This document shows, piece after piece, positions 1 through 64,000 of a DNA stretch of 64,000 nucleotides. The notes beneath the pieces were generated by a model. That model was given only the letters and a program-made list of their open reading frames with translations, was not told the origin of the DNA and searched no databases. The DNA comes from an uncultured Alistipes sp. (GTDB lineage Bacteria; Bacteroidota; Bacteroidia; Bacteroidales; Rikenellaceae). The position numbers and the translations under genes were made by a program. Position 1 is the first letter of the stretch. Every line of letters starts with the position of its first letter. Location: NCBI RefSeq assembly GCF_910580175.1, contig NZ_CAJTXD010000001.1, positions 10,597 to 74,596 of the forward strand. Reading direction: 5' to 3'.

Positions 1-78
1 CTGGGTTTCGGTGTTGAGACCGAAATCGCGGAGCCGCTCGCCCAAAGCGCTGAAAAGTTCGATGGCATGTTCTTTCAT
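1..78 (-). CDS. N-terminal 26 codons of an unidentified protein that continues past the window edge
   Basis: ATG at 78 on the minus strand, open to position 1. Translation is MKEHAIELFSALGERLRDFGLNTETQ. Divergent from the nitroreductase gene and too short for the ORF track. Confidence 0.35.
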   Translation of the reverse strand, partial: MKEHAIELFSALGERLRDFGLNTETQ

Positions 79-201
79 GACGGCAAAGATAATATTTCAG
101 AACAAAAATATGGACTGCGGGACACGTTTCTCTGGAAAGAAATGTTGCTGGCGAGTGAGTGTTGCGCTATTTTTGCTGTTGTCCGGAAAAACGATCCGAC
201 C

Positions 202-804
202 ATGGAAAGAAGTTGCAGAGATGCTTTGTTGCGCCGTCGCAGCTATTATGCGTTGTCGGCCGATTCGCCGATTACCGATGCGCAGATCGAAGAAATCGTG
301 CGTTTTGCAGTCAAGCATGTGCCCTCGGCGTTCAACTCGCAGTCGACGCGCCTGGTACTGCTGCTGCACGAACACCATGCGGCGTTGTGGAAGATCGTGA
401 AACGCACCCTGCACAGCATGGTTGCCGAAGAGGCGTTCGCCCGCACGGCCCAAAAAGTCGATCGTGGATTTGCGGCGGGCTACGGCACGGTGCTTTTCTA
501 CGAAGATACGGCTGTCGTACGGTCGCTGCAACAGCGTTTTCCGCTCTATGCGGGAAATTTTCATGACTGGTCGGAACATACTTCGGCCATGCACCAGCTG
601 GCGGTCTGGACTCTGTTGGAAGATGCCGGTTTCGGGGCGTCGTTGCAACATTACAACCCGCTTATCGACAAGGAAGTGCGCACGAAATGGCACCTGCCCG
701 AAGAATGGCGGCTGATTGCTCAGATGCCTTTCGGATTGCCTGCGGGCGAACCTCCGGTAAAGAACTTCGAACCGGTCGAAGCCCGCATGCGGGTATTCCG
801 ATAA
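202..804 (+). CDS. nitroreductase family protein
   Basis: Part of ORF 67..804. Internal ATG at 202 gives MERSCRDALLRRRSYYAL, with RRS-x-R near the N-terminus and PSAFNSQSTRLVLL typical of the NADH/FMN nitroreductase fold. The upstream 45 codons look non-native. Confidence 0.85.
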   Translation: MERSCRDALLRRRSYYALSADSPITDAQIEEIVRFAVKHVPSAFNSQSTRLVLLLHEHHAALWKIVKRTLHSMVAEEAFARTAQKVDRGFAAGYGTVLFYEDTAVVRSLQQRFPLYAGNFHDWSEHTSAMHQLAVWTLLEDAGFGASLQHYNPLIDKEVRTKWHLPEEWRLIAQMPFGLPAGEPPVKNFEPVEARMRVFR

Positions 805-1098
805 TATTCATCGTTTGTTCTTTCGAAGCCTCTCGGTATTCGTTATATTCGTTTTTTTTGTTTTTGCCGGCGGATTAGTCTTTGTGCCGTCGGGTGCAAC
901 ATGGGTGGTTGCAAGAGTTTGAAAGCATAAAGAGCCTTGCGTGATGATTTATTTCGATTGCTTATAGCGGATTTTTCGGTGTAGCTGCTGCGTTTAGGGG
1001 ATTTTGACCGAGAGAACCGCGATAGTTTCGTAGATTTGGTTCTGGATGACAATTTCATCCATAAGATTAGGTTCGATACAAATACACGTGAAAGAAAT

Positions 1099-1143
1099 AA
1101 CAAAGAGAAGCCGAAAAGAATCTCTTTTCGGCTTCTCTTTGTT
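1099..1143. terminator. perfect 21-bp hairpin, bidirectional intrinsic terminator downstream of the XRE gene
   Basis: AACAAAGAGAAGCCGAAAAGA (1099-1119), loop ATC, TCTTTTCGGCTTCTCTTTGTT (1123-1143). A/T runs lie on both sides. Confidence 0.7.
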
Positions 1144-1187
1144 TCTCAATGTGGCAATTCTTCAAAAATCAATATTTGCTTTATATT

Positions 1188-1415
1188 CTATTTTTCATAA
1201 TCGATGTCATGAAAAAAGTCCTCTAAAGAAATATTGTAGAAATTACATAAAACGGTCAACAAAACTACCGTAATATTTGTCGTTCCCACTTCATACAAAC
1301 CTACGTTAACTCCGGTTTGATCGGTAACCACTTCTTGAGTATAGCCCCGTTCAATCCGCAGCTGCTTTAACCGACGTGCAATAGAGCGTAATAACGTATC
1401 GTTTGTGTGCTTCAC
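1188..1415 (-). CDS. XRE/Cro-C1 family helix-turn-helix transcriptional regulator (75 aa)
   Basis: IARRLKQLRIERGYTQEVVTDQTGVNVGLYEVG matches the HTH_3 pattern (L-R-x-x-x-G-x-T-Q-E-x-x-A/T). Monocistronic, with its own terminator. Confidence 0.8.
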   Translation of the reverse strand: MKHTNDTLLRSIARRLKQLRIERGYTQEVVTDQTGVNVGLYEVGTTNITVVLLTVLCNFYNISLEDFFHDIDYEK

Positions 1416-1493
1416 TTTGAATTTTTTGCAAAAAACACTCCGATTTCCGCTTTTTTGCTCCTATGATTTCGTAGGAATAAAGAAATATAACAC

Positions 1494-1542
1494 TATATTT
1501 GTTGGCGAATTACCAATGTTCATATTAATTATGCTAACTTTG
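1494..1542 (+). promoter_or_regulatory. two plus-strand Bacteroidota -7 boxes facing away from the XRE gene
   Basis: TAtaTTTG at 1494-1501 and TAacTTTG at 1535-1542. The palindrome TTTTTTGCAAAAAA at 1422-1435 is a possible operator. Confidence 0.4.
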
Positions 1543-1549
1543 CGATTAA

Positions 1550-1966
1550 ATAGTTCGGCATAGGCCGACGGACATAATTAAAGAGCAGCAACTCTTTATA
1601 CCGCAACAGAAAAATTAGGAACTTTTCAAAGGTTAAGGTATAAATGTTGCCAGCCCTTGGTATGTTCCGTCCAGAAATGGACGGGACTTGCAAGGGCGCG
1701 GTGCATTTCTTAACCTTGGGTCTTCCTAATACCTTCTGTTCGGAATGTTATCGCGTCCCTTGCTTTTTATTTCAACTCGGGCGCAATTACCAACGCTCAT
1801 TCCGGCGAGTTATGACGTCCGGCGCCCTCCGAACACCCCAAGACATAAGGTTTGTATCCTCGGCTTCCCGAGCCGCGGATGGACGCGGTATGCGGATTTG
1901 TTCGGAAGCCGGATGGCGTCAACCCCAACGACAGATGCTACGGCCCGATACCCCGAATTTTTTGTG
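1550..1966 (+). ncRNA. candidate structured noncoding RNA or long 5' leader (family unknown)
   Basis: No protein-like ORF on either strand. Nested and long-range helices are listed in the findings. Promoter-like boxes lie upstream, and a U-run (AATTTTTTG, 1957-1965) sits near the 3' end. Boundaries are approximate. Confidence 0.3.
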
Positions 1967-2049
1967 CAATTATTTATTGTATTTCAGCAGCTGCCAGACG
2001 CTCGGAAGCGATATGCCGGAGACTTTCGCTTTCAAAACATTCGATCCCC

Positions 2050-2961
2050 ATGACTGAGGTGCCCTATACCATCGGTTTTCTGGGCGGGTTCAGGGATTAT
2101 CGCCACAACTCGGATTTCATTGATAACGCACTCGATTATTATTGTGGGCGGCATGCGCGTTTGCGTGTCTTAGTGTCGCCGACAACCGAGGGCGAAACAC
2201 GCCTTGCAACACGCATTCTTGCAGCCCGGAGAAGTCGCCCGGAGATAGAGGTCGTTTCGGTCATTGCAACCGCACACCTGCGAAGCTATGAAAGAAGCGG
2301 CACGAGTTCGACGGTTACGCATCGCAATCGGATAATTGCAGCATCCGACCACTATGTTGTACTCAATGAAACATCTTGCGGCGGCTATACGGAACAACTC
2401 TACAATCTGTTCGTCGAGCAATGCGATTTGATTCTCTATAATTGCGTGCAGGATGCGAAAAAGGATCGACTGCTGTCGCATGTTCGACAATTTAGCGTTC
2501 CGGTTCCGATAGCGTTTCTTCCGAAGTTTACAGCGGCCGCAACGGACATCGAAAAAGTACTCGATGCAAGTTTGAACTTCATTCGGTCCAATGACTTTCG
2601 CGTGCCGGCCGAGAAACTGCCGCAGGTGTTTCTGTGCAGCTGGACGTCGCAGCCCGGGCAGGAGCGTTATGCCCATATTTCCAGCCTGGATGACGTGGCT
2701 GCCGTATTTCGACTGGACGACAAAAACATACAACTTAAAGTATTCGCCTATGCGCTGGCTGTTCATGCGAACTTCTGGGCCGACCCGGAATGCTGCGATG
2801 CCGACAGTGTGCATGTGCTCTACCGTCTCTTTTGCCGGCAGCTCGACCGGATTGCCCTTGCCCGCGCATCGGGACAACCGTCCGAACGGTTCGAGTTGTT
2901 CGACTTCGACCGACAACTGAAAGATATTTACCGCCAATCGCGCGTGGCCGTCCGACCATAA
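2050..2961 (+). CDS. hypothetical protein with an N-terminal SLOG-like (YpsA/DUF1273-like) domain and an unassigned C-terminal half
   Basis: In-frame ATG at 2050 within ORF 1852..2961 (MTEVPYTIGFLGG...). VLVSPTTEGETRLATRIL and RNRIIAASDHYVVL resemble the G-x-E...A and RN-x-x-hh-x-x-SD-x-hhh signatures of YpsA-type SLOG proteins. The upstream 66 codons are Cys/Arg-rich and not protein-like. Confidence 0.6.
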   Translation: MTEVPYTIGFLGGFRDYRHNSDFIDNALDYYCGRHARLRVLVSPTTEGETRLATRILAARRSRPEIEVVSVIATAHLRSYERSGTSSTVTHRNRIIAASDHYVVLNETSCGGYTEQLYNLFVEQCDLILYNCVQDAKKDRLLSHVRQFSVPVPIAFLPKFTAAATDIEKVLDASLNFIRSNDFRVPAEKLPQVFLCSWTSQPGQERYAHISSLDDVAAVFRLDDKNIQLKVFAYALAVHANFWADPECCDADSVHVLYRLFCRQLDRIALARASGQPSERFELFDFDRQLKDIYRQSRVAVRP

Positions 2962-3078
2962 AATCTCTTGAAATCTATTTATCCATCTCGTTGTCGAAGC
3001 CGATACCAATGCAGAGAATGAGGTAAACAGAAAAAGGGAGCGGAGTGCGAGGCTCATAACCTTGTGCCCGTTAAAATA

Positions 3079-3191
3079 CCCCGGTTTCCTGCCACCCGAC
3101 TTGAAGACCGGGGATGAGGGAACCTATTCATCGGCGGACTGCGCACTCTTGCAATCAAAACGCAGACCACGATGGAGTTCCCTCATTTTTA
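3079..3191 (+). terminator. compound stem-loops ending in a U-run; probable 3' end of the 2050-2961 transcript
   Basis: CCCCGGT (3079-3085) pairs with ACCGGGG (3107-3113). ATGAGGGAAC (3114-3123) pairs with GTTCCCTCAT (3177-3186) and is followed by TTTT. Confidence 0.45.
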
Positions 3192-3410
3192 TAAGTCCAA
3201 ATTAGTCCAACTCGTCTCCGACGAAATCAGCAAGACCTATGCAGAATAGCGATATGCTTTTTCGATAACCGAAAAAGCGATGATAATAACGTATAATTCG
3301 TTATCTTTACATCGAGGTCTTTATCAAGTGAAGGCTATTGTAAGACAGAGCGGAAGATCGGTTAACAAATCGTTACGCGGTAAAAGGCCACCTCGCCGCA
3401 ACTCGCTGAC

Positions 3411-3453
3411 CTACAAAAGAAAAGAGGATCGAATGATCGATCCTCCTGTTTTT
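3411..3453. terminator. bidirectional intrinsic terminator abutting the tRNA-Gly 3' end
   Basis: GAGGATCGA (3424-3432), loop ATGA, TCGATCCTC (3437-3445). It is followed by CTGTTTTT on the plus strand and TTTTCTTTTGT on the minus strand. Confidence 0.7.
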
Positions 3454-3454
3454 G

Positions 3455-3527
3455 AGCGGAAAACGAGACTCGAACTCGCGACCCCAACCTTGGCAAGGTT
3501 GTGCTCTACCAACTGAGCTATTTCCGC
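3455..3527 (-). tRNA. tRNA-Gly (anticodon GCC)
   Basis: Minus-strand sequence GCGGAAATAGCTCAGTTGGTAGAGCACAACCTTGCCAAGGTTGGGGTCGCGAGTTCGAGTCTCGTTTTCCGCT folds as a cloverleaf. The anticodon loop is TTGCCAA. CCA is not encoded. Confidence 0.95.
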
Positions 3528-3568
3528 AAAACAAACCCTCAAAAGGAAAAACTCCTGCTTTGGGACTG

Positions 3569-3576
3569 CAAATATA
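3569..3576 (-). promoter_or_regulatory. -7 box (TAtaTTTG) for tRNA-Gly(GCC)
   Basis: Plus-strand caaatata at 3569-3576, about 40 nt upstream of the tRNA 5' end on the minus strand. Confidence 0.5.
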
Positions 3577-3842
3577 AACCTAAAAATCAAAACATCAAAA
3601 TTATTTGACGAAAAATAAGCGGATGAAAAATATCTACCCAGCAAAATCCAAGAGCCAAACGCCGGTAAACCAAGACGAGCAATAGAATTGCCGGCCAGAT
3701 AAAAAGGATAAAATACTACCCAAACGAGAGAAAAAGACCGGGTTAAAAACAGCCGGGCGGCATAAAATGGAAAAAGGACAAGAGGCCTAAATATTTTTCG
3801 CATGCTCCTTTTAGCTCCCTATTTGGTGGCGTATGTAATGCC

Positions 3843-3872
3843 AAAATCTCCCGAATGATTTCGGGAGATTTT
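3843..3872. terminator. perfect 13-bp hairpin with flanking A/T runs in the tRNA-rho spacer
   Basis: AAAATCTCCCGAA (3843-3855), loop TGAT, TTCGGGAGATTTT (3860-3872). No convincing gene lies on either side. Confidence 0.5.
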
Positions 3873-4049
3873 ACACACACAAACATTGACAATAAGCAAC
3901 AAGGCATGGCCGAAATTCCATTGTTGCAGTTACAAAGATCGGTAAAAGTCGCGGATCGGACAATCGCTATTTTCAGGTATTTTTTCATTCGGATACTTGT
4001 GGAATTTCCTTCTTGCAGAGTTTTGTTTTTGTAATCCGAAAATATCCAT

Positions 4050-4133
4050 TATCTTTGCACAAGTAATTTTAGTGGGGATAGTCGCGTTCCGGGCATCTCG
4101 ATTCGGGTTTTGCTTCGGCTTGCACTATCTTTG
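4050..4133 (+). promoter_or_regulatory. two -7 boxes upstream of rho
   Basis: TAtcTTTG at 4050-4057 and at 4126-4133. The latter is embedded in CTTGCACTATCTTTG, 53 nt before the rho ATG. Confidence 0.5.
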
Positions 4134-4185
4134 CAGACAATCCATTGCCCGATGTCCGTCGGGTTTCAGAAAATCAGAGTTACAT

Positions 4186-5820
4186 ATGCAAGATTTGAAT
4201 GCGCTCCAGGGCAAAAGCATTGCTGAGTTGCGCGAAATAGCCAAGGCGCTTGGGATCGCCGATGTCAGCGTCAAAAAACGCGAATTGCTTGAAAAAATCG
4301 CAGTTACTGCCGGCGGCCCGAATCCGGATGCCGTTTCTGCGGCGCCGGAGGTGTCCGATGCACCTGCCGTGCCTGCCCTCCCGGAGCGTACCCGCAAAGG
4401 GCGCCGACCGCGTTTGGCCGATACCGATGAGAGTGTGTCCGGCGAGTTGTTCGCACGGGCGGATGCAGAGAGCGATCCCCTGCCGGAGCAGCCGCAGCCG
4501 GCGAAGCCTGAGCCAAGCGCCGGAACCGTTGCAGGTGCCCCCGAGCAGCAGGCTCCCAAGCGGCGCGGCCGCAAGCCCAAGGCTGCCGTGCAGGGACAGC
4601 CTCAGGCGTCCTCCCAGTCTCAGGCACCCCAGGTGCATGCCGTGCCGCAGGAGCCGTCCCACGAGCATGCCGCCGCCCAGGAGGTTATTACCAAGGACGA
4701 TTTTGCCGGCGAGATCGAGGGCGAGGGCGTGTTGGAGGTCATGCCCGACGGTTACGGATTCCTCCGTTCGGCCGACTACAATTACCTCAATTCGCCCGAC
4801 GACATCTACGTGTCGCCGTCGCAGATCAAGTTTTTCGGGTTGAAGCCCGGCGATACGGTCAACGGGGCTATCCGTCCGCCCAAGGAGGGAGAGAAGTATT
4901 TTCCGTTGGTGCGTGTGAACGAGATCAACGGGTTGAAGCCCGATTACGTGCGCGACCGTGTGCAGTTCGAGTATATGACGCCGCTCTTTCCGAGCGAGAA
5001 ATTCTGTCTCACAGGCAACGGACACAACAACATGTCGACCCGTATCGTCGACCTCTTCTCCCCCATCGGCAAGGGACAGCGAGCTTTGATCGTCGCCCAG
5101 CCCAAAACCGGTAAGACCATGCTTTTGCAGTCGATCGCCAACGCCATTGCCGACAACCATCCCGAGGTCTACATGATCGTGTTGTTGATCGACGAGCGGC
5201 CCGAGGAGGTAACCGAAATGGCGCGCAACGTCAAGGCCGAGGTGGTGGCCTCTACGTTCGACGAGCAGGCGTCGCGTCATGTGAAGGTCGCCGAAATGGT
5301 GCTCGACAAGGCCAAGCGCATGGTCGAGTGCGGCCACGACGTGGTTATCTTCCTCGACTCCATTACGCGTCTGGCCCGGGCCTACAATTCCGTGCAGCCT
5401 GCTTCGGGCAAGGTCTTGTCGGGCGGTGTGGATGCCAATGCCTTGCATAAGCCCAAACGGTTCTTCGGCGCCGCGCGCAATACCGAGGAGAAAGGCTCCT
5501 TGACGATCATCGCCACCGCGTTGATCGATACCGGTTCGAAGATGGATGAGGTAATTTTCGAGGAGTTCAAGGGCACGGGCAACATGGAGTTGCAGCTTGA
5601 CCGCAAGTTGGCCAACAAGCGTGTCTACCCTGCTGTCGACGTGATCGCTTCCGGCACGCGCCGCGAGGATCTGCTCTTGCCGCGCGAGGTCATGAATCGC
5701 ACCTGGGTGCTGCGCAAATATCTGTCCGATATGACACCTGTCGAGGCTATGGAGTTTTTGCAGAAGCAGATGGCTTCGACCGACAACAACGAGGAATTCC
5801 TCGCAACGATGAACCACTAA
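4186..5820 (+). CDS. rho: transcription termination factor Rho with a roughly 140-aa low-complexity insert in the N-terminal domain
   Basis: ATG at 4186 ([24 protein letters not shown], Rho_N). OB motif [15 protein letters not shown]...IYVSPSQI. Walker A PKTGKT. The C-terminus ends KRVYPAVDV...[10 protein letters not shown]. Confidence 0.95.
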
Positions 5821-5831
5821 TCCGATTGATT

Positions 5832-6602
5832 ATGAAAAAGTTATTGGTAATTGCATGCTGCTTGTTGGCTGCGCGCGATGTTCGGGCCTGGGGCCAGAAA
5901 GGCCATGATGTCACGGCCTATATCGCCGAATGCAATCTGACGCCCGAGGCCGCTGAAAAGATCGACAAGGTGCTGGGCGGCCATTCGTTGGTCTACTATG
6001 CCAATTGGCTCGACAATGCCAGTCATACGCCTGAATATGCCTACTCTGCCACGTGGCATTACCTCAATATCGACGAGGGGCAGACGCTCGAAACAGCGCA
6101 GCGCAATCCCGACGGCGATGTGTTGCAGGCGGTTACCGATGTGGTCGGAAAGCTCAAGAGCGGCAAGCTGCCGCCCGAGGAGGAGACCTTGGCGCTCAAG
6201 ATGTTGATCCACTTGGTCGGCGACATGCACTGCCCCATGCACACCGGGCGGTTGAGCGATCGTGGCGGCAACCGGCGTCCCGTGACGATGTTTTCCGAGA
6301 CTGCGAACCTACACTCCGTTTGGGATTCGGCGCTTCCCGAGGCGGCCCATCGCTGGAGTTACACCGAGTGGCAGGAGCAGATCGACCGCTTGTGCGACGA
6401 CGAGGCGATGCTCGTGCAGGCCGGCGAACCGCAGGATTGGCTTGTCGAGACGCACGAAATTTGCAAGGAGGTTTACGATTTCACGCCCGAGGGAGCCAAG
6501 ATTTCGTACGACTACGTGGCCAAGTATGCGCCCGTCGTCGAGCAACAGTTCCTGCGCGGCGGCTTGCGTCTGGCCCGCTTGTTGAACGAAATCTATCGTT
6601 AA
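5832..6602 (+). CDS. S1/P1 family nuclease, secreted
   Basis: Signal peptide MKKLLVIACCLLA, then mature WGQKGHDVTAYIAE and the HLVGDMHCPMH zinc-ligand motif. Confidence 0.9.
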   Translation: MKKLLVIACCLLAARDVRAWGQKGHDVTAYIAECNLTPEAAEKIDKVLGGHSLVYYANWLDNASHTPEYAYSATWHYLNIDEGQTLETAQRNPDGDVLQAVTDVVGKLKSGKLPPEEETLALKMLIHLVGDMHCPMHTGRLSDRGGNRRPVTMFSETANLHSVWDSALPEAAHRWSYTEWQEQIDRLCDDEAMLVQAGEPQDWLVETHEICKEVYDFTPEGAKISYDYVAKYAPVVEQQFLRGGLRLARLLNEIYR

Positions 6603-6750
6603 GTTCGGCATCCTCGCCGACCGTTCGATTCTTGCCCTGCGAAAAGCAGGGCTTTTTTGTGTCTTGTTCGGAATGTCAAGGTATTTGCCGGTAGTTTCTA
6701 TTCCGGTTTTGTTCGGGCTATGGTCTAATTTTGTATATTTAACTTCATTC

Positions 6751-6814
6751 AAGATACTCTCGCTCGGCAAAATGCAAGCGAGCTTGCTTTTACCCTCGTT
6801 TATTCGTATATTTG
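6751..6814 (+). repeat. 64-nt palindromic intergenic repeat, copy A (variant 1), ending in a -7 box
   Basis: AAGATACTCTCGCTCGGCAAAATGCAAGCGAGCTTGCTTTTACCCTCGTTTATTCGTATATTTG. Near-identical to the copies at 48271 and 57250. TAtaTTTG at 6807-6814 lies 15 nt before the DUF488 ATG. Confidence 0.8.
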
Positions 6815-6828
6815 AGTCTGATTTCGGT

Positions 6829-7380
6829 ATGGTTTCGACGATCTATTCGATAGGCCACGGCAACAAGCCGATCGGCGAGTTTCTGGAAGAGTTGGCGGGC
6901 TTCGGCATCGCCTACCTTGTGGATGTGCGGTCGCGTCCCTACTCGAAGTGGAATCCCGATTTCAACCAGGAGCCTTTGCGCCGGGTGTTGAAGGAGCATG
7001 GCATCGTTTACGGATTCATGGGCGATGCGCTGGGCGGGGTGCCTGCCGACCGTTCGTTTTACGATGCCGAGGGGCGGATCGAGTACGAGACCCTGAAGAA
7101 GTCCTCCGTTTTCATGGAGGGGCTGGAGCGTATATATAAGGCCGCTTCGCAGCAGTGCAAAACCGTCTTGATGTGCAGCGAGACCGACCCGGCGCAATGT
7201 CATCGCAGCAAGTTGATCGGCGCCGCGTTGCTTGACCGCTATCGTGTTTCGGTCAACCACATCGTCGCCCGCGACAGGTGTAAAATCCAGGAGGAGGTCA
7301 TGGCCGAGGTTACCCGCGGGGCGTCGGTGATCGATCTGTTCGGCAATCCAGTGGCGCTGACTTCCAAAAAGATATATTGA
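6829..7380 (+). CDS. DUF488 domain-containing protein
   Basis: ATG at 6829. IYSIGHGNKPIGEFLEELAGFGIAYLVDVRSRPYS is the family signature (iGHs...F...L...gI..lvDVRs.P.S). CHRS is present near the C-terminus. Confidence 0.9.
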   Translation: MVSTIYSIGHGNKPIGEFLEELAGFGIAYLVDVRSRPYSKWNPDFNQEPLRRVLKEHGIVYGFMGDALGGVPADRSFYDAEGRIEYETLKKSSVFMEGLERIYKAASQQCKTVLMCSETDPAQCHRSKLIGAALLDRYRVSVNHIVARDRCKIQEEVMAEVTRGASVIDLFGNPVALTSKKIY

Positions 7381-7391
7381 GCGATCGCACC

Positions 7392-8015
7392 ATGACCCAA
7401 GTCCTCGTCATCTCCAAAACGCACATGCGCTCCGAATACTGCATCGGCGGTGTCTTTACCGACGGGCGTTTCGTCCGGTTGTTGAAGTCCGACGGGCGTA
7501 ACCAGGATGATGAAGCCTTTTATAGAATAGGTACCTGGTACGATATTGAATACCGCGAGACGGCCCATGTCGAGCCGCCTCATGTCGAAGATATTTTAGT
7601 CTTGTCCGCCGTGCCGATCGGTACGATTCCTTGTGCGGATCTCCCGCTCTATCTGGGTAGTAAGTTCGCTCCCGTGGTCTGGCAGGGCGATGCTTCGGTC
7701 TTGTTCGACGGATTGCTCAAGCGCAGCGATTCCGGCAGTGCTTATATCGACTCCGATGCGATTCCCTCGCGGAGCGTCGGGTTTTGGCGGCCGACGGTCA
7801 ACCTTTGGATGCAGCGATCCGACATCACGGGACGAGCCAAATATGTTTATGTCGATGGCGACAAGAAATATTGTATTTCGTATGTCGGGTTGCTGCCTCC
7901 CGTACTTCAGATTCCTGCCGGTACTTTGGTGCGGGTTTCGCTGGCGCGTTGGTGGCGCAAGGACGATTCCGTCGAAAAACGCTGCTATCTCCAGATTTCC
8001 GGCTGGTATTTCTGA
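7392..8015 (+). CDS. hypothetical protein, possibly a dual OB-fold (DuOB-like) nucleic-acid-binding protein; coupled to DUF488
   Basis: ATG at 7392, 11 nt after the DUF488 stop; an alternative TTG at 7377 overlaps that stop. Beta-rich sequence with KTHMRSEYCIGG at the N-terminus and VRVSLARWW...CYLQISGWY at the C-terminus. The family call is from memory only. Confidence 0.65.
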   Translation: MTQVLVISKTHMRSEYCIGGVFTDGRFVRLLKSDGRNQDDEAFYRIGTWYDIEYRETAHVEPPHVEDILVLSAVPIGTIPCADLPLYLGSKFAPVVWQGDASVLFDGLLKRSDSGSAYIDSDAIPSRSVGFWRPTVNLWMQRSDITGRAKYVYVDGDKKYCISYVGLLPPVLQIPAGTLVRVSLARWWRKDDSVEKRCYLQISGWYF

Positions 8016-8197
8016 TGGTCCTGCGGCAGCTCCCGGAACTACTCGATTCGCCCGGCGGTTCTTAACTTCTGCGGACTTTGTGCGGTGCGCATCGGTGGAT
8101 GTACGATATATCTGCGAATGAGTGACCATCCGCTTGGTGCGCGTTACCTATTTTACCCACAGCGGTTTCCCGGTGCGTCTGCTTGGTGGTCTGTCAC

Positions 8198-9256
8198 TTA
8201 TCTTACCCGCAACGTCCGTCCGGCACGCAGGACGTTGGTCGATTGCATGCCGTTCAGCCGGCAGATCGCCGCCACCGTCGTGCCGTAGCGGCGGGCTATG
8301 GTGCTCAACGTCTCTCCCGAACGCACCGTGTGGTAGCGCATGGATTCTTTTTCCGCGTGTTCGAGTTTGTCTTGTTCTTCGTTGGCTATTTCGTCATCGA
8401 AGTCCTGGCCTGCGTTCGAGTGGATGCTGAAATACGATTTTTTCAGCAAGAATGTCTCGTGGTTCAGCGTGCCGTTCGCGAAGTCGATCAGGCGTTCCGG
8501 GTCGAACGACTGGCCGTAGTAGCGGGTTTCGTAGTGCAGGTGCGGCCCTGTCGAGCGACCTGTCGAGCCGCCCAGTCCGATGATCTGGCCTGCCTCGACC
8601 CATTGTCCCGCCGCTACCATGCGTTCCGAGAGGTGGCCGTAGTAGGTCTCCAGGCCGTTGTCGTGGCGGATGATGACCAGATGGCCGTAGCCGCCCGTGT
8701 TGTATTGCGAGATGCGCACCCGGCCGCAGAACGTCGCATAGATCGGGTCGCCGGTTTTCAGCGGCAGGTCGATGCCGTGGTGCTGGCGCGCGCGCCGCGG
8801 GCCGTATTTGCCGCGGGGATTCACGGGCGCTTGGTAAGGGCAATGGTAGCTTTTGGTCGAGTCGATCAGGTCGATTACCACCGATTGCGGCATGACCGAC
8901 ATGTCCACTTCGCGATAAGGGAAAAGCCTCTGCGTGTCCCAGTATTTTTCGAATACCGTGCTGTCTTTCGCAACCTCGCGGTTACGCACATATTTCCATT
9001 TGTTGTTGTTGTAGAGCACGACCAGCAGGGCGTCGTTGCCCGACGGCAGCGTGTCGACCACCGCCACGTCGTTGGTGTCGAATATCGAGTGTATCTGCTT
9101 GCGTTCGAGCCGCAGGCGGAGCGCTGCCAGCGAGTCTGCGGTAACCAGTTCGTCCGGGGTCAGAGCTGCGAATTGCAGCGTGTCGGCCTGCGGTTCCTGG
9201 GCCGGAGCCGGGGATGCCAGAAAGACTGCGAGCAGGGGAAGAACGAGTTTTTTCAT
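8198..9256 (-). CDS. M23 family metallopeptidase with a C-terminal LysM domain
   Basis: HHGIDL...GGYGHLVIIRHDNGLETYYGHL...GSTGRSTGPHLHYE (M23). YHTVRSGETLSTIARRYGTTVAAICRLNG (LysM). Signal peptide present. Confidence 0.9.
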   Translation of the reverse strand: MKKLVLPLLAVFLASPAPAQEPQADTLQFAALTPDELVTADSLAALRLRLERKQIHSIFDTNDVAVVDTLPSGNDALLVVLYNNNKWKYVRNREVAKDSTVFEKYWDTQRLFPYREVDMSVMPQSVVIDLIDSTKSYHCPYQAPVNPRGKYGPRRARQHHGIDLPLKTGDPIYATFCGRVRISQYNTGGYGHLVIIRHDNGLETYYGHLSERMVAAGQWVEAGQIIGLGGSTGRSTGPHLHYETRYYGQSFDPERLIDFANGTLNHETFLLKKSYFSIHSNAGQDFDDEIANEEQDKLEHAEKESMRYHTVRSGETLSTIARRYGTTVAAICRLNGMQSTNVLRAGRTLRVR

Positions 9257-9263
9257 AGGAATG

Positions 9264-9836
9264 TCATTGTTTTTTCAGCAGCGTTTCGGCTTCTTCGAGT
9301 GCCCGGTAGAACGCTTCGCCGAAGCGGCGGACGAGGGGTTCCTTGAGCGCTTTGTATACGGGCAGGCCCAATTTGCGGCCACAGTCGCGCGCACCGGCGC
9401 AAACCGACCAGCGGTGGTAGTTCAGCCCTACGCTGCCGTTCGAGAAGTGCATCAGCCGGATCGGGTAAAGATGGCATGATATGGGCTTGCGGAAGCCGGT
9501 GCGCCCTTCGGCCCACGCCTTTTCGATGGCGCAGAGCGTCACGCCGTTTTCTTGGTAGGCATAGGCGCACTCCGCGTCGTCGACGAGCGGCGTCGTATAG
9601 TCGCCGTCGTCGTCCACCACCATGAATCCTTGGTGTTCGACGGCTTCGATGCCCGCAGGCGTCATGTAGGGTTTGTAGTTGGGGTATTCGCGTTCCAGGG
9701 TCTCTACTTCTTCGATTTCGAGCGGCGCTCCTGCGTTGCCCTCCACGCAGCAGATGCCCTTGCACTGCCCGAGGTCGCAGGCGAAGCATTCGCGCAGCAG
9801 GTCGGCGCTCACGATTTTGTCGTCGATCTCGATCAT
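9264..9836 (-). CDS. DUF3109 family protein (Cys-rich)
   Basis: Only the last 190 codons of ORF 9264..10649 are protein-like. ATG at 9836 gives MIEIDDKIVSADLLRECFACDLGQCKGICCVEGNAGAPL. The start overlaps the ddl stop. Confidence 0.8.
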   Translation of the reverse strand: MIEIDDKIVSADLLRECFACDLGQCKGICCVEGNAGAPLEIEEVETLEREYPNYKPYMTPAGIEAVEHQGFMVVDDDGDYTTPLVDDAECAYAYQENGVTLCAIEKAWAEGRTGFRKPISCHLYPIRLMHFSNGSVGLNYHRWSVCAGARDCGRKLGLPVYKALKEPLVRRFGEAFYRALEEAETLLKKQ

Positions 9837-10822
9837 TTGCGGTAGGTGTCGGCGATGATGAGATCGTAGAGCTGGCCCATGGTCATTCCCATAGACCTTA
9901 CCTGCTTGGGGACGATGCTGCCCGGACTCATGCCCGGGATGGAGTTCAGCTCGATGAAGTAGGGTTTCCCCTCCGGCGTGACGATGAAATCCACGCGTAC
10001 GACGCCCCGGCAGCGGCATGTGCGGTAGGCTTCCAGCGTCATGCGGTTGAGCAGGGTCTTTATTTCCGGGGCGATGTCCGCCGGAGTGATTTCGTCCGAG
10101 AATCCTGCCGTGTATTTGGCTTCGTAGTCGAAGAAATCTTTTTTCGAGACGATTTCGGTAATGGGAAAAACATATTCCTTGCCCGCGGCGATCATTACGC
10201 CGCAGCCCATTTCGCGGCCCGTTATGCACTCTTCGATCAAGATTTCGTCGCTTTCCGTAAAGGCTGTGGCGATCGCGGCCTCCAGTTCCTCCGCCTTGCG
10301 GACTTTCGTCACTCCGAACGACGAGCCGCTCGCATTGGGTTTCACGAAGAGCGGCAGCCCCAGTTCGCCCACGATCGACATTGCGTCCCATGCTTCGCCG
10401 CGTCGCAGGAAGCGTTCGCGGGCCAGGTTGATGCCGCGTCCGGCCAGCGTGCGTTTGGTCGTGATCTTGTCGAAAGTAATGACCGACGAGGTCATCGAGC
10501 ACGACGAATACGGAATGCCCATCATGTCTAAGTAGCCTTGCAGCCGTCCGTCTTCTCCCGGCGTGCCGTGGATGACGATCAGTGCGTAGTCGAATTCCTT
10601 GCGCGCTCCCTCGACCGTCAGCGAGAAGTCGTTTTTGTCCAGCTGCCATGTGCGGCCGTCGGGTGCCGTGTAGTGCCAGTCGCGGCCGTGCAGGTCGATC
10701 AGCGTGATGTCGTATTTGTCGTGGTCGAGCGCCGCGTCGATCTGCGCCGCGCTCTGCAGGGCGATCTCCCGTTCGGAGGAGTCGCCGCCGGCCAGAAGCG
10801 CTATTTTCAGTCTCTCGTTCAT
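9833..10822 (-). CDS. ddl: D-alanine--D-alanine ligase
   Basis: ATG at 10822 gives MNERLKIALLAGGDSSEREIALQSA. Also FVKPNASGSSFGVTKV and the ATP-grasp C-terminus IELNSIPGMSPGSIVPKQ. Confidence 0.95.
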   Translation of the reverse strand: MNERLKIALLAGGDSSEREIALQSAAQIDAALDHDKYDITLIDLHGRDWHYTAPDGRTWQLDKNDFSLTVEGARKEFDYALIVIHGTPGEDGRLQGYLDMMGIPYSSCSMTSSVITFDKITTKRTLAGRGINLARERFLRRGEAWDAMSIVGELGLPLFVKPNASGSSFGVTKVRKAEELEAAIATAFTESDEILIEECITGREMGCGVMIAAGKEYVFPITEIVSKKDFFDYEAKYTAGFSDEITPADIAPEIKTLLNRMTLEAYRTCRCRGVVRVDFIVTPEGKPYFIELNSIPGMSPGSIVPKQVRSMGMTMGQLYDLIIADTYRK

Positions 10823-11628
10823 GGGTTGTATATGTCTTTGTATCTGAAAGCCAGAATTTCTTGAATCATGCCGATGAATTCGCGCGCCTCCTTGTGTTCG
10901 GGGTCGATGCGAAGCACGGCGTTGAAGTCGTTGAGCGCCGCACCCCACCCGTTCATCCGGTAGTGCAGGCGCCCCCGTTCGAGCAGCAGCGCCGTGTTCT
11001 CCGGGTCGTCCGCAAGGGCTGCGTTCAGCGTCGCCATGCGGCTGGCCGGCGTCCATAGTCCTTTGCGGCGGATGTATTCGGCTACGCCCGGCGCCAGCAT
11101 CCGCGCGGTATCTTCGCCCCGTTCGATGGCCGCACGTACTTCCGTCGACGAGAAGTCCTGCAAGGGGGCATCTTCCAGCAGCGCGATGCGGTCGAGAAAC
11201 CGCTCTACCCTCTCGCCGCGCCGCGGATAGACGCAGAGCGGATATTCGAGCACCTTGTCGTACTCTTTCCAGCCGTCGAGCGCCGCGATCTGGTCGCTGC
11301 CCATGAGGATCGAGAACCGCATTTCGTGGCCGCACGTCTCCTCTAAATAGTGCAGCGTGTCGATCGTGTACGACGGCCGGGGCAGCATGAACTCGATGGC
11401 CGAGGGTTTGATCCGCTCCGGGTATTTCGATGCCGCGCAGGCGATTTCCGCCATTTCGAACCGGTCGATTTCCGGCGCCAGGGCAGTTGCGGTCTTGTAG
11501 GGGCTTTGCGGCGAGACGATCAGCACCGTTTCGTCGGCCAGATCATGCTCTATGATATATTCGGCCAACGCGATGTGGCCTTTGTGCACCGGGTTGAACG
11601 ACCCGAAATAGAGCATCGTCCGTTTCAT
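10819..11628 (-). CDS. nadD: nicotinate-nucleotide adenylyltransferase with a C-terminal TPR-like extension
   Basis: YFGSFNPVHKGHIALAEY (HxGH motif) and SSTEVRAAI. Residues 191-269 include the TPR-like stretch GRLHYRMNGWGAALNDFNAVLRIDPEHKEA. ATGA overlap with ddl. Confidence 0.9.
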   Translation of the reverse strand: MKRTMLYFGSFNPVHKGHIALAEYIIEHDLADETVLIVSPQSPYKTATALAPEIDRFEMAEIACAASKYPERIKPSAIEFMLPRPSYTIDTLHYLEETCGHEMRFSILMGSDQIAALDGWKEYDKVLEYPLCVYPRRGERVERFLDRIALLEDAPLQDFSSTEVRAAIERGEDTARMLAPGVAEYIRRKGLWTPASRMATLNAALADDPENTALLLERGRLHYRMNGWGAALNDFNAVLRIDPEHKEAREFIGMIQEILAFRYKDIYNP

Positions 11629-11630
11629 CG

Positions 11631-12194
11631 TCAGCAGCCGATGAAGTTTCCGACCAGTTCGCAGACTTCCGCCACGGCATCTTCCAGCCGGTCGTTGACT
11701 ACGATGTGGTCGAACCCGGGAGCTTTAGTCAGCTCGAATTCGGCTTTGGCCACCCGCCGGTCGATCACGTCCGGGGCGTCGGTGCCGCGGGCTTCGAGAC
11801 GGCGGCGCAGCTCGTCGATCGACGGAGGCATAACGAAGACCGCACAGGCATCGGCGCCGAAGAGCCGCTTGAGGTTCAGCCCGCCGATCACGTCCACGTC
11901 GAACGCGATCGCATGCCCTTTTTGCCAGATGCGCTCCATTTCGCTTCGCAGCGTGCCGTAGCACGTGCCCTGGTAGACTTCCTCCCACTCCACGAAGCGG
12001 TTGTCGGCCACGGCCTGCATGAATTGTTCGTGCGTGAGGAAATAGTAGTCTTCGCCGTCGCGTTCGGTGCCGCGCGGAGCGCGGCTCGTTGCCGAGATCG
12101 AAAATTCCACCTGCGGATAGCGCGCCAGCAGGTGCCGAACGATCGTTGTCTTGCCCGAACCGCTCGGTGCCGAGAATATGATGACTTTGCCCAC
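11631..12194 (-). CDS. gmk: guanylate kinase
   Basis: GKVIIFSAPSGSGKTTIV P-loop and SATSRAPRGTERDGEDYYF. I place the start at GTG 12194. The 31 extra codons up to ATG 12287 lie in AT-rich sequence and look non-native. Confidence 0.88.
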   Translation of the reverse strand: MGKVIIFSAPSGSGKTTIVRHLLARYPQVEFSISATSRAPRGTERDGEDYYFLTHEQFMQAVADNRFVEWEEVYQGTCYGTLRSEMERIWQKGHAIAFDVDVIGGLNLKRLFGADACAVFVMPPSIDELRRRLEARGTDAPDVIDRRVAKAEFELTKAPGFDHIVVNDRLEDAVAEVCELVGNFIGC

Positions 12195-12309
12195 TTTGAT
12201 TCGAGGTAAAAAATTATAAATGTGAAAGTTGAAAAGTGAAAAGTATTTTTCTTCCGGCGGTTCCGGGGTTCGGCCCCTGCCTTTCACTTTCCACCTTTAA
12301 CCTTGCACT

Positions 12310-13185
12310 TTATAAAATATTGAGTACTTGTTCTTTGATTTTTTCCAGTTCGTCTTTCATCTTTACCACCAGAATCTGGATGTTCGTTTCGTTGGCTTTC
12401 GATCCCATGGTGTTGATTTCGCGTCCCATTTCCTGGGCGATGAATCCCAGTTTGCGGCCGGCGCCTTCTTCCTGAGCCGCCACTTCGCGGAAGTAGTTGC
12501 AGTGGTTCGTCAGGCGCACCTTTTCTTCGGTAATGTCCAATTTTTCCAGATAGAAGATCATCTCCTGCTCCAGCCGGTTGCGGTCTACTTCCGTGTTCAA
12601 CTTGGCCAGGTTCTCCAGAATCCGGGCCTTGACGTTCTCCGTGCGGGCTTGCTCGTAGGGCGTTACCTCGTTCTTATATTGTTCGATCAGATCGACCCGG
12701 CGCAGCAGGTCGGCGATCAGGGTCGCCCCCTCCTGCATGCGGAAAGCATCCAGCTTCGCGGCAGCGGCTTTCGTGGCTGCGAGCAATGCCGCATGTTCTT
12801 CGTCGCTGATCGCTTCGGCCTCCGTGGCCACCACTTCGGGCAGCCGCATGATCGTCGGCACCAAGGTGTCATAGCCGGTTTCGATGCCGGCATGCTTCAG
12901 CGTGTCGGTCATCTGGTTGAGATATTCGCGGAACAGCTCCCGGTTGATCCGGGCCGGCGTCTCCACGGTGCGGTTTTCTACCGTTACCGATACGTCGACC
13001 TTGCCGCGCACCAGCGTGCGGGCGATCGAGGTGCGGATGTCGTATTCCGATTGGCGGTAGACCGCCGGAAGCCGCAGGTTCAGGTCGAGCTGCTTGGAGT
13101 TCAACGAACGGATTTCGACCGTTATCTTCTTGTTTTTCAGCGTGGCTTCGCCTTTGCCGAAGCCGGTCATCGATTTTGTCATCAT
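12310..13185 (-). CDS. YicC/YloC family stress-induced protein
   Basis: ATG at 13185 gives MMTKSMTGFGKGEA, the family N-terminus. The C-terminus has EMGREINTMGSKAN. The rest of ORF 12310..13428 looks non-coding. Confidence 0.9.
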   Translation of the reverse strand: MMTKSMTGFGKGEATLKNKKITVEIRSLNSKQLDLNLRLPAVYRQSEYDIRTSIARTLVRGKVDVSVTVENRTVETPARINRELFREYLNQMTDTLKHAGIETGYDTLVPTIMRLPEVVATEAEAISDEEHAALLAATKAAAAKLDAFRMQEGATLIADLLRRVDLIEQYKNEVTPYEQARTENVKARILENLAKLNTEVDRNRLEQEMIFYLEKLDITEEKVRLTNHCNYFREVAAQEEGAGRKLGFIAQEMGREINTMGSKANETNIQILVVKMKDELEKIKEQVLNIL

Positions 13186-13520
13186 ACCCTGTGCGCTTTG
13201 TTCGCCGTGGTCTCCCCGTGCCTTTGTCCCGGTTCTCCGGGAACGGCCTGCGGGGCGGTTTGTCCGGCGCAAAAATAATAAAAACAAGGGAACTATCTGC
13301 ATGTTTGTCCGGAAAACCTCCGATTTTCGAGGATGGGCCAGGGATGTGTGGTGTGTTTCGTGGTTTTCGGGCGCGGCGCCCCGCTTCGGGCTGTTCGGCA
13401 ACTTGTATTTGCGAGAAAGAAAGGGCATTTCGGGCGGGACGTCGTGCGATCGGCCCCGAATAGAAATGATTATTCCGAAATTTATTTGGCAACTTGTTGG
13501 TTTTCCGAAAATATTTTGTC

Positions 13521-13528
13521 TATATTTG
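13521..13528 (+). promoter_or_regulatory. -7 box (TAtaTTTG) upstream of serC
   Basis: Exact TAnnTTTG match, 49 nt before the ATG at 13577. Confidence 0.5.
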
Positions 13529-13576
13529 TGTTAGCAAACTAACAACGCATCGAATCATAAACATTCCATACCGATC

Positions 13577-14650
13577 ATGAAGAAGCACAATTTCAATGCA
13601 GGGCCATCCATACTGCCCGACGAGGTAATTTCCAATGCAGCCCAAGCCATCGTGGACTTCAACGGCTCCGGCCTGTCGGTGCTCTCGATTTCGCACCGCA
13701 CGAAAGATTTCGACGACGTGATGGCCGAGGCCGACAAGCTCTTCCGCGAGTTGCTCGCCATTCCCGACAACTACAAGATTTTTTACTTGGGCGGCGGCGC
13801 CAGCACCTTATTCTTCGAGGTGGCGGCCAACTTCCTCGGTAAGAAAGCCGGCTACGTCAATACGGGCGTCTGGTCGAAGAAGGCTATCAAGGAGGCCAAG
13901 CGTTACGGCGAGGTCGAAGTGCTCGCATCGTCCGAGGATCGCAACTTTACCTACATTCCCAAGGGTTTCGCCATTCCCGCCGACCTCGACTATCTGCACA
14001 TCACGACCAACAACACCATCTACGGCACTGAATACCACGAGGATATCTCCTCGCCCGTGCCTCTGATCGCCGACATGTCGTCCGACATCCTGTCGCGTCC
14101 GGTCGATGTTTCGAAATACGCCATGATCTACGGCGGTGCGCAGAAGAACCTGGCACCCGCGGGCGTCTCTTTCGTCATCATCCGTGAGGATATGCTCGAC
14201 AAGATCGTGCGCGACCTGCCTACGATGGTTTCGTTCCGTACGCACGTCGACAACAATTCGATGTTCAATACCCCGCCCGTTTTCCCCATCTATGTGTTGA
14301 TGGAGACGCTGCGGTGGCTGAAGAAGATCGGCGGCGTTCAGGAGATTCATCGTCGCAATGTCGCCAAGGCCGAGCTGCTCTACAACGAGATCGACCGCAA
14401 CCCCTTGTTCCGCGGTACGGTCGAAAAGGAGGATCGCTCGTTGATGAACATCTGCTTTGTCATGGCCGACGGCTACGAGGAGCTGGCGCCCGAGTTCATG
14501 GAGTTCGCCAAGGCGCGCGGCATGGTCGGCATCAAGGGCCATCGTCTGGTCGGCGGCTTCCGTGCTTCGTGCTACAACGCCCTGCCCATCGAGAGCGTTC
14601 AGGCTTTGGTCGATTGCATGCAGGAGTTCGAGAAGCAGCACGTAAAGTAG
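13577..14650 (+). CDS. serC: 3-phosphoserine aminotransferase
   Basis: [17 protein letters not shown]..., [18 protein letters not shown] (PLP lysine region), and the C-terminus [12 protein letters not shown]. Confidence 0.95.
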
Positions 14651-14759
14651 CCCGATGGCCTACCAGTTCAAGATTCCCACGGCCTACAGCGCCCTCACGG
14701 GCGAAGTGACCGCATGGGAGCAAACCGAATTACAGGAAACCACAACATTGAAACACACC

Positions 14760-15686
14760 ATGAAAATATTGGTTGCCACCGAAAAGCCCTTTGCCAAAAA
14801 GGCCGTCGAGGGAATTCGCGGAATCGTCGAGGATGCGGGCTATGAACTCGCCCTGCTCGAAAAATACACCGACAAGGCCGAACTGCTGACCGCCGTGGCC
14901 GATGCCGACGCATTGATCGTGCGCAGCGACAAGGTTACCGCTGAAGTGATCGACGCAGCGAAGAACCTCAAGATCGTGGTTCGTGCCGGTGCCGGTTACG
15001 ACAACGTCGATTTGGCCGCCGCATCGGCCCGCGGTATCGTCGTGATGAATACTCCCGGGCAGAATTCCAATGCCGTGGCTGAATTGGCCGTGGCGATGAT
15101 GATCTTCATGGCCCGCAACCGTTTCACGCCCGGCACCGGATCGGAAATCCAGGGCAAGACCCTCGGCATCCATGCCTACGGCAACGTCGGCCGTCTGGTC
15201 GGCCGCAAGGGCAAGGCGCTCGGCATGCGGGTTGCAGCGTTCGATCCGTTCATTACCGATCCGGAGGTTTTCAAGGCCGACGGCGTGGAGCAGGTCGGTT
15301 CCGTCGAGGAGCTTTACAAGGTTTCCGACTTTTTGTCGCTCCACATTCCTGCGACGCCCCAGACCAAGGGTTCGATCGGTTATGATCTGTTGATGTCGAT
15401 GCCCAAAGGGGCTACGTTGGTAAATACCGCCCGCAAGGAAGTGATCGACGAGGAGGGATTGATGCGTGCCTTGACCGAGCGCGAGGATTTGAAGTATGTT
15501 ACCGACATCGCGGCCGCCATCCAGCCCGAGTTGGACGAGAAGTTCGGCAAGCGGGTCTTCGCTACCGCCAAGAAGATGGGCGCCGAGACCGCAGAGGCCA
15601 ACCTCAATGCCGGACTGGCCGCCGCACGGCAGATCGTCGATTTCTTCAAAAACGGCAACACCCGTTTCCAGGTAAACAAGGCGTAG
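14760..15686 (+). CDS. serA: D-3-phosphoglycerate dehydrogenase / D-isomer-specific 2-hydroxyacid dehydrogenase
   Basis: ATG at 14760 (MKILVATEKPF). LKIVVRAGAGYDNVDL and the NAD-binding stretch GIHAYGNVGRLVG. Directly follows serC. Confidence 0.85.
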   Translation: MKILVATEKPFAKKAVEGIRGIVEDAGYELALLEKYTDKAELLTAVADADALIVRSDKVTAEVIDAAKNLKIVVRAGAGYDNVDLAAASARGIVVMNTPGQNSNAVAELAVAMMIFMARNRFTPGTGSEIQGKTLGIHAYGNVGRLVGRKGKALGMRVAAFDPFITDPEVFKADGVEQVGSVEELYKVSDFLSLHIPATPQTKGSIGYDLLMSMPKGATLVNTARKEVIDEEGLMRALTEREDLKYVTDIAAAIQPELDEKFGKRVFATAKKMGAETAEANLNAGLAAARQIVDFFKNGNTRFQVNKA

Positions 15687-15765
15687 GTGCCGGTCGTTCG
15701 GGAACGATTTTTTCGGGCATTTGCATGTAGTTGTTGAAACAAATCTTTAAATAGTTGAATACATT

Positions 15766-17010
15766 ATGGTTAGAATCAAACCTTTCCGTGCCGTTCGTCC
15801 TCCCCGGGAGCATGCTGCCGAGGTGGCGTCGCGTCCTTACGACGTTTTGAATTCCGCCGAAGCTAAGAACGAGGCCACGGAGCGGTCGTTGTTGCATATC
15901 ATCAAGCCCGAAATCGACTTCGAGCCGATCGCCGACGAGCATTCGCAGCAGGTTTACGACAAAGCCGTCGACAATTTCCGCCGTTGGCGCGAACAGGGAT
16001 GGTTGCAGCAAGACCCCGAAGAATATTATTACATCTATGCCCAGACCATGGAAGGTCGTACGCAGTACGGTCTGGCCATGTGCTGCCACTTCGAGGATTA
16101 TCTTTCGGGCGCCATCAAGAAGCATGAGTTGACGCGCCCCGACAAGGAGGAGGATCGCATGATCCACGTCCGCAACCAGCAGGCCAACATCGAACCCGTC
16201 TTCTTTGCCTATCCCGACAATGCTGAAATCGACGCCATCGTCGCCGGGGTTGTCAAGGAGAGCGCTCCCGAGTACGATTTCACGGCCGCCGACGGCTTCG
16301 GCCATCAGCTGTGGGTAATTCGCGACCGCAAGACCAACGACCGCATTACCGAAATTTTCAAGGGCATTCCGGCGCTCTATGTTGCCGACGGCCACCATCG
16401 CACCGCCGCCGCCGCCCGTGTGGGTGCCGAGTGCAAGTCGAATAATCCGGGCCATTGCGGCGAGGAAGAGTATTGCTACTTCCTGGCCGTCACGTTCCCG
16501 GCCGGTCAGTTGCGCATCATCGATTACAACCGTGTGGTCAAGGATCTCAACGGACTCACGCCCGCCCAACTGCTCGACAAACTTCGCGAAAACTTCGTAG
16601 TCGAGGAGAAAGGGGCCGACGAGTACCGCCCTGTGGCCCTGCACAATTTCTCCATGTATCTGGATGGCAAATGGTATAGCCTCACGGCCAAGCCGGGTAC
16701 CTACGACGACAACGACCCGATCGGGGTGTTGGACGTGACGGTGCTTTCTAACCTTGTGCTCGACAAGATTCTCGACATCAAGGATTTGCGCACCTCCAAG
16801 CGCATCGACTTCGTGGGCGGTATCCGCGGTCTGGGCGAGTTGAAGCGGCGCGTCGACAGCGGCGAGATGCAGGCGGCTTTTGCCCTCTACCCCGTTTCGA
16901 TGCAGCAGCTCATCAACATTGCCGACACGGGCAACATCATGCCGCCGAAGACTACTTGGTTCGAACCGAAGCTCCGTTCGGGCGTCGTGATCCATAGTTT
17001 CGAGAAATAA
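15766..17010 (+). CDS. DUF1015 domain-containing protein
   Basis: MVRIKPFRAVRPPREHAAEVASRPYDV and ALYVADGHHRTAAA are family signatures. Confidence 0.85.
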   Translation: MVRIKPFRAVRPPREHAAEVASRPYDVLNSAEAKNEATERSLLHIIKPEIDFEPIADEHSQQVYDKAVDNFRRWREQGWLQQDPEEYYYIYAQTMEGRTQYGLAMCCHFEDYLSGAIKKHELTRPDKEEDRMIHVRNQQANIEPVFFAYPDNAEIDAIVAGVVKESAPEYDFTAADGFGHQLWVIRDRKTNDRITEIFKGIPALYVADGHHRTAAAARVGAECKSNNPGHCGEEEYCYFLAVTFPAGQLRIIDYNRVVKDLNGLTPAQLLDKLRENFVVEEKGADEYRPVALHNFSMYLDGKWYSLTAKPGTYDDNDPIGVLDVTVLSNLVLDKILDIKDLRTSKRIDFVGGIRGLGELKRRVDSGEMQAAFALYPVSMQQLINIADTGNIMPPKTTWFEPKLRSGVVIHSFEK

Positions 17011-17033
17011 ACGAAACTGATCTGTAATAAAAG

Positions 17034-17071
17034 AGGAGGAACGGAGTTTTTACTTCGTTCCTCTCTTTTTC
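17034..17071 (+). terminator. intrinsic terminator after the DUF1015 gene
   Basis: GAGGAACG (17036-17043) pairs with CGTTCCTC (17056-17063), followed by TCTTTTT. Confidence 0.6.
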
Positions 17072-17321
17072 TGCGTCAGGTATTGTAGGTTGGGCCGGTT
17101 TCTTCGAAGGCATTATAAACCGGTCGTTTTTAGAGACTATCGGCGTTTTGTCGAAAAGATGTTCGATCGAACCGATTAAAAGCAGATTCAGGCGCAATGA
17201 TAGAAAATTCTTATTGCAGTCTTCGATGCTTTGTTTCAAAGAATCTTGTTTTTCGATCGGGGCGCTTGTTTGAGGGACGAAAAACTTTCGGCTAAACATT
17301 CGGAATGATGGAAAAAATATT

Positions 17322-17329
17322 TATATTTG
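17322..17329 (+). promoter_or_regulatory. -7 box (TAtaTTTG) for the oxidoreductase operon
   Basis: Exact match, 27 nt before the ATG at 17356. Confidence 0.55.
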
Positions 17330-17355
17330 TTACCGAATACTAATTTTTCGGTAGC

Positions 17356-17583
17356 ATGGCTAAAATCAAAGGTACGATCGTTGTCGACCTGGAGCGTTGC
17401 AAGGGTTGCGGGGTCTGCGTGGCTTCGTGTCCGTGCAAGGTTTTGGAGTTGTCGGCCGAAGTCAACAGCAAGGGGTACCCCGTGGCCCGCATGGCCGATC
17501 CCGACGCTTGTACGGGGTGTGCGTCGTGTGCGGTAATCTGCCCCGACAGCGTTATTACGGTTTATCGTCAAAAATTCGAATAG
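17356..17583 (+). CDS. 2-oxoacid:ferredoxin oxidoreductase delta subunit (2x[4Fe-4S] ferredoxin)
   Basis: Two cluster motifs: CKGCGVCVASCP and CTGCASCAVICP. Confidence 0.9.
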   Translation: MAKIKGTIVVDLERCKGCGVCVASCPCKVLELSAEVNSKGYPVARMADPDACTGCASCAVICPDSVITVYRQKFE

Positions 17584-17587
17584 GACT

Positions 17588-18682
17588 ATGGCAGAGAAAG
17601 AGGTCAAGTTGATGAAAGGCAACGAAGTGATCGCCCATGCTGCGATCCGTTACGGTTGCGACGGTTACTTCGGCTACCCCATCACGCCGCAGTCCGAAGT
17701 GATGGAGACTTTGATGGAGTTGAAGCCTTGGGAGACCACCGGCATGGTCGTTTTGCAGGCCGAATCCGAGATTTCGTCCATCAATATGGTTTACGGCGGC
17801 GCTGCAACCGGCAAACGGGTCATGACGTCGTCGTCCAGCCCCGGCATTTCGTTAATGGCCGAGGGGATCAGTTATCTGGCTGGCGCCGAGTTGCCGTGCC
17901 TGATCATCAATTGCCAGCGCGGCGGCCCCGGTCTGGGCACCATCCAGCCTTCGCAGGGCGATTATTTCCAGGCTGTCAAGGGCGGCGGCCACGGCGACTA
18001 CAAGTTGATCGTCTTCGCGCCCAATTCCGTGCAGGAGATGCACGACCACGTGGCCGAGGCGTTCGATCTGGCGTTCAAGTACCGCAACCCTGCCATGATT
18101 CTGGCCGACGGAGCTATCGGGCAGATGATGGAGAAAGTCGTTCTTGCACCCCAGCGTCCCCGAAAGACCGACGAAGAGTTGAAGGCCGAGTACGACGCTT
18201 GGGCCGCCATGGGCAAGCCCGCCGGACGCGAGCGCAACGTCGTCACGTCGCTCGAATTGCAGTCCGAGAAGATGGAGATCATCAACCAGCGTTTGCAGGC
18301 TAAATATAAGACTCTGGAGGAGAACGAAGTGCGTTTCGAGGCCGTCGAGTGCGACGATTCCGATTATGTGATCGTCGCGTTCGGTTCTTCGGCCCGCATC
18401 TGCTCTGCCACCGTCGAGATGGCGCGTGCCGAGGGTTTGAAGGTCGGGTTGCTGCGTCCCATCACGCTCTACCCCTTTCCTACGCGGCAGATCGCCGAGC
18501 TGGCCGCACGCGGCGTGAAAGGTTTTCTTTCCGCCGAGTTGAACGCCGGGCAGATGGTCGAAGACGTGCGGTTGGCCGTGGGCGGCAAGGCTCCCGTCGA
18601 GCACTACGGACGTCAGGGCGGCATGATGTTCAACCCCGACGAGGTTTTGGCCGCACTCAAGGATAAACTGATTAAAAAGTAA
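17588..18682 (+). CDS. 2-oxoacid:ferredoxin oxidoreductase alpha subunit (Kor/Vor type)
   Basis: GNEVIAHAAIRYGCDGYFGYPITPQSEV and QRGGPGLGTIQPSQGDY. Confidence 0.9.
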   Translation: MAEKEVKLMKGNEVIAHAAIRYGCDGYFGYPITPQSEVMETLMELKPWETTGMVVLQAESEISSINMVYGGAATGKRVMTSSSSPGISLMAEGISYLAGAELPCLIINCQRGGPGLGTIQPSQGDYFQAVKGGGHGDYKLIVFAPNSVQEMHDHVAEAFDLAFKYRNPAMILADGAIGQMMEKVVLAPQRPRKTDEELKAEYDAWAAMGKPAGRERNVVTSLELQSEKMEIINQRLQAKYKTLEENEVRFEAVECDDSDYVIVAFGSSARICSATVEMARAEGLKVGLLRPITLYPFPTRQIAELAARGVKGFLSAELNAGQMVEDVRLAVGGKAPVEHYGRQGGMMFNPDEVLAALKDKLIKK

Positions 18683-18687
18683 GGATC

Positions 18688-19449
18688 ATGGCAGAGGTTG
18701 AAATCAAGCAGGAGAATCTGGTTTACGCCAAACCGGAACTCATTACCGATAATGTCATGCACTATTGCCCCGGATGCAGCCACGGTACGGTGCACAAACT
18801 CATCGCCGAGGTCATCGTCGAGTTGGGATTGGCCGACAAGACCGTGGGCGTTTCGCCTGTCGGGTGTTCGGTGTTCGCCTACAATTATATCGACATCGAT
18901 TGGATCGAGGCTGCCCACGGGCGAGCTTTGGCCGTCGCTACGGCCGTCAAGCGTCTCAAGCCAGGCACGATGGTCTTTACCTACCAGGGCGACGGCGACC
19001 TTTCGGCCATCGGTACGGCCGAGTCGATCCATGCTGCCGCCCGCGGCGAGAATGTCGTGGCGATCTATATCAACAACGCCATCTATGGTATGACCGGCGG
19101 TCAGATGGCTCCCACCACCCTGCTGGGTATGAAGACCGCCACCACGCCCTATGGACGCGATCCGCGTTTGAACGGTTACCCCTACAAGATCGCCGAAATG
19201 ATGGCCCACCTCGAAGGAGCGACCTACATCACGCGTCAGAGCGTCCACAAGCCCGCCAATGTGCGCAAGTGCAAAGCCGCCATCAAAAAGGCGTTCCAGC
19301 GGGCCATGGACGGCAAGGGCTTCTCGCTCGTCGAGGTCGTGTCGACCTGCAACAGCGGTTGGAAGCTCTCGCCCGTCGCTTCGAACGAGTGGCTGGAGCA
19401 AAACATGTTGCCCTTCTACCCCCTGGGTGACATCAAAGTGGTTGAATAA
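18688..19449 (+). CDS. 2-oxoacid:ferredoxin oxidoreductase beta subunit (TPP-binding)
   Basis: YCPGCSHGTV and GDGDLSAIGTAESIHAAARGENV...NNAIYGMTGGQ. Confidence 0.9.
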   Translation: MAEVEIKQENLVYAKPELITDNVMHYCPGCSHGTVHKLIAEVIVELGLADKTVGVSPVGCSVFAYNYIDIDWIEAAHGRALAVATAVKRLKPGTMVFTYQGDGDLSAIGTAESIHAAARGENVVAIYINNAIYGMTGGQMAPTTLLGMKTATTPYGRDPRLNGYPYKIAEMMAHLEGATYITRQSVHKPANVRKCKAAIKKAFQRAMDGKGFSLVEVVSTCNSGWKLSPVASNEWLEQNMLPFYPLGDIKVVE

Positions 19450-19463
19450 GTGCGCAGACGATT

Positions 19464-20009
19464 ATGAAAGAGACATTGATTATAGCAGGCTTCGGCGGCC
19501 AGGGCGTCCTCTCGATGGGCAAGATTCTGGCTTACTCCGGCGTGATGCAGGATTTCGAGGTTACATGGATGCCGTCGTACGGCCCCGAGATGCGCGGCGG
19601 TACGGCCAACGTTACCGTGATTCTCTCCGACCGGAAGATTTCATCGCCCATCGCCCATGAATTCGATACGGCGATCATCCTCAATCAGCAGTCGATGGAG
19701 AAGTTCGAGCCGATGGTCAAGCCCGGTGGCGTGTTGATCTACGATACCAACGGCATCACGCGTCATCCCGTGCGGGAGGACATCTCGGTTTTCGCCATCG
19801 ACGCTACGGCCGAATGCGCCCGGCTCGGACAGGCCAAATTGTTCAACACCATGATTTTGGGCGGTTATCTCAAGGTGTGTCCCGTTGTCGATATGCAGAA
19901 CGTCATGATCGGACTGAAGAAGTCGTTGCCCGAGCGTGCATGGAAGATGCTCCCCGACAACGAAAAAGCCATCGTTCACGGCGGCGAGATCATCCGGAAG
20001 ATAAGATAA
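19464..20009 (+). CDS. 2-oxoacid:ferredoxin oxidoreductase gamma subunit
   Basis: IIAGFGGQGVLSMGKILA...SYGPEMRGGTANV. Confidence 0.9.
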   Translation: MKETLIIAGFGGQGVLSMGKILAYSGVMQDFEVTWMPSYGPEMRGGTANVTVILSDRKISSPIAHEFDTAIILNQQSMEKFEPMVKPGGVLIYDTNGITRHPVREDISVFAIDATAECARLGQAKLFNTMILGGYLKVCPVVDMQNVMIGLKKSLPERAWKMLPDNEKAIVHGGEIIRKIR

Positions 20010-20023
20010 GAGCCGTTCTTATT

Positions 20024-20066
20024 GAAAAAAAAGCAGCCCGACGATTTTTCGTCGGGCTGCTTTTTT
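20024..20066. terminator. bidirectional terminator between convergent operons
   Basis: GCAGCCCGACGA (20033-20044), loop TTTT, TCGTCGGGCTGC (20049-20060). Flanked by A8 upstream and T6 downstream. Confidence 0.8.
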
Positions 20067-20071
20067 GGGGC

Positions 20072-21049
20072 TTATTTATTAAATAAGTCTTTGATACATC
20101 CGATCGAACTCAATACGGAGGATGCGTCGTATGGCAGGTAGACGGTCTTGTTGTCTTTGCCGCTGACCATTTCCTTTAAGGTCGATATGTATTTGTCGGC
20201 CAGCATGTAGTTGGCCGGGGCCATTTGCGAGCCTTGGATCGCGGCGCTTATGCGGGTAATTGCCTCGGCTTCGGCTTTGGCCTGTGCGATTTTGGCTTCG
20301 GCGATACCTTCGGCTTTCAGAATCTGCATCTGCTTTTCGGCTTCCGCCTTGTTGATCTGCGCTTCTTTTTCGCCTTCGGATTTCAGAATGGCGGCTTCTT
20401 TGGCACCCCGGGCTTCGAGTACTTTGGCCCGGCGTTCCCGTTCGGCCTGCATCTGCTGCTCCATGGCATTGCGGACGCTTTCGGGCGGCGTGATGTCCTG
20501 AAGCTCTACCCGATTGACCTTTACGCCCCATTTGTTGGTGGCGTCGTCCAGCACGGCGCGCAGTTTCGAGTTGATCGTGTCGCGCGAAGTCAGGGTTTCG
20601 TCCAGCTCCAGTTCGCCGATCACATTACGCAATGTCGTTTGGGTAAGTTTTTCGATGGCATTGGGCAGATTGTCGATTTCGTAGACCGCCTTGACCGGAT
20701 CGACGATCTGGAAATAGAGCAGCGCGTTGATCGTCGTCGTCACGTTGTCTTTGGTAATCACGCTCTGACTCGGAAAGTCGTATACTTGTTCGCGCAGGTC
20801 GATTTTCGTGGATTCTTTGATTACCACATGGCTATTGTATTCGCTGCTTTCTACCGGATATCTTACGCGGATGACCCGTGCCTTGTCCAGAATGGGCCAG
20901 ATGATGTTGATTCCTGAGGGAAGCGTTCTGTGGTATTTTCCCAGCCGTTCGATGATTTTCGTTTCGGATTGCGGAATGATTTTGAATCCGATAAGCACGC
21001 AGATGCCTGTCAGGAGTGCAAATAGAAACAGGATGATTAGGATTCCCAT
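20072..21049 (-). CDS. SPFH/Band 7 (stomatin-like) domain protein
   Basis: N-terminal TM, IIPQSETKIIERLGKYHRTL, and a coiled Ala/Glu/Lys-rich C-terminal half. Confidence 0.9.
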   Translation of the reverse strand: MGILIILFLFALLTGICVLIGFKIIPQSETKIIERLGKYHRTLPSGINIIWPILDKARVIRVRYPVESSEYNSHVVIKESTKIDLREQVYDFPSQSVITKDNVTTTINALLYFQIVDPVKAVYEIDNLPNAIEKLTQTTLRNVIGELELDETLTSRDTINSKLRAVLDDATNKWGVKVNRVELQDITPPESVRNAMEQQMQAERERRAKVLEARGAKEAAILKSEGEKEAQINKAEAEKQMQILKAEGIAEAKIAQAKAEAEAITRISAAIQGSQMAPANYMLADKYISTLKEMVSGKDNKTVYLPYDASSVLSSIGCIKDLFNK

Positions 21050-21052
21050 GAT

Positions 21053-21487
21053 CTAAATTTGTTTTACGGTTAGTATGATGCTGTCGATTTTCGTTATCGT
21101 CACACGGCTGCCTTTGACGATCGTGGTGTTGTCTTCGGCAGTTGCTTTCCAGTCGTCGCCGTCGATGGCCACTCTTCCGGTTCCGGAGCGGCTGTCGATG
21201 GTTTCGGATACGATGGCATGACGTCCTATCAGTGCTTCGGCATTCGTTTTTACTGCGGTGCTTCGGTGGTAGAAAAATTTCAGCAACAGGGGGCGTATGG
21301 CGACGAATGCCACCAGGGTGCATATGGAAAACCACAAAAGTTGCATCTTGACATTCGCATCGCAGGCGCTCGCTATGGCGCTTCCCATTGCGCCGAAAGC
21401 GAAACAGATCACGGCGAATCCGCTGGTAAAGATTTCAATGATTATGAAAATCAGAGCGATGATGATGTAAATGTGCCAAAGTTCCAT
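21053..21487 (-). CDS. NfeD family membrane protein
   Basis: Three N-terminal TM segments plus a C-terminal OB-like stretch, GRHAIVSETIDSRSGTGRVAIDGDDWKA. Immediately upstream of the SPFH gene, the classic pairing. Confidence 0.85.
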   Translation of the reverse strand: MELWHIYIIIALIFIIIEIFTSGFAVICFAFGAMGSAIASACDANVKMQLLWFSICTLVAFVAIRPLLLKFFYHRSTAVKTNAEALIGRHAIVSETIDSRSGTGRVAIDGDDWKATAEDNTTIVKGSRVTITKIDSIILTVKQI

Positions 21488-21551
21488 CTTGTTTGGGGTT
21501 AAGAGCCGCTTTTTGTCGTGCGGGTGGGGTTTCTTGGGTAAAGATAGTAAT

Positions 21552-21597
21552 ATTCCTCGATATTTTGCTTTATAAAGGGAGCAAAATATCGAGGAAT
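21552..21597 (-). terminator. 18-bp perfect hairpin after the lipoprotein gene
   Basis: ATTCCTCGATATTTTGCT (21552-21569) pairs with AGCAAAATATCGAGGAAT (21580-21597). On the minus strand it is followed by ATTACTATCTTTACC, a -7-like TAtcTTTA for the NfeD operon. Confidence 0.6.
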
Positions 21598-21613
21598 TGT
21601 CGGGATGTCCGCC

Positions 21614-22006
21614 CTATTTTTCGGTCTCCGGTTTTTCGATCGGCTGGAAGTCGATCTGGTAGAATTTGAATTCGGGCTTCATCATGGCGCCCGTCGCGGC
21701 GTCGATGCCCCAGCCGAGTATATCGCATAGGTTGATGATCGACACGGCATTGAAATTTTTGTCGATGACGATCGTCTCCGTCTGATACGAGGGGGCTTCG
21801 GCTTTTACGATCGTTTCGTCGAATCCGCGTTTGATTTTGGTGGTGTAGGGAAATGTTACGTTGGTGTGTTTGCGGCCGTCGATCGTCAGCGTGGCTTTTT
21901 CCTGAATGTCGCTTTCGAAGGTTACGCGGGCCTTGGAGCCGCAGAATACGGTTGCGCAGGAGGTCAGCAAGCCGGCCATGCCAAGAAGAATAAAATAGCG
22001 TTTCAT
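21614..22006 (-). CDS. hypothetical lipoprotein
   Basis: MKRYFILLGMAGLLTSC lipobox. No recognisable family. Confidence 0.7.
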   Translation of the reverse strand: MKRYFILLGMAGLLTSCATVFCGSKARVTFESDIQEKATLTIDGRKHTNVTFPYTTKIKRGFDETIVKAEAPSYQTETIVIDKNFNAVSIINLCDILGWGIDAATGAMMKPEFKFYQIDFQPIEKPETEK

Positions 22007-22084
22007 TGTTCGGGTTGATGCGTGCCGTGTCCCCGCGGCGGTTTTCGTTTGTCTGTTAAGGTATATAAAAAACGTGGGACAGAA

Positions 22085-22220
22085 CTTTTATTTGTCTTTC
22101 GAGGTCTTCGCAATACCTTGCAGCCAAATAAAGAGTAAAGCCCACGCAGAACGTGAGCGTTTACGCCTTACTCTTGGCTGCTTTTGAAAGTTGCGAAGTT
22201 TCGAAAGACAAGAAATAAAG
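22085..22220. other. long interrupted inverted repeat (about 55-nt arms); function unknown
   Basis: The left arm (22085-22138) and right arm (22168-22220) share complementary blocks: GTCTTTCGA, CTTCGCAA, GCAGCCAA and GAGTAA. The apical region is 29 nt. Confidence 0.6.
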
Positions 22221-22393
22221 CTAACGCTTTTTATATGTTTGTGCTGGCGCTTTTAGTGCGTGGCAGCACGAATGTAAATTCTGAAAATGATTTTATTTTC
22301 TCATAGGCAAAATAGGTTTTCTATCGCAAATATAAAGGTTTTTTCTGATTCGTCGGGCTGCCGCACGTAATTTCTGCGGGGCTGTTTTTCGTT

Positions 22394-23293
22394 TTATCGC
22401 GATCCGAGCCACAGAAAGAGCATGCCCAGCAGGATGAAGGCCAGGTCGACCGCTTTCGACCGCAGGTTGCGTTCGTGGAACAGCACGGCCCCGCAGAGGA
22501 ACGACACCACCACCGATCCGCGGCGGATCATCGACACCACCGAAATCATGGCATCGCTGTCGCTCAACGCCATCAGATAGGCGAAGTCGGCCAGCGACAG
22601 GAATATGGATATCAAGGGTATGGCCCAGCTCCAATGGAACGGGGTTGTCGTGCGGCGGCGCGGCCACCACAAGATCGCCACCAGCACGGACATGATCGCG
22701 AATTGGTAGAGGTTGTACCAGGCCTGCACGAATACCGGGTCGAGACGCGTCATGATATATTTGTCGTACAGCCCGCTTATCGCACCGGTCACGGCAGACA
22801 AAGCTACGAATACGATCCAGATGTTGTGGGCGAAATCTACCCCCTCGCGGCGGCTCGACCGGCTGAGCATGAATAGCGACAGGAGCGCCAGCCCCACGCC
22901 GATCCATTGGCAGGCGTTCAGGCGTTCGCTGAACACCAGCATGGCGCCTATGAGCACCATGACCGGACGCGTGGCGTTGATCGGCCCTACGATCGTGATG
23001 GGCAGATGTTTGATTCCGAAGTAGCCGAACACCCACGACGTCAGTACGATGACCGATTTGAGCAGCACCAGCGCATGGGCGCTGCACGTGCCCGGCTCCG
23101 AGGCCAGCACGGTGCCGTCGAACCACCTCCATCCGCATTCCGCAGCAAGGATCGTCGGCAGAAAAATCAGCGTCGAGAAAAACGTGTTCAGCAGCAGCAC
23201 CGGCAGCACCGCATTTTCCGTGAGCGCTTTCTTTTTGGCGGCGTCGTAGAGTCCGAGCAGAGCCGCCGAGGCGAACGCAAGAGTCAGCCACAT
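22394..23293 (-). CDS. EamA/DMT family transporter
   Basis: ATG at 23293 (MWLTLAFASAALLGLYDAAKKKAL). About 10 TM segments arranged as two EamA halves. The listed ORF extends 32 codons further, but that part looks non-native. Confidence 0.85.
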   Translation of the reverse strand: MWLTLAFASAALLGLYDAAKKKALTENAVLPVLLLNTFFSTLIFLPTILAAECGWRWFDGTVLASEPGTCSAHALVLLKSVIVLTSWVFGYFGIKHLPITIVGPINATRPVMVLIGAMLVFSERLNACQWIGVGLALLSLFMLSRSSRREGVDFAHNIWIVFVALSAVTGAISGLYDKYIMTRLDPVFVQAWYNLYQFAIMSVLVAILWWPRRRTTTPFHWSWAIPLISIFLSLADFAYLMALSDSDAMISVVSMIRRGSVVVSFLCGAVLFHERNLRSKAVDLAFILLGMLFLWLGSR

Positions 23294-23375
23294 GATTTGT
23301 GAAAGTTTTTTGTTCGTTGTCGTCACCCGAACAGAGCGGTCGGGGCGTCGGGCGTGCGGATCGGAAAATCCGGGG

Positions 23376-23383
23376 CAAAGATA
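23376..23383 (-). promoter_or_regulatory. -7 box (TAtcTTTG, within CTTGCGCTATCTTTG) for the EamA gene
   Basis: Plus-strand caaagata at 23376-23383. The same 15-mer occurs at 46620-46634. Confidence 0.5.
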
Positions 23384-23535
23384 GCGCAAGGCGCGGGCAA
23401 TCCCAAATTTATTTTCAGTGCAACCGAGTTACGTTTTTTTTGTATGGTTTTCTGTGAAAAATGCGCAACCGATTGACGGAGCTTGTGTTTTGCCATGTGC
23501 TGTTCGTTTGTCGCCGCTTTTTTGCAAAATCTTCG

Positions 23536-23543
23536 TATATTTG
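23536..23543 (+). promoter_or_regulatory. -7 box (TAtaTTTG) for lepA
   Basis: Exact match, 24 nt before the ATG at 23567. Confidence 0.55.
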
Positions 23544-23566
23544 CGCACACTTTCGTTTATGACCCG

Positions 23567-25357
23567 ATGAAAAACATCCGCAACTTTTGCATCATAGCCC
23601 ATATCGACCACGGTAAAAGCACCTTGGCCGACCGTTTGTTGGAGAAGACCAATACCCTGAACCAGCGTGAAATGCAGGCTCAGGTGCTCGACGACATGGA
23701 CCTCGAACGCGAGAAAGGCATTACTATCAAGAGCCACGCCATCCAGATGGAATATGCGGCGCGCGACGGCCAGCGTTATGTCTTGAATCTGATCGACACT
23801 CCGGGCCATGTCGATTTCTCTTATGAGGTGTCGCGGGCCATTGCTTCGTGCGAGGGGGCTTTGCTGGTGGTCGATGCCACGCAGGGCATTCAGGCGCAGA
23901 CGATCTCCAACCTTTACTTGGCCGTGGGCCACGATCTGGAGATCATCCCCGTGTTGAACAAGATCGATATGGATTCGGCCATGATCGACGAAGTGAAGGA
24001 TCAGGTCATCGACCTCATCGGTTGCAAGGAGGAGGACATTCTCTTGGCTTCCGGTAAAACGGGTCTCGGCGTCGAGGAGGTGCTCGAAGCCATCGTGCAG
24101 CGCATTCCCGCGCCTAAGGGCGACGAGAACGGGCCGTTGCAGGCGTTGATCTTCGACTCGGTGTTCAACCCCTTCCGCGGCATCATCGCCTATTACCGTG
24201 TCTTCAACGGCACGATCCGCAAGGGCGACCATGTGAAGTTTTTCAACACCGGCAGCGAATATGATGCCGACGAAATCGGCGTGCTGAAACTCAAGATGCA
24301 GCCCCGGCAGGAGATCAAGGCCGGCGACGTGGGTTATATCTGTTCCGGCATCAAGACTTCGGCCGACGTCAAGGTCGGCGATACGATTACCTCCGTCTCG
24401 CGGCCGGCCGACGAGGCGATCGCCGGTTTCGAAGATGTGAAGCCGATGGTCTTCGCGGGCGTCTATCCTGTCGAGGCCGATCAGTACGAGGATTTGCGGG
24501 CTTCGCTCGAAAAACTCCAGCTCAACGATGCGTCGTTGACTTTCGAGCCGGAAAGTTCGTTGGCGCTGGGCTTCGGATTCCGTTGCGGCTTCCTCGGCTT
24601 GCTCCATATGGAGATCATCCAGGAGCGTCTCTACCGCGAGTTCGACATGGATGTCATTACTACCGTGCCCAATGTCTCTTACCGGATTACCACCACGCAG
24701 GGCGAGACGCTCGAAGTGCACAACCCGTCGGGACTGCCCGAAATTACCAAGGTTGCCAAGATCGAAGAACCTTATATCTTGGCCCAGATCATTACCAAGT
24801 CGGAGTTTCTGGGCAACGTTATCAAACTTTGCATCGACAAGCGCGGTGTGATGAAGAACCAGACTTTCATTACGCAGGATCGTGTGGAGGTCAATTTCGA
24901 CATGCCCTTGTCGGAGATCGTTTTCGACTTCTACGACAAGCTCAAGAGCCTTTCCAAGGGGTATGCGTCGTTCGATTACCACCGCACAGGCTACCAACTT
25001 TCGAAACTCGTCAAATTAGATATTCTGCTCAACGGCGAGCCGGTCGATGCTCTGTCGTCGTTGATCTATGCTGACCATGCCTACGATTTCGGCCGCAAGA
25101 TGTGCGAGAAGCTCAAGGAGCTGATCCCTCGCCAGCAGTTCGACATCGCCATCCAGGCCGCCATCGGCGCCAAGATCATCGCCCGCGAAACGGTCAAGGC
25201 CGTGCGCAAGGATGTGACGGCCAAATGTTATGGCGGCGACATTTCGCGCAAGCGCAAGCTGCTCGAAAAGCAGAAGAAAGGCAAGAAGCGCATGCGTCAG
25301 ATCGGCAACGTCGAGGTGCCCCAGTCGGCATTCCTTGCCGTGCTGAAGATGGATTGA
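23567..25357 (+). CDS. lepA: translation elongation factor 4 (LepA)
   Basis: ATG at 23567 gives [25 protein letters not shown]. Also DTPGHVDF and NKID. The C-terminus has [21 protein letters not shown]. Confidence 0.95.
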
Positions 25358-25533
25358 GTTTGTGGCCATGCGGGGCGATCAAAGGCCCCCGGAACAAACA
25401 GGAGAATCGCTGGCAGAGGGAAGTCGAGCAGGAACATAGCTCTCTTTGCCATGTATGCCGTTGGTTGCTGTTGCGAAATTTCGGCGGAACTTAAATTTTT
25501 TCTCCCGAAATTTGATTTGTCGGATTTTCCGCG

Positions 25534-25541
25534 TATCTTTG
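25534..25541 (+). promoter_or_regulatory. -7 box (TAtcTTTG) for tRNA-Gly(CCC)
   Basis: Ends 12 nt before the tRNA 5' end. Confidence 0.6.
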
Positions 25542-25552
25542 TTCTTCGAATC

Positions 25553-25625
25553 GCGGAAGTAGCTCAGTTGGTAGAGCATCAGCTTCCCAAGCTGAGGGTC
25601 GCGGGTTCGAGTCCCGTTTTCCGCT
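25553..25625 (+). tRNA. tRNA-Gly (anticodon CCC)
   Basis: GCGGAAGTAGCTCAGTTGGTAGAGCATCAGCTTCCCAAGCTGAGGGTCGCGGGTTCGAGTCCCGTTTTCCGCT. The anticodon loop is TTCCCAA. CCA is encoded at 25626-25628. Confidence 0.95.
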
Positions 25626-25631
25626 CCAAGA

Positions 25632-25669
25632 AATCGGAGTGTCGCAAGATTTGCAATGCTCCGATTTTC
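25632..25669 (+). terminator. terminator after tRNA-Gly(CCC)
   Basis: AATCGGAG (25632-25639) pairs with CTCCGATT (25659-25666), followed by a T-run. Confidence 0.6.
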
Positions 25670-25690
25670 TGTTTGTGCTTCTTTAAAATG

Positions 25691-25726
25691 TACAATTGCC
25701 CCGGCCGATCGGCCGGGGCAATTGTA
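25691..25726. terminator. 36-nt perfect palindrome, likely terminator of the peroxiredoxin gene
   Basis: TACAATTGCCCCGGCCGATCGGCCGGGGCAATTGTA, 10 nt beyond the stop at 25737. Confidence 0.65.
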
Positions 25727-25736
25727 TGAAAAGCGG

Positions 25737-26435
25737 TTACGCTTCTTCGTAGGCGGCTGCCTTGGTTTTTTCCATCGGCAGCGGCTTGGTGCAGAAATAC
25801 CATTCGTAGCATTTCATGCCGGGTGCTCCCTGCTCCTGTTGGTTGTAGGTCGCCGGAGCCGGTACGATGATGTCGTCGCCCGGGTGCCAGTCGGCCGGCA
25901 GGGCCACTTGGTGTTTGTCGATGGTTTGCAGACCGACCAGCACCCGCTTGAGTTCGTCGAAGTTGCGGCCCAGCTGCATCGGATAGTAGATCACGGCGCG
26001 GATCGTGGCCTTGGGGTCGATGAAGAAGACGGCGCGCACGGCGGCCGTCGTCGAGACGCCCGGTTGGATCATGCCGTATTTGTGCGCTACGTCCATCGAC
26101 ATGTCGGCGATGAGCGGGAAGTTCAGTTCGACGTTTTTGTGTCCCTTGAATTCGATTTTGTCGTGGATCGACTTCATCCAGGCTATGTGGCTGGGGTTTG
26201 TGCCGACCGAGAGTCCCACCAGCCGGCAGTTCAGGGCTTCGAATTCTTTCTGCATGGCGCCGAAAAGCACGAATTCCGAGGTGCAGATCGGTGTGAAGTC
26301 CGACGGATGGCTGAACAGCACCACCCATTTGCCTTCGAAATCTTCGGGGAAGCGGATTTTGCCCTGGGTCGTTTCGGCTTCGAATGCCGGGGCTTTGTCG
26401 CCGATGAGCGGCATGCGGTAGGTTTGATTTTCCAT
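25737..26435 (-). CDS. peroxiredoxin (Prx6/1-Cys-like)
   Basis: ATG at 26435 (MENQTYRMPLIGDKAPAFEAETTQG). Active site is FSHPSDFTPICTSE. The remainder of ORF 25737..27155 is antisense to the next gene. Confidence 0.9.
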   Translation of the reverse strand: MENQTYRMPLIGDKAPAFEAETTQGKIRFPEDFEGKWVVLFSHPSDFTPICTSEFVLFGAMQKEFEALNCRLVGLSVGTNPSHIAWMKSIHDKIEFKGHKNVELNFPLIADMSMDVAHKYGMIQPGVSTTAAVRAVFFIDPKATIRAVIYYPMQLGRNFDELKRVLVGLQTIDKHQVALPADWHPGDDIIVPAPATYNQQEQGAPGMKCYEWYFCTKPLPMEKTKAAAYEEA

Positions 26436-26570
26436 AAGTGTGCAACGATGAATTTTTAAACGCTTTGTCCTTATGCAAATAGAGTGCCCCGGCCGTTCGC
26501 CGCATTTGCGGTCGCCATTTGTGGTATGCAATTTGCCGCAGTGCGGATAGGTTTTAATTTTAGGCCACTT

Positions 26571-27110
26571 ATGAAAACGGACAACACCAAAACGACCAAA
26601 AACACCGGCACGACCGGTCAGACCGAGTTCCACCGCTTCTTCGTGGAGCAGCTCAAAGACATTTATTGGGCCGAGAAGCATCTGAAAAAGGGCTTGCGCA
26701 AGATGCGCCAGGCAGCCACGAGTCCCAACCTCACGGCGGCTTTCGACAAGCACTACAACGAGGGCGACGGACAGATCGCACAGCTGGAGACCATCTTCGA
26801 GTTGATGGGCGAGAAGCCCGAGGCCAAGCGTTGCGAGGCGATGGCCGGCTTGCTCCAGGAGGCCGAGGCCATGATTTCCGACACGCAGAAGAACAGTTTC
26901 GTCCGCGATGCCGGATTGATCTTGGCCGCCCAGAAGGTCGAGCACTACGAAATCGCCACCTACGGCACGCTCAAGGCCCTGGCCGCCTACTTGCCGGAGA
27001 AGAAGGTAAAGCGGATGCTCGAAACGATTCTCGCCGGCGAGAAAAAGACCGACGAAGCACTGACGCGTATGGCCGAAGATTTCGTCAACGAGTGTGCTGC
27101 CGTCGAGTAA
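26571..27110 (+). CDS. ferritin-like DUF892 (YciE/YciF) family protein
   Basis: ATG at 26571. FFVEQLKDIYWAEKHLKKGL...AAQKVEHYEIATYGTL. Confidence 0.85.
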   Translation: MKTDNTKTTKNTGTTGQTEFHRFFVEQLKDIYWAEKHLKKGLRKMRQAATSPNLTAAFDKHYNEGDGQIAQLETIFELMGEKPEAKRCEAMAGLLQEAEAMISDTQKNSFVRDAGLILAAQKVEHYEIATYGTLKALAAYLPEKKVKRMLETILAGEKKTDEALTRMAEDFVNECAAVE

Positions 27111-27136
27111 GTCCACGGCGGATGTCGGTTTCCGGG

Positions 27137-27174
27137 AGAGGAACTCTTTGTGCAAGAGTTTCTCTCTTTTTTTT
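27137..27174 (+). terminator. intrinsic terminator after the DUF892 gene
   Basis: AGAGGAACTCTT pairs with AAGAGTTTCTCT (one G-U pair), followed by T8. Confidence 0.65.
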
Positions 27175-27258
27175 GTCGTACGGCAGGCTTGTCTTCCCTT
27201 TCCCGGCGGGGTGTGTCAGTTAAATGCGAATATGTTTGTTTTTGCGCTCTACTTGCGT

Positions 27259-27266
27259 TATCTTTG
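27259..27266 (+). promoter_or_regulatory. -7 box (TAtcTTTG, within CTTGCGTTATCTTTG) for pheT
   Basis: 41 nt before the ATG at 27307. Confidence 0.55.
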
Positions 27267-27306
27267 TTCGATTATTTATTGGCCGAACAAGTAAATTTCC
27301 AAACAT

Positions 27307-29772
27307 ATGAATATCTCTTATAACTGGCTCAAGCGTTATATCGAAACCGATCTTCCGGCCGAACGGATCGCGGAAATTCTGACCGACATCGGCTTGGAGG
27401 TCGAGGGTTTCGGCAAGGTCGAAACCGTCAAGGGCGGACTTCGTGGCGTGGTGGTCGCCGAAGTGCTGACTTGCGAAGATCATCCCGATTCCGACCATCT
27501 CCATGTCACGAAGGTCGACGTGGGTGCCGCCGAGCCGTTGCAAATCGTTTGCGGTGCGGCCAATTGCCGGGCCGGTCTCAAAGTGCTTTGCGCGACTGTC
27601 GGTGCGGTGCTCTACCCCGACGGCGGCGACGAGGAGTTCAAGATCAAGCGCAGCAAGATCCGCGGTGTCGAGTCGTTGGGCATGCTTTGCGCCGAGGACG
27701 AATTGGGCATCGGGGCTTCGCACGACGGCATCATGGAGTTGCCGGCCGACGCACCTGTGGGGATGCCGGCCAGCGAGTACCTGCATATCGAAGACGATTA
27801 CCTCATCGAAATAGGACTCACGCCCAACCGCGTCGATGCGGCGTCGCATATCGGCGTGGCCCGCGACCTGGCGGCCTACTTGACCGCCCGCGGACAGAAA
27901 ACCGAGGTGCGCATGCCCGATGTGTCGGCTTTTGCGCCCGACGGCCACGACTCGAACCTCAAGGTGCGAGTCGAGAACGCCGAGGCGGCTCCCCGTTATG
28001 CGGGCGTCTCCGTCACAGGGTGTAAAATCGGCCCCTCGCCCGAGTGGATGCAGAATTGCCTGCGGGCGGCCGGCATCAATCCCAAGAACAATCTTGTGGA
28101 CATCACTAATTTTGTGTTGTTCGAGTTGGGACAGCCTCTTCATGCGTTCGACGCCCGCAAGATCGAGGGCGGCGAGGTCGTCGTCCGCACGTGTCCCGAG
28201 GGCACGCCTTTCGTGACGCTCGACGGCGTGGAGCGCAAGCTCACGGAGAAGGATCTGATGATCTGCTCGGCCGAGCGTCCGATGTGCATCGCCGGCGTCT
28301 TCGGCGGGGCGGATTCGGGCATCAGCGATTCGACGGTCGACGTTTTCATCGAGAGCGCTTATTTCAATCCGGTATGGGTGCGCAAGACGGCCAAGCGTTT
28401 CGGATTGAATACCGATGCTTCGTTCCGTTTCGAGCGCGGCGTCGATCCCAATTTACAGGTTTATGCTGCCAAGCGTGCCGCCTTGTTGTTCAAGGAGTTG
28501 GCCGGCGGTAAGATTTCCAGCGACGTCATCGACCTCTATCCCGCCCCGATCGCCGATTTCGTGTTCGATCTCTCGTTCGACCGGCTAAACGCCTTGATCG
28601 GCAAAGAGATTTCCCGCGAAACCGTGCGTGCGATTCTTGCGGCGCTCGAAGTGAAGATCGTGGCCGAGAAGGAGGGTGTGTTGACTGTGGCCGTGCCGCC
28701 TTATCGGGTCGACGTGCAGCGCGAGGCCGACCTGATCGAGGACATCTTGCGCATCTATGGTTATAACAACGTCGAAATACCCTCTTGCGTGCGTTCCACG
28801 CTCTCTTTTGCGCCGCAGCCCGACCGCAATAAGTTGATGAATTTGGCGGCCGATTTTCTGACGGCCAACGGGTTTACGGAGATCATGTCCAATTCGCTGA
28901 CCAAGGGGGCCTACTACGAGGGACTCGCCTCCTGCCCGAAGGAGCGTTGCGTGCGGATTCTCAATCCGTTGAGCGCCGATCTCAATGTTATGCGGCAAAC
29001 CTTGCTGTTCAACATGTTGGAAGCTGTCGCTTTGAATGCCAACCGCAAAAACGGCGATTTGAAACTTTATGAGTTCGGCAATTGCTATTTCTACGATGCA
29101 GGGAAACGCACCGACGAAAATCCGTTGGCCGCCTATTCCGAAGAATATCGTTTGGCGATCGCCGTCACGGGCATCGCGACTGCGCAGTCGTGGAATGCGA
29201 AGCCCGAAAAGGCATCGTTCTTTACTCTGCGTGCCGTTGCCGAGAAATTGTTGCACCGCTTCGGCATCGACATCTATGCTTTGCAGACCGAAAGCGTCGC
29301 GAGCGATTTGTTCGGCGAGGGATTGTCGATGTCGCTCGGCAACAAGGAGTTGTTGCGGATCGGCACGGTCGCCGGGCGTATCCGTCGTATGCTCGATGTC
29401 AAGCAGGAGGTCTATTTCCTGGAGATGAATTTCGATGCGCTGGTCAAATCGACCCGGAAACATCGGATCGTCGTCGAGGAGTTGTCTAAATTCCCCGAGG
29501 TAAAGCGCGACCTGGCGTTGTTAGTCGACAAGCAGGTCTCTTTTGCGGCTTTGCGCGAGGTGGCTTTCGCTGCGGAGCGCAAGTTGCTTAAGAGCGTGGC
29601 GTTGTTCGATGTCTACGAGGGAGACAAGCTGCCCGAGGGTAAGAAGTCCTACGCCTTGAGTTTCATTTTGCAGGACAAGAGCCGCACGCTCGACGAGCGG
29701 ACGATCGAACGCGTGATGGCCAACCTGACGGCCCAGTTCGAAAGCCGTTGCGGCGCCACGGTCAGAAGTTGA
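27307..29772 (+). CDS. pheT: phenylalanine--tRNA ligase beta subunit
   Basis: MNISYNWLKRYIETDL N-terminus, tRNA-binding domain (VVAEVLTCEDHPDSDHLHVTKVDVG), and B3/4, B5 and FDX-ACB regions. 821 aa. Confidence 0.95.
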   Translation: MNISYNWLKRYIETDLPAERIAEILTDIGLEVEGFGKVETVKGGLRGVVVAEVLTCEDHPDSDHLHVTKVDVGAAEPLQIVCGAANCRAGLKVLCATVGAVLYPDGGDEEFKIKRSKIRGVESLGMLCAEDELGIGASHDGIMELPADAPVGMPASEYLHIEDDYLIEIGLTPNRVDAASHIGVARDLAAYLTARGQKTEVRMPDVSAFAPDGHDSNLKVRVENAEAAPRYAGVSVTGCKIGPSPEWMQNCLRAAGINPKNNLVDITNFVLFELGQPLHAFDARKIEGGEVVVRTCPEGTPFVTLDGVERKLTEKDLMICSAERPMCIAGVFGGADSGISDSTVDVFIESAYFNPVWVRKTAKRFGLNTDASFRFERGVDPNLQVYAAKRAALLFKELAGGKISSDVIDLYPAPIADFVFDLSFDRLNALIGKEISRETVRAILAALEVKIVAEKEGVLTVAVPPYRVDVQREADLIEDILRIYGYNNVEIPSCVRSTLSFAPQPDRNKLMNLAADFLTANGFTEIMSNSLTKGAYYEGLASCPKERCVRILNPLSADLNVMRQTLLFNMLEAVALNANRKNGDLKLYEFGNCYFYDAGKRTDENPLAAYSEEYRLAIAVTGIATAQSWNAKPEKASFFTLRAVAEKLLHRFGIDIYALQTESVASDLFGEGLSMSLGNKELLRIGTVAGRIRRMLDVKQEVYFLEMNFDALVKSTRKHRIVVEELSKFPEVKRDLALLVDKQVSFAALREVAFAAERKLLKSVALFDVYEGDKLPEGKKSYALSFILQDKSRTLDERTIERVMANLTAQFESRCGATVRS

Positions 29773-29854
29773 TACGTTCCTTCTACTTTACGGCGAACCC
29801 CGCAATCCGTTGAGGTTTGCGGGGTTCGTGTTTGCGGGCTTGCCGCCGGTGGAG

Positions 29855-32002
29855 TTATAGATTCGGTTTGATTTGCGGCGGTTGGATCGTCACATAGGGC
29901 GTGCCGTTGCCGTGGCAGGTCGACACGAGCCGCACGGCCCGGATCGCCCGGTCAGGATGCAGGCGGATGCTGCCGTTTTCCAGGTCGCCGGCCCGTTCGA
30001 AATGCTGGCCGTCGAACGATACTTCGGCATATCCCGTCGTGATCTGGGTCTTCGGCAGTTGCAGGTGGCCCGTCTGGAAATACATTTCGCGGCTGGCGAC
30101 CGGTTTTTCGAACGTGTAAAGTATCCAGTCGCCCTTGCGGCAGGTGCGCAGCGTTCGCGAGGTGCTGCGATACTCCGCCGCACGGGTGTAGGACGCTCTC
30201 GGACTTTCGGGCATTGACGAGCTGATCCGGAGTTTCGGGGCGATGGTGCGGTAGTAGGATTTATCCGCCACCTGCGGACTGCGGCCCGTCTTGTAGTGCG
30301 AGCAGAAGCGATAGCGATGCGGTTCGGAGGTGTGCAGCGGGTGGGTGTAGCGCCGGGGCTTGCCGTCGTCCACGGTGTAGAAGATCGTAGCGCCGTCGTC
30401 CGTCGCGGCTGTGAAAACACCGTCTTCGTAGCGCAGCTGCGGCGGGAATAGGCGGAACCCGATGCCCATTGCGGCCATGCGGTCGTAGTGCTCGGAAACG
30501 AGTTCTTTATAATAGGCGTCCCATCCCTCGCTGTTGCCGTTCCAGGCGATGCGGGCCAGGGCGCAGAGCCGCGGGAAGCACATGTAATCGATGTAGTCGG
30601 GTTTTTCGGGTTCGTGCGATACATAGATTTCGCTCCAGAAAGCCGCTTCGTAGCCTTCCACGCGGTGCAGTTGTTCTTCAGAAAAGCCGCGTTGTGCCGG
30701 ATCGAATCCGAAGGTCTTGCGGGCGTCGAAGATCGAAGCCCAGCTGTGCCCCTCCTCGCGGGGTGTCTGACGCATGTCGAAATAGAAACACTCGCTCGGC
30801 ATGATGACCGTGCGATAGCCTTGGGCAGTGGCTTTGCGGCAGGCTTCGACGCTCTCCCAGCCGTGCACGCGGCTTTCCCGCGTGAATGCCCCGCTTGCAG
30901 CCGCTTCGTTCCACACGGCCGGGCGCTTGCCGCGGGCCGTCAGCATGGCGGTCAGCCGATCCATGAAGCGGTCTTGCAGCCGGTGCGGGTCGTCGATCCG
31001 CAGCCGTCGCATCAAAGCCTGGCAGTCGGGGCATTTTTCCCATTGCGACACCTCCACTTCGTCGCCGCCGATGTGGATGTATTCCGACGGAAAGAGTGCG
31101 CAGATTTCGTCCAGGATATCTTCCAGCAGCGTGTAGTTCTCCTCGCGGGCCACGCACCACGCCGACCGGTAGTCCGTGCCGGCAGTCGCTGCGGTGTCCG
31201 CCGGATAGGCGCACCGGATTTCGGGGTGCAGCGAGCCTATGCAGCGGCTGTGGCCCGGCAGGTCGATTTCGGGGATGATTTCCACGTTGCGCAGGGCCGC
31301 ATACTCGATCAGCGAGCGCATCTGTTCCTGGGTGTAGTAGCCGCCGTATTTCTCCGGCCATTTGCCGTAGACCGCCACCACGGGCGAGTCGCCGCCGCGG
31401 AACCCGCCGATCCGAGCCAGTTCAGGGTGCGATTCGATGTCGATGCGCCACCCCTCGTCATCGGTCAGGTGGAAGTGCAGTTTGTTGATGCTGTGGTAGG
31501 ACAACAGGTCGATGCAGCGTTTCACTTCGTCGATGCCCATCCACGTGCGCGCCACGTCCAGCAGCATGCCCCGATAGCCGTAGCGCGGAGCGTCTTCGGC
31601 CCGGCCGCAGGGCAGCGCCGTGCCTGCCGGAAGACCTTGGCGGGCGTAGATTTCGGGCGGAAGCAGCCGGAAAAGGGCTTGTAGTCCGTTGAAAACTCCC
31701 CCGGGGCTTGTTCCGCCGATGAGGATATGGTCGGACGCGATGTCGAGCCGAAACCTTTCCGAGGCTTCGCCCGGTTCGAGCGTCAGCACCACGACGCTTT
31801 CGCCCGTCATGCGCTGCTCCACCTCGCACCCCAGATATTCGGAGGCATAGCGAGCCAGTGGCAGGAGGGTTTCGTCGGCGGCCACGGTCGTCGCCGGGCC
31901 GAACACGAAGCGGCCTTCGGCCGGAGCAAGGATTACAGGAGCAGGTTGGGCCGAGGCGCGGACGATGAGCAGCAGCGAAGCGGCGAGCAGAAATGGTTTC
32001 AT
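29855..32002 (-). CDS. GH20 beta-N-acetylhexosaminidase with a C-terminal accessory domain
   Basis: Start at ATG 32002 (MKPFLLAASLLL signal peptide). GMLLDVARTW...NKLHFHLTDDEGWR...IHIGGDEV catalytic D-E pair. Confidence 0.9.
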   Translation of the reverse strand: MKPFLLAASLLLIVRASAQPAPVILAPAEGRFVFGPATTVAADETLLPLARYASEYLGCEVEQRMTGESVVVLTLEPGEASERFRLDIASDHILIGGTSPGGVFNGLQALFRLLPPEIYARQGLPAGTALPCGRAEDAPRYGYRGMLLDVARTWMGIDEVKRCIDLLSYHSINKLHFHLTDDEGWRIDIESHPELARIGGFRGGDSPVVAVYGKWPEKYGGYYTQEQMRSLIEYAALRNVEIIPEIDLPGHSRCIGSLHPEIRCAYPADTAATAGTDYRSAWCVAREENYTLLEDILDEICALFPSEYIHIGGDEVEVSQWEKCPDCQALMRRLRIDDPHRLQDRFMDRLTAMLTARGKRPAVWNEAAASGAFTRESRVHGWESVEACRKATAQGYRTVIMPSECFYFDMRQTPREEGHSWASIFDARKTFGFDPAQRGFSEEQLHRVEGYEAAFWSEIYVSHEPEKPDYIDYMCFPRLCALARIAWNGNSEGWDAYYKELVSEHYDRMAAMGIGFRLFPPQLRYEDGVFTAATDDGATIFYTVDDGKPRRYTHPLHTSEPHRYRFCSHYKTGRSPQVADKSYYRTIAPKLRISSSMPESPRASYTRAAEYRSTSRTLRTCRKGDWILYTFEKPVASREMYFQTGHLQLPKTQITTGYAEVSFDGQHFERAGDLENGSIRLHPDRAIRAVRLVSTCHGNGTPYVTIQPPQIKPNL

Positions 32003-32132
32003 AGGGATGCGGGAAAAGGGGCGATCACGTTCCACGAAGTTAGGCTATTCCAGTAAAACGGCCAAATATTCGGGCGAAATAGTAGGCCCCTTTTTGAAAA
32101 TGTAGTACCTTTGCTTCGAAATAAATTGTCTT

Positions 32133-32912
32133 ATGGAACAGGATAAACGACTGGCAGCGACGGCGCGGCTGTTGGAAGTCATGAATACCCTGCGTCGCGA
32201 GTGTCCGTGGGATCGGGAGCAGACGTTCGATTCGTTGCGCAGCAATACCATCGAGGAGACCTACGAGCTGGCCGATGCCATTACCGACCATAATATGGAG
32301 GGCATCAAGGAAGAGTTGGGCGACTTGCTGTTGCACGTGGTCTTCTACTCCAAACTCGGCGAGGAGGTCGGGGCGTTCGATTTCGCCGAGGTTGCCGACG
32401 CGTTGTGCGACAAGTTGATCTATCGCCATCCGCACGTCTACGGTGATATCCACGCCAACACGCCCGACCAGGTAAAGGAGAATTGGGAGGCGCTCAAACT
32501 CCGCAAGAAAAACCGCAAGAGCGGCACCCTGGGCGGTGTTCCGCAGTCGCTTCCAGCTTTGGTCAAGGCGTTCCGCGTGGGCGAGAAAGCTGCTGCGACC
32601 GGTTTCGACTGGCCGCGGCGCGAGGAGGTGTGGGACAAGGTGCGCGAGGAGATCGGCGAGGTGGAGACCGAAATGAAATCGGGGACGCCGGCCGATCTGG
32701 AGGCCGAATTCGGCGACCTGCTCTTTGCGCTCGTCAACGCCTGCCGGCTCTACGGCGTCGATCCCGAATCGGCATTGGAGCGTACCAACAAAAAGTTCAT
32801 CCGCCGTTTCAATTACATGGAGGAGCAGGCCGCAGCCCAGGGACAGACCTTGCACGAGCTGCCGCTCGACCGCATGGAGGAGTTGTGGCAGGAGGCCAAA
32901 AAAAGCGAATAA
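32133..32912 (+). CDS. mazG: nucleoside triphosphate pyrophosphohydrolase MazG
   Basis: LRRECPWDREQTFDSLRSNTIEETYELADAI...EELGDLLLHVVF. Tandem MazG domains. Confidence 0.9.
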   Translation: MEQDKRLAATARLLEVMNTLRRECPWDREQTFDSLRSNTIEETYELADAITDHNMEGIKEELGDLLLHVVFYSKLGEEVGAFDFAEVADALCDKLIYRHPHVYGDIHANTPDQVKENWEALKLRKKNRKSGTLGGVPQSLPALVKAFRVGEKAAATGFDWPRREEVWDKVREEIGEVETEMKSGTPADLEAEFGDLLFALVNACRLYGVDPESALERTNKKFIRRFNYMEEQAAAQGQTLHELPLDRMEELWQEAKKSE

Positions 32913-32916
32913 GATT

Positions 32917-33447
32917 ATGGCATTGATTCGAAAAATCCGCGGCCACGAGCCTGCGGTAGGCGAAAATACCTTTCTGGCCGAAACGGCCGTGTTGTTGGGC
33001 GACGTGACCGTGGGGCGCGACTGCTCGATCTGGTACAATGCCGTTTTGCGCGGCGACGTGAACAAGATCGTCATCGGCGACCGCACCAACATCCAGGACG
33101 GCGTAGTGTTGCACACCATCTACGACGGGGCGAAGCATCCGTCGCAGACCATTATCGGCAACGACGTTTCGATCGGCCACAACGCTGTGGTGCACGGTGC
33201 CCGCATCGGCGACAATTGCTTGATCGGAATGGGTTCCATTTTGCTGGATAACGCCGTGATTCCCTCGGGTTGCATCATTGCCGCAGGGGCTTTGGTGCTC
33301 TCCAATGCGCAGTTGGAGCCGAATTCGGTCTATGCAGGCGTTCCGGCGAAGAGAGTCAAGGAAGTAACACCCGAGCAGCGCGACGAGATCATCCGGCGCA
33401 CGGCGCACGACTACATGCTTTACGCGTCGTGGTTCAAAGAGGAGTAG
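32917..33447 (+). CDS. gamma-carbonic-anhydrase-like left-handed beta-helix protein
   Basis: ATG at 32917. Hexapeptide repeats (IWYNAVLRGDVNKIVIGDRTNIQDG, IGHNAVVHGARIGDNCLIGMGS). Confidence 0.85.
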   Translation: MALIRKIRGHEPAVGENTFLAETAVLLGDVTVGRDCSIWYNAVLRGDVNKIVIGDRTNIQDGVVLHTIYDGAKHPSQTIIGNDVSIGHNAVVHGARIGDNCLIGMGSILLDNAVIPSGCIIAAGALVLSNAQLEPNSVYAGVPAKRVKEVTPEQRDEIIRRTAHDYMLYASWFKEE

Positions 33448-33451
33448 CGCA

Positions 33452-34762
33452 ATGAAACTGCATGCCGGTTCCAACATCTTGTTGAATCTGCTGGTCGCCG
33501 TGGCGGTCAGCCTGGTCGTGAATTTCTCCTATCTGCTGCTTCTGCTGGTCGACCAGAAGAACGACCCCGCCCCCCCGCCTCCGCCCGAGGAGGTCTTGCG
33601 CAAGGCCGAGCGATTGCAGTGCGGGGCGTTGCATGTCTCGCCCGACGGCCACGGTTATCTGCTTTATTCGGGCGGCGACAGCATCTATGTCCCTATGCAG
33701 CGCATTCGCCGGTTGGGCTTGCGCGACGGCGACAGCTTGGTCGCAGAGGTTTCGGTTACGCATGTTCCGCTCGCTCATCCCGTGATGGGCAAGGTGTTGC
33801 GGCGCAACGGCGCCGAATTCGACTACGGGTCGTTGTTCAAGCGTCCGGCAGAAAGCGTCGTGTTGACGTTGCAGTTGATTTATTATGTCTTGATTTCGTT
33901 CATCTTGCTGTCCATTCTCACACCGGTGCGTTTCCGTTATTCCCGGCGGCGCTTCATCGTGCGCTGCGTCTGGTGTTTGGTCGCGGCCGCAGGACTCTAT
34001 TTTGTGGCTCCGGTTACCGAATGGCGCACCGGGCGGTTGGTTTTCAATTTCATGACTCCGCGGATGCTCGACTACGTGCTGTTGCTCAAATGTTCGTTCG
34101 CCGTCGTAGTGTCGATGCTTTACGGCTGGGTCTATGTGCTCATCATGCAGCAGCAGGCCGTCGCCATGGAGAACGAGCAGCTCAAGAACGAGTACCTGAC
34201 CACGCGTTACAACATGCTCGTTGGGCAGATCAATCCCCACTTCTTCTTCAATTCGCTTAATTCGTTGTCGATGCTCGTGCGGGAAAAGCACCACGACAAG
34301 GCCCTTACTTACATCGACCAACTCTCCTATACTTTCCGTTATATCATTCAGAACAGACAGAATACGTTGATCCCGCTCGGCGAGGAGTTGGATTTCATTC
34401 AGGCCTACGGTTATCTGTTCAAGATTCGTTATGCCGACAAACTCTTCTTCGATGTCGACGTGCCCGAGGAGTTCCGCACCTGGCTGCTGCCGGCGCTTTC
34501 GTTGCAGCCGCTCGTGGGCAATGCTGTGAAACACAATGCGATCACTACTGTCCGGCCGCTGCATATCGCCATCCGGGTGCGCGATGGTTATCTGGAGGTG
34601 GCCAACCCCAAGGCTCCCAAGCTGGAGACCGAACCTTCCACCGGCATCGGACTGGAGAATCTGCGCAGCCGGGTTCATCTGATTACGGGACGGGAGATCG
34701 TTGTCGTCGATACCGATACCGAATTCATCGTGCGCGTGCCGCTCCAGAACCCTGCCTTATGA
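33452..34762 (+). CDS. LytS/YehU-type sensor histidine kinase with an unusual first loop domain
   Basis: GQINPHFFFNSLNSLSMLV (His_kinase PF06580 signature) and a C-terminal HATPase (LQPLVGNAVKHN...GIGLENLRSR). About 4 TM segments. See the finding on residues 58-120. Confidence 0.9.
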   Translation: MKLHAGSNILLNLLVAVAVSLVVNFSYLLLLLVDQKNDPAPPPPPEEVLRKAERLQCGALHVSPDGHGYLLYSGGDSIYVPMQRIRRLGLRDGDSLVAEVSVTHVPLAHPVMGKVLRRNGAEFDYGSLFKRPAESVVLTLQLIYYVLISFILLSILTPVRFRYSRRRFIVRCVWCLVAAAGLYFVAPVTEWRTGRLVFNFMTPRMLDYVLLLKCSFAVVVSMLYGWVYVLIMQQQAVAMENEQLKNEYLTTRYNMLVGQINPHFFFNSLNSLSMLVREKHHDKALTYIDQLSYTFRYIIQNRQNTLIPLGEELDFIQAYGYLFKIRYADKLFFDVDVPEEFRTWLLPALSLQPLVGNAVKHNAITTVRPLHIAIRVRDGYLEVANPKAPKLETEPSTGIGLENLRSRVHLITGREIVVVDTDTEFIVRVPLQNPAL

Positions 34763-35520
34763 TCCGAGCCTTGATCGTCGAAGACGAAACCGCCGCTGCC
34801 GTCAATTTGCGGGCCATCCTCCGCGAGACGGCGCCCGACGTGGAGATCGTCGCCACGCTCGAAAGCGTGACGGAGAGCGTCGATTATCTGCGCGCCCATC
34901 CGCAGCCCGATCTGTTGTTCATGGATATCCACCTGGCCGACGGCGATTCGTTCCGTATTTTCGATGCCGTGGAGATCGTGGCGCCCGTCATCTTTACGAC
35001 CGCTTACGACCGGTACGCCCTCGATGCGTTCAAGGTCAGCGGCATCGACTACCTGCTCAAGCCGCTCAACGGCGCCGATGTGCGGCGGGCCATCGACAAG
35101 TTCCGGCGTTTGACCGGCAGCGAGCGCCACGATTACGGTGCGCGCGTGCAGGCCATGGCGTCCGGCCGCGAGGAGACGTTTCTGGTGCATGTCCGCGACC
35201 GTATCATTCCGTTGCACCGGGACAAGATCGCTTATTGCTATACTTCCAACGAGAAGGTCACGGCCTGCGATTTCGACGGCGAGTCCTATCCGTTGGATCG
35301 GACGCTCGAAACTTTGCAGTCTCTGTTGCCGCAGTCCGATTTTTTCCGGGCCAACCGGCAGTTCATCATTTCGCGCCGTGCCGTGCGGGATATCGTCGTG
35401 TGGTTCGGCAGCCGCCTGGCGCTCTCCTTACAGGTGCCTACTCCCGAGCGGATTATCATTTCGAAGGCCCGGGTACCCGAGTTCAAGGCGTGGCTGCGGT
35501 CGGTTCGCCCCGCCGAATAG
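34759..35520 (+). CDS. LytR/AlgR family response regulator (REC + LytTR)
   Basis: MIRALIVEDE...DLLFMDIHLADG...YLLKP. The C-terminal LytTR region has FFRANRQFIIS. ATGA overlap with the kinase gene. Confidence 0.92.
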   Translation: MIRALIVEDETAAAVNLRAILRETAPDVEIVATLESVTESVDYLRAHPQPDLLFMDIHLADGDSFRIFDAVEIVAPVIFTTAYDRYALDAFKVSGIDYLLKPLNGADVRRAIDKFRRLTGSERHDYGARVQAMASGREETFLVHVRDRIIPLHRDKIAYCYTSNEKVTACDFDGESYPLDRTLETLQSLLPQSDFFRANRQFIISRRAVRDIVVWFGSRLALSLQVPTPERIIISKARVPEFKAWLRSVRPAE

Positions 35521-35548
35521 TCGGTTGACCCGTGCTTCCGTCCGTTTT

Positions 35549-35575
35549 ACCCGAAGTCCTGCTTCGGGTTTTTTA
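35549..35575 (+). terminator. intrinsic terminator after the two-component operon
   Basis: ACCCGAAG (35549-35556) pairs with CTTCGGGT (35562-35569), followed by T6. Confidence 0.75.
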
Positions 35576-35584
35576 TTCTGGCCC

Positions 35585-35592
35585 TACCTTTG
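35585..35592 (+). promoter_or_regulatory. -7 box (TAccTTTG) upstream of the 153-aa periplasmic protein gene
   Basis: Exact TAnnTTTG match, 65 nt before the ATG at 35657. Confidence 0.45.
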
Positions 35593-35656
35593 CATCGGAG
35601 ACCCGAACTAAAGGGTTTCGAAAATAAACGGACTACATCACTTAAAATTCAGAGTC

Positions 35657-36118
35657 ATGAAAAAGAGTATTTTTGCAGTTGCCGCAGCGCTTTGTCTGCT
35701 GGTCGGATCGGATGCTTTCGCACAGAAACAGAACCTCCAGGGCCAGACGATGCCCAAGGAGCGCCCCACGGCCGAGCAGATGGCGCAGCGCCGCACCGAG
35801 CGTATGACCAAGGAGCTGGGTTTGAACGAGAAGCAGGCCAAAGAGGTCTACACGATCAATTTGCAGCAGGTGCAGCAGATGCAGGCCATGCGCGAGCAGA
35901 TGCGCAAGAACCGCAGTGCCGAGGCCGAGAAAATGAAGTCTGTGCTCACTACCGATCAGTTCGTCAAGTGGTCGCAGATGCAAGGCCCCAAGCCGGGTGC
36001 GCATCGTGGCAAAATGGGCAAGGACGGCAAACCCGGCTGCTGCGCGCAGCCCAAAGGTTGTAAGGGCCAGGGCGGCAAGGATTGCGCAAAACAGCGTGCT
36101 TCCCAGGCGAACAAGTAG
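35657..36118 (+). CDS. secreted Spy/CpxP-like (DUF4890-like) protein
   Basis: Signal peptide MKKSIFAVAAALCLLVGSDAFAQ. Helical Q/K/E-rich repeats (LNEKQAKEVYTINLQQ, LTTDQFVKWSQM). Lys/Gly/Cys-rich tail. Confidence 0.6.
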   Translation: MKKSIFAVAAALCLLVGSDAFAQKQNLQGQTMPKERPTAEQMAQRRTERMTKELGLNEKQAKEVYTINLQQVQQMQAMREQMRKNRSAEAEKMKSVLTTDQFVKWSQMQGPKPGAHRGKMGKDGKPGCCAQPKGCKGQGGKDCAKQRASQANK

Positions 36119-36145
36119 CCCGCTTGCGTTGCCAAGGTTGCATCG

Positions 36146-36179
36146 GGGTGTCGGTTCAGTCGGCTGACACCCTTTTTTT
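36146..36179 (+). terminator. intrinsic terminator
   Basis: GGGTGTC (36146-36152) pairs with GACACCC (36166-36172), followed by T7. Confidence 0.7.
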
Positions 36180-36259
36180 GTCGATTCGCCCCCGTATGGG
36201 CCGGATGAAATGGAAATTAAGTTATCTTCGCGGTGCATTTCAGCAACATATCATCAGAA

Positions 36260-39220
36260 ATGAAAAAAATACTGCTTACCACCCTGCTTACTTTGATTGC
36301 AGCCGTTACGTTTGCCCAGAAAGGCAGCGTCACGGCGACGATTCTCGACGAAGAGACTGGAGAGCCGGTTGCCGGTGCCGTCCTGACGGTCGCGCCCGTG
36401 AAAGCTCCGGAGAAGAAACAGTATCTCACTTCGGCTTATCGGGGTGCGGTCTCGATTCCGTCGCTTCCTTATGGCGAGTATACCTTGTCCGTTTCGTTCT
36501 TGGGGTATAATAATTATGATACGACGTTTACGGTCTCGGCTGCGCGGCAGAATATCGGCGACATCCGGTTGAAGCCCGGCGTGCAGATACAGACCGTGGT
36601 CAAGGAGGTCAAGGCGCTGCGTACCTCGCAGAAGGGCGATACGGTAAGTTACAATGCCGGGGCATTCAAGGTCGTGGCCGATGCCGATGTGGAGGGCCTT
36701 TTGAAGAAGATGCCCGGCATCACGATCACCGACGGCACGGTCGAGGCCCAGGGCGAGGAGGTCAAGAAGATTTTTGTCGACGGCAAGGAGTTCTTCGGCG
36801 AGGATGTCACTACGGCCATCAAGTCGCTGCCGGCGCAGGCGGTCGACCGCATCGAGGTGTACAACAAGTTGAGCGATGCCGCCGAATTCTCGGGCATGGA
36901 CGATGGCGAAGGCTATAAGGCGATCAATATCGTGACCCATGAAAACATGCGTCAGGGGCAGTTCGGCAAGGTCTATGCCGGGTTGGGTTACGATGCCGAC
37001 ACCAAAACCGAGGATAAGTTCAAATACATCGCTGGTGGCAACGTGAATATTTTCAACCGCGATAGCCGCATATCGGTCATCGGGCTTTTCAACAATGTGA
37101 ACCAGCAGAATTTCTCGTTCGAAGACATTCTCGGCGTGTCGGGCAGCACGGGCGGCGGTCGTCGTCGCGGCGTGGGTCAGTATATGGTGCGGCCGCAGGA
37201 TGGCGTGGCCAGCGTCAATGCGTTGGGTGTCAACTATTCCGATACGTGGGGCAAGCGCGATCAGGTGTCGTTCCAGGGTAGTTATTTTTTCAATAACACC
37301 GATACGGAAAACCGTTCGACGGTCGAAAAATGGTATGCCACGCCGATGGCCGATACGCTTTCGACCAACGGTTATTCCGATACGCAGGCCTACAACCATC
37401 GTTTCAACGCCCGTTTGGAGTGGAAAATTTCGGAGAATCAGAATCTGATGATCCGTCCCGGGTTCAGCTACCAGTCCAACGACCCGTGGAGCCGGACGCA
37501 GGGGTGGCAATACGGCCAGAGCGGCTACTCCCCCACCGACAATTTCAAAGAGGGAACCCGCCACGGCTACAATATCCGCACCAACGCCATCTACCGTGCC
37601 AAGTTGGGCAAGGTTGGGCGTACGATCACTTTGGACGGGATGTTCCGTTATTCGGATTTCACTAATTCCTCCGATTCCTATTCCAACGTTATGGCCGCTT
37701 CGCCGGTACGTCCCGACGGTAGCGATGTGCCGTGGGGTTGGAATCCTACGGGGAGTTATGTCGATCCGGTTACCGAGGAGGTAAAAAGCTATACCCAGTT
37801 GCGGTATTTGCGCACCTTGGCTCCGTCGCGCAGCCATTCGTTGCGCGGAGAGTTTACCTATACCGAGCCGGTGGCCGAACATGCGCAGGTCTCGGTGCAG
37901 TATCGTGCCGAGTACGACCACCAGGAGCGCGACAACAAAAGCTACATCACGGGCGCCGATTTTTCGATCGCAGGTCTCCCCTACGAGCCGTCGTTGTCCA
38001 ATTCCTACGAGAGCAATTATCTGACCCAGCGTGTCGGCCCCGGTTTCCGCTACTCCAAGGAGCGCAATACGTTCGTTGCCAACGTCTACTATCAGCGTGC
38101 GTCGCTCGAAGGTCGGGTCATGCAGACCGATGCCGAGAAAATCAAGCATAATTACAACAATGTGCTTTACTTCATGATGGGCCAGTTGAATATCAACCGC
38201 GAGAATTCGTTGCGGCTGTTCGTCTCGTCGTATACCGATAACCCTTCGGTGTCGCAGTTGCAGAGTATTTTCGATGTCTCCGATGCGCAGTATATTTCGA
38301 GCGGCAATGTCGATCTGAACCCCTCCTACTACCATCGGGTCAATTTCCATTATACCAATTCCAACGTGGAAAAGGGCCGCACGTTCATGTGGATGTTTTC
38401 CATGCAGGCCGCTTCGGACTACATTACCAACGACGTACAGTATAATGGTACGGTGTCTATTCCGGGTGTGAACGATAATTATTCCTATCTTCAGTATTCG
38501 CGGCCGGTAAACATGAGCGGTTATTGGAATTTGATGACCCACGTCAGCTACGGTCTGCCCGTCGGGTTCCTCAAGAGCAATTTCAACGTCATGGCCGGCG
38601 TGATCTATACGCTCACGCCCAGCCGGATCGACGGCGTGCGCAACGAGACCAGCAACATGGGTTACGATTTCCGGGCCGTCTTGGGCAGCAACATTTCAGA
38701 GAATGTGGATTTCACGCTTTCGTGGAACGGCACTTACAACGAGGCTAAAAACTCGCTCAATGCTGCCGCCGGCAAGAACCGTTACTTCAGCCATAAGGCC
38801 GAAGGAACTTTGAAAGTCGTTTTCCCGTTGGGTTTCACGCTTACTGCCAGTGCTGCCTATACGCAGTATGTCGGTTTTACCAACGATTACAACGACGATT
38901 ATTTGTTGTGCAACGCCTGGATCGGCAAGAAACTTTTCCGCAACCATCGGGGCGAGATCATGATCGGTGTCAACGACATGTTCAACCAGAACAAGGCATT
39001 CGTCCGCACCGTAGGTTCGGGTTGGACGCAGAATGCGACGAACAGCGTCGTGGGCCGTTATTACATGGTGCAGTTTACCTACAACCTGCGTCACTTCGGC
39101 AAGAAAGGGTCCAGGAATATGAAAGACTACGGAATGGAGCAGCCGACTCCGCGCCGCGGGATGATGGGCCCGGGGGCCGGCGGGCCTCCTCCGGGCGGTT
39201 TCCGCGGCGGGCCGAGATAG
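36260..39220 (+). CDS. outer membrane beta-barrel protein with an N-terminal carboxypeptidase-regulatory-like domain (TonB-dependent-receptor-like)
   Basis: ATG at 36260 (MKKILLTTLLTLIAAVTFAQ). CarbopepD_reg-like stretch GSVTATILDEETGEPVAGAVLTV and plug-like LLKKMPGITITDG. Long alternating beta pattern ending FTYNLRHF, then a 40-aa Gly/Pro tail. Confidence 0.85.
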   Translation: MKKILLTTLLTLIAAVTFAQKGSVTATILDEETGEPVAGAVLTVAPVKAPEKKQYLTSAYRGAVSIPSLPYGEYTLSVSFLGYNNYDTTFTVSAARQNIGDIRLKPGVQIQTVVKEVKALRTSQKGDTVSYNAGAFKVVADADVEGLLKKMPGITITDGTVEAQGEEVKKIFVDGKEFFGEDVTTAIKSLPAQAVDRIEVYNKLSDAAEFSGMDDGEGYKAINIVTHENMRQGQFGKVYAGLGYDADTKTEDKFKYIAGGNVNIFNRDSRISVIGLFNNVNQQNFSFEDILGVSGSTGGGRRRGVGQYMVRPQDGVASVNALGVNYSDTWGKRDQVSFQGSYFFNNTDTENRSTVEKWYATPMADTLSTNGYSDTQAYNHRFNARLEWKISENQNLMIRPGFSYQSNDPWSRTQGWQYGQSGYSPTDNFKEGTRHGYNIRTNAIYRAKLGKVGRTITLDGMFRYSDFTNSSDSYSNVMAASPVRPDGSDVPWGWNPTGSYVDPVTEEVKSYTQLRYLRTLAPSRSHSLRGEFTYTEPVAEHAQVSVQYRAEYDHQERDNKSYITGADFSIAGLPYEPSLSNSYESNYLTQRVGPGFRYSKERNTFVANVYYQRASLEGRVMQTDAEKIKHNYNNVLYFMMGQLNINRENSLRLFVSSYTDNPSVSQLQSIFDVSDAQYISSGNVDLNPSYYHRVNFHYTNSNVEKGRTFMWMFSMQAASDYITNDVQYNGTVSIPGVNDNYSYLQYSRPVNMSGYWNLMTHVSYGLPVGFLKSNFNVMAGVIYTLTPSRIDGVRNETSNMGYDFRAVLGSNISENVDFTLSWNGTYNEAKNSLNAAAGKNRYFSHKAEGTLKVVFPLGFTLTASAAYTQYVGFTNDYNDDYLLCNAWIGKKLFRNHRGEIMIGVNDMFNQNKAFVRTVGSGWTQNATNSVVGRYYMVQFTYNLRHFGKKGSRNMKDYGMEQPTPRRGMMGPGAGGPPPGGFRGGPR

Positions 39221-39270
39221 CCGATGCGGATTCGCCGCACCTCCTGCCGGTTCTTATGCTTCGATCATGG

Positions 39271-39306
39271 AATCGCCCCTGCTGGAAAAATTCCGCAGGG
39301 GCGATT
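39271..39306. terminator. 12-bp hairpin between convergent genes
   Basis: AATCGCCCCTGC (39271-39282) pairs with GCAGGGGCGATT (39295-39306). Confidence 0.6.
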
Positions 39307-39334
39307 GCGTATTGCGATCGTACGACGGACGGTT

Positions 39335-40555
39335 CTATTCGGCGTCTTGTCCGCAGCGATCCGCTTGTTCTTTTTTGAGCACGAGGTGGATTCCGATGCA
39401 GGCCAGACCGCCGTAGACGACTCCCAGGATGACGAGCGCCTTGATTTCGTCGAAAACCTCCGAGAGCGATGCGCCCATGGTCTGTATGCGGATGAATGCG
39501 TTCACGCCGTGGCTGCTCGGAAATATCTGACCGAAGTTGTAGAGCCAGTCGGGCATGCCTTCGCGCGGATACGATACGCCGCTGAGCATCAGCAGCGGGA
39601 TCGAAGTCCAGAGCAGCAGCAGCAACGAGTTTTCCCGATAGCGGAACAGCGTAGATACGGCGATGCTCAAGGCGATGCAGGCGATCATGTAGACGGCCAG
39701 GAACAGCAGGATGGTTCCTGTCGCGCCGTTCATCGGATAGTGGAACAGCCGGTAATGCAGTGCCAGCACATAGAAGCAGGTAACGGCATAGATCGAGAGG
39801 TAGACCAGACCGCGCCCCACCACGATCGGCAGCGTCGACATGCGCCGGCGGGCCGGCGGGCAGAGCTTGTGATAGAGGCCGTGTTCGCGCCACGTGCCGC
39901 CGATCATGCCGATGCCGATGAGCATCGTCTGTTGAATGATTACCATGATGATCGCCGGCATGACGAACGTCCCGTAGCCCAAGTAGGGATTGAAGATGTT
40001 GTGTGCTTGGTAGATTACCGGTTGGGTAACGGCCTGGGCCTGCGGAATGTTGGCCCCTTTGGCGATCAGGCGTTGGAATTCCACCATGGCTCCCGTTTTG
40101 CCGATCGAGGTAACGACTTCCTGGAACACTTGGCGGTACATCAGGAAATAGCTCGCATCGCAGTAGATCGCCACAACGGCTTGCTGTCCGCCGAGCAGTT
40201 TCTCCTCGTAGTCGGACGGAATGTAGACTACGCCGTAGATCTTGCGGTCGAAAAACAGGTTTTTGGCCTCTTCCATGTCCGTAGGATTGTAGGCCACGTA
40301 GGTGTTGGGGCCGGCGTTGAACGATTCGACCAGACTGCGGCTCGTGGAGGTCTGCGATTGGTCGATCACGCCGATCGGCACGTTGCGCAGGACTTGCGGT
40401 GCATAGGCCAGCGAATAGGCCGTGGAATAGATCAGCAGTGCGAAGATCAAGATCAACATTGCACCGCCGTCCGAGAAGATCGTGCGGTATTCGTTGCTCA
40501 TGACCGAGCGCAACTGTTGCCAGTAGGATTCGATTTGTCTTAAGAAACGGCTCAT
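39335..40555 (-). CDS. ABC-2 type transporter permease (YhhJ/YbhR-like)
   Basis: One N-terminal TM, a large loop, then 5 C-terminal TMs. Paralogous to the adjacent gene. Confidence 0.85.
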   Translation of the reverse strand: MSRFLRQIESYWQQLRSVMSNEYRTIFSDGGAMLILIFALLIYSTAYSLAYAPQVLRNVPIGVIDQSQTSTSRSLVESFNAGPNTYVAYNPTDMEEAKNLFFDRKIYGVVYIPSDYEEKLLGGQQAVVAIYCDASYFLMYRQVFQEVVTSIGKTGAMVEFQRLIAKGANIPQAQAVTQPVIYQAHNIFNPYLGYGTFVMPAIIMVIIQQTMLIGIGMIGGTWREHGLYHKLCPPARRRMSTLPIVVGRGLVYLSIYAVTCFYVLALHYRLFHYPMNGATGTILLFLAVYMIACIALSIAVSTLFRYRENSLLLLLWTSIPLLMLSGVSYPREGMPDWLYNFGQIFPSSHGVNAFIRIQTMGASLSEVFDEIKALVILGVVYGGLACIGIHLVLKKEQADRCGQDAE

Positions 40556-40556
40556 G

Positions 40557-41732
40557 CTACGACCTCCCCCAGAATTTTTCTTCGGTGCAGATGCGCCGCA
40601 GGCGCGGCAGGCACAGAAGCGGTAAAACGATGAACAATGCCATACCCCCCAGGTCGGGCAGCGAGCAAATGGCCGGTGCGCCGCGCAGCATCTGGTCGAC
40701 GAACAGATCGGTGTAGTAGGTAAACGGGAAAATCTTGCTGACGACCCGCATGGCAGGATACATGGCCATGATCGGGAATGTGAGACCCGAGAACGTGAAG
40801 GCCAGCACCGAGTATCCGCCGCCCAGCGAGAGCGACAGCCGCAGGTTGGCCATCAGCGAGACGATCGATACCGAGATCGACTGATAGCTGACGATGAAAA
40901 GCAGCGTGCCCGCAAGAATCAGGGTCAGACTGCCGTTGAGCGGTACGCCTACGACCTTGAAAATGATCGTGAACATGACCAGCGACAGCAGGAACATCGC
41001 CGCCGTCACGGGCAGCAGTTTGCCCAGCAGGGCCGCACCGACCGAATCGTCGGCCGTGCGGAGCCATTCGCGGGCCGTGCCGTTTTTCAGCTCGGTGCCT
41101 ATCGAAAAGACGGTTACCATGACGATGAAGATAAGCATCATCATGGGCATGAAGCTCGGCGAGAGGTAGTACCCGTAGTTGATGTAGGGGTTGAACAGCA
41201 CGTGTTTGTCGAACCGCACGGGTTGCAGCTGCGCCATGGCCTGGCGTTCGGTCAGCCCTTGCTTGGTAAGCAGCTGGATCTGAATGCCCGCTCCGAACAT
41301 GGTCACGGCGGTCTGTATGTCTTTCGACAGCAGGCCGTTTACCGTGATGTTGCTGCCCGAGATGTAGGCTTCGAGATGGGTCTGCGTGTTGCTCAGTATG
41401 TTTTTTTCGAAGAACGCCGGAATCTGCACGACGGCCGATATGCGTCCTTCGCGCATCAGCCTTTCGCCTTCCTCCATCGACTGGATGCCGTAAGCTATCT
41501 GGGCCGTGGGTGTGTCCTCGATCATTTGGGTAACCTTGCGCGAAAGCGTCGAATGGTCTTCGTCCAGCACTGCGATCGGAATGTCGCGCGCCACGCCCTT
41601 GTGGAAAAGGATCGCGAAAAAGATGAACGACGTCAGCGGCAGCGCCACCATCAGCACCCCGTACATGGGTTGACGGCGCAGGCGTCGCATCTCGCGCTCC
41701 ACCACTGCGAAAGTATTGCGCAGGAAGCCCAT
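40557..41732 (-). CDS. ABC-2 type transporter permease (YhhJ/YbhS-like)
   Basis: VVEREMRRLRRQPMY N-terminus typical of the family. Same topology as its neighbour. Confidence 0.85.
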   Translation of the reverse strand: MGFLRNTFAVVEREMRRLRRQPMYGVLMVALPLTSFIFFAILFHKGVARDIPIAVLDEDHSTLSRKVTQMIEDTPTAQIAYGIQSMEEGERLMREGRISAVVQIPAFFEKNILSNTQTHLEAYISGSNITVNGLLSKDIQTAVTMFGAGIQIQLLTKQGLTERQAMAQLQPVRFDKHVLFNPYINYGYYLSPSFMPMMMLIFIVMVTVFSIGTELKNGTAREWLRTADDSVGAALLGKLLPVTAAMFLLSLVMFTIIFKVVGVPLNGSLTLILAGTLLFIVSYQSISVSIVSLMANLRLSLSLGGGYSVLAFTFSGLTFPIMAMYPAMRVVSKIFPFTYYTDLFVDQMLRGAPAICSLPDLGGMALFIVLPLLCLPRLRRICTEEKFWGRS

Positions 41733-41736
41733 CCGC

Positions 41737-42726
41737 CTATTCGTTGAATTGATCCCAGTCGACCAGTACGCTCATGCCCGGACGCAGGTTCATGATGCCG
41801 CCCACCGGCTTGGCCTTGACGGCGAACGTGCGGATGTCGAAACCGCCCTGCGTGCGGGTCGCAGCCCAAGTGGCGAAGTCGGCCTGCACCGAGATGTAGG
41901 TCACTTCGAATTCTACGGTGTAGTCCAGGGCCGGGATATATCCGCACATGCGGGTGCCGATCTTGATTGCCGGCAACAGGGTTTCCTTGATGTTGAAGGT
42001 TACCCACATGTCGCTCGTGTCCAGGATGGCCACCACCGGATAGCCGCTGCCGACAAGCTCGCCCGTCTCGGCGATGATCGTCGACACTTCGCCGGTCACG
42101 GGCGAATAGACCATGGCATCGCTGATGTAGGATTCCACTTCGTTGACGGCACCTTCGGCTTGCTGCACCTTGGCGGCCGCTGCGGCCTTGTCTTCCTTGC
42201 GGGCGCCGTCTTTGGCCATGTCGTATTGTGCCTTGGCGGCTTGTGCCGTGGCTTTCATGGCGTTGTAATTGGCCGAGGCTTCGTCGAGTTTCTGGGCCGG
42301 TACGACACCTTGGTCATAGAGGTTCTTTACCCGTTCATAGGTCTTGCGCGCCAGTTCCAGCCCGGCCTGCGCCTTTTCCCACATGCTCAGGGCCGCTTCG
42401 ATCTGTTGGATGCGGGCACCCGCTACGGCTGCGGCGTCCAATGCCGATGCGGCCGTTTTCACAGCTTCGGCTTGTTGCAGTTTGGCGTCCAGTTCCGGTG
42501 TCGAAAGCGTGTAGAGCAATTGTCCTTGTTCGACGTGTTGTCCTTGCGTTACTTTCATGCAGTCGATGCGTCCGGGAACCTTGGACGAAGCTTTGTAGGT
42601 CGTGCATTCGACCGTGCCTTGAATCAGCATCGGGGTGTGCTTGGTCAGATAGCGGCTGATGAGCACGACCGCCAGAACGATGACCGCTGCTGCGGCTACG
42701 ATTCCAATGATGTTTTTGCGTTTCAT
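41737..42726 (-). CDS. HlyD family periplasmic adaptor
   Basis: N-terminal TM, a lipoyl-like motif (GRIDCMKVTQGQHVEQGQLLYTL), a long coiled coil, and a beta-barrel C-terminus. Confidence 0.9.
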   Translation of the reverse strand: MKRKNIIGIVAAAAVIVLAVVLISRYLTKHTPMLIQGTVECTTYKASSKVPGRIDCMKVTQGQHVEQGQLLYTLSTPELDAKLQQAEAVKTAASALDAAAVAGARIQQIEAALSMWEKAQAGLELARKTYERVKNLYDQGVVPAQKLDEASANYNAMKATAQAAKAQYDMAKDGARKEDKAAAAAKVQQAEGAVNEVESYISDAMVYSPVTGEVSTIIAETGELVGSGYPVVAILDTSDMWVTFNIKETLLPAIKIGTRMCGYIPALDYTVEFEVTYISVQADFATWAATRTQGGFDIRTFAVKAKPVGGIMNLRPGMSVLVDWDQFNE

Positions 42727-42738
42727 ATCGTTTGTCTT

Positions 42739-44202
42739 TTATTTTTTGTCGAAAAGGATAGGCCGGGCGTCGCTGCGGCGCGCATAGGCGGGGAATTCTT
42801 CGCTCAATCCGGCGGCTTCGAGCAGCTGCGCCAGAAGTTTGTCATAGTTGAAGGCTGCCTGCAACCGTTCGGCACGTACGCCGGCCAGGTTCAGTTCGGC
42901 GTCGATCAAGTCCGACGAGGAAGCCATACCCTCCAGGAATGCGGCATTTTTCATGCGCAGATATTCTTCGGCGAATGCCAGCGAGGCATCGATCGAGGTC
43001 ATTTGGTTGCGGTAGTTCTGCAATTGGTTGTAGAGTTGCTCGACCAGCACCGAGATGTCTTTTTCAGCTTTGTTCTGCAACTCTCCTACCCGTCGTACGG
43101 TCTGCTTGGCCGCCGAATATTTGTATTCGCGGTTCAGACCGTCGAAAATCTTGATGTTCACTCCTACGCCCACGGCCCAGCGGGGCACCAGACCGGCCAC
43201 TTGATAGTTGTAGAACGAGCCGCCGCCCATCGCCACGACTTGCGGCAGGAAAGCGCTGCGCTGTACCTTTACGCCTTCTTGGGCTAGGTCGCGTTTGAGC
43301 GTTACCTGGTTCAGCAGAGGGTTGCGGTCTGCGGCTTGCGCTTGATAGAACGTCAGGTCTTCGATCTTGTCCACGATGAACATCGAGGTAACGGGCAGCA
43401 ACTCTTGGTTGCGGTTGAGCGTGTTTTGCAGGGCGCTCGATATGGTCTGCACCTGTAGGCGCGCATTGGCCAGTTCGCGTTCGGCTTCGGCCAACTTGAA
43501 CTCGACATAAAGCCGTTCGCTCTTGGCGATCATGCCGTTCTGTTCCAGGGCTATGGCATCTTGCAGGTGTTTGCGTACGCCGTCGACTACCTGTTGGCGG
43601 ACGTCGACCACTTGCATGGCCAGCGAGAGTCCGAAATAGCGTTCGACCAGTTCGGATATCAGGGCGTTGCGCGTCTGGTTGCCTTGTTCGATGGCTGTGC
43701 GCTCCTGAATCTTCGCGGCGCGGCCTGCGGCGTTGATCTTGCCGCCCAGCCAGATGGGCATGGTCACTTGTCCGCCTACGAAGCCCAGACTGCGGTCTTG
43801 TACCTTAAGAAACCAGTCGGCACCCAGAATCGGGTCGATGAGTTGCTGGATCGGCGGGATGTACTGGGGCGGCACCATGCCGCTGCCGAGCACCTGGCCC
43901 GCAAGATTCTGCACCGGGCCTTTCATTTCGTTGAAGTCGAATCCGATGTCTTTGGCCATGTAGGCATAAGCGCCCGTGACGCTGATCTGGGGCATGCGCA
44001 GACCGATGGACGCGCGGCGTTCCTGTTGGGCGGCCCGTTCTTCGTATTCTGCTGCCTTCATGGCCGGATTGTCGGCCAGCGTGACGGCGATCGCTTCGTC
44101 GAGCGACAGCGTGGCGGCAGGTTGCTGGGCCGCTGCTTGTGCGAAAAACAGAAGCGAGGCTGCCGGGACGAAGGTCTTGACTGCTATTTTCATAGTGTTC
44201 AT
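42739..44202 (-). CDS. TolC family outer membrane efflux protein
   Basis: Signal peptide. LSLDEAIAVTLADNPAMKAAEYE and duplicated OEP repeats. Confidence 0.9.
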   Translation of the reverse strand: MNTMKIAVKTFVPAASLLFFAQAAAQQPAATLSLDEAIAVTLADNPAMKAAEYEERAAQQERRASIGLRMPQISVTGAYAYMAKDIGFDFNEMKGPVQNLAGQVLGSGMVPPQYIPPIQQLIDPILGADWFLKVQDRSLGFVGGQVTMPIWLGGKINAAGRAAKIQERTAIEQGNQTRNALISELVERYFGLSLAMQVVDVRQQVVDGVRKHLQDAIALEQNGMIAKSERLYVEFKLAEAERELANARLQVQTISSALQNTLNRNQELLPVTSMFIVDKIEDLTFYQAQAADRNPLLNQVTLKRDLAQEGVKVQRSAFLPQVVAMGGGSFYNYQVAGLVPRWAVGVGVNIKIFDGLNREYKYSAAKQTVRRVGELQNKAEKDISVLVEQLYNQLQNYRNQMTSIDASLAFAEEYLRMKNAAFLEGMASSSDLIDAELNLAGVRAERLQAAFNYDKLLAQLLEAAGLSEEFPAYARRSDARPILFDKK

Positions 44203-44216
44203 TGAATTGTAGGTAG

Positions 44217-44224
44217 CAAATATA
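44217..44224 (-). promoter_or_regulatory. -7 box (TAtaTTTG) for the efflux operon
   Basis: Plus-strand caaatata, 15 nt upstream of the tolC-like ATG at 44202. Confidence 0.5.
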
Positions 44225-44302
44225 GCGATAACTCCGCAGGTTGCGGCACTTATCGGTAGTTTAGACCATTTTTATGTCCTTATGGAAACAAAATACGTCT
44301 GT

Positions 44303-45382
44303 TTATTGCCATAGGTGAGCATTCGCCCGGCGCACTTGTTCGGCCAGTTCCGGATAGTATTGCACCCGTACGCCTGCTTCGCGGAGCGTGAGTGCTCCCC
44401 GGCATTCCGCAAACCGGTCGGGTTCGTAGAGGGCGAACGCTGCGTGGGCGAATCCGTGGCGCAGAATCATTGCGGTGCAGCTTTCGGGTTCGCTGGCCCG
44501 GGTCGAGCAGGGTTCCATCGACGAATAGATGGAGGCTCCGTGCAGCGAGACCCCTGCCGCTTCGGCCTTGGCTATGGCTTCTTGTTCGGCATGGTGCGTG
44601 GGCGATGTTTCGTGGGTATGGCCCCGGAAAATTCGGCCGTCGGGCGTCACGACCACAGCACCTACGCAGTAGGATGTGGCGCAAGGCGTGCACTCGAGAC
44701 TTTCGTTCACGGCCATGCGCAGAAAATGCAAGTCGTCGGCCGTGGTGTCGGGCCGGAGCCGCCAGGTGCGGACGTCCATGTTGCCGAACTTTTCGTATGT
44801 GCAGGGCGTGCCTTCGGGCGGTTCGAATGCGAAATGTGCCCTGCCCTGCCCTGCCCCGAGTCGTAGTGCCGGATTTACGGCTATCCGCAGCGTGTCGGCC
44901 AGACCTTCGCGCAGGAACATGCCGAGCACCTGCGCCCCGCCTTCGACGAAAAGCCGGCCGATGCCGCGCTTTTCCAGTTCGGTCACGATCCGGCAGGCCG
45001 ACAGAGGCTTCGGTGCAGAAATGACGGTCGCCGCATGGGCCAGTTCAGGGAGCGGCCGGGGGGAAAAGACATAGCGGTCGGCATCGCCCGTAGTGAAGAA
45101 GCGCAGGGTCGCATCGAGCCGCCCGGAGCCGGTAAGCGTGACTTTGGTCAGATCGGGACGCAGCCCGCGGGCTGTGCGTTGCTTGCGGGCCGTTTCGTCG
45201 CGCAGAAGCAGCGACGGATCGTCGCGCCGCAGGGTTTCGGCACCCGCCAGAATGGCGTCGTATCCGGTGCGCAGACGGTAGACTTCGGCCAGGTCTTCCG
45301 GCGTGGAGACCAGCAGCCGTTCGGAGGAGGTGTCGTCCATGTAGCCGTCGGCCGTGGTGGCGACAGAGAGGGTCACGAACAT
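44303..45382 (-). CDS. RibD-like bifunctional protein with reversed domain order (N-terminal RibD_C reductase, C-terminal deaminase)
   Basis: N-terminus FVTLSVATTADGYMDD...LRTGYDAILAGAETLRRDDPSLLLR (reductase). C-terminus THHAEQEAI...SMEPCSTRASEPESC (zinc deaminase HAE...PC...C). Confidence 0.8.
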   Translation of the reverse strand: MFVTLSVATTADGYMDDTSSERLLVSTPEDLAEVYRLRTGYDAILAGAETLRRDDPSLLLRDETARKQRTARGLRPDLTKVTLTGSGRLDATLRFFTTGDADRYVFSPRPLPELAHAATVISAPKPLSACRIVTELEKRGIGRLFVEGGAQVLGMFLREGLADTLRIAVNPALRLGAGQGRAHFAFEPPEGTPCTYEKFGNMDVRTWRLRPDTTADDLHFLRMAVNESLECTPCATSYCVGAVVVTPDGRIFRGHTHETSPTHHAEQEAIAKAEAAGVSLHGASIYSSMEPCSTRASEPESCTAMILRHGFAHAAFALYEPDRFAECRGALTLREAGVRVQYYPELAEQVRRANAHLWQ

Positions 45383-46536
45383 TTCCGCAGGGTAATTAGC
45401 GTGATTTCGGGCCAGGCGCCGAGTCGCATGGGATAGCCTACGCAGCCTATGCCGTCGTTGATGTAGAGCGTGCGGCCGTCTTGTCGGTAGGGGCCGCTCC
45501 AGCGTTTATAGAGCCAGGATGCCGGAGAAACCGAATGGCCGAAAAGGTCGATCTTCATCTGCATGCCATGCACGTGTCCCGCCAGCGTGAGGTCGCCGTG
45601 CCCGGTTTCGAGAATTTGCGGCCACAATTGGGGAAGATGCACGGCCGTGATGTTGAAAAGCGAGTCGGGCACGCCTGCATAGGTCTTGTCCAAGGTCGCG
45701 ACATGCAGTTGCGAGGCGTGGCGTTGCCGGTGTAATGCCGGATCGAACGAGATGCCCGACAGCGAAATGCTGTCTCCCTCGCGGTGCAGGTAAACGGTCG
45801 TGTCTTGTAGTACATGCCACCCTGCCTGCGTCTGCCGTTCGATCACTTGCGCCAGACTCTCGTCCGCAGGTTGCGCAACCGTATCCTTGATGTAGCGGCC
45901 CGTGTCATGGTTTCCCGTGACCGAGTAAACCGGCGCTGCAAGTGCGCCCAATTTTTGCAGGACGGCAGGTGTCAATTCGCTCGAACGGATGTTTACCAGG
46001 TCGCCCGTGAAGAGGATCAGGTCGGGATGCAGGGCATTGATGCTGTCGATCAGCCGGTTCAGTTCGCGGTCGGGGTGTACGAGCGTCCCGACGTGGAGGT
46101 CGGAAAATTGGACGATCCGCAGCCCGTCGAAACCGGCCGGCAGCCGGTCGGAGCATACTTCTATCGCGTTTATATGCAACGTCGTACGTCCTGCCGTAGC
46201 GCCCCACACCATGATGCCGGCGATGCCGAGGCCCGCCAGTACGCCGAGCCGGGGCCGATGCAATGCGTTGAACGCGTAGAAGCCGATCCGTGAAAATATG
46301 GCGACCATCCAGGCCCAAAATATCCACATCGTCCAGTGTATGTAGGCGGTCGAATGGTCGCGGAGCAGCAGGCCGGCGACGGCCACGATCAAAGGCAGGG
46401 AGTCGGTCAGCGCAGCCCATGCGATGAAGAGCCTGCGGCGCAGCGGGCCGACGCCTTCGCGCTTCAGCCGCCGGAGGTGGTGGCGGTCGGCTGCCACGGC
46501 GCAAAGGGCCAGCAGAATGACGATCGAATAGAGCAT
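45373..46536 (-). CDS. membrane-anchored metallophosphoesterase (YkuE-like)
   Basis: ATG at 46536 (MLYSIVILLALCAV) and 4 N-terminal TM segments. IVQFSDLHVG, LFTGDLVN, VTGNHD and GHVHG calcineurin-like motifs. 10-nt overlap with the RibD-like gene. Confidence 0.88.
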   Translation of the reverse strand: MLYSIVILLALCAVAADRHHLRRLKREGVGPLRRRLFIAWAALTDSLPLIVAVAGLLLRDHSTAYIHWTMWIFWAWMVAIFSRIGFYAFNALHRPRLGVLAGLGIAGIMVWGATAGRTTLHINAIEVCSDRLPAGFDGLRIVQFSDLHVGTLVHPDRELNRLIDSINALHPDLILFTGDLVNIRSSELTPAVLQKLGALAAPVYSVTGNHDTGRYIKDTVAQPADESLAQVIERQTQAGWHVLQDTTVYLHREGDSISLSGISFDPALHRQRHASQLHVATLDKTYAGVPDSLFNITAVHLPQLWPQILETGHGDLTLAGHVHGMQMKIDLFGHSVSPASWLYKRWSGPYRQDGRTLYINDGIGCVGYPMRLGAWPEITLITLRKCS

Positions 46537-46619
46537 ACCTATAAAATAAATATAACAGGAGCGGTTGCAAACCGGATGCCGGAAGCGAAGGTCGTGCGGC
46601 TGCGGCCGGTCTGCCGATG

Positions 46620-46627
46620 CAAAGATA
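46620..46627 (-). promoter_or_regulatory. -7 box (TAtcTTTG, within CTTGCGCTATCTTTG) for the metallophosphoesterase operon
   Basis: Plus-strand caaagata at 46620-46627, about 84 nt upstream of the ATG at 46536. Confidence 0.5.
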
Positions 46628-46850
46628 GCGCAAGCCGCTTGCAAAAGCAAGTCCGCTCACGGTTTGTTCTCGGGCATCGTCATGCAGTTGTGCGGAAGAA
46701 CGCAATTTTTGGGCATCCTCCTGCGAATCCGATTCGTGCTGCTGTCCTTTGGCATACAACTTGCTAATTTGCGGGATGAATATTAACCCGTTGTATTCCA
46801 AAAACTAAAAACGAGAAAGCTTTATTAAAAAACCAAATTTTATTCGGCTT

Positions 46851-48197
46851 ATGAAAACATTTCGACTTTTGACTGCGGCTTTGCTGCTCGCGACTTCCGC
46901 ATCGGCTCAGCGCTATCCGAACCAGGCCCAGGAGGGCGAGTATGCGCCCACGGTCTATCTGATCGCCGCCCAGGAGACCGAAACCATCGGCTGCGGCTGC
47001 GCGTCGCGCGAGACCGCTGCACTCCACCGCGCAACGGTAACCAACGCCACGCAAGACTATATCGACACCCATCGTCCCGGGTTCCAGCAGGTGGAAAAAC
47101 CGCAGTTCGTCTTCGCCACGAAGAATAACCGTTTCTCGTTCGCCGTGGGCGGTACGGTGGCTCTGCGCGCCGGTTACGACTTCAAGGGCATTTCGGACAA
47201 CATCGATTTCGTGCCTTACGACATTCCCATTCCGGGCAATTACAGCACGCGCCAGAAGCTGATGATGGACGCCACCACCTCGCGCGTCTTCCTGAAAGCC
47301 ATTACCAATACGGGTGCAGGCCGTGTCGTGGTGTTCTTCGATGCCGACTTCCGCGGCGGTCGCGAGGGCAGCTACACGCCTCGTGTGCGTTCGGCTTATG
47401 TATCGGCCAAGGGCTTCACGTTGGGTCGTGACGTGACGACGTTCTGCGATTTGCAGGCGGCGCCCACGACCATCGATTACCTGGGTCCCAACGCCTACAA
47501 CTTCAACTTCGCCACGATGATCCGCTACGAGGTAACGTTCGCCCGCGACCGGCTGACGTTCGGTGTGGCTGCCGAAATGCCCCATGTGAGCGGCACTTAC
47601 AACGATAACTTCTCTGCGCTGCGTCAGCGCGTGCCCGACTTCCCGGCATTCCTCCAGCTTTCTTGGGGCAACAACCGCGAGAGCCACATCCGCGCTTCGG
47701 GTGTCGTCCGCAACATGTACCTGCACAACGTGCGCACCGGCAACAACACTTCGTTGTTGGGTTGGGGCGCTCAGTTCAGCGGCCGCATCAAGGTAGCTCG
47801 TCCCGTCGTACTCTTTATGAACGGCGTCTACGGCCAGGGCATCACGCCTTACATCCAGGATCTTACCGGTTCGGGTCTCGACTTCACGCCCAATCCGCAG
47901 AACGCCGAGCAGATCCAGACCATGCCCATGTGGGGTTGGCAGGCCGCCGCACAGATCAATCTCTCGCGCAAGGTCTTCCTTTCGGGCGGTTATTCGATGG
48001 TGCGCGTAGAGCATAAGCACGGTTATTTCTCCGAGACCGAGTATCGCCAGGGCCAGTATATCTTCGGCAATATCTTCTACAAGGCTTCCGCACGCTGCCG
48101 TCTGGCCGCCGAATACCTCTACGGCCGTCGTTACGACATGAACAGCGTCCAGAACCACGCCAACCGTGTCAACGTGATGGTGCAGTACAACTTCTGA
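46851..48197 (+). CDS. putative outer membrane porin
   Basis: Signal peptide MKTFRLLTAALLLATSASAQ, alternating beta-strand pattern, and a C-terminal ...VNVMVQYNF with terminal Phe. Confidence 0.7.
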   Translation: MKTFRLLTAALLLATSASAQRYPNQAQEGEYAPTVYLIAAQETETIGCGCASRETAALHRATVTNATQDYIDTHRPGFQQVEKPQFVFATKNNRFSFAVGGTVALRAGYDFKGISDNIDFVPYDIPIPGNYSTRQKLMMDATTSRVFLKAITNTGAGRVVVFFDADFRGGREGSYTPRVRSAYVSAKGFTLGRDVTTFCDLQAAPTTIDYLGPNAYNFNFATMIRYEVTFARDRLTFGVAAEMPHVSGTYNDNFSALRQRVPDFPAFLQLSWGNNRESHIRASGVVRNMYLHNVRTGNNTSLLGWGAQFSGRIKVARPVVLFMNGVYGQGITPYIQDLTGSGLDFTPNPQNAEQIQTMPMWGWQAAAQINLSRKVFLSGGYSMVRVEHKHGYFSETEYRQGQYIFGNIFYKASARCRLAAEYLYGRRYDMNSVQNHANRVNVMVQYNF

Positions 48198-48270
48198 TTT
48201 CGCATCCTATTCCTTTTTTGCGAGCGGTTCCTCTTGGAATCGCCCGCTTTTTTATATTTTGGTTCAGCAT

Positions 48271-48334
48271 AAGATACTCGCGCTCGGCAAAATGCAAGCG
48301 AGCTTGCTTTGGCTCTCGCTTATTTGTATATTGG
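48271..48334 (+). repeat. 64-nt palindromic intergenic repeat, copy B (variant 1)
   Basis: AAGATACTCGCGCTCGGCAAAATGCAAGCGAGCTTGCTTTGGCTCTCGCTTATTTGTATATTGG. The -7 box is degenerate (TAtaTTGG). Confidence 0.8.
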
Positions 48335-48342
48335 CTTTGCCC

Positions 48343-48405
48343 AAGATACTTCGCCTCGGGCAAACAAATTTTATTTGTTTGCCCCTCGGCTTATTATTAT
48401 CTTTG
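48343..48405 (+). repeat. intergenic repeat, copy B' (variant 2, different hairpin core), tandem to copy B
   Basis: AAGATACTTCGCCTCGGGCAAACAAATTTTATTTGTTTGCCCCTCGGCTTATTATTATCTTTG. It has the same ends and layout as variant 1, a 12-bp perfect hairpin, and TAtcTTTG at 48398-48405. Confidence 0.75.
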
Positions 48406-48482
48406 TACGATTCAGCGGGGGTGCTCACATCCGATCGTCGGTCGGCGGACATGCCTGCGGATTTTTATTCGAATATTCGATT

Positions 48483-48785
48483 ATGGATTTTTTGGCTCAA
48501 TATAATTTGACCGGATTGGTCATCGGGGTGGTTACATTCCTCATCATCGGGTTGTTCCATCCTTTGGTCATCAAGGGGGAATATCATTTCGGCGTGCGGT
48601 GCTGGTGGGTTTTTCTCGTGATGGGCATCGCGGCTGTCACGGCATCGGTCGCCGTGCGGCATATTCTGTGGTCGACGCTGCTGGCCGTGTGGGGCGCTTC
48701 ATCGTTCTGGTCGATCGGCGAGTTGTTCGAGCAGCGCCGGCGCGTGGCCAGGGGGTGGTTCCCCAAAAAAGAAAAACAAGGTTGA
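48483..48785 (+). CDS. small membrane protein (DUF4491-like)
   Basis: ATG at 48483 (MDFLAQYNLTGLVIGVVTFLIIGLFHPLVIKGEYHFG). Three TM segments in 100 aa. Confidence 0.65.
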   Translation: MDFLAQYNLTGLVIGVVTFLIIGLFHPLVIKGEYHFGVRCWWVFLVMGIAAVTASVAVRHILWSTLLAVWGASSFWSIGELFEQRRRVARGWFPKKEKQG

Positions 48786-48814
48786 ACGGAGTGAAATCCA
48801 TCGTTTGCAGGAGG

Positions 48815-49873
48815 ATGAAACCAGGATGTCTGTCGGTTGGCTTGTGCCTGTTTTTCTGTTGTTTGGTCGGTTGCGGCCGGTCGTCGCCGTCCGGAGCGTG
48901 TCGCGAAGCGGAGGAGCCTGCGCCCGTGCAGGTCAGGTTGCTTTTTACGGGCGACGTGATGCAGCACATGTCGCAGATCGCTGCTGCCCGGCGGGACGAC
49001 GGATTCGATTATGATGAAATGCTCGCCGCCATGTTGCCTCGTTTTCGGGCGGCTGATTTGGTGGTGGTCAATCTGGAGACCACGCTTACCCGTTCGTCTC
49101 GTTATACGGGCTACCCTCTTTTCCGTTCTCCTGTTGCGTTGGCCGATGCTCTGGCCCGGGCCGGAGTCGATGTGGCAACGCTGGCCAACAACCATTGTTG
49201 CGATGGCGGCGGTGCCGGGGTGCGGACGACCGTCGAGGAGTTGACGCGCTGCGGCATGCGGCATACGGGCGTTTTCGCCGACAGTCTCGACCGGGCGGTA
49301 AATCATCCGTTATACGTTGAGCGTCAGGGTATACGCTTTGCCTTTCTCAACTATACATACGGCACCAACGGCATGCCGGTGCCGCGCGGCACGACGGTCA
49401 ACTTCATCGACACGGTGCGTATGGCTCGCGATTTGGCCGCCGCCGGTCGGGAGGGTGTCGATTGTACGGTGGTTTGCATCCACTGGGGCAACGAGTACCA
49501 GCGGCGGCCCAATGCTTCTCAACGGCGTTTGGCCGATTTCTTGCGGCGGCATGGAGCCGACCTTATCATCGGCCACCATCCCCATGTGGTGCAGCCCTGC
49601 GAGGCCGATTCGACGCATGTCGTGCTGTTCTCGCTCGGCAATTTCGTCTCGAATCAGCGTAAACGTTATTGCGACGGAGGGTTGGTGGCGGAGATCGATG
49701 CCGTGCGTCATCCCGACGGACGGATGACCTATGCGCTGCGGACGGTGCCGGTGTGGGTGGCGATGCCCGGCTTTCGGGTGCTGCCTCCCGAGGCGGCCGA
49801 CACCTTGTCCCTGCCGCCGGCCTATCGGTTGTTCCGCGAAGATACCGGCGCACTCCTCGGAAAGGGTTTATAA
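48815..49873 (+). CDS. CapA family (PGA_cap) metallophosphatase-like lipoprotein
   Basis: ATG at 48815. Lipobox [28 protein letters not shown] and GHHPHVVQP. Confidence 0.85.
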
Positions 49874-49979
49874 GTGCGCCTTAAGGGCCGATGAGGCCTT
49901 GCAGGCTTATTGGGCCTTGGTTTGTTGCGATATTTGCAGCAGAGGTGCGTGCAAACATCAACAACCAACATCATCGATC

Positions 49980-50558
49980 ATGGGAAAGAGTATCAAGGGT
50001 ACCCGCACCGAGCAGAATCTGCTCAAGGCTTTCGCCGGCGAGAGTCAGGCGCGCAGCCGCTATGCTTTTTTTGCGAGCAAAGCCAAGAAGGAGGGGTACG
50101 AACAGGTCGCCGGCGTCTTTCTGGAGACTGCCGAGCAGGAGAAAGAACATGCCGAGCGGTTCTTCAAGTTTCTGGAGGGCGGGCATGTCGAAATCACAGC
50201 CACCTACCCTGCTGAACCGATCGGCACCACGCCGGAGAATCTGTTGGCTGCGGCGCATGGCGAGCGTGAGGAGTGGGACGTGCTCTACCGCGATTTCGCC
50301 GGCACGGCCGAGGAGGAGGGTTTTCCGGAGATCGCCACGGCGTTCCGCATGATTTCGACCGTCGAGGCGCAGCACGAGGAGCGCTATCTGAAGCTGTTGA
50401 GCCGTTTTTCGGAGGGCGATTTCTTCAAGCGCGACGGCAAAATCTGGTGGCAGTGCCGCAATTGCGGCTATGTCTGCGAAGCCTCCGAGGCTCCGAAAGT
50501 CTGCCCTGCATGTCAGCATTCGCAGGCTTATTTCGAGCCGAAAAAGACCAACTATTGA
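49980..50558 (+). CDS. rubrerythrin
   Basis: ATG at 49980. [19 protein letters not shown]...EQEKEHA (diiron ferritin-like domain). C-terminal rubredoxin motif CRNCGY...CPACQH. Confidence 0.92.
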
Positions 50559-50615
50559 CCCCGTATCCCGTCTGCACTTTTTTGCCGTTGATCCGTGTCG
50601 GGCGACGGTTATAAG

Positions 50616-50656
50616 GAAAGACCTTGCCGCACTGCGGCAAGGTCTTTCTCTGTTTT
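50616..50656 (+). terminator. intrinsic terminator after the rubrerythrin gene
   Basis: GAAAGACCTTGCCGC (50616-50630), loop ACT, GCGGCAAGGTCTTTC (50634-50648), then TCTGTTTT. Confidence 0.8.
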
Positions 50657-50671
50657 CGTCGAGCCGCGGGA

Positions 50672-50866
50672 TTATCGCTCGCGGACGGGCAGACTGTATT
50701 TTATCTTGACCTTGCGTCCGCGCTGGACGGCGGGTGTCCATGCGGGCGATCGTTTCAGCGTCTGTTGCAGGACGATTGCTTTTGCAAATTCGCAGTTTTC
50801 CGTTTTGATGGTTTCTTTGTTATGCTTTGCGTAGTTGCGGCGTTCGTGTCGATAGGCGTCGACCAA
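50672..50866 (-). pseudogene. possible remnant of a TonB C-terminal domain gene
   Basis: The 64-codon ORF has only a TTG start. Its tail AIVLQQTLKRSPAWTPAVQRGRKVKIKYSLPVRE resembles the end of TonB_C. The N-terminal parts of such a protein are absent. Confidence 0.3.
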
Positions 50867-50893
50867 CTTTAGGTTTGCGGCGTTCGTGTCGAT
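50835..50893 (+). repeat. 19-nt direct repeat, two copies 40 nt apart
   Basis: TTGCGGCGTTCGTGTCGAT at 50835-50853 and at 50875-50893, just beyond the S41 peptidase stop. Confidence 0.85.
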
Positions 50894-50894
50894 T

Positions 50895-52475
50895 TTACGG
50901 TTCCAGTATGGGGCGGCCCAGGTTCTCCCAATCGTCGAGTATCGCCAAGGCTTGTCCGTATGTCCGGTCTGCCGAGGTGTTGACCACCCGATAATAGGCT
51001 TCTGCGCCGAAAAGATATCGGGCCAAGAGCGCTTTCAGATCGGTGCGCATGCGCGGTGCGGCACGGACGAACCCGCTTTCGTCGAAGTCGATGCCTTGTC
51101 GGGCGCCGGCTTCTGCCAACTCATAAAGCATGCTGTCGCCGACCGGATAGTCCCGGATAAAAAGTTCTTCCGTAGGATAGGATGTCTCCATGACTCCGCG
51201 TTCGCGTTCCATGCGGTCGATCGCATAGTCGTTGACGATGCCGTTTCGCAGCAAGGTCGTATAATATGGCGTGTACCCTGCCGTGTCGGCCGCGATCACG
51301 ATGTCGGGCCGGATACCTCCGTCGCCGTAGACCGTGCGTCCGCTGTGCAGCGTCCGATAGGCCGGTGCCGTCTGGAGCGAATCGGTCGCCTGCGGATGAT
51401 CGCGTAGATGATCGAGATAGTATTCGCGCCGGTTGCCGTTTTCGTAGGGGCGTTGGATGATCCGTCCGGAGGGGGTGCGATAGCGGGCTGTCGTAATTCG
51501 GATAGCCGATCCGTCGGACAGGCGCACTTGCCTTTGCACCAGTCCTTTGCCGAAACTCGTGCGGCCGAGGACGACGCCCCGGTCCCAGTCTTGGATGGCT
51601 CCGGCTACGATTTCCGAGGCCGAAGCCGATTTTTCGTCGATCAGTACGGCCAGTTTGCAGTGCCGGGCCGGGCCGTTGGCCGGTGCTTCGTACATCATAT
51701 CCTTGACCGCCCGGCCTTCGGTCGAGACGATCCGCGCGCCGCGCGGCAGGAAGAAGCCGGCCAGTTCGATGGCTTGTTGGAGCAGTCCTCCGCTGTTGCC
51801 CCGCAGATCGAGAATCAGGCGTTCAGGGGCGCCCAGTTTTTTGTAGGCCTGGCGGAAATCCGTCGAGGTCGTGCGCCCGAAGCGGTTTACCTTGATGTAG
51901 CCGATTCCGTTTTCGGTCAGGTAGGCCGCATCGACCGTCCGCAGGGGGATCATGTCGCGTTCGATGTCGAAATGCAGCGGTGCGGAGTGCCCCCGCCGCA
52001 CGATGTCGATCCCCACGCGCGATCCGCGTTTGCCGCGCAGATGTCCCGGCACGGCGTCTCGGGCGATGCCTATGGCGTCGAGCGTGTCGATCCTTATAAT
52101 CCGGTCTCCGGGCAGTACGCCGGCACGTTGTGCCGGACTTCCGTCGAGAATACCTACTACGATCGCTGTGTCGCGCAGGATGCCGAACTCGATGCCTACG
52201 CCGCTGAATTCGCCTTCGACGCTGGCGTCGACCTGTTGCATATCTTCGGCGTCGATGTAGGCCGAATGGGGATCGAGTTTGCCCAGCATGCCTTCGATGG
52301 CCCCTTCGATCAGCGGGCCGGGTTCCACCTCGTCGACATAAAACCGGTTCAGATAGCGGTAGATCTGCGTGAATTTTTGCAATTGTTCGCCAGCCGGGTC
52401 GCCCGCGGGCGTCTGGCCATAGGCCCGGAGACAAACCAGGGTCTGCAAAACGAGAAGTGCAAAGATACAGCGCAT
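50895..52475 (-). CDS. S41 family C-terminal processing peptidase
   Basis: PDZ region (GIEFGILRDTAIVVGILDGSPAQRAGVLPGD). Catalytic regions LDLRGNSGGLL and SASASEI. Confidence 0.9.
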   Translation of the reverse strand: MRCIFALLVLQTLVCLRAYGQTPAGDPAGEQLQKFTQIYRYLNRFYVDEVEPGPLIEGAIEGMLGKLDPHSAYIDAEDMQQVDASVEGEFSGVGIEFGILRDTAIVVGILDGSPAQRAGVLPGDRIIRIDTLDAIGIARDAVPGHLRGKRGSRVGIDIVRRGHSAPLHFDIERDMIPLRTVDAAYLTENGIGYIKVNRFGRTTSTDFRQAYKKLGAPERLILDLRGNSGGLLQQAIELAGFFLPRGARIVSTEGRAVKDMMYEAPANGPARHCKLAVLIDEKSASASEIVAGAIQDWDRGVVLGRTSFGKGLVQRQVRLSDGSAIRITTARYRTPSGRIIQRPYENGNRREYYLDHLRDHPQATDSLQTAPAYRTLHSGRTVYGDGGIRPDIVIAADTAGYTPYYTTLLRNGIVNDYAIDRMERERGVMETSYPTEELFIRDYPVGDSMLYELAEAGARQGIDFDESGFVRAAPRMRTDLKALLARYLFGAEAYYRVVNTSADRTYGQALAILDDWENLGRPILEP

Positions 52476-52659
52476 CGGAGCGAACGGTTAAAGGAATGAA
52501 GCGTGGGCGGTTGCCGTCTGGGCGACCCGCAAGCGACTGCCGGACGGTGTATGAAAGCGCAACCACAAAGTTTGCGCTTTCATGGGGCCGGAGTTGCGAC
52601 GGGCATGTGTCGGCAAACGGCATGCCGCACTTTTTGCCGCCGTCTGCGGTGTGTCCGTT

Positions 52660-54000
52660 TTATTGGAGGTGTTGCGCCAGTTCGCCGAACGGCACCTGCC
52701 GTTGTTCGCCCGAGCGCATGTCCTTGAGCGTTACGGCTTGTGTTTCCAGTTCTTGCGATCCGACGATCGCCACGAACGGCACGGAGCGGCGGTTGGCATA
52801 TTCCATCTGTTTCTTCATCTTGGCCGCTTCGGGGTAGATTTCAGCCGGGACGCCTGCGTCGCGCAGCCCGCGCAGCAGTTCGAGGCTGGCGGCCTCCTCG
52901 TCGGCTCCGAGGTTGACGAACAGCACCCGGGTCGAGTTGTCGACCTCCTCGGGGAAAAGGTTCAGCCCCGTCATCACGTCGTAGATGCGGTCGGCGCCGA
53001 ACGAAATGCCCACGCCCGACATGCCCGGCATGCCGAAGATGCCCGTGAGGTCGTCGTAGCGTCCGCCGCCGCAGATCGACCCGATGGCGTAGTCGAGCGC
53101 CTTGACTTCGAAGATGGCCCCTGTGTAGTAGTTCAGTCCGCGGGCCAGCGAAAGGTCGATTTCGACGGGCAGCTGCAATTTCAGCCGTTCGATGTGGCCC
53201 AGGACGGTCTCCATCTCCTCGATGCCTTGCAGCCCGGTTTCCGAGGTGCTGATTGCTTGGCGCAAATGGGTTAGTTTCTGCCTGTTGTCTCCCGTTAGTT
53301 CAAGTATCGGTTGCAGCCGATCGATCGCCTGCGGTTCCAGCCCGCGGTCGAGCAGTTCGGCCTTCACGTTGTCCAGTCCGATCTTTTCCAGTTTGTCGAT
53401 GGCTACCGTGATGTCGGTCATCTTGTCGGCATGGCCGATGGTTTCGGCGATGCCGTAGAGAATCTTGCGGTTGTTCATCTTGAGCGTCACGCGGATGCCC
53501 AAGGCCCGGAAGACGCGTTCCACGATTTCGGCCAGCTCCACTTCGCACAGCAGCGACCGCGTGCCGATCACGTCGACGTCGCATTGGTAGAATTCGCGGT
53601 AGCGCCCTTTCTGCGGTCGGTCGGCGCGCCATACGGGCTGCACCTGGTAGCGTTTGAACGGGAAGGACAACTCGCCCTGATGTTGCACGACGTAACGTGC
53701 GAACGGCACGGTCAGGTCGTAGCGCAGGCCCTTTTCGCAGATTTTCGACGCTTGCCGCACTTCCTCGTCGGCGAGGCCCGCGGCGTAGTCGCCCGAGTTA
53801 AGAATCTTGAACAGCAGCTTGTCGCCCTCGTCGCCGTATTTTCCCAGCAGCGTCGAGAGGTTCTCCATCGACGGGGTTTCGAGCGGCGCGAAGCCGTAGA
53901 GCCGGAACACCCCTTTGATGGTGTCGAATATGTAGTTGCGGCGCATCATCTCCAGCGGGGAGAAGTCGCGCGTACCCTTGGGAATCGAAGGTTTCTGCAT
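52660..54000 (-). CDS. hisS: histidine--tRNA ligase
   Basis: [15 protein letters not shown]..., class II motifs [27 protein letters not shown] and GGGRYD, and an anticodon-binding C-terminus. Confidence 0.95.
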
Positions 54001-54103
54001 CTTGCTAAATGAACTTTGTGTGCGGACGGAAGTCGGGAGAACCTGCTGTCCGTGGAGACCGGACGCCGGCCGATCGCCCTCCCGCCGCCGAAGAATTTGG
54101 ATG

Positions 54104-55780
54104 TCAGTTTTCTATCAGTTTGCGGTATTTCACGCGGTGCGGTTCCGTGTCGCCGCCCTGGGCGCGTTTCCAGGCTTCGAATTCACTGTACGATCCCTCG
54201 TAGAAGACCACTTGCGAGTCGCCCTCGAACGAAAGGATGTGCGTAGCGATGCGGTCGAGGAACCAGCGGTCGTGCGAGATGACCACGGCGCAGCCGGCGA
54301 AGTTTTCGAGACCCTCCTCCAGCGCCCGCAGCGTGTTCACGTCGATGTCGTTCGTCGGCTCGTCCAGCAGCAGTACGTTGCCTTCTTCCTTGAGTGCCAG
54401 AGCCAGATGCAGGCGGTTGCGTTCGCCGCCCGAGAGCATGCCGCACTTCTTCTCCTGGTCGGCTCCCGTGAAGTTGAAGCGGGCGATGTAGGCCCGGGCG
54501 TTGATCTGGCGGTTGCCCAGCGTGATGAGGTCGGCGCCGCCCGAAACTACTTCGTAGACCGATTTTTCGGGATCGATCGATTGGTGCTGCTGGTCGACGT
54601 AGGCCAGCTTCACGGTCGGCCCCACGCGGAACGATCCTTCCGTAGGCGTGTCCAGTCCCATGATCATGCGGAAAAGGGTGGTTTTCCCCGTGCCGTTGGG
54701 GCCGATGACGCCCACGATACCTGCCGGGGGCAGCGAGAAGTTGAGACCTTCGTACAACACCCGGTCGCCGAACGCTTTTTTCACACCCTGGGCTTCGATT
54801 ACCACGTCGCCCAGACGCGGGCCGTTGGGAATGAAGATTTCGAGTTTCTCCTCCTTCTGCTTCGTGTCTTCGTTCATCATCTTGTCGTAGGCCGAAAGTC
54901 GGGCCTTCGACTTGGCATGACGGCCCGAGGGCGACATGCGCACCCACTCCAGCTCGCGTTCCAGGGTTTTGCGACGCTTCGACTCCTGCTTCTCTTCCAT
55001 GGCCATGCGGGCGGTCTTCTGTTCGAGCCAGCCCGAGTAGTTGCCTTTCCAGGGGATGCCTTCGCCGCGGTCGAGTTCGAGGATCCACCCGGCCACGTTG
55101 TCCAGGAAGTAGCGGTCGTGCGTCACGGCGATGACCGTGCCTTTGTATTGTTGAAGGTGTTGTTCGAGCCAGTCGATCGACTCGGCGTCGAGGTGGTTGG
55201 TCGGCTCGTCCAGCAGCAATACGTCGGGCTGCTGCAACAGCAGGCGGCACAAGGCCACGCGGCGCCGTTCGCCGCCCGACAGCACGGCGATCTTCTGGTC
55301 GGCCTCCGGGCACCGCAGGGCGTCCATCGCGCGATCCAGCACGCTGTCGATCTCCCAGCCGTTGGCGTGGTCGATCTTTTCGTAGAGTTCGCCCTGGCGT
55401 TCGATCATGCGGGCCATTTCGTCGTCCGAGATCGGCTCGCACAACTTCATGTTGATCTCTTCGTATTCTTTCAGCAGTGCGATCGTCTCGGCGCAGCCTT
55501 CTTCGACCGCTTCGCGCACCGTCTTTTCGGGGTCGAGCTGCGGCTCCTGCTCCAGGTAGCCCACCGAGTAGCCCGGCGAGAAGACCACTTCGCCCTGGAA
55601 GTTTTTGTCCACGCCGGCGATGATCTTCATCAGAGTCGATTTTCCCGAGCCGTTCAGACCGATGATGCCGATCTTGGCGCCATAGAAAAACGAGAGGTAG
55701 ATGTTGTTGAGTACTTTTTTCTGGTTGGTGAACATCTTGGAAACGCCCACCATCGAGAAGATGATTTTTTCGTCTGCCAT
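54104..55780 (-). CDS. ettA: ABC-F translational throttle protein EttA
   Basis: Two ABC cassettes (GLNGSGKST and GPNGTGKTT), [11 protein letters not shown] and [11 protein letters not shown], and a PtIM-type linker. 558 aa. Confidence 0.92.
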
Positions 55781-55899
55781 ATAACTGAGGTCGTTGTTTT
55801 GTCAGATGGAATAGCTTTGCATATTCTGCAAATATACGACGGAATAACGAAAAATCCGCACGAAACCGGAAAAACTGCATTCCGCCGGCGTGGCGAGGC

Positions 55900-57096
55900 C
55901 TATGCTTCGGTTGCCAGTTCCTGTAACAATCCGATCCAGCGGCGTCCGCATGCTTCGGGCGAAAATTCGGCGGCCCGGGCTTTCATGGCGGGCTGCATGC
56001 GCCGGCGCCGTTCGGAATCCTCCATCAGGGCCGCGAGTTCACGGACGTAGGCTTCTTCGTCGAACGGCTCGATCACGATGCCCGTCGTGCCGTCTTCGCC
56101 CAGCAGTTCGCGCACGCCGTCCGAACAGCCGTAAGCGATCGGCACGACGCCCGAAGCCTGCGCTTCGGCCAGAACCAGCCCCCATCCTTCGAACGTCGAA
56201 GTCATGCACAGAATGGCGGCCGTGTCGTAGTGCTCGCTCGGACAAGTCGAGAATCCGCAGAACTGCACCCGCTGCAATGCGAGTTCCGAGGCCATGCGCT
56301 CCAGGTTTCCACGTTCGGGGCCGTCGCCGACGAGTTTGAGTTCCCAGTCCGGAAAGCGATCTTGCACCCGTGCCCATATGCGCAGCAGCCGGTCGATGCG
56401 TTTGTCTTCGTAGCTCATGCGGCCCACGTAAAGAACTTCGTGCCGCTTTTCGGGATCGGACTCCGCAACTTCGGAAAGCGGGTTGAGCATGGCGCGGATT
56501 TTCGAGCGGGCGTGTTCGGCGCCCACGACCGATTCGAGGGTACGGCGGTAGCCTTCGCAGAGCACGACGAAACGGTCGGTTTGCGCATAGACTCGGCGGT
56601 ACATCCGTTCGAACCGGCGCGTGTAGATTTTGAAAACCCGTTCTTTGGGACGTTTTATGCAATACCACATGAAGCGCTCCCACAACGATCCGTTTTCGAG
56701 AGCTTTTCTCTCTTGCCGGGCCATTTTGCAGTCGACCCACCAGAACGGCATGCCGTGGTCGTGGAAGATGAATTTGCAGTGCGGCCCGACGATGCGGCGC
56801 ACGAGCGTCATGCAGGGCATCGGGTCGATCGGAATGATGCAGCAGTCGATGTGCAGGTCGCGCAGACGTTCGGCCACGGTACGTGCCCAGGTCTTTTTGC
56901 TGCATGACTTTTTGTCCGGCAGCTCGACGAATGTCATGGAGCGCCGGTCTATCGGACGCAGAATCGCTTCGTCGATCTTTTCCGCCAGCAGATATACCTT
57001 GTACCCTCCCCCGCAAAGGGCCGCCGCGATGTCGGCGCTGACGCGTTCGGCACCGCCCATGGGGAACGTGCTGTGGATAAATGCGATATTCTTCAT
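55900..57096 (-). CDS. glycosyltransferase family 4 (GT-B)
   Basis: GGAERV near the N-terminus. C-terminal stretch TSTFEGWGLVLAEAQASGVVPIA (E-x7-E region). Confidence 0.85.
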   Translation of the reverse strand: MKNIAFIHSTFPMGGAERVSADIAAALCGGGYKVYLLAEKIDEAILRPIDRRSMTFVELPDKKSCSKKTWARTVAERLRDLHIDCCIIPIDPMPCMTLVRRIVGPHCKFIFHDHGMPFWWVDCKMARQERKALENGSLWERFMWYCIKRPKERVFKIYTRRFERMYRRVYAQTDRFVVLCEGYRRTLESVVGAEHARSKIRAMLNPLSEVAESDPEKRHEVLYVGRMSYEDKRIDRLLRIWARVQDRFPDWELKLVGDGPERGNLERMASELALQRVQFCGFSTCPSEHYDTAAILCMTSTFEGWGLVLAEAQASGVVPIAYGCSDGVRELLGEDGTTGIVIEPFDEEAYVRELAALMEDSERRRRMQPAMKARAAEFSPEACGRRWIGLLQELATEA

Positions 57097-57249
57097 AGAC
57101 AGATTCGGAGTTCCGAAATTGCGAAAGTACGAAAAATGTGCAGAATACGCAAAAAAACTTAAAGCAAGGCTTCAAAAAACGATGCTTAATTATTGATCTT
57201 ATTTTGCCCAAGAAACGAACCTCCCCCGTCTTCTGTTCTCGGTTTTTAA

Positions 57250-57313
57250 AAGATACTCTCGCTCGGCAAAATGCAAGCGAGCTTGCTTTTGCCCTCGCTT
57301 ATCATTATCTTTG
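57250..57313 (+). repeat. 64-nt palindromic intergenic repeat, copy C (variant 1), ending in a -7 box
   Basis: AAGATACTCTCGCTCGGCAAAATGCAAGCGAGCTTGCTTTTGCCCTCGCTTATCATTATCTTTG. TAtcTTTG at 57306-57313 lies 24 nt before the DUF368 ATG. Confidence 0.8.
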
Positions 57314-57336
57314 TATGTTTTAAATTACGTTGTATC

Positions 57337-58275
57337 ATGAATTTTTCCCGTTTCATCGTTTTGGCGCTCAAGGGGTGCGCCATGGGGATGGCCGATGTCG
57401 TGCCGGGCGTCTCCGGCGGCACGATCGCTTTCATTTCGGGCATCTACGAGGAGTTGATCGGCTCGATCCGCCGCGTCGACGCCACTGCGCTGCGGTTGTT
57501 GGCTAAATTGCGGTTGGGCGACTTTTGGCGCCATATCAACGGGCCGTTTCTGTTGCCCGTTCTGCTCGGGATCGGTGTCGCAGTCTTTTCGTTGGCCCGG
57601 TTGATGACTTATCTGCTTGCCCACCATCCCATCGCCGTGTGGTCGTTCTTCTTCGGGTTGATCGTCGCCTCGGCCTGGCTGGTGTCCCGGCAGATCGGGA
57701 AGTGGGACTGGCGGAGCGTTGCCGCGTTGATCGTGGGGGCTGCCGTCGCTTGGTGGATCACGGTCGCCACGCCGGCCGAGACGCCCGACACTTGGTGGTT
57801 CGTGATGCTGGCCGGGGCCATAGCCATTTGCGCTATGATCCTGCCGGGTATTTCGGGTGCATTCATCCTCTTGTTGTTGGGCAAATACCAATATATATTG
57901 CAGGCTGTCGGCGATTTGAATCTTCCCGTGATCGCTGTTTTTCTGGTCGGCGCCGTGATCGGCATCGTTTCGTTCTCGCATTTGTTGGCTTGGTTGCTCA
58001 AGCATTGGCACGACATGACGGTCGCTACATTGATGGGTTTCATGATCGGTTCGCTCAACAAGGTGTGGCCGTGGAAAGAGGTGCTCGAAACTTATGTCGA
58101 CAGCCACGGCAAGGTGCAGCCTTTGGTCGAGGCCAACATCTGGCCCGGGCGCTTCGAGGCGCTCTACGATCGTCCGGCGTCGGTCGCCGTAGCTGCGGCG
58201 TTGTGCGTCGTCGGATTCCTTGCCATCTATGGAATCGAGGCGGCGGCCCGCGCGATGGCGAAGAAACAGCAATGA
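57337..58275 (+). CDS. DUF368 domain-containing membrane protein
   Basis: ATG at 57337. GCAMGMADVVPGVSGGTIAFISGIYE, with a second PGISGAFILLLLG repeat. Confidence 0.88.
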   Translation: MNFSRFIVLALKGCAMGMADVVPGVSGGTIAFISGIYEELIGSIRRVDATALRLLAKLRLGDFWRHINGPFLLPVLLGIGVAVFSLARLMTYLLAHHPIAVWSFFFGLIVASAWLVSRQIGKWDWRSVAALIVGAAVAWWITVATPAETPDTWWFVMLAGAIAICAMILPGISGAFILLLLGKYQYILQAVGDLNLPVIAVFLVGAVIGIVSFSHLLAWLLKHWHDMTVATLMGFMIGSLNKVWPWKEVLETYVDSHGKVQPLVEANIWPGRFEALYDRPASVAVAAALCVVGFLAIYGIEAAARAMAKKQQ

Positions 58276-59015
58276 CGATGCGGCGTTTCGGTTTGATCGG
58301 CAGGCCGCTGGGCCATTCGGCTTCTGCTGCCTATTTTACGGCGAAATTCGGGCGCGAGGGGATCGCCGATTGCGTTTTCGCGCTCCACGAGCTGCCTTCC
58401 ATCGATGCGCTGCCCGAGTTGTTGCAGGCGATGCCGGAATTGGAGGGCTTCAATGTGACGATTCCTTACAAGCGCGAAGTGATGCGCTACCTCGACGACC
58501 TTTCGTTCGACGCCCGTATGATCGGCGCAGTCAATTGCGTGCGGCGCGAGACCGGCGGGCGGTTGGTCGGGCACAATACGGATATTGTCGGATTGCGTGC
58601 CGCGCTCGACGAGTTGTTGGGCGACGAATTGCCCGGGCAGGCCCTCGTGTTGGGTACGGGCGGTGCTTCGCAAGCGGTGCAATATGCCTTGACGGAGCGG
58701 AACATCCCGTTTTTTCTGGTCTCGCGCGATGCGGGCAAAGGCAATTATACTTACGACAACCTCCCGTGCGAGGTCGTGGAGCAAAGTCCTTTGATTGTCA
58801 ACGCCACGCCCGTGGGCACCTACCCTGCCGTCGGCGAGGCGCCGCGCATTCCCTATGCTTATGTCACGCCGGCGCATCGACTGCTCGACCTGGTCTATAA
58901 TCCGCCGCTTACGCAGTTTCTGGATTACGGGCGGCAGCGTCAGGCCCGGATTTTGAACGGCGAAACGATGTTCCGCGCCCAGGCCGAAGCGGCGTGGGAA
59001 ATATGGAACGCATGA
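58272..59015 (+). CDS. aroE: shikimate dehydrogenase
   Basis: ATG at 58272 (ATGA overlap with the DUF368 stop). FGLIGRPLGHSASAAYF...FNVTIPYKREV...LGTGGASQAV. Confidence 0.9.
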   Translation: MTMRRFGLIGRPLGHSASAAYFTAKFGREGIADCVFALHELPSIDALPELLQAMPELEGFNVTIPYKREVMRYLDDLSFDARMIGAVNCVRRETGGRLVGHNTDIVGLRAALDELLGDELPGQALVLGTGGASQAVQYALTERNIPFFLVSRDAGKGNYTYDNLPCEVVEQSPLIVNATPVGTYPAVGEAPRIPYAYVTPAHRLLDLVYNPPLTQFLDYGRQRQARILNGETMFRAQAEAAWEIWNA

Positions 59016-59029
59016 AAAACAGAATCCGT

Positions 59030-59767
59030 ATGAAACGCATCGCAACTCTTATCATCGCATTGCTTTTGAGTGGAGTAGGATATGCACAAAATGAAGATGT
59101 TGTGCCACCTACTTTCAATGGCGGCGAGGTGCGGTTTTTTCGTGCTCGGCTGGCTGCCCGGATCAAGAATCTGGCCGTGGAGAAGCGCTACCCCTATGCC
59201 GAGCTGTCCGAGCATGTGGCTGTGGCGTTCCGGGTCGATACGGCGGGAGGCATCTCTTGTTGGCGGTTCGCCGACAGCACGAGCCAGGGGCGCGATCATA
59301 TCGACATCGAGCCGGCGAGCGCCGCGACGCGTGCACTGGTGGCCGATGCGTTCGAAAGTCTGGAGGGCGAGTGGCAGCCGGCCCGGCAAGGCGATCGCAA
59401 GGTGCCCTACCAGGTGCGGTTGCGGCTGCGGCTGCCGCTGGAGCGGATCGAGCAGGCGCTGAATCCCGATCCGCTGCTTTTCATGGGTAAAGATCCGCGC
59501 GAGAGTTTTCATCCTTGGCTGCGGAAACATATCCGCTACAACGACCGTTTCCGCAACAATGCCGGCGGCCGGGTGCATGTCCGTTTTTTCATCGAATCCG
59601 ACGGCGGCATTACGATCGACGAGGTGGTCGAAACGCCCGACGAAAAACTTGCTAAGGAAGTGGTGCGCGTCATTCGCAACAGCCGCGGCAAATGGACGCC
59701 CCGCAAGGTCGACGGCATAGCGGCCCGAATGCCCTACGAGATGCTGGTCGATTTCGCGGCCTGGTAA
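59030..59767 (+). CDS. secreted protein with TonB_C-like repeats
   Basis: Signal peptide MKRIATLIIALLLSGVGYAQ; earlier in-frame ATGs exist from 58994. PPTFNGG...VAVAFRVDTAGG and RVHVRFFIESDGGITIDEV...KWTP resemble TonB C-terminal domains. Confidence 0.65.
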   Translation: MKRIATLIIALLLSGVGYAQNEDVVPPTFNGGEVRFFRARLAARIKNLAVEKRYPYAELSEHVAVAFRVDTAGGISCWRFADSTSQGRDHIDIEPASAATRALVADAFESLEGEWQPARQGDRKVPYQVRLRLRLPLERIEQALNPDPLLFMGKDPRESFHPWLRKHIRYNDRFRNNAGGRVHVRFFIESDGGITIDEVVETPDEKLAKEVVRVIRNSRGKWTPRKVDGIAARMPYEMLVDFAAW

Positions 59768-59812
59768 TCCGCCGGTGCGGGGATATAGGCGGGCGACGCG
59801 GCGTTCGGCGGC

Positions 59813-60022
59813 TTATCGGTGGCGCAGCATGGCCTGCGCTTTTTCGTAGTCTTCGGAGCGCACGACCACTTGTGCGGGCATCGTGCCCAGGGGATAGATC
59901 GACGCCATGTATTCGTTGCGGATCGTAGACCAGATGCCGGCGCTGTCGAGCATCGACTTGGCGATTTCGGCTTCGGTGGGGGTGTTGTATTCCGCCAATA
60001 CAACCATAGTTTCGTCTTGCAT
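59813..60022 (-). CDS. DUF2007-like small protein (putative signal-transducing fold)
   Basis: ATG at 60022 (MQDETMVVLAEYNTPTEAEIAKSMLDSAGI...VVRSEDYEKAQAML). 69 aa. Confidence 0.7.
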   Translation of the reverse strand: MQDETMVVLAEYNTPTEAEIAKSMLDSAGIWSTIRNEYMASIYPLGTMPAQVVVRSEDYEKAQAMLRHR

Positions 60023-60110
60023 GTCGGTGGGGTTCGATTGGTTACTTGAAGTTAAGCATTTTGTTGATAAATTGCAAGACTCTTGCCAAGGATTCTCGTA
60101 TAAATTTCCG

Positions 60111-60118
60111 TATATTTG
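60111..60118 (+). promoter_or_regulatory. -7 box (TAtaTTTG) for dnaE
   Basis: Exact match, 47 nt before the ATG at 60165. Confidence 0.55.
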
Positions 60119-60164
60119 CAAAAGTTAGCCCCGGCAGCTTTTCTGCCTTTATTTTTTTTGACTT

Positions 60165-63821
<3,657 letters not shown>

Positions 63822-63880
63822 AAATAACAGAACCCCTTTGCCGGGGTCGGATTCAAACATACGTTTTAATTTTTTTAATT

Positions 63881-64000
63881 ATGGCTTTAGCAATCAACAA
63901 AGACAATTACCAGCAGATCGTTTCGCAGGAGAAGCCTGTGGTCATCGATTTCTGGGCCGAATGGTGCGGCCCTTGCCGTATGATCGCCCCCATCGTCGAC
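63881..64000 (+). CDS. thioredoxin (5' partial, continues past the window end)
   Basis: [40 protein letters not shown] contains the WCGPC active site. Confidence 0.9.

Follow-up and report, generated by a model that had tools for sequence, protein, structure and literature searches.

Several described systems resemble parts of the locus reported here. YpsA (DUF1273; PDB 2nx2) belongs to the SLOG superfamily and has a Rossmann-like fold. NBU-type integrative mobilizable elements (IMEs) of Bacteroidales integrate into the chromosome, sometimes beside tRNA genes. Frpo/ssi elements and single-strand origins are long, imperfect, strand-specific hairpins on conjugatively mobilised elements, located beside accessory or anti-defence-type genes. 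The c4 RNA of P1/P7, the CI RNA of P4, put of HK022, and EAR of Bacillus are structured RNAs that follow an early outward promoter and adjoin a small repressor gene, and their helices vary while complementarity is kept. ROOL, GOLLD, and HEARO/omega RNA are multi-helix, covarying RNAs with invariant unpaired nucleotides and a link to mobile elements.

The window analyzed in this study, a 64,000-nucleotide stretch of contig NZ_CAJTXD010000001.1 from an uncultured Alistipes sp., contains an islet with an XRE regulator gene, a predicted structured RNA, and a gene for a 303-aa protein, and it can be compared with each of these systems. The N-terminal ~150 residues of the protein are modelled with the same fold as YpsA; unlike YpsA, the protein adds a helical domain of ~150 aa that also exists alone, has no DUF1273 profile match, and belongs to a family limited to Alistipes-like mobile elements. 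As in NBU-type IMEs, relatives of the islet carry an HTH_17 excisionase-like gene, NikA/MobC, and a MobA/VirD2 relaxase, with a tyrosine integrase in some of them, and are integrated into the chromosome, sometimes beside tRNA genes. Unlike these IMEs, the window lacks any mobility gene, and to our knowledge a backbone segment of NTase-HEPN, RNA, and SLOG genes has not been described for NBU elements. The RNA may be likened to the phage and satellite RNAs in its position after a putative outward promoter, in the adjoining small repressor gene, and in its varying, complementary helices. It differs from them in being much larger, at ~240–340 nt, and resembles none of them in sequence or in Rfam, where the C4 family is represented and gives no match. 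It shares with ROOL, GOLLD, and HEARO/omega RNA the features listed above; unlike them, it matches none of these families in Rfam, is smaller than ROOL and GOLLD, and has no IscB/TnpB-type nuclease nearby.

Composition, boundaries, and origin of the islet

The abrupt, AT-rich change in composition pointed out by the initial annotation is borne out by a GC content of 0.33–0.37 across ~900–1650, compared with 0.52–0.58 in the nitroreductase gene and 0.49–0.55 over 1650–3000, and the interval 805–3454 contains no more than two credible ORFs. Each item of the initial annotation was examined, and all except two hold without change. The features of the islet are listed in Table 1.

Table 1. Predicted features of the islet, in window coordinates
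Feature	Position	Strand	Remarks
ORF6N-domain gene remnant	986–1065	−	Both gene ends kept, middle deleted (blastn)
XRE intrinsic terminator	1099–1143	−	20-bp stem (8 G-C pairs), 3–5 nt loop, T-rich tail
XRE/Cro-type HTH regulator	1188–1415	−	75 aa, GTG start; Pfam HTH_3
Divergent control region	1416–1554		Palindrome, inverted repeat, two + strand TAnnTTTG boxes
Structured RNA, whole	~1550–1892	+	~340 nt; nhmmer family, covariation
RNA 5′ domain, conserved core	1555–1791	+	nhmmer match, E 1e-51
P1	1556–1559 with 1564–1567	+	
P2	1580–1585 with 1592–1597	+	
Rod	1603–1741	+	~140 nt; helices P4, P5, P7, P7b, P8, P9
P4	1605–1611 with 1734–1740	+	Rod
P5	1615–1621 with 1723–1729	+	Rod
P7	1629–1637 with 1709–1717	+	Rod
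P7b	1642–1651 with 1700–1708	+	Rod
P8	1653–1659 with 1691–1697	+	Rod
P9	1664–1672 with 1679–1687	+	Rod
P10	1753–1759 with 1779–1784	+	U-rich loop
RNA 3′ domain, majority variant	1789–1892	+	z3 (1821–1827), conserved CCGAACAC, P11/P12; ends at GGTATG
P11	1844–1847 with 1889–1892	+	Encloses P12
P12	1857–1865 with 1871–1879	+	Nested with P11
Spacer, RNA to start codon	1893–2049	+	In common with L002 only (alignment A1)
303-aa protein	2050–2961	+	YpsA-like SLOG-fold N-domain (~1–150), all-alpha C-domain (~150–303)
Conserved 3′ tail of module	2962–3235	+	Helices 3079–3113 and 3116–3184, then ATTTTTAT
tRNA-Gly(GCC)	3454–3527	−	

The proposal that the islet is a remnant of a mobile element or prophage gained support from a blastn comparison with L002, a related locus. 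Window positions 986–1035 match L002:1717–1766 and positions 1026–1065 match L002:2216–2258, and these L002 intervals are the two ends of an intact ORF6N gene encoding 188 aa (Pfam E 6e-35). At the other side, the terminator-like helices noticed initially are present within a stretch conserved in relatives; this tail is 90% identical to L002:4916–5189 and 68% identical to L135–137, and together with ATTTTTAT the helices are likely to form a terminator. The shared sequence with element-bearing relatives stops at ~3235, the 3′ edge of the conserved tail, and in L002 an ECF-sigma/FecR locus follows the matching tail directly, so that the initial placement of the islet limit at tRNA-Gly was not upheld. 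The islet is not inserted in tRNA-Gly, whose 3′ end is not repeated.

No relaxase or integrase is present among the window ORFs. An intact IME in the window was considered and rejected, as relaxase, integrase, and defined ends are all missing, and the absence of mobility genes and of a tRNA-end repeat indicates that the window copy is a remnant and not an element. In relatives, the elements carry a relaxase, and in some loci also an integrase, and are ordered as relaxase, NTase-HEPN, RNA, SLOG gene, and then variable defence cargo; in other Alistipes, the RNA and SLOG pair forms the backbone of a relaxase-bearing element with type I RM, HipBA, or LlaJI cargo after it. The module thus has a mobile-element context, and the islet (805–3235) appears, from these sequence relationships, to be a decayed terminal segment of an Alistipes IME. 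Conservation of the interval as core sequence in all relatives, which the initial annotation had set against its proposal, is seen only within the species, where the XRE/RNA/SLOG arrangement is fixed (20 of 24 contigs carrying identical Rho); in other species, mobile elements carry the same module at different locations.

The structured RNA and its control region

The ORF-free stretch, for which a long leader or ncRNA had been suggested, has a folding z-score of −3.9 and contains a predicted + strand RNA with a 5′ and a 3′ domain, both supported by covariation. Among 53 copies selected at <96% identity, 88.7% of cells in the 5′ domain are paired, compared with 41–48% in slid controls, and double changes affect 29 pairs and 340 cells, compared with 12–19 pairs and 64–98 cells; P11/P12 of the 3′ domain are 80.9% paired (32–44% in slid controls), with double changes in 8 pairs, all of these pairs being counted on the same sequences from which the structure was derived. 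The rod is also obtained by single-sequence folds. The 5′ domain has 490 G·U cells versus 130 A·C/C·A cells, which identifies the + strand as the folded strand, and the 3′ domain is uninformative in this respect. The helices vary freely, with up to five pair types per position, and the unpaired nucleotides are invariant. Mismatched rod arms occur in 9 of the 53 copies, and one such chimera is identical in the independent assemblies L022 and L067. A search of window positions 1–8000 against Rfam 15 (E ≤ 1) returned the tRNA and chance hairpin matches on the XRE terminator and nothing else, and four loci with seven RNA copies gave no match at E ≤ 0.1; the RNA is a family absent from Rfam and so far uncatalogued.

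An attenuator or riboswitch, which would require two mutually exclusive helices that both covary, one of them a terminator with a U-run behind it, was considered and rejected. P8 (n:r) and P10 (y:z2) covary, and the would-be terminator r:y does not. What covaries with y is GGGCGC further downstream, and the data thus demonstrate no attenuator switch; covariation does not back the terminator apparent in the window copy (GCAAGGGCGCG with CGCGTCCCTTGC, then a U-run), and the U-run sits within the P10 loop. A retron was likewise rejected, as no reverse transcriptase adjoins the RNA in the window or the scanned neighbours; no such gene is present in the window ORFs, in the Pfam-scanned neighbour families, which are part of the recurrent ones, or in the precomputed Pfam listings of the fetched contigs.

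The RNA is widespread, with 146 nhmmer matches in 126 fetched gut-metagenome and Alistipes loci and at least about ten sequence types downstream of it. Conservation between cargo types ends abruptly at GGTATG, and all of the cargo families examined (SLOG-C, C-domain-only, ~190-aa, 224-aa, and 161-aa) are co-oriented with the RNA. The start codon lies ~20–30 nt past the last RNA helix in L001, L003, L004, and L022, as estimated from offsets, and tandem RNA–ORF arrays occur. Many copies have no downstream gene, and in an ICE/prophage-like type a chromosomal ECF-sigma locus follows. The L141-type and L016-type 3′ variants terminate in a strong hairpin plus a U-run ~335–400 nt from the start, and in L141–143 the end of the element is located ~450 nt past the RNA. 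The window also carries a 16-nt direct repeat (1508–1523 and 1785–1800).

Upstream of the RNA, the control region has a mean column identity of 82% across seven XRE-type loci. The two + strand TAnnTTTG boxes reported initially (TATATTTG at 1494–1501 and TAACTTTG at 1535–1542) are invariant in these loci and represent putative promoter boxes, the motif itself occurring 47 times in the window versus 17.7 expected. Of 88 RNA copies, 65 are preceded within 120 nt by a + strand box, compared with a chance rate of ~3% estimated from base frequencies alone. No further + strand box is found between 1543 and 3568 of the window, and the spacer that precedes the 303-aa protein contains neither a box nor a + strand terminator. 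The T6GCA6 palindrome at 1422–1435, proposed as a possible operator, is present, begins or ends 7 nt ahead of the start codon of XRE, and is only partly conserved; the inverted repeat TCCTA-N8-TAGGA at 1459–1476 is better conserved and invariant in the seven loci.

The XRE-type assignment of the regulator is borne out by a match to HTH_3 (E 1.6e-5; score 25.3 bits, cutoff 23), and its gene has its own terminator, with a 20-bp stem. The protein matches PHROG transcriptional-regulator families at 5.7e-6, and no canonical minus-strand promoter was found for it. There are 64 Alistipes homologues of XRE, and all nine loci fetched only via XRE homology carry the RNA, ~137–140 nt divergent from XRE, as in the window; the next gene after the XRE homologue encodes ORF6N in six of the nine and an integrase in one (L142). 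Overall, the genes divergent from the RNA are XRE, ORF6N, or NTase-HEPN, and most loci carry NTase-HEPN or ORF6N instead of XRE.

The SLOG-fold protein

The resemblance of the N-terminus to YpsA-type SLOG domains, which had been suggested from the letters, holds at the level of the fold. AlphaFold (AF2) models residues 1–150 with moderate confidence (block pLDDT 64–89), and the best Foldseek match of this model is YpsA (E 5.7e-4, prob 1.00, TM 0.61 on target), followed by TRPM N-terminal regions and PpnN, both likewise of SLOG fold, and a phage DprA-like protein. The modelled N-domain is thus a YpsA-like SLOG fold. Membership of the DUF1273 family by sequence was rejected, since the protein has no match in Pfam at E ≤ 1; it also has none in PADLOC or PHROG, and a profile search of PDB sequences did not retrieve YpsA. 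A G-E pair after strand 2 is conserved in alignments A3 and A4. The protein is found in 60 Alistipes clusters at 64–100% identity, with only 40 representatives among 1.84 billion. There are also divergent paralogues, as well as proteins made up of the C-domain only, so the C-domain is also a stand-alone protein. A role as element cargo is presumed.

Possible roles of the RNA

Our preferred explanation, to which we give slightly less than an even chance, is that the RNA is the promoter-plus-leader module of the element's outward-facing cargo unit, situated on a decayed IME end. The surviving outward unit would comprise two Bacteroidota-type TAnnTTTG boxes, the ~340-nt RNA, and one SLOG cargo gene, with the small XRE repressor gene divergent from the conserved control region and its product presumably gating the promoter by repression. 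The cargo mRNA would start with the RNA as its 5′ leader, and the RNA would act in cis. Its core, in which a pair of small hairpins precedes the long, irregular rod, whose internal loops are conserved, and a further hairpin that has a U-rich loop, may set the amount of transcript reaching the cargo, or the transcript lifetime, either through a conserved binding partner or by making polymerase read through downstream terminators. This reading is favoured by the covariation and G·U strand bias, the upstream boxes, the cargo co-orientation, the short distances to start codons, the lack of a second + strand promoter or terminator between the window RNA and the SLOG ORF, the constant RNA–XRE spacing in the nine loci fetched via XRE, and the mobile-element context; the downstream types, at least about ten in number, and the tandem arrays suggest an autonomous module. 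Against it stand the many geneless copies, the variants that end like a discrete RNA gene, the mismatched rod arms, the window's apparent terminator without covariation, and an XRE gene without a canonical promoter. The same geneless copies and terminated variants, together with the invariance of unpaired nucleotides beside freely changing helices and the orphan large ncRNAs of similar size and complexity, favour a mobile-element RNA gene that stands alone and acts in trans, with cargo merely downstream, which we regard as possible, if unlikely. In such a case the hypervariable, complementary P4, P5, and P7 could serve as a specificity code, for which the RNA-based immunity of P1/P7 (c4) and P4 (CI RNA) and plasmid antisense incompatibility offer parallels, or the target could be a protein of the host or of the element that the RNA binds or titrates; the strict co-orientation, the nearby start codons in several types, and the lack of a preceding terminator or second promoter for the window SLOG gene argue otherwise. 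A more far-reaching and rather unlikely reading is that the RNA represents a new large functional RNA class of Bacteroidota mobile elements that marks and controls the cargo-loading end. Its invariant loops would bind a partner (polymerase, nuclease, small molecule, or second messenger), and its fast-evolving, strictly complementary helices would serve as a code, specific to each element, that governs immunity or incompatibility among co-resident elements.

The hairpin might instead work as single-stranded DNA, as a single-strand origin or Frpo/ssi-like promoter during conjugative entry, driving priming or early expression of the adjoining minus-strand XRE, ORF6N, Bro-N, NTase-HEPN, and ParB genes. 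It is a long imperfect hairpin within relaxase-bearing elements and always adjoins a minus-strand gene run expressible from the + strand template, and in DNA hairpins, too, G·T is the mismatch that is tolerated best. Frpo elements also recur upstream of leading-region genes (PMC11541004). We nevertheless hold this to be improbable. Frpo/ssi hairpins are defined by host promoter elements, together with the complement of these, within the hairpin; in the window rod, TAnnTTTG is found on neither strand, and inspection by eye revealed no such host promoter motif in either rod arm of representative copies. On the folded strand, ordinary double-strand promoter boxes lie ahead of the hairpin, covarying helices reach beyond the rod as far as the start codon, and the folded strand is the sense strand of the downstream genes, unlike in Frpo, which folds the template strand. 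The folded strand is also the relaxase gene sense strand, which, if transfer polarity follows the usual arrangement, would be the strand that is not transferred. It is very improbable that XRE, ncRNA, and SLOG form one dedicated defence, conflict, or toxin–antitoxin-like system with the RNA as effector component, as the initial annotation had suggested. The three parts are adjacent, their arrangement is kept in this species, and SLOG domains are found in nucleotide-centred conflict systems in the literature; however, the parts assort independently, with the SLOG gene lacking the RNA in L005–L007. Moreover, the pair is element backbone in relatives, with recognisable defence genes further downstream, and the PADLOC check proposed at the outset yielded only a weak RmrA match for XRE (E 4e-4) and none for SLOG, the C-domain, NTase-HEPN, or two other cargo proteins (PADLOC-DB 2.0). 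Least probable of all is that the locus serves mainly as a substrate for recombination, an att-like or cassette-capture site of cargo exchange whose hairpin is incidental or attC-like. The sharp stop of cargo-type similarity at GGTATG, the mosaic copies that cross over in the conserved centre, the tandem arrays, and the direct repeat speak for it. No dedicated recombinase accompanies the RNA, the copies carry promoters, and the L141–143 element end lies well beyond it; homologous recombination between repeated copies would explain the mosaics.

Integrative elements carry defence and resistance genes that gut Bacteroidota exchange, and the expression of such cargo is little understood. In relatives of this locus, type I RM, HipBA, and LlaJI systems lie just downstream of the RNA and SLOG pair. 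A covarying RNA present on well over a hundred contigs and not in Rfam is a candidate for a new regulatory or catalytic RNA class, and provides a sequence handle for locating the cargo-bearing element ends in metagenomes. The SLOG-plus-helical-domain protein represents a small uncharacterised family that could connect nucleotide sensing with element biology. If the reading of the RNA as a new class were true, it would be an RNA switch timing the expression of defence and anti-defence cargo in gut Alistipes.

The interval beside tRNA-Gly(GCC)

The interval downstream of the nitroreductase gene (window 67–804) is low in GC at ~900–1650 (0.33–0.37, compared with 0.52–0.58 in the nitroreductase gene) and has a GC content of about 0.5 at 1650–3000. 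Just two credible ORFs lie between 805 and 3454. The description in the initial annotation was rechecked for GC content, ORFs, XRE gene, terminator, promoter boxes and tRNA, and all of its descriptive statements stand. The TAnnTTTG motif is present at 47 sites in the window, where 17.7 would be expected; on the plus strand, no further box was found between 1543 and 3568, and a terminator search of 1600–2050 on that strand found none. A tmRNA search of the window with ARAGORN was likewise negative, yielding two tRNA genes only.

Features of the interval (window coordinates)
Feature	Position	Strand	Remarks
XRE-gene terminator, 20-bp, 3' of the gene	1099–1143	−	
XRE-type gene, 75 aa	1188–1415	−	Pfam HTH_3, E 1.6e-5; PHROG regulator families
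Two TAnnTTTG boxes	1494 and 1535	+	
303-aa ORF (SLOG)	2050–2961	+	
tRNA-Gly(GCC)	3454–3527	−	

A direct repeat at 1508–1523 (AATTACCAATGTTCAT) and 1785–1800 (AATTACCAACGCTCAT) flanks the promoter and the 5' domain of the RNA described below, and may be the vestige of an earlier tandem RNA copy. Upstream of rho, two copies of CAYTATCTTTGCA (4047–4059 and 4123–4135) each contain a TATCTTTG box; in the 544-aa product of the Rho gene (4186–5820), a long Ala/Pro/Gln-rich stretch separates the N-terminal and RNA-binding parts.

A structured RNA-like element upstream of the SLOG gene

The non-coding stretch 5' of the SLOG gene is kept in relatives, with visible compensatory changes. An exact-pattern scan of metagenomes with two invariant blocks of the RNA as the query recovered at least 120 contigs carrying it, and was far richer than the contig scan by protein, which gave only 7 loci. 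An nhmmer profile of the alignment of RNA copies (A5) produced 146 matches in 126 loci, with exactly one in the window, at 1555–1791. A. putredinis and A. muris DSM 112343 (L003) are among the Alistipes isolates with a copy. Rfam 15, searched at a permissive threshold, gave no match to the RNA in the window or in four other loci; a distant blastn search of window 1540–2050 against a plasmid collection gave none either, signature sequences of RNase P and group II introns were not seen by eye, and a literature search returned nothing corresponding to this RNA.

Single-sequence folds of the 5' domain concur on two small 5' hairpins (P1 and P2), an irregular rod of ~140 nt (P4-P5-[P6]-P7-P7b-P8-P9), and a hairpin, P10, whose loop is a U-rich run. 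Pairs were counted in 53 RNA copies chosen at <96% identity, with slid partners as controls. In the 5' domain, 88.7% of cells were paired against 41–48% with slid partners, a figure that is inflated by the derivation of the structure from the same sequences, as the multiplicity of pair types is not; four or five pair types occur at several positions of P4, P5 and P7. Two-sided changes were found at 29 pairs (340 cells), compared with 12–19 pairs (64–98 cells) in the controls, and the covariation score was 0.264 against ~0.085. There are 490 G·U cells to 130 A·C cells, which identifies the plus strand as the folded strand. The 3' domain, in its majority variant, comprises a segment termed z3, a conserved CCGAACAC, and the nested helices P11/P12 ending in GGTATG (window 1887–1892), and is 80.9% paired against 32–44% in controls; in copies followed by different genes, similarity ends at GGTATG. 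The long leader or ncRNA proposed in the initial annotation holds up as a long structured RNA with covariation support.

Several other readings of the region were discarded. Given the raw MAFFT alignment, RNAalifold chose an inner ATACC/GGTAT pairing; this pairing shows no variation and cuts across the covarying rod. A classical terminator or attenuator was rejected because the y segment, which precedes the U-run, covaries with GGGCGC after that run and not with the rod. An ORF at 1812–2057 (81 codons) opens with a conserved ATG inside the 3' domain, and its terminal ATGACTGA overlaps the SLOG start codon; four related loci (L001, L003, L004 and L022) have a 39-codon version that shares the first 8 residues and likewise overlaps the start. 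Across copies, the shared CCGAACAC is read in differing frames and the ORF ranges from 3 to 385 codons; it is probably not coding.

The 303-aa protein

An AlphaFold2 model of the 303-aa protein, built on a 30-sequence alignment that included ~30%-identical paralogues, shows a Rossmann-like α/β domain in residues 1–150 (block pLDDT 64–89), followed by a helical region of low confidence. The top-ranked Foldseek match in the PDB is B. subtilis YpsA (2nx2, DUF1273; E 5.7e-4, prob 1.00, TM 0.61 on the target), in agreement with the SLOG-type N-terminus called earlier. It is followed by the N-terminal regions of TRPM channels and by PpnN, both of which we take to be SLOG-fold, and the leading matches in viral models include a DprA-like phage protein. 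At the sequence level, the family is not a member of DUF1273 by Pfam or by a sequence-profile search of the PDB, and Pfam, PADLOC and PHROGs gave no match for this protein or for four cargo proteins. The only matches in the profile search, at E~0.07, were NusG/Spt5 NGN domains: three archaeal Spt5/NusG chains aligned with residues 46–114 (window 2185–2391; E 0.065–0.077). This similarity, which falls short of significance and conflicts with the fold match, was treated as noise.

The family is small, with 40 representatives among 1.84 billion, and a first homologue search gave Alistipes-type matches only (64–100% identity), whose names assign the window to Alistipes. The C-terminal ~150 residues are also found as stand-alone proteins of ~180–200 aa; modelled alone, this domain reached a pLDDT of 54 (AlphaFold), too poor for a fold search. 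A divergent SLOG gene (70–73% identity) lies between tRNA-Thr and tRNA-Ser without the RNA (L005:608–1811 and L007:3954–4338), with two copies in one MAG.

Mobile-element context and possible action of the RNA

In related loci, the recurrent immediate upstream neighbours of the RNA, on the opposite strand, encode NTase+HEPN, ORF6N and Bro-N proteins, and more distant ones encode a MobA/VirD2 relaxase, ParB and a tyrosine integrase. Three contexts can be distinguished. The first, reached through SLOG homologues with the RNA position confirmed by nhmmer, is a backbone common to three species groups: HTH_17, NikA/MobC (called in L135 and L138), relaxase, a 218–222-aa protein, NTase-HEPN on the minus strand, RNA and SLOG, followed by a small HTH_3 gene and then variable defence cargo (type I or IIG RM, HipBA, or LlaJI with methylases). 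In the second, a ParB...Bro-N/ORF6N gene run has the RNA at its end, and a chromosomal ECF-sigma/FecR/SusC locus comes immediately after. In the third, found in all nine loci fetched only by XRE homology, the RNA lies ~137–140 nt divergent from the XRE gene, which is the arrangement of the window too; XRE is followed by ORF6N in six of the nine and by an integrase and a primase in one (L142). Mean column identity across the XRE–RNA intergenic region is 82%; the two promoter boxes do not vary, nor does an inverted repeat, TCCTA-N8-TAGGA (window 1459–1476).

Directly 3' of the RNA+SLOG pair, a small HTH_3 gene and a different defence system occur at each of four loci (L132:6518–10300, L135:6178–7662, L138:5961–10232 and L140:3987–7649), the systems being type I RM, HipBA, LlaJI-like with two methylases, and type IIG; the region looks like a cargo hotspot. 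One RNA copy (L008, IMGVR_UViG_3300029541_000017) is on a 35.6-kb contig, viral by IMG/VR, with Bro-N and three ORF6N genes and then an ECF-sigma locus; the larger carrier of the RNA may be prophage-like and not an ICE.

Window 986–1065 matches L002, a homologous locus, at both ends of its ORF6N gene, and 2048–3235 is 83–90% identical to L002, in which an ECF-sigma locus comes at once after. The window contains no relaxase or integrase gene, and insertion into the 3' end of tRNA-Gly was dismissed, there being no direct repeat of the tRNA end in the window. Together, these sequence features indicate that the interval is a decayed terminal piece of an RNA-bearing mobile element, in line with the remnant reading offered earlier. 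Its non-coding tail (2962–3235; 90% identical to L002 and 68% to L135–137) has two stacked helices and then ATTTTTAT, and may be more than a terminator. The arrangement is fixed in this species, recurring in 20 of 24 contigs with an identical Rho protein. Two other same-species assemblies (L130 and L131) have a contig end ~670 nt upstream of Rho, beside tRNA-Gly at the edge of the islet, which would fit either repeats at that point or variation among strains.

Of the readings considered, the likeliest, at just under even odds, is that the RNA acts in cis as a leader of the cargo. A plus-strand TAnnTTTG box lies ≤120 nt upstream in 65 of 88 copies, against ~3% estimated from base frequencies alone; every genuine gene family downstream shares the orientation of the RNA; in several types, an estimated 20–30 nt separate the last helix from the start codon; and ahead of the SLOG gene the window shows no second promoter box and no terminator. 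Under the leader model, the transcript would start ~7 nt past TAACTTTG and read through into the ORF. Against this model, and in favour of a stand-alone trans-acting RNA, which we consider rather unlikely, many copies have no downstream gene, and two 3' variants carry a strong hairpin and U-run 335–400 nt from the start (L141:~4535–4640, minus strand, and the 3' regions of L016, L037 and L113), one type being GGGCGG...CCGCCC+T6 and the other GGACGTTCCTGCCGC...GCGGCAGGACGTCC+GT5. A single-stranded-DNA element of the Frpo/sso kind (PMC11541004) would suit both the conjugative setting and the minus-strand genes at its flank; it is improbable, however. Inspection of the examined copies by eye and a scan of the window showed no promoter motif within the hairpin, and ordinary promoter boxes lie upstream of the element. 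The self-contained XRE, RNA and SLOG system envisaged initially did not hold up, RNA and SLOG being element backbone with variable defence cargo in relatives, and a dedicated three-part defence system is given little credence, as is a recombination site.

The 5' and 3' arms of the rod are mismatched in 9 of the 53 copies, with the crossover in the conserved centre. Arms that come from different variants, leaving P4 and P5 unable to pair, are found at L022:2152–2393 and L067:2055–2296, and also in L017, L048, L056, L058, L060, L095, L106 and L111. As L022 and L067 carry the identical chimera in independent assemblies, at least some mismatched copies are real recombinants. Tandem arrays take an RNA-ORF-RNA form or one in which two RNAs enclose a short ORF6N gene on the minus strand (period ~809 nt). 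The RNA element acts as a hotspot for shuffling what flanks each side, and it represents an uncatalogued, covariation-supported family of ~340 nt, associated with the cargo-bearing end of Alistipes mobile elements.

Follow-up and report, generated by a model that had tools for sequence, protein, structure and literature searches.

A multi-copy leader-like RNA of Alistipes with two mutually exclusive folds, proposed to attenuate transcription of accessory genes

Within a 64,000-nucleotide stretch of Alistipes DNA (hereafter the window), positions 1548-1772 (225 nt) are a genuine structured RNA, which we designate type L. Judged from its aligned genomic copies, type L has two mutually exclusive folds, both under selection: a long nested rod, and an alternative that closes with an intrinsic terminator. 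We lean towards the interpretation that type L is a cis-acting leader that attenuates transcription of the gene or genes downstream of it, here the open reading frame (ORF) at 2050-2961. The initial annotation of this region had proposed a novel non-coding RNA or a long regulatory leader, to be abandoned in the event of an Rfam match, a lack of homologues or of compensatory changes, or signs of a decayed pseudogene. None of these outcomes arose, and the proposal is supported.

The extent of the structured domain was established by comparing fold stability with that of shuffled sequences. The entire flagged region of ~500 nt folds with a z-score of -4.4 against shuffles, and its reverse complement likewise falls below them. 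Splitting the region reveals a pronounced asymmetry, where 1548-1772 gives z = -6.83 with none of 200 shuffles as stable, in contrast to z = -0.81 with 45 of 200 shuffles as stable for 1773-2049. Because the two halves differ in this way, the helix-rich signal is confined to the first 225 nt. The earlier description of a structured element therefore stands, while its size of ~0.4 kb does not, the domain being ~225 nt. Searches of related genomes with blastn matched only ~1527-1785, which comprises the promoter and the RNA domain, and nothing past ~1790. The structured RNA ends 277 nt upstream of ORF 2050-2961, and the intervening plus-strand stretch 1773-2049 is a variable spacer or remaining 5' UTR that is not unusually structured. 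Its length differs among the homologous loci of this ORF, from about 130 to 460 nt, and inspection by eye found no exact TAnnTTTG box within 1773-2049. A third set of pairings proposed earlier (1862-1910) falls within this spacer, a stretch no more stable than shuffles and without a blastn homologue.

The region has no credible coding frame, as had been claimed. The plus-strand ORFs at 1644, 1745 and 1852 are present but have no Pfam match, and the longest minus-strand ORFs in the region encode 54 and 43 aa. Junk ORFs of 102-137 aa do overlap the region and would be the one point in favor of reading it as a decayed pseudogene or a set of chance hairpins. That reading is effectively refuted: no protein family is matched, homologues read the conserved DNA in different frames from genome to genome, and both the z-score of -6.83 and a covariation signal far above shuffled and slid controls (see below) speak against it.

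No known family accounts for the element. Comparison with Rfam 15 (4227 families) returned no match to type L. The searches covered window positions 1-6000 (E<=1), 20 other copies (E<=0.1) and the whole window (gathering score), and yielded only tRNAs and spurious sub-threshold hits. Homologous copies are nonetheless plentiful, at about 110. A pattern scan of one genome per prokaryote species recovered 99 matching stretches, nearly all carrying Alistipes, Rikenellaceae or Tidjanibacter labels and including cultured strains, with Alistipes montrealensis kh20, A. muris DSM 112343, A. hominis New-7 and Alistipes sp. i18-0019-D1 as candidate carriers. Removal of duplicates left 112 distinct type L copies, 104 of which were aligned (alignment A1). 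Across 401 genomes of the family, blastn found the element in 42, frequently in two or more copies, and many copies sit close to the end of a contig. Blastn against phage and plasmid collections gave no type L match, and a single match was found among IMG/VR viral contigs. A search with model R1 gave no type L match in 150 genomes from other genera of the order, a result that is no evidence of absence because the filters were strict and the model was trained on type L only.

Inspection of the 5' portion of the element reveals a conserved entry point for transcription. As the initial annotation had noted, a TAnnTTTG box lies just upstream of the RNA. This box, TAACTTTG at 1535-1542 on the plus strand, corresponds to a Bacteroidota -7 promoter element; it sits inside the block TGCTAACTTTGC and is kept in most copies. 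Transcription would accordingly be expected to start at ~1548-1552. A short hairpin, P1 (1555-1568, TCGGC-loop-GCCGA), follows at the 5' end, and four of its five pairs change on both sides among copies. In type L, a conserved GACAUAA separates P1 from a second hairpin, P2 (1580-1597), in which AAAGAG (1580-1585) pairs with CTCTTT (1592-1597). P2 is present in the minimum-energy fold, and its equivalent in the shorter relatives of the element, here called type S, pairs AAAGC with GCTTT.

The rod is the fold with the strongest evolutionary signal. Covariation and duplex energies define a region X (1603-1636) that is complementary along its whole length to a region Y (1710-1742) through three helices, namely h1 (~1603-1611/1734-1742), k (1614-1621/1723-1730) and h3 (1629-1636/1710-1717). 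Helix h1 is hypervariable, such that five consecutive positions show all four Watson-Crick pair types, and k covaries as well; h3, formed by AAGGTTAA with TTAACCTT, is too misaligned in A1 for column-by-column counting and was seen by duplex and minimum-energy folding. Duplexes of X with Y from the same copy average -31.7 kcal/mol, in contrast to -21.4 kcal/mol with a foreign partner, and the own partner is the first or second best binder in 61 of 104 copies. Further pairing joins 1642-1646 to 1704-1708. At the apex (1653-1697), helix P4 (1653-1659/1691-1697) encloses the hairpin P5 (1664-1672/1679-1687), where all nine P5 pairs and two P4 pairs show changes on both sides. Together, the X:Y helices, P4 and P5 make up a single long nested rod, which is also the minimum-energy fold. 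Across A1, its 46 pairs leave 92.2% of cells paired, as against 82.1% in shuffles and 38-48% with slid partners, and produce 540 double-change cells versus 168 in shuffles; none of 500 shuffles reaches the observed values. The compensatory changes are thus massive. A pure kissing-loop or pseudoknot reading of 1614-1621/1723-1730 was considered and then replaced in view of h1 and, from duplex folding, h3, which place this helix in the nested rod.

The earlier pairing scheme is only partly retained in this fold. Pairing of GCCCTTG (1653-1659) with CAAGGGC (1691-1697) around the P5 hairpin is borne out by compensatory changes. The second proposed set is not confirmed. Its AACCTT (1712-1717) is part of TTAACCTT (1710-1717), and minimum-energy folds pair this segment with the complementary AAGGTTAA (1629-1636) rather than with 1840-1852; the GTTCGGA (1738-1744) of the second set forms part of the 3' strand of h1.

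The alternative fold is built around two elements that the rod disrupts. The first, stem A (1588-1650), pairs GCAAC and TTATACC (1588-1602) with GGTATAA and GTTGC (1637-1650) and thereby closes region X on itself. Stem A is nearly invariant among the 104 aligned copies, its outermost pair alone covarying (AU in 82, GC in 14). The second is a terminator hairpin (1691-1762) with a conserved basal stem, in which CAAGGGCGCG (1691-1700) pairs with CGCG-U-CCCUUG (1752-1762) with one bulged U, and a middle stem of CAUUUC (1704-1709) with GGAAUG (1742-1747). Variation in the basal stem is one-sided and limited to G-U pairs; in the middle stem, five pairs have changed on both sides, giving three distinct versions. 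The hairpin loop is region Y itself, comprising the 3' strands of h3 (1710-1717), k (1723-1730) and h1 (1734-1742). A U-run follows at 1764-1772, and the combination of stem and T-run is found in 108 of 112 copies. This terminator-like stem and its U-run had been overlooked in the initial annotation. The arrangement is that of an intrinsic terminator, a G+C-rich hairpin followed by a U-run downstream of a promoter. On A1, the terminator fold leaves 91.4% of cells paired versus 88.9% in shuffles, with 203 double-change cells versus 86, and none of 500 shuffles scores as high. Helices specific to this fold are mostly invariant or one-sided in their variation. Covariation cannot prove stem A or the basal terminator stem, because both are almost invariant.

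The two folds exclude one another because P4 takes the GGGC of the basal stem while the rod takes the 5' strand of the middle stem together with all of Y. That is to say, the rod is an alternative pairing that shares the bases of the terminator and is itself under selection, as is characteristic of an antiterminator. For the window sequence, the rod has an energy of -87.0 kcal/mol compared to -77.2 kcal/mol for the fold constrained to the terminator, and over 99 copies the rod is more stable by a mean of 10.4 kcal/mol. With the rod favored by ~10 kcal/mol, thermodynamics alone predicts read-through. Folding of growing prefixes indicates that stem A and P4/P5 form first and that the rod displaces stem A once Y emerges. 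This order of events suggests a kinetic decision between the folds.

The same energies bear on a rival explanation, under which the element, as a constitutive structured 5' UTR, would protect or process its mRNA without switching and the terminator-like stem would be a leaky by-product. Such a stabilizer would be well served by a P1 hairpin few bases from the presumed 5' end and by a very stable rod that would resist RNases. The rod has the lowest energy of any fold in the window and is also favored on average across the family, and a stable processed leader fragment would explain the deep RNA contig described below. We consider this explanation unlikely in view of three observations: conservation of the terminator strand and U-run extends to 108 of 112 copies and also to type S, the middle stem of the terminator has compensatory changes of its own, and stem A is invariant across the family.

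Under the favored leader interpretation, the TAACTTTG promoter would give rise to a ~220-nt 5' leader RNA from 1548-1772. In the rod fold, X would pair with all of Y and sequester the 5' half of the terminator, allowing read-through. In the terminator fold, stem A would close X while Y would be enclosed by 1691-1700/1752-1762, with the U-run to follow. The choice of fold during transcription would then set the level of read-through. The rod helices drift freely but stem A does not vary, which makes stem A the likely recognition site, where some factor, either a protein or a small molecule, may bind. The divergent XRE-type repressor gene described below probably controls the type L promoter.

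Metatranscriptome contigs were compared with window positions 900-3600 for signs of expression. Run X4 contains a 240-nt contig that matches 1518-1757 exactly at a depth of 153.7, compared to 2-5 on the helix-turn-helix (HTH) gene and ORF 2050-2961. Run X8, from the same study, contains a 320-nt contig (1523-1842) at a depth of 32.6 versus about 4 on the flanks. In these two runs of one study, the RNA contigs are thus 8-50 times deeper than those of neighboring genes. Runs X6 and X10, from another study, cover the flanking genes and have no contig on 1446-1900, where an absence of cover is no evidence. Because contigs give neither true ends nor strand, the data are supportive but weak; they portray an abundant RNA whose 3' end falls mostly near the terminator, with occasional read-through. 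That a short RNA accumulates despite the stable rod could just as well be due to a processed fragment that is stable or to a stand-alone RNA.

The latter prospect is a possibility that we rate as rather doubtful, in which type L is a stable non-coding RNA with its own promoter and terminator that acts in trans or binds protein, for instance as a rod-shaped sponge or scaffold that forms a functional pair with the XRE regulator, and its position before cargo genes is incidental. A contig of this relative depth that ends near the terminator is what such an RNA would leave, its U-run is conserved, and its rod shape and high stability recall protein-binding RNAs. Minimal tandem HTH + RNA units point the same way: in 4 of 112 copies the next unit follows directly after the RNA with no cargo gene, at lengths down to 620 bp, which argues for an RNA function of its own or for decayed units. 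Several observations weigh against it. It is difficult to see why a simple sRNA would be selected for a competing pairing that disrupts its terminator, a conserved single-stranded seed region was not seen, and type S lies close upstream of start codons (~30-110 nt in the genome of the window).

Linkage to a downstream gene further separates the two interpretations. The gene at 2050-2961 on the plus strand encodes a 303-aa hypothetical protein without a Pfam, NCBIfam or PADLOC match and is the likely regulated cargo; its homologues carry only the name 'hypothetical protein'. They occur in 5 of 150 genomes of other Alistipes species, and a search with model R1 places a full-length type L copy upstream on the same strand in four of these five loci, with one of the four RNA-linked homologues at just 30% identity. 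This same-strand linkage, together with the lack, by eye, of an exact promoter box in 1773-2049, favors a cis-acting leader and is at odds with an incidental cargo position.

Cassettes of a prophage-like or island type carry type L together with an XRE repressor and unannotated cargo. In the window, an XRE-type HTH gene (1188-1415, minus strand, 75 aa; Pfam HTH_3, E 1.6e-5) is divergent from the RNA promoter, and a homologous divergent HTH gene lies upstream in 56 of the 104 copies with enough flank to judge. Five copies instead have a divergent ORF that resembles, by eye, a nucleotidyltransferase. ORF6N proteins, which match the PADLOC candidate PDC-S05, are encoded further upstream in 21 copies, and tyrosine integrases are encoded near five. 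On the viral contig, type L lies among two ORF6N genes and genes for a Bro-N protein, an S24 repressor, a sigma factor and a PAPS reductase, a neighborhood that we take to be the regulatory region of a prophage. The cargo downstream varies greatly from copy to copy and has no annotation in Pfam, NCBIfam or PADLOC.

A further reading takes the conserved unit to be DNA, for instance a palindromic repeat, a MITE or a recombination site, with the RNA irrelevant. The element is multi-copy with many copies near contig ends, and the fold z-score of the minus strand is equally low. In the window, an imperfect direct repeat of 16 nt (1508-1523 and 1785-1800) lies on either side of the conserved block. 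These flanking repeats are not general, in that the two flanks of one copy match each other no better than flanks of different copies do. No transposase adjoins the element, the conserved promoter and U-run impose a direction, and RNA contigs cover it. In addition, the helices contain many G-U pairs (UG, for instance, makes up the second P4 pair in 90 of 104 copies), and these pair on the plus-strand transcript only. A DNA-level element is thus highly improbable.

The leader interpretation places type L among devices whose working principle, terminator versus antiterminator, is already known. Riboswitches, T-box, PyrR, TRAP and BglG/RAT leaders likewise consist of a promoter-proximal structured leader with two exclusive pairings, one of them a hairpin with a U-run, and they too accumulate a short terminated RNA. 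Unlike these attenuators, type L uses as its antiterminator a ~140-nt rod that joins two distant 35-nt regions, rather than a small hairpin, and it occurs as many diverged paralogues per genome outside all Rfam families. A T-box assignment finds no basis in that Rfam T-box models gave no match and the genes downstream are cargo without annotation. Antitermination RNAs and NusG-paralogue-dependent 5' UTRs, such as phage HK022 put, lambda nut and the UpxY-controlled capsule leaders of Bacteroides, also govern read-through. Type L resembles them in being a leader RNA in a phage- or island-like setting with an adjoining repressor-type regulator, and differs in having no adjacent NusG-like gene and a terminator built into the element. 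6S RNA is similarly an abundant, largely double-stranded rod of ~200 nt; type L differs from it by its multiple copies with hypervariable helices, its location in leaders and its alternative terminator fold. Searches gave no Rfam 6S or 6S-Flavo match, no central bubble is evident, and the distribution of type L is patchy (42 of 401 genomes).

Other classes can be set apart by their neighbors. Guide and scaffold RNAs, including retron msr-msd, the omega RNA of IscB/TnpB and the IS110 bridge RNA, require an adjacent gene that is absent here: neighbors of type L copies encode XRE HTH proteins, ORF6N proteins, tyrosine integrases in a few copies and unannotated cargo, and no reverse transcriptase and no RuvC or DEDD family was found among them. 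For a ToxI-like RNA of a type III toxin-antitoxin system, the element has no internal tandem repeat, direct repeats within 700-3560 being two 2-copy families only, and the cargo has no PADLOC match.

Among RNAs described from Bacteroidales, the FopS RNAs of Bacteroides are ~65-70 nt long and act in trans on susC mRNAs through a single-stranded seed, and the family is stated to have been deposited in Rfam (PMC11697453). FopS and GibS resemble type L as multi-copy paralogous RNAs with a TAnnTTTG-type promoter and an intrinsic terminator (PMC11697453). Type L differs in being ~220 nt, almost fully paired, situated in 5' leaders and without an Rfam match. Identity with FopS/GibS, a separate family of 65-70 nt, is ruled out. 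The rAID-1 orphan-immunity arrays (bioRxiv 10.1101/471110) also place a repeated non-coding element before highly variable Bacteroidales cargo, sometimes with a tyrosine recombinase near; compared by description only, they differ in that the window has no XerD-like recombinase and type L occurs mostly as single units rather than in long arrays. The catalogue of Fremin and Bhatt 2021 (PMC8040213) includes Alistipes-specific multi-copy motifs and many motifs beside HTH-XRE genes. The Alistipes motifs shown there are 46-63 nt, far shorter than type L, in a comparison by description.

To the extent covered by Rfam 15 and the searchable literature, no description exists of the sequence family, the great length of its antiterminator rod, the multi-copy paralogy or the two subfamilies. 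Type L could overlap with entries of the Fremin and Bhatt catalogue or with rAID-1 intergenic repeats, both of which were compared by description only. Alistipes and other Bacteroidales dominate the gut, and few of their RNA regulators are known. Here, a large covariation-supported family, with RNA in gut metatranscriptome data from one study, presents a two-state architecture that is clear and testable. Knowledge of the signal could bring to light a new riboswitch or a new RNA-protein switch and could explain how variable surface and accessory genes are controlled in Bacteroidales, and the element would offer a compact, portable control module for engineering these bacteria.

Type S is shorter than type L and far more widespread. 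Model R1 detected two weak relatives in the genome that contains the window. A scan of this genome for the helix layout, limited to the majority (AAAC/GACC) form, found no match; a generalized layout was needed and recovered five convincing type S copies versus one match in shuffled sequence. One of these copies lies in the window at 22094-22209 on the minus strand. Common features of type S are a promoter, P1, GACAUAU, P2 and a rod with the same AA/ACC internal loop as type L, followed by a 3' segment complementary to the 3' strand of the rod apex and then a U-run. A blastn search placed type S in 108 of 201 Alistipes genomes; across the order it was present in 31 of 301 genomes (that of the window included), which represent 29 of 209 Bacteroidales genera. 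Rfam and the phage and plasmid collections gave no type S match. In an alignment of 36 copies (A2), the type S rod is 95.8% paired versus 86.4% in shuffles, with 141 double-change cells versus 39 and none of 500 shuffles as high; the terminator pairing is conserved but invariant.

Taken together, types L and S may constitute an undescribed, Bacteroidales-wide class of switchable leader RNAs and a major cis-regulatory device, a possibility that we put forward tentatively. Their invariant parts, which are stem A for type L and the apex of the rod for type S, would then serve as the sensor of a metabolite or protein. Such a class would control exported and surface proteins, as well as prophage or island cargo, in gut Bacteroidales. 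Downstream of the five type S copies in the genome of the window, the next ATG-started ORF of at least 80 aa starts within about 30-110 nt; four of these genes encode lipoproteins and one a membrane protein (an acyltransferase by eye). In other Alistipes genomes, 22 of 26 sampled type S copies precede genes for lipoproteins and secreted proteins, with signal peptides read by eye from their N-termini.

Scanning the genome that holds the window for shared helix layout places the feature at window 22094-22209 (-), described in the initial annotation as an 'interrupted hairpin', within type S, the shorter and more widespread relative of the type L leader RNA, and confirms it as part of the same leader superfamily. 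This leader is composed of a promoter, P1, GACAUAU, P2 and a rod with an AA/ACC loop, followed by GUCCCACG and a U-run, and a gene for a 130-aa lipoprotein starts 87 nt past it. Four further type S leaders lie outside the window in the same genome (G000), at C1:145636-145804 (+), C1:185416-185535 (+), C5:63007-63234 (-) and C8:1853-2001 (-). Three of them precede lipoprotein genes, and one precedes a membrane-protein gene that looks acyltransferase-like.

Type L is itself found in repeated units, in which a divergent XRE HTH gene and the type L RNA recur in tandem with a period of ~620-1400 bp. Such arrays are seen at L003 / L011 (G009:C35) and L015 (G009:C13), both in another genome, and at loci L131 and L104. 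Paralogues within one genome differ in the sequences of rod helices h1 and k, as exemplified by 'Bacteroidales bacterium A61_54' with at least six type L paralogues. Many type L copies in draft assemblies lie within about 300 nt of a contig end, which is consistent with assemblies broken by near-identical paralogues; copy numbers in MAGs would therefore be underestimates. The sole type L copy on a viral contig, L047 (IMGVR_UViG_3300029541_000017), neighbours two ORF6N genes and genes for a Bro-N protein, an S24 (LexA/cI-like) repressor, a sigma-70-family factor and PAPS reductase, a gene set that we read as a prophage regulatory region.

Inspection of type L reveals a complementarity that is accounted for by neither the rod nor the terminator fold. 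The conserved GGACAUAAC directly 3' of P1 is complementary to GUUAUGUC, located between P4 and P5 (columns 43-54 with 164-172 in the alignment of 104 copies; window 1571-1576 with 1661-1666), and their predicted pairing would be an additional alternative or pseudoknot interaction.

In the window, an imperfect 16-nt direct repeat at 1508-1523 (AATTACCAATGTTCAT) and 1785-1800 (AATTACCAACGCTCAT) encloses precisely the block that has homologues elsewhere. Because flanking repeats of this kind are not seen in other type L copies, the pair may be due to chance or particular to this locus. Further upstream, between the nitroreductase and HTH genes, a perfect hairpin of 20 bp, flanked on each side by T-runs (1099-1143), looks like a bidirectional terminator; it is also the source of the microRNA matches returned by the Rfam search, which are spurious.

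Downstream, metatranscriptome contigs over window 2880-3466 span the non-coding stretch from the stop of the ORF at 2050-2961 (+) to the tRNA gene at 3455-3527. These contigs reach a depth of 11-15, higher than the 2-4 of contigs on the body of that ORF, and are compatible with a candidate sRNA at 3302-3453.
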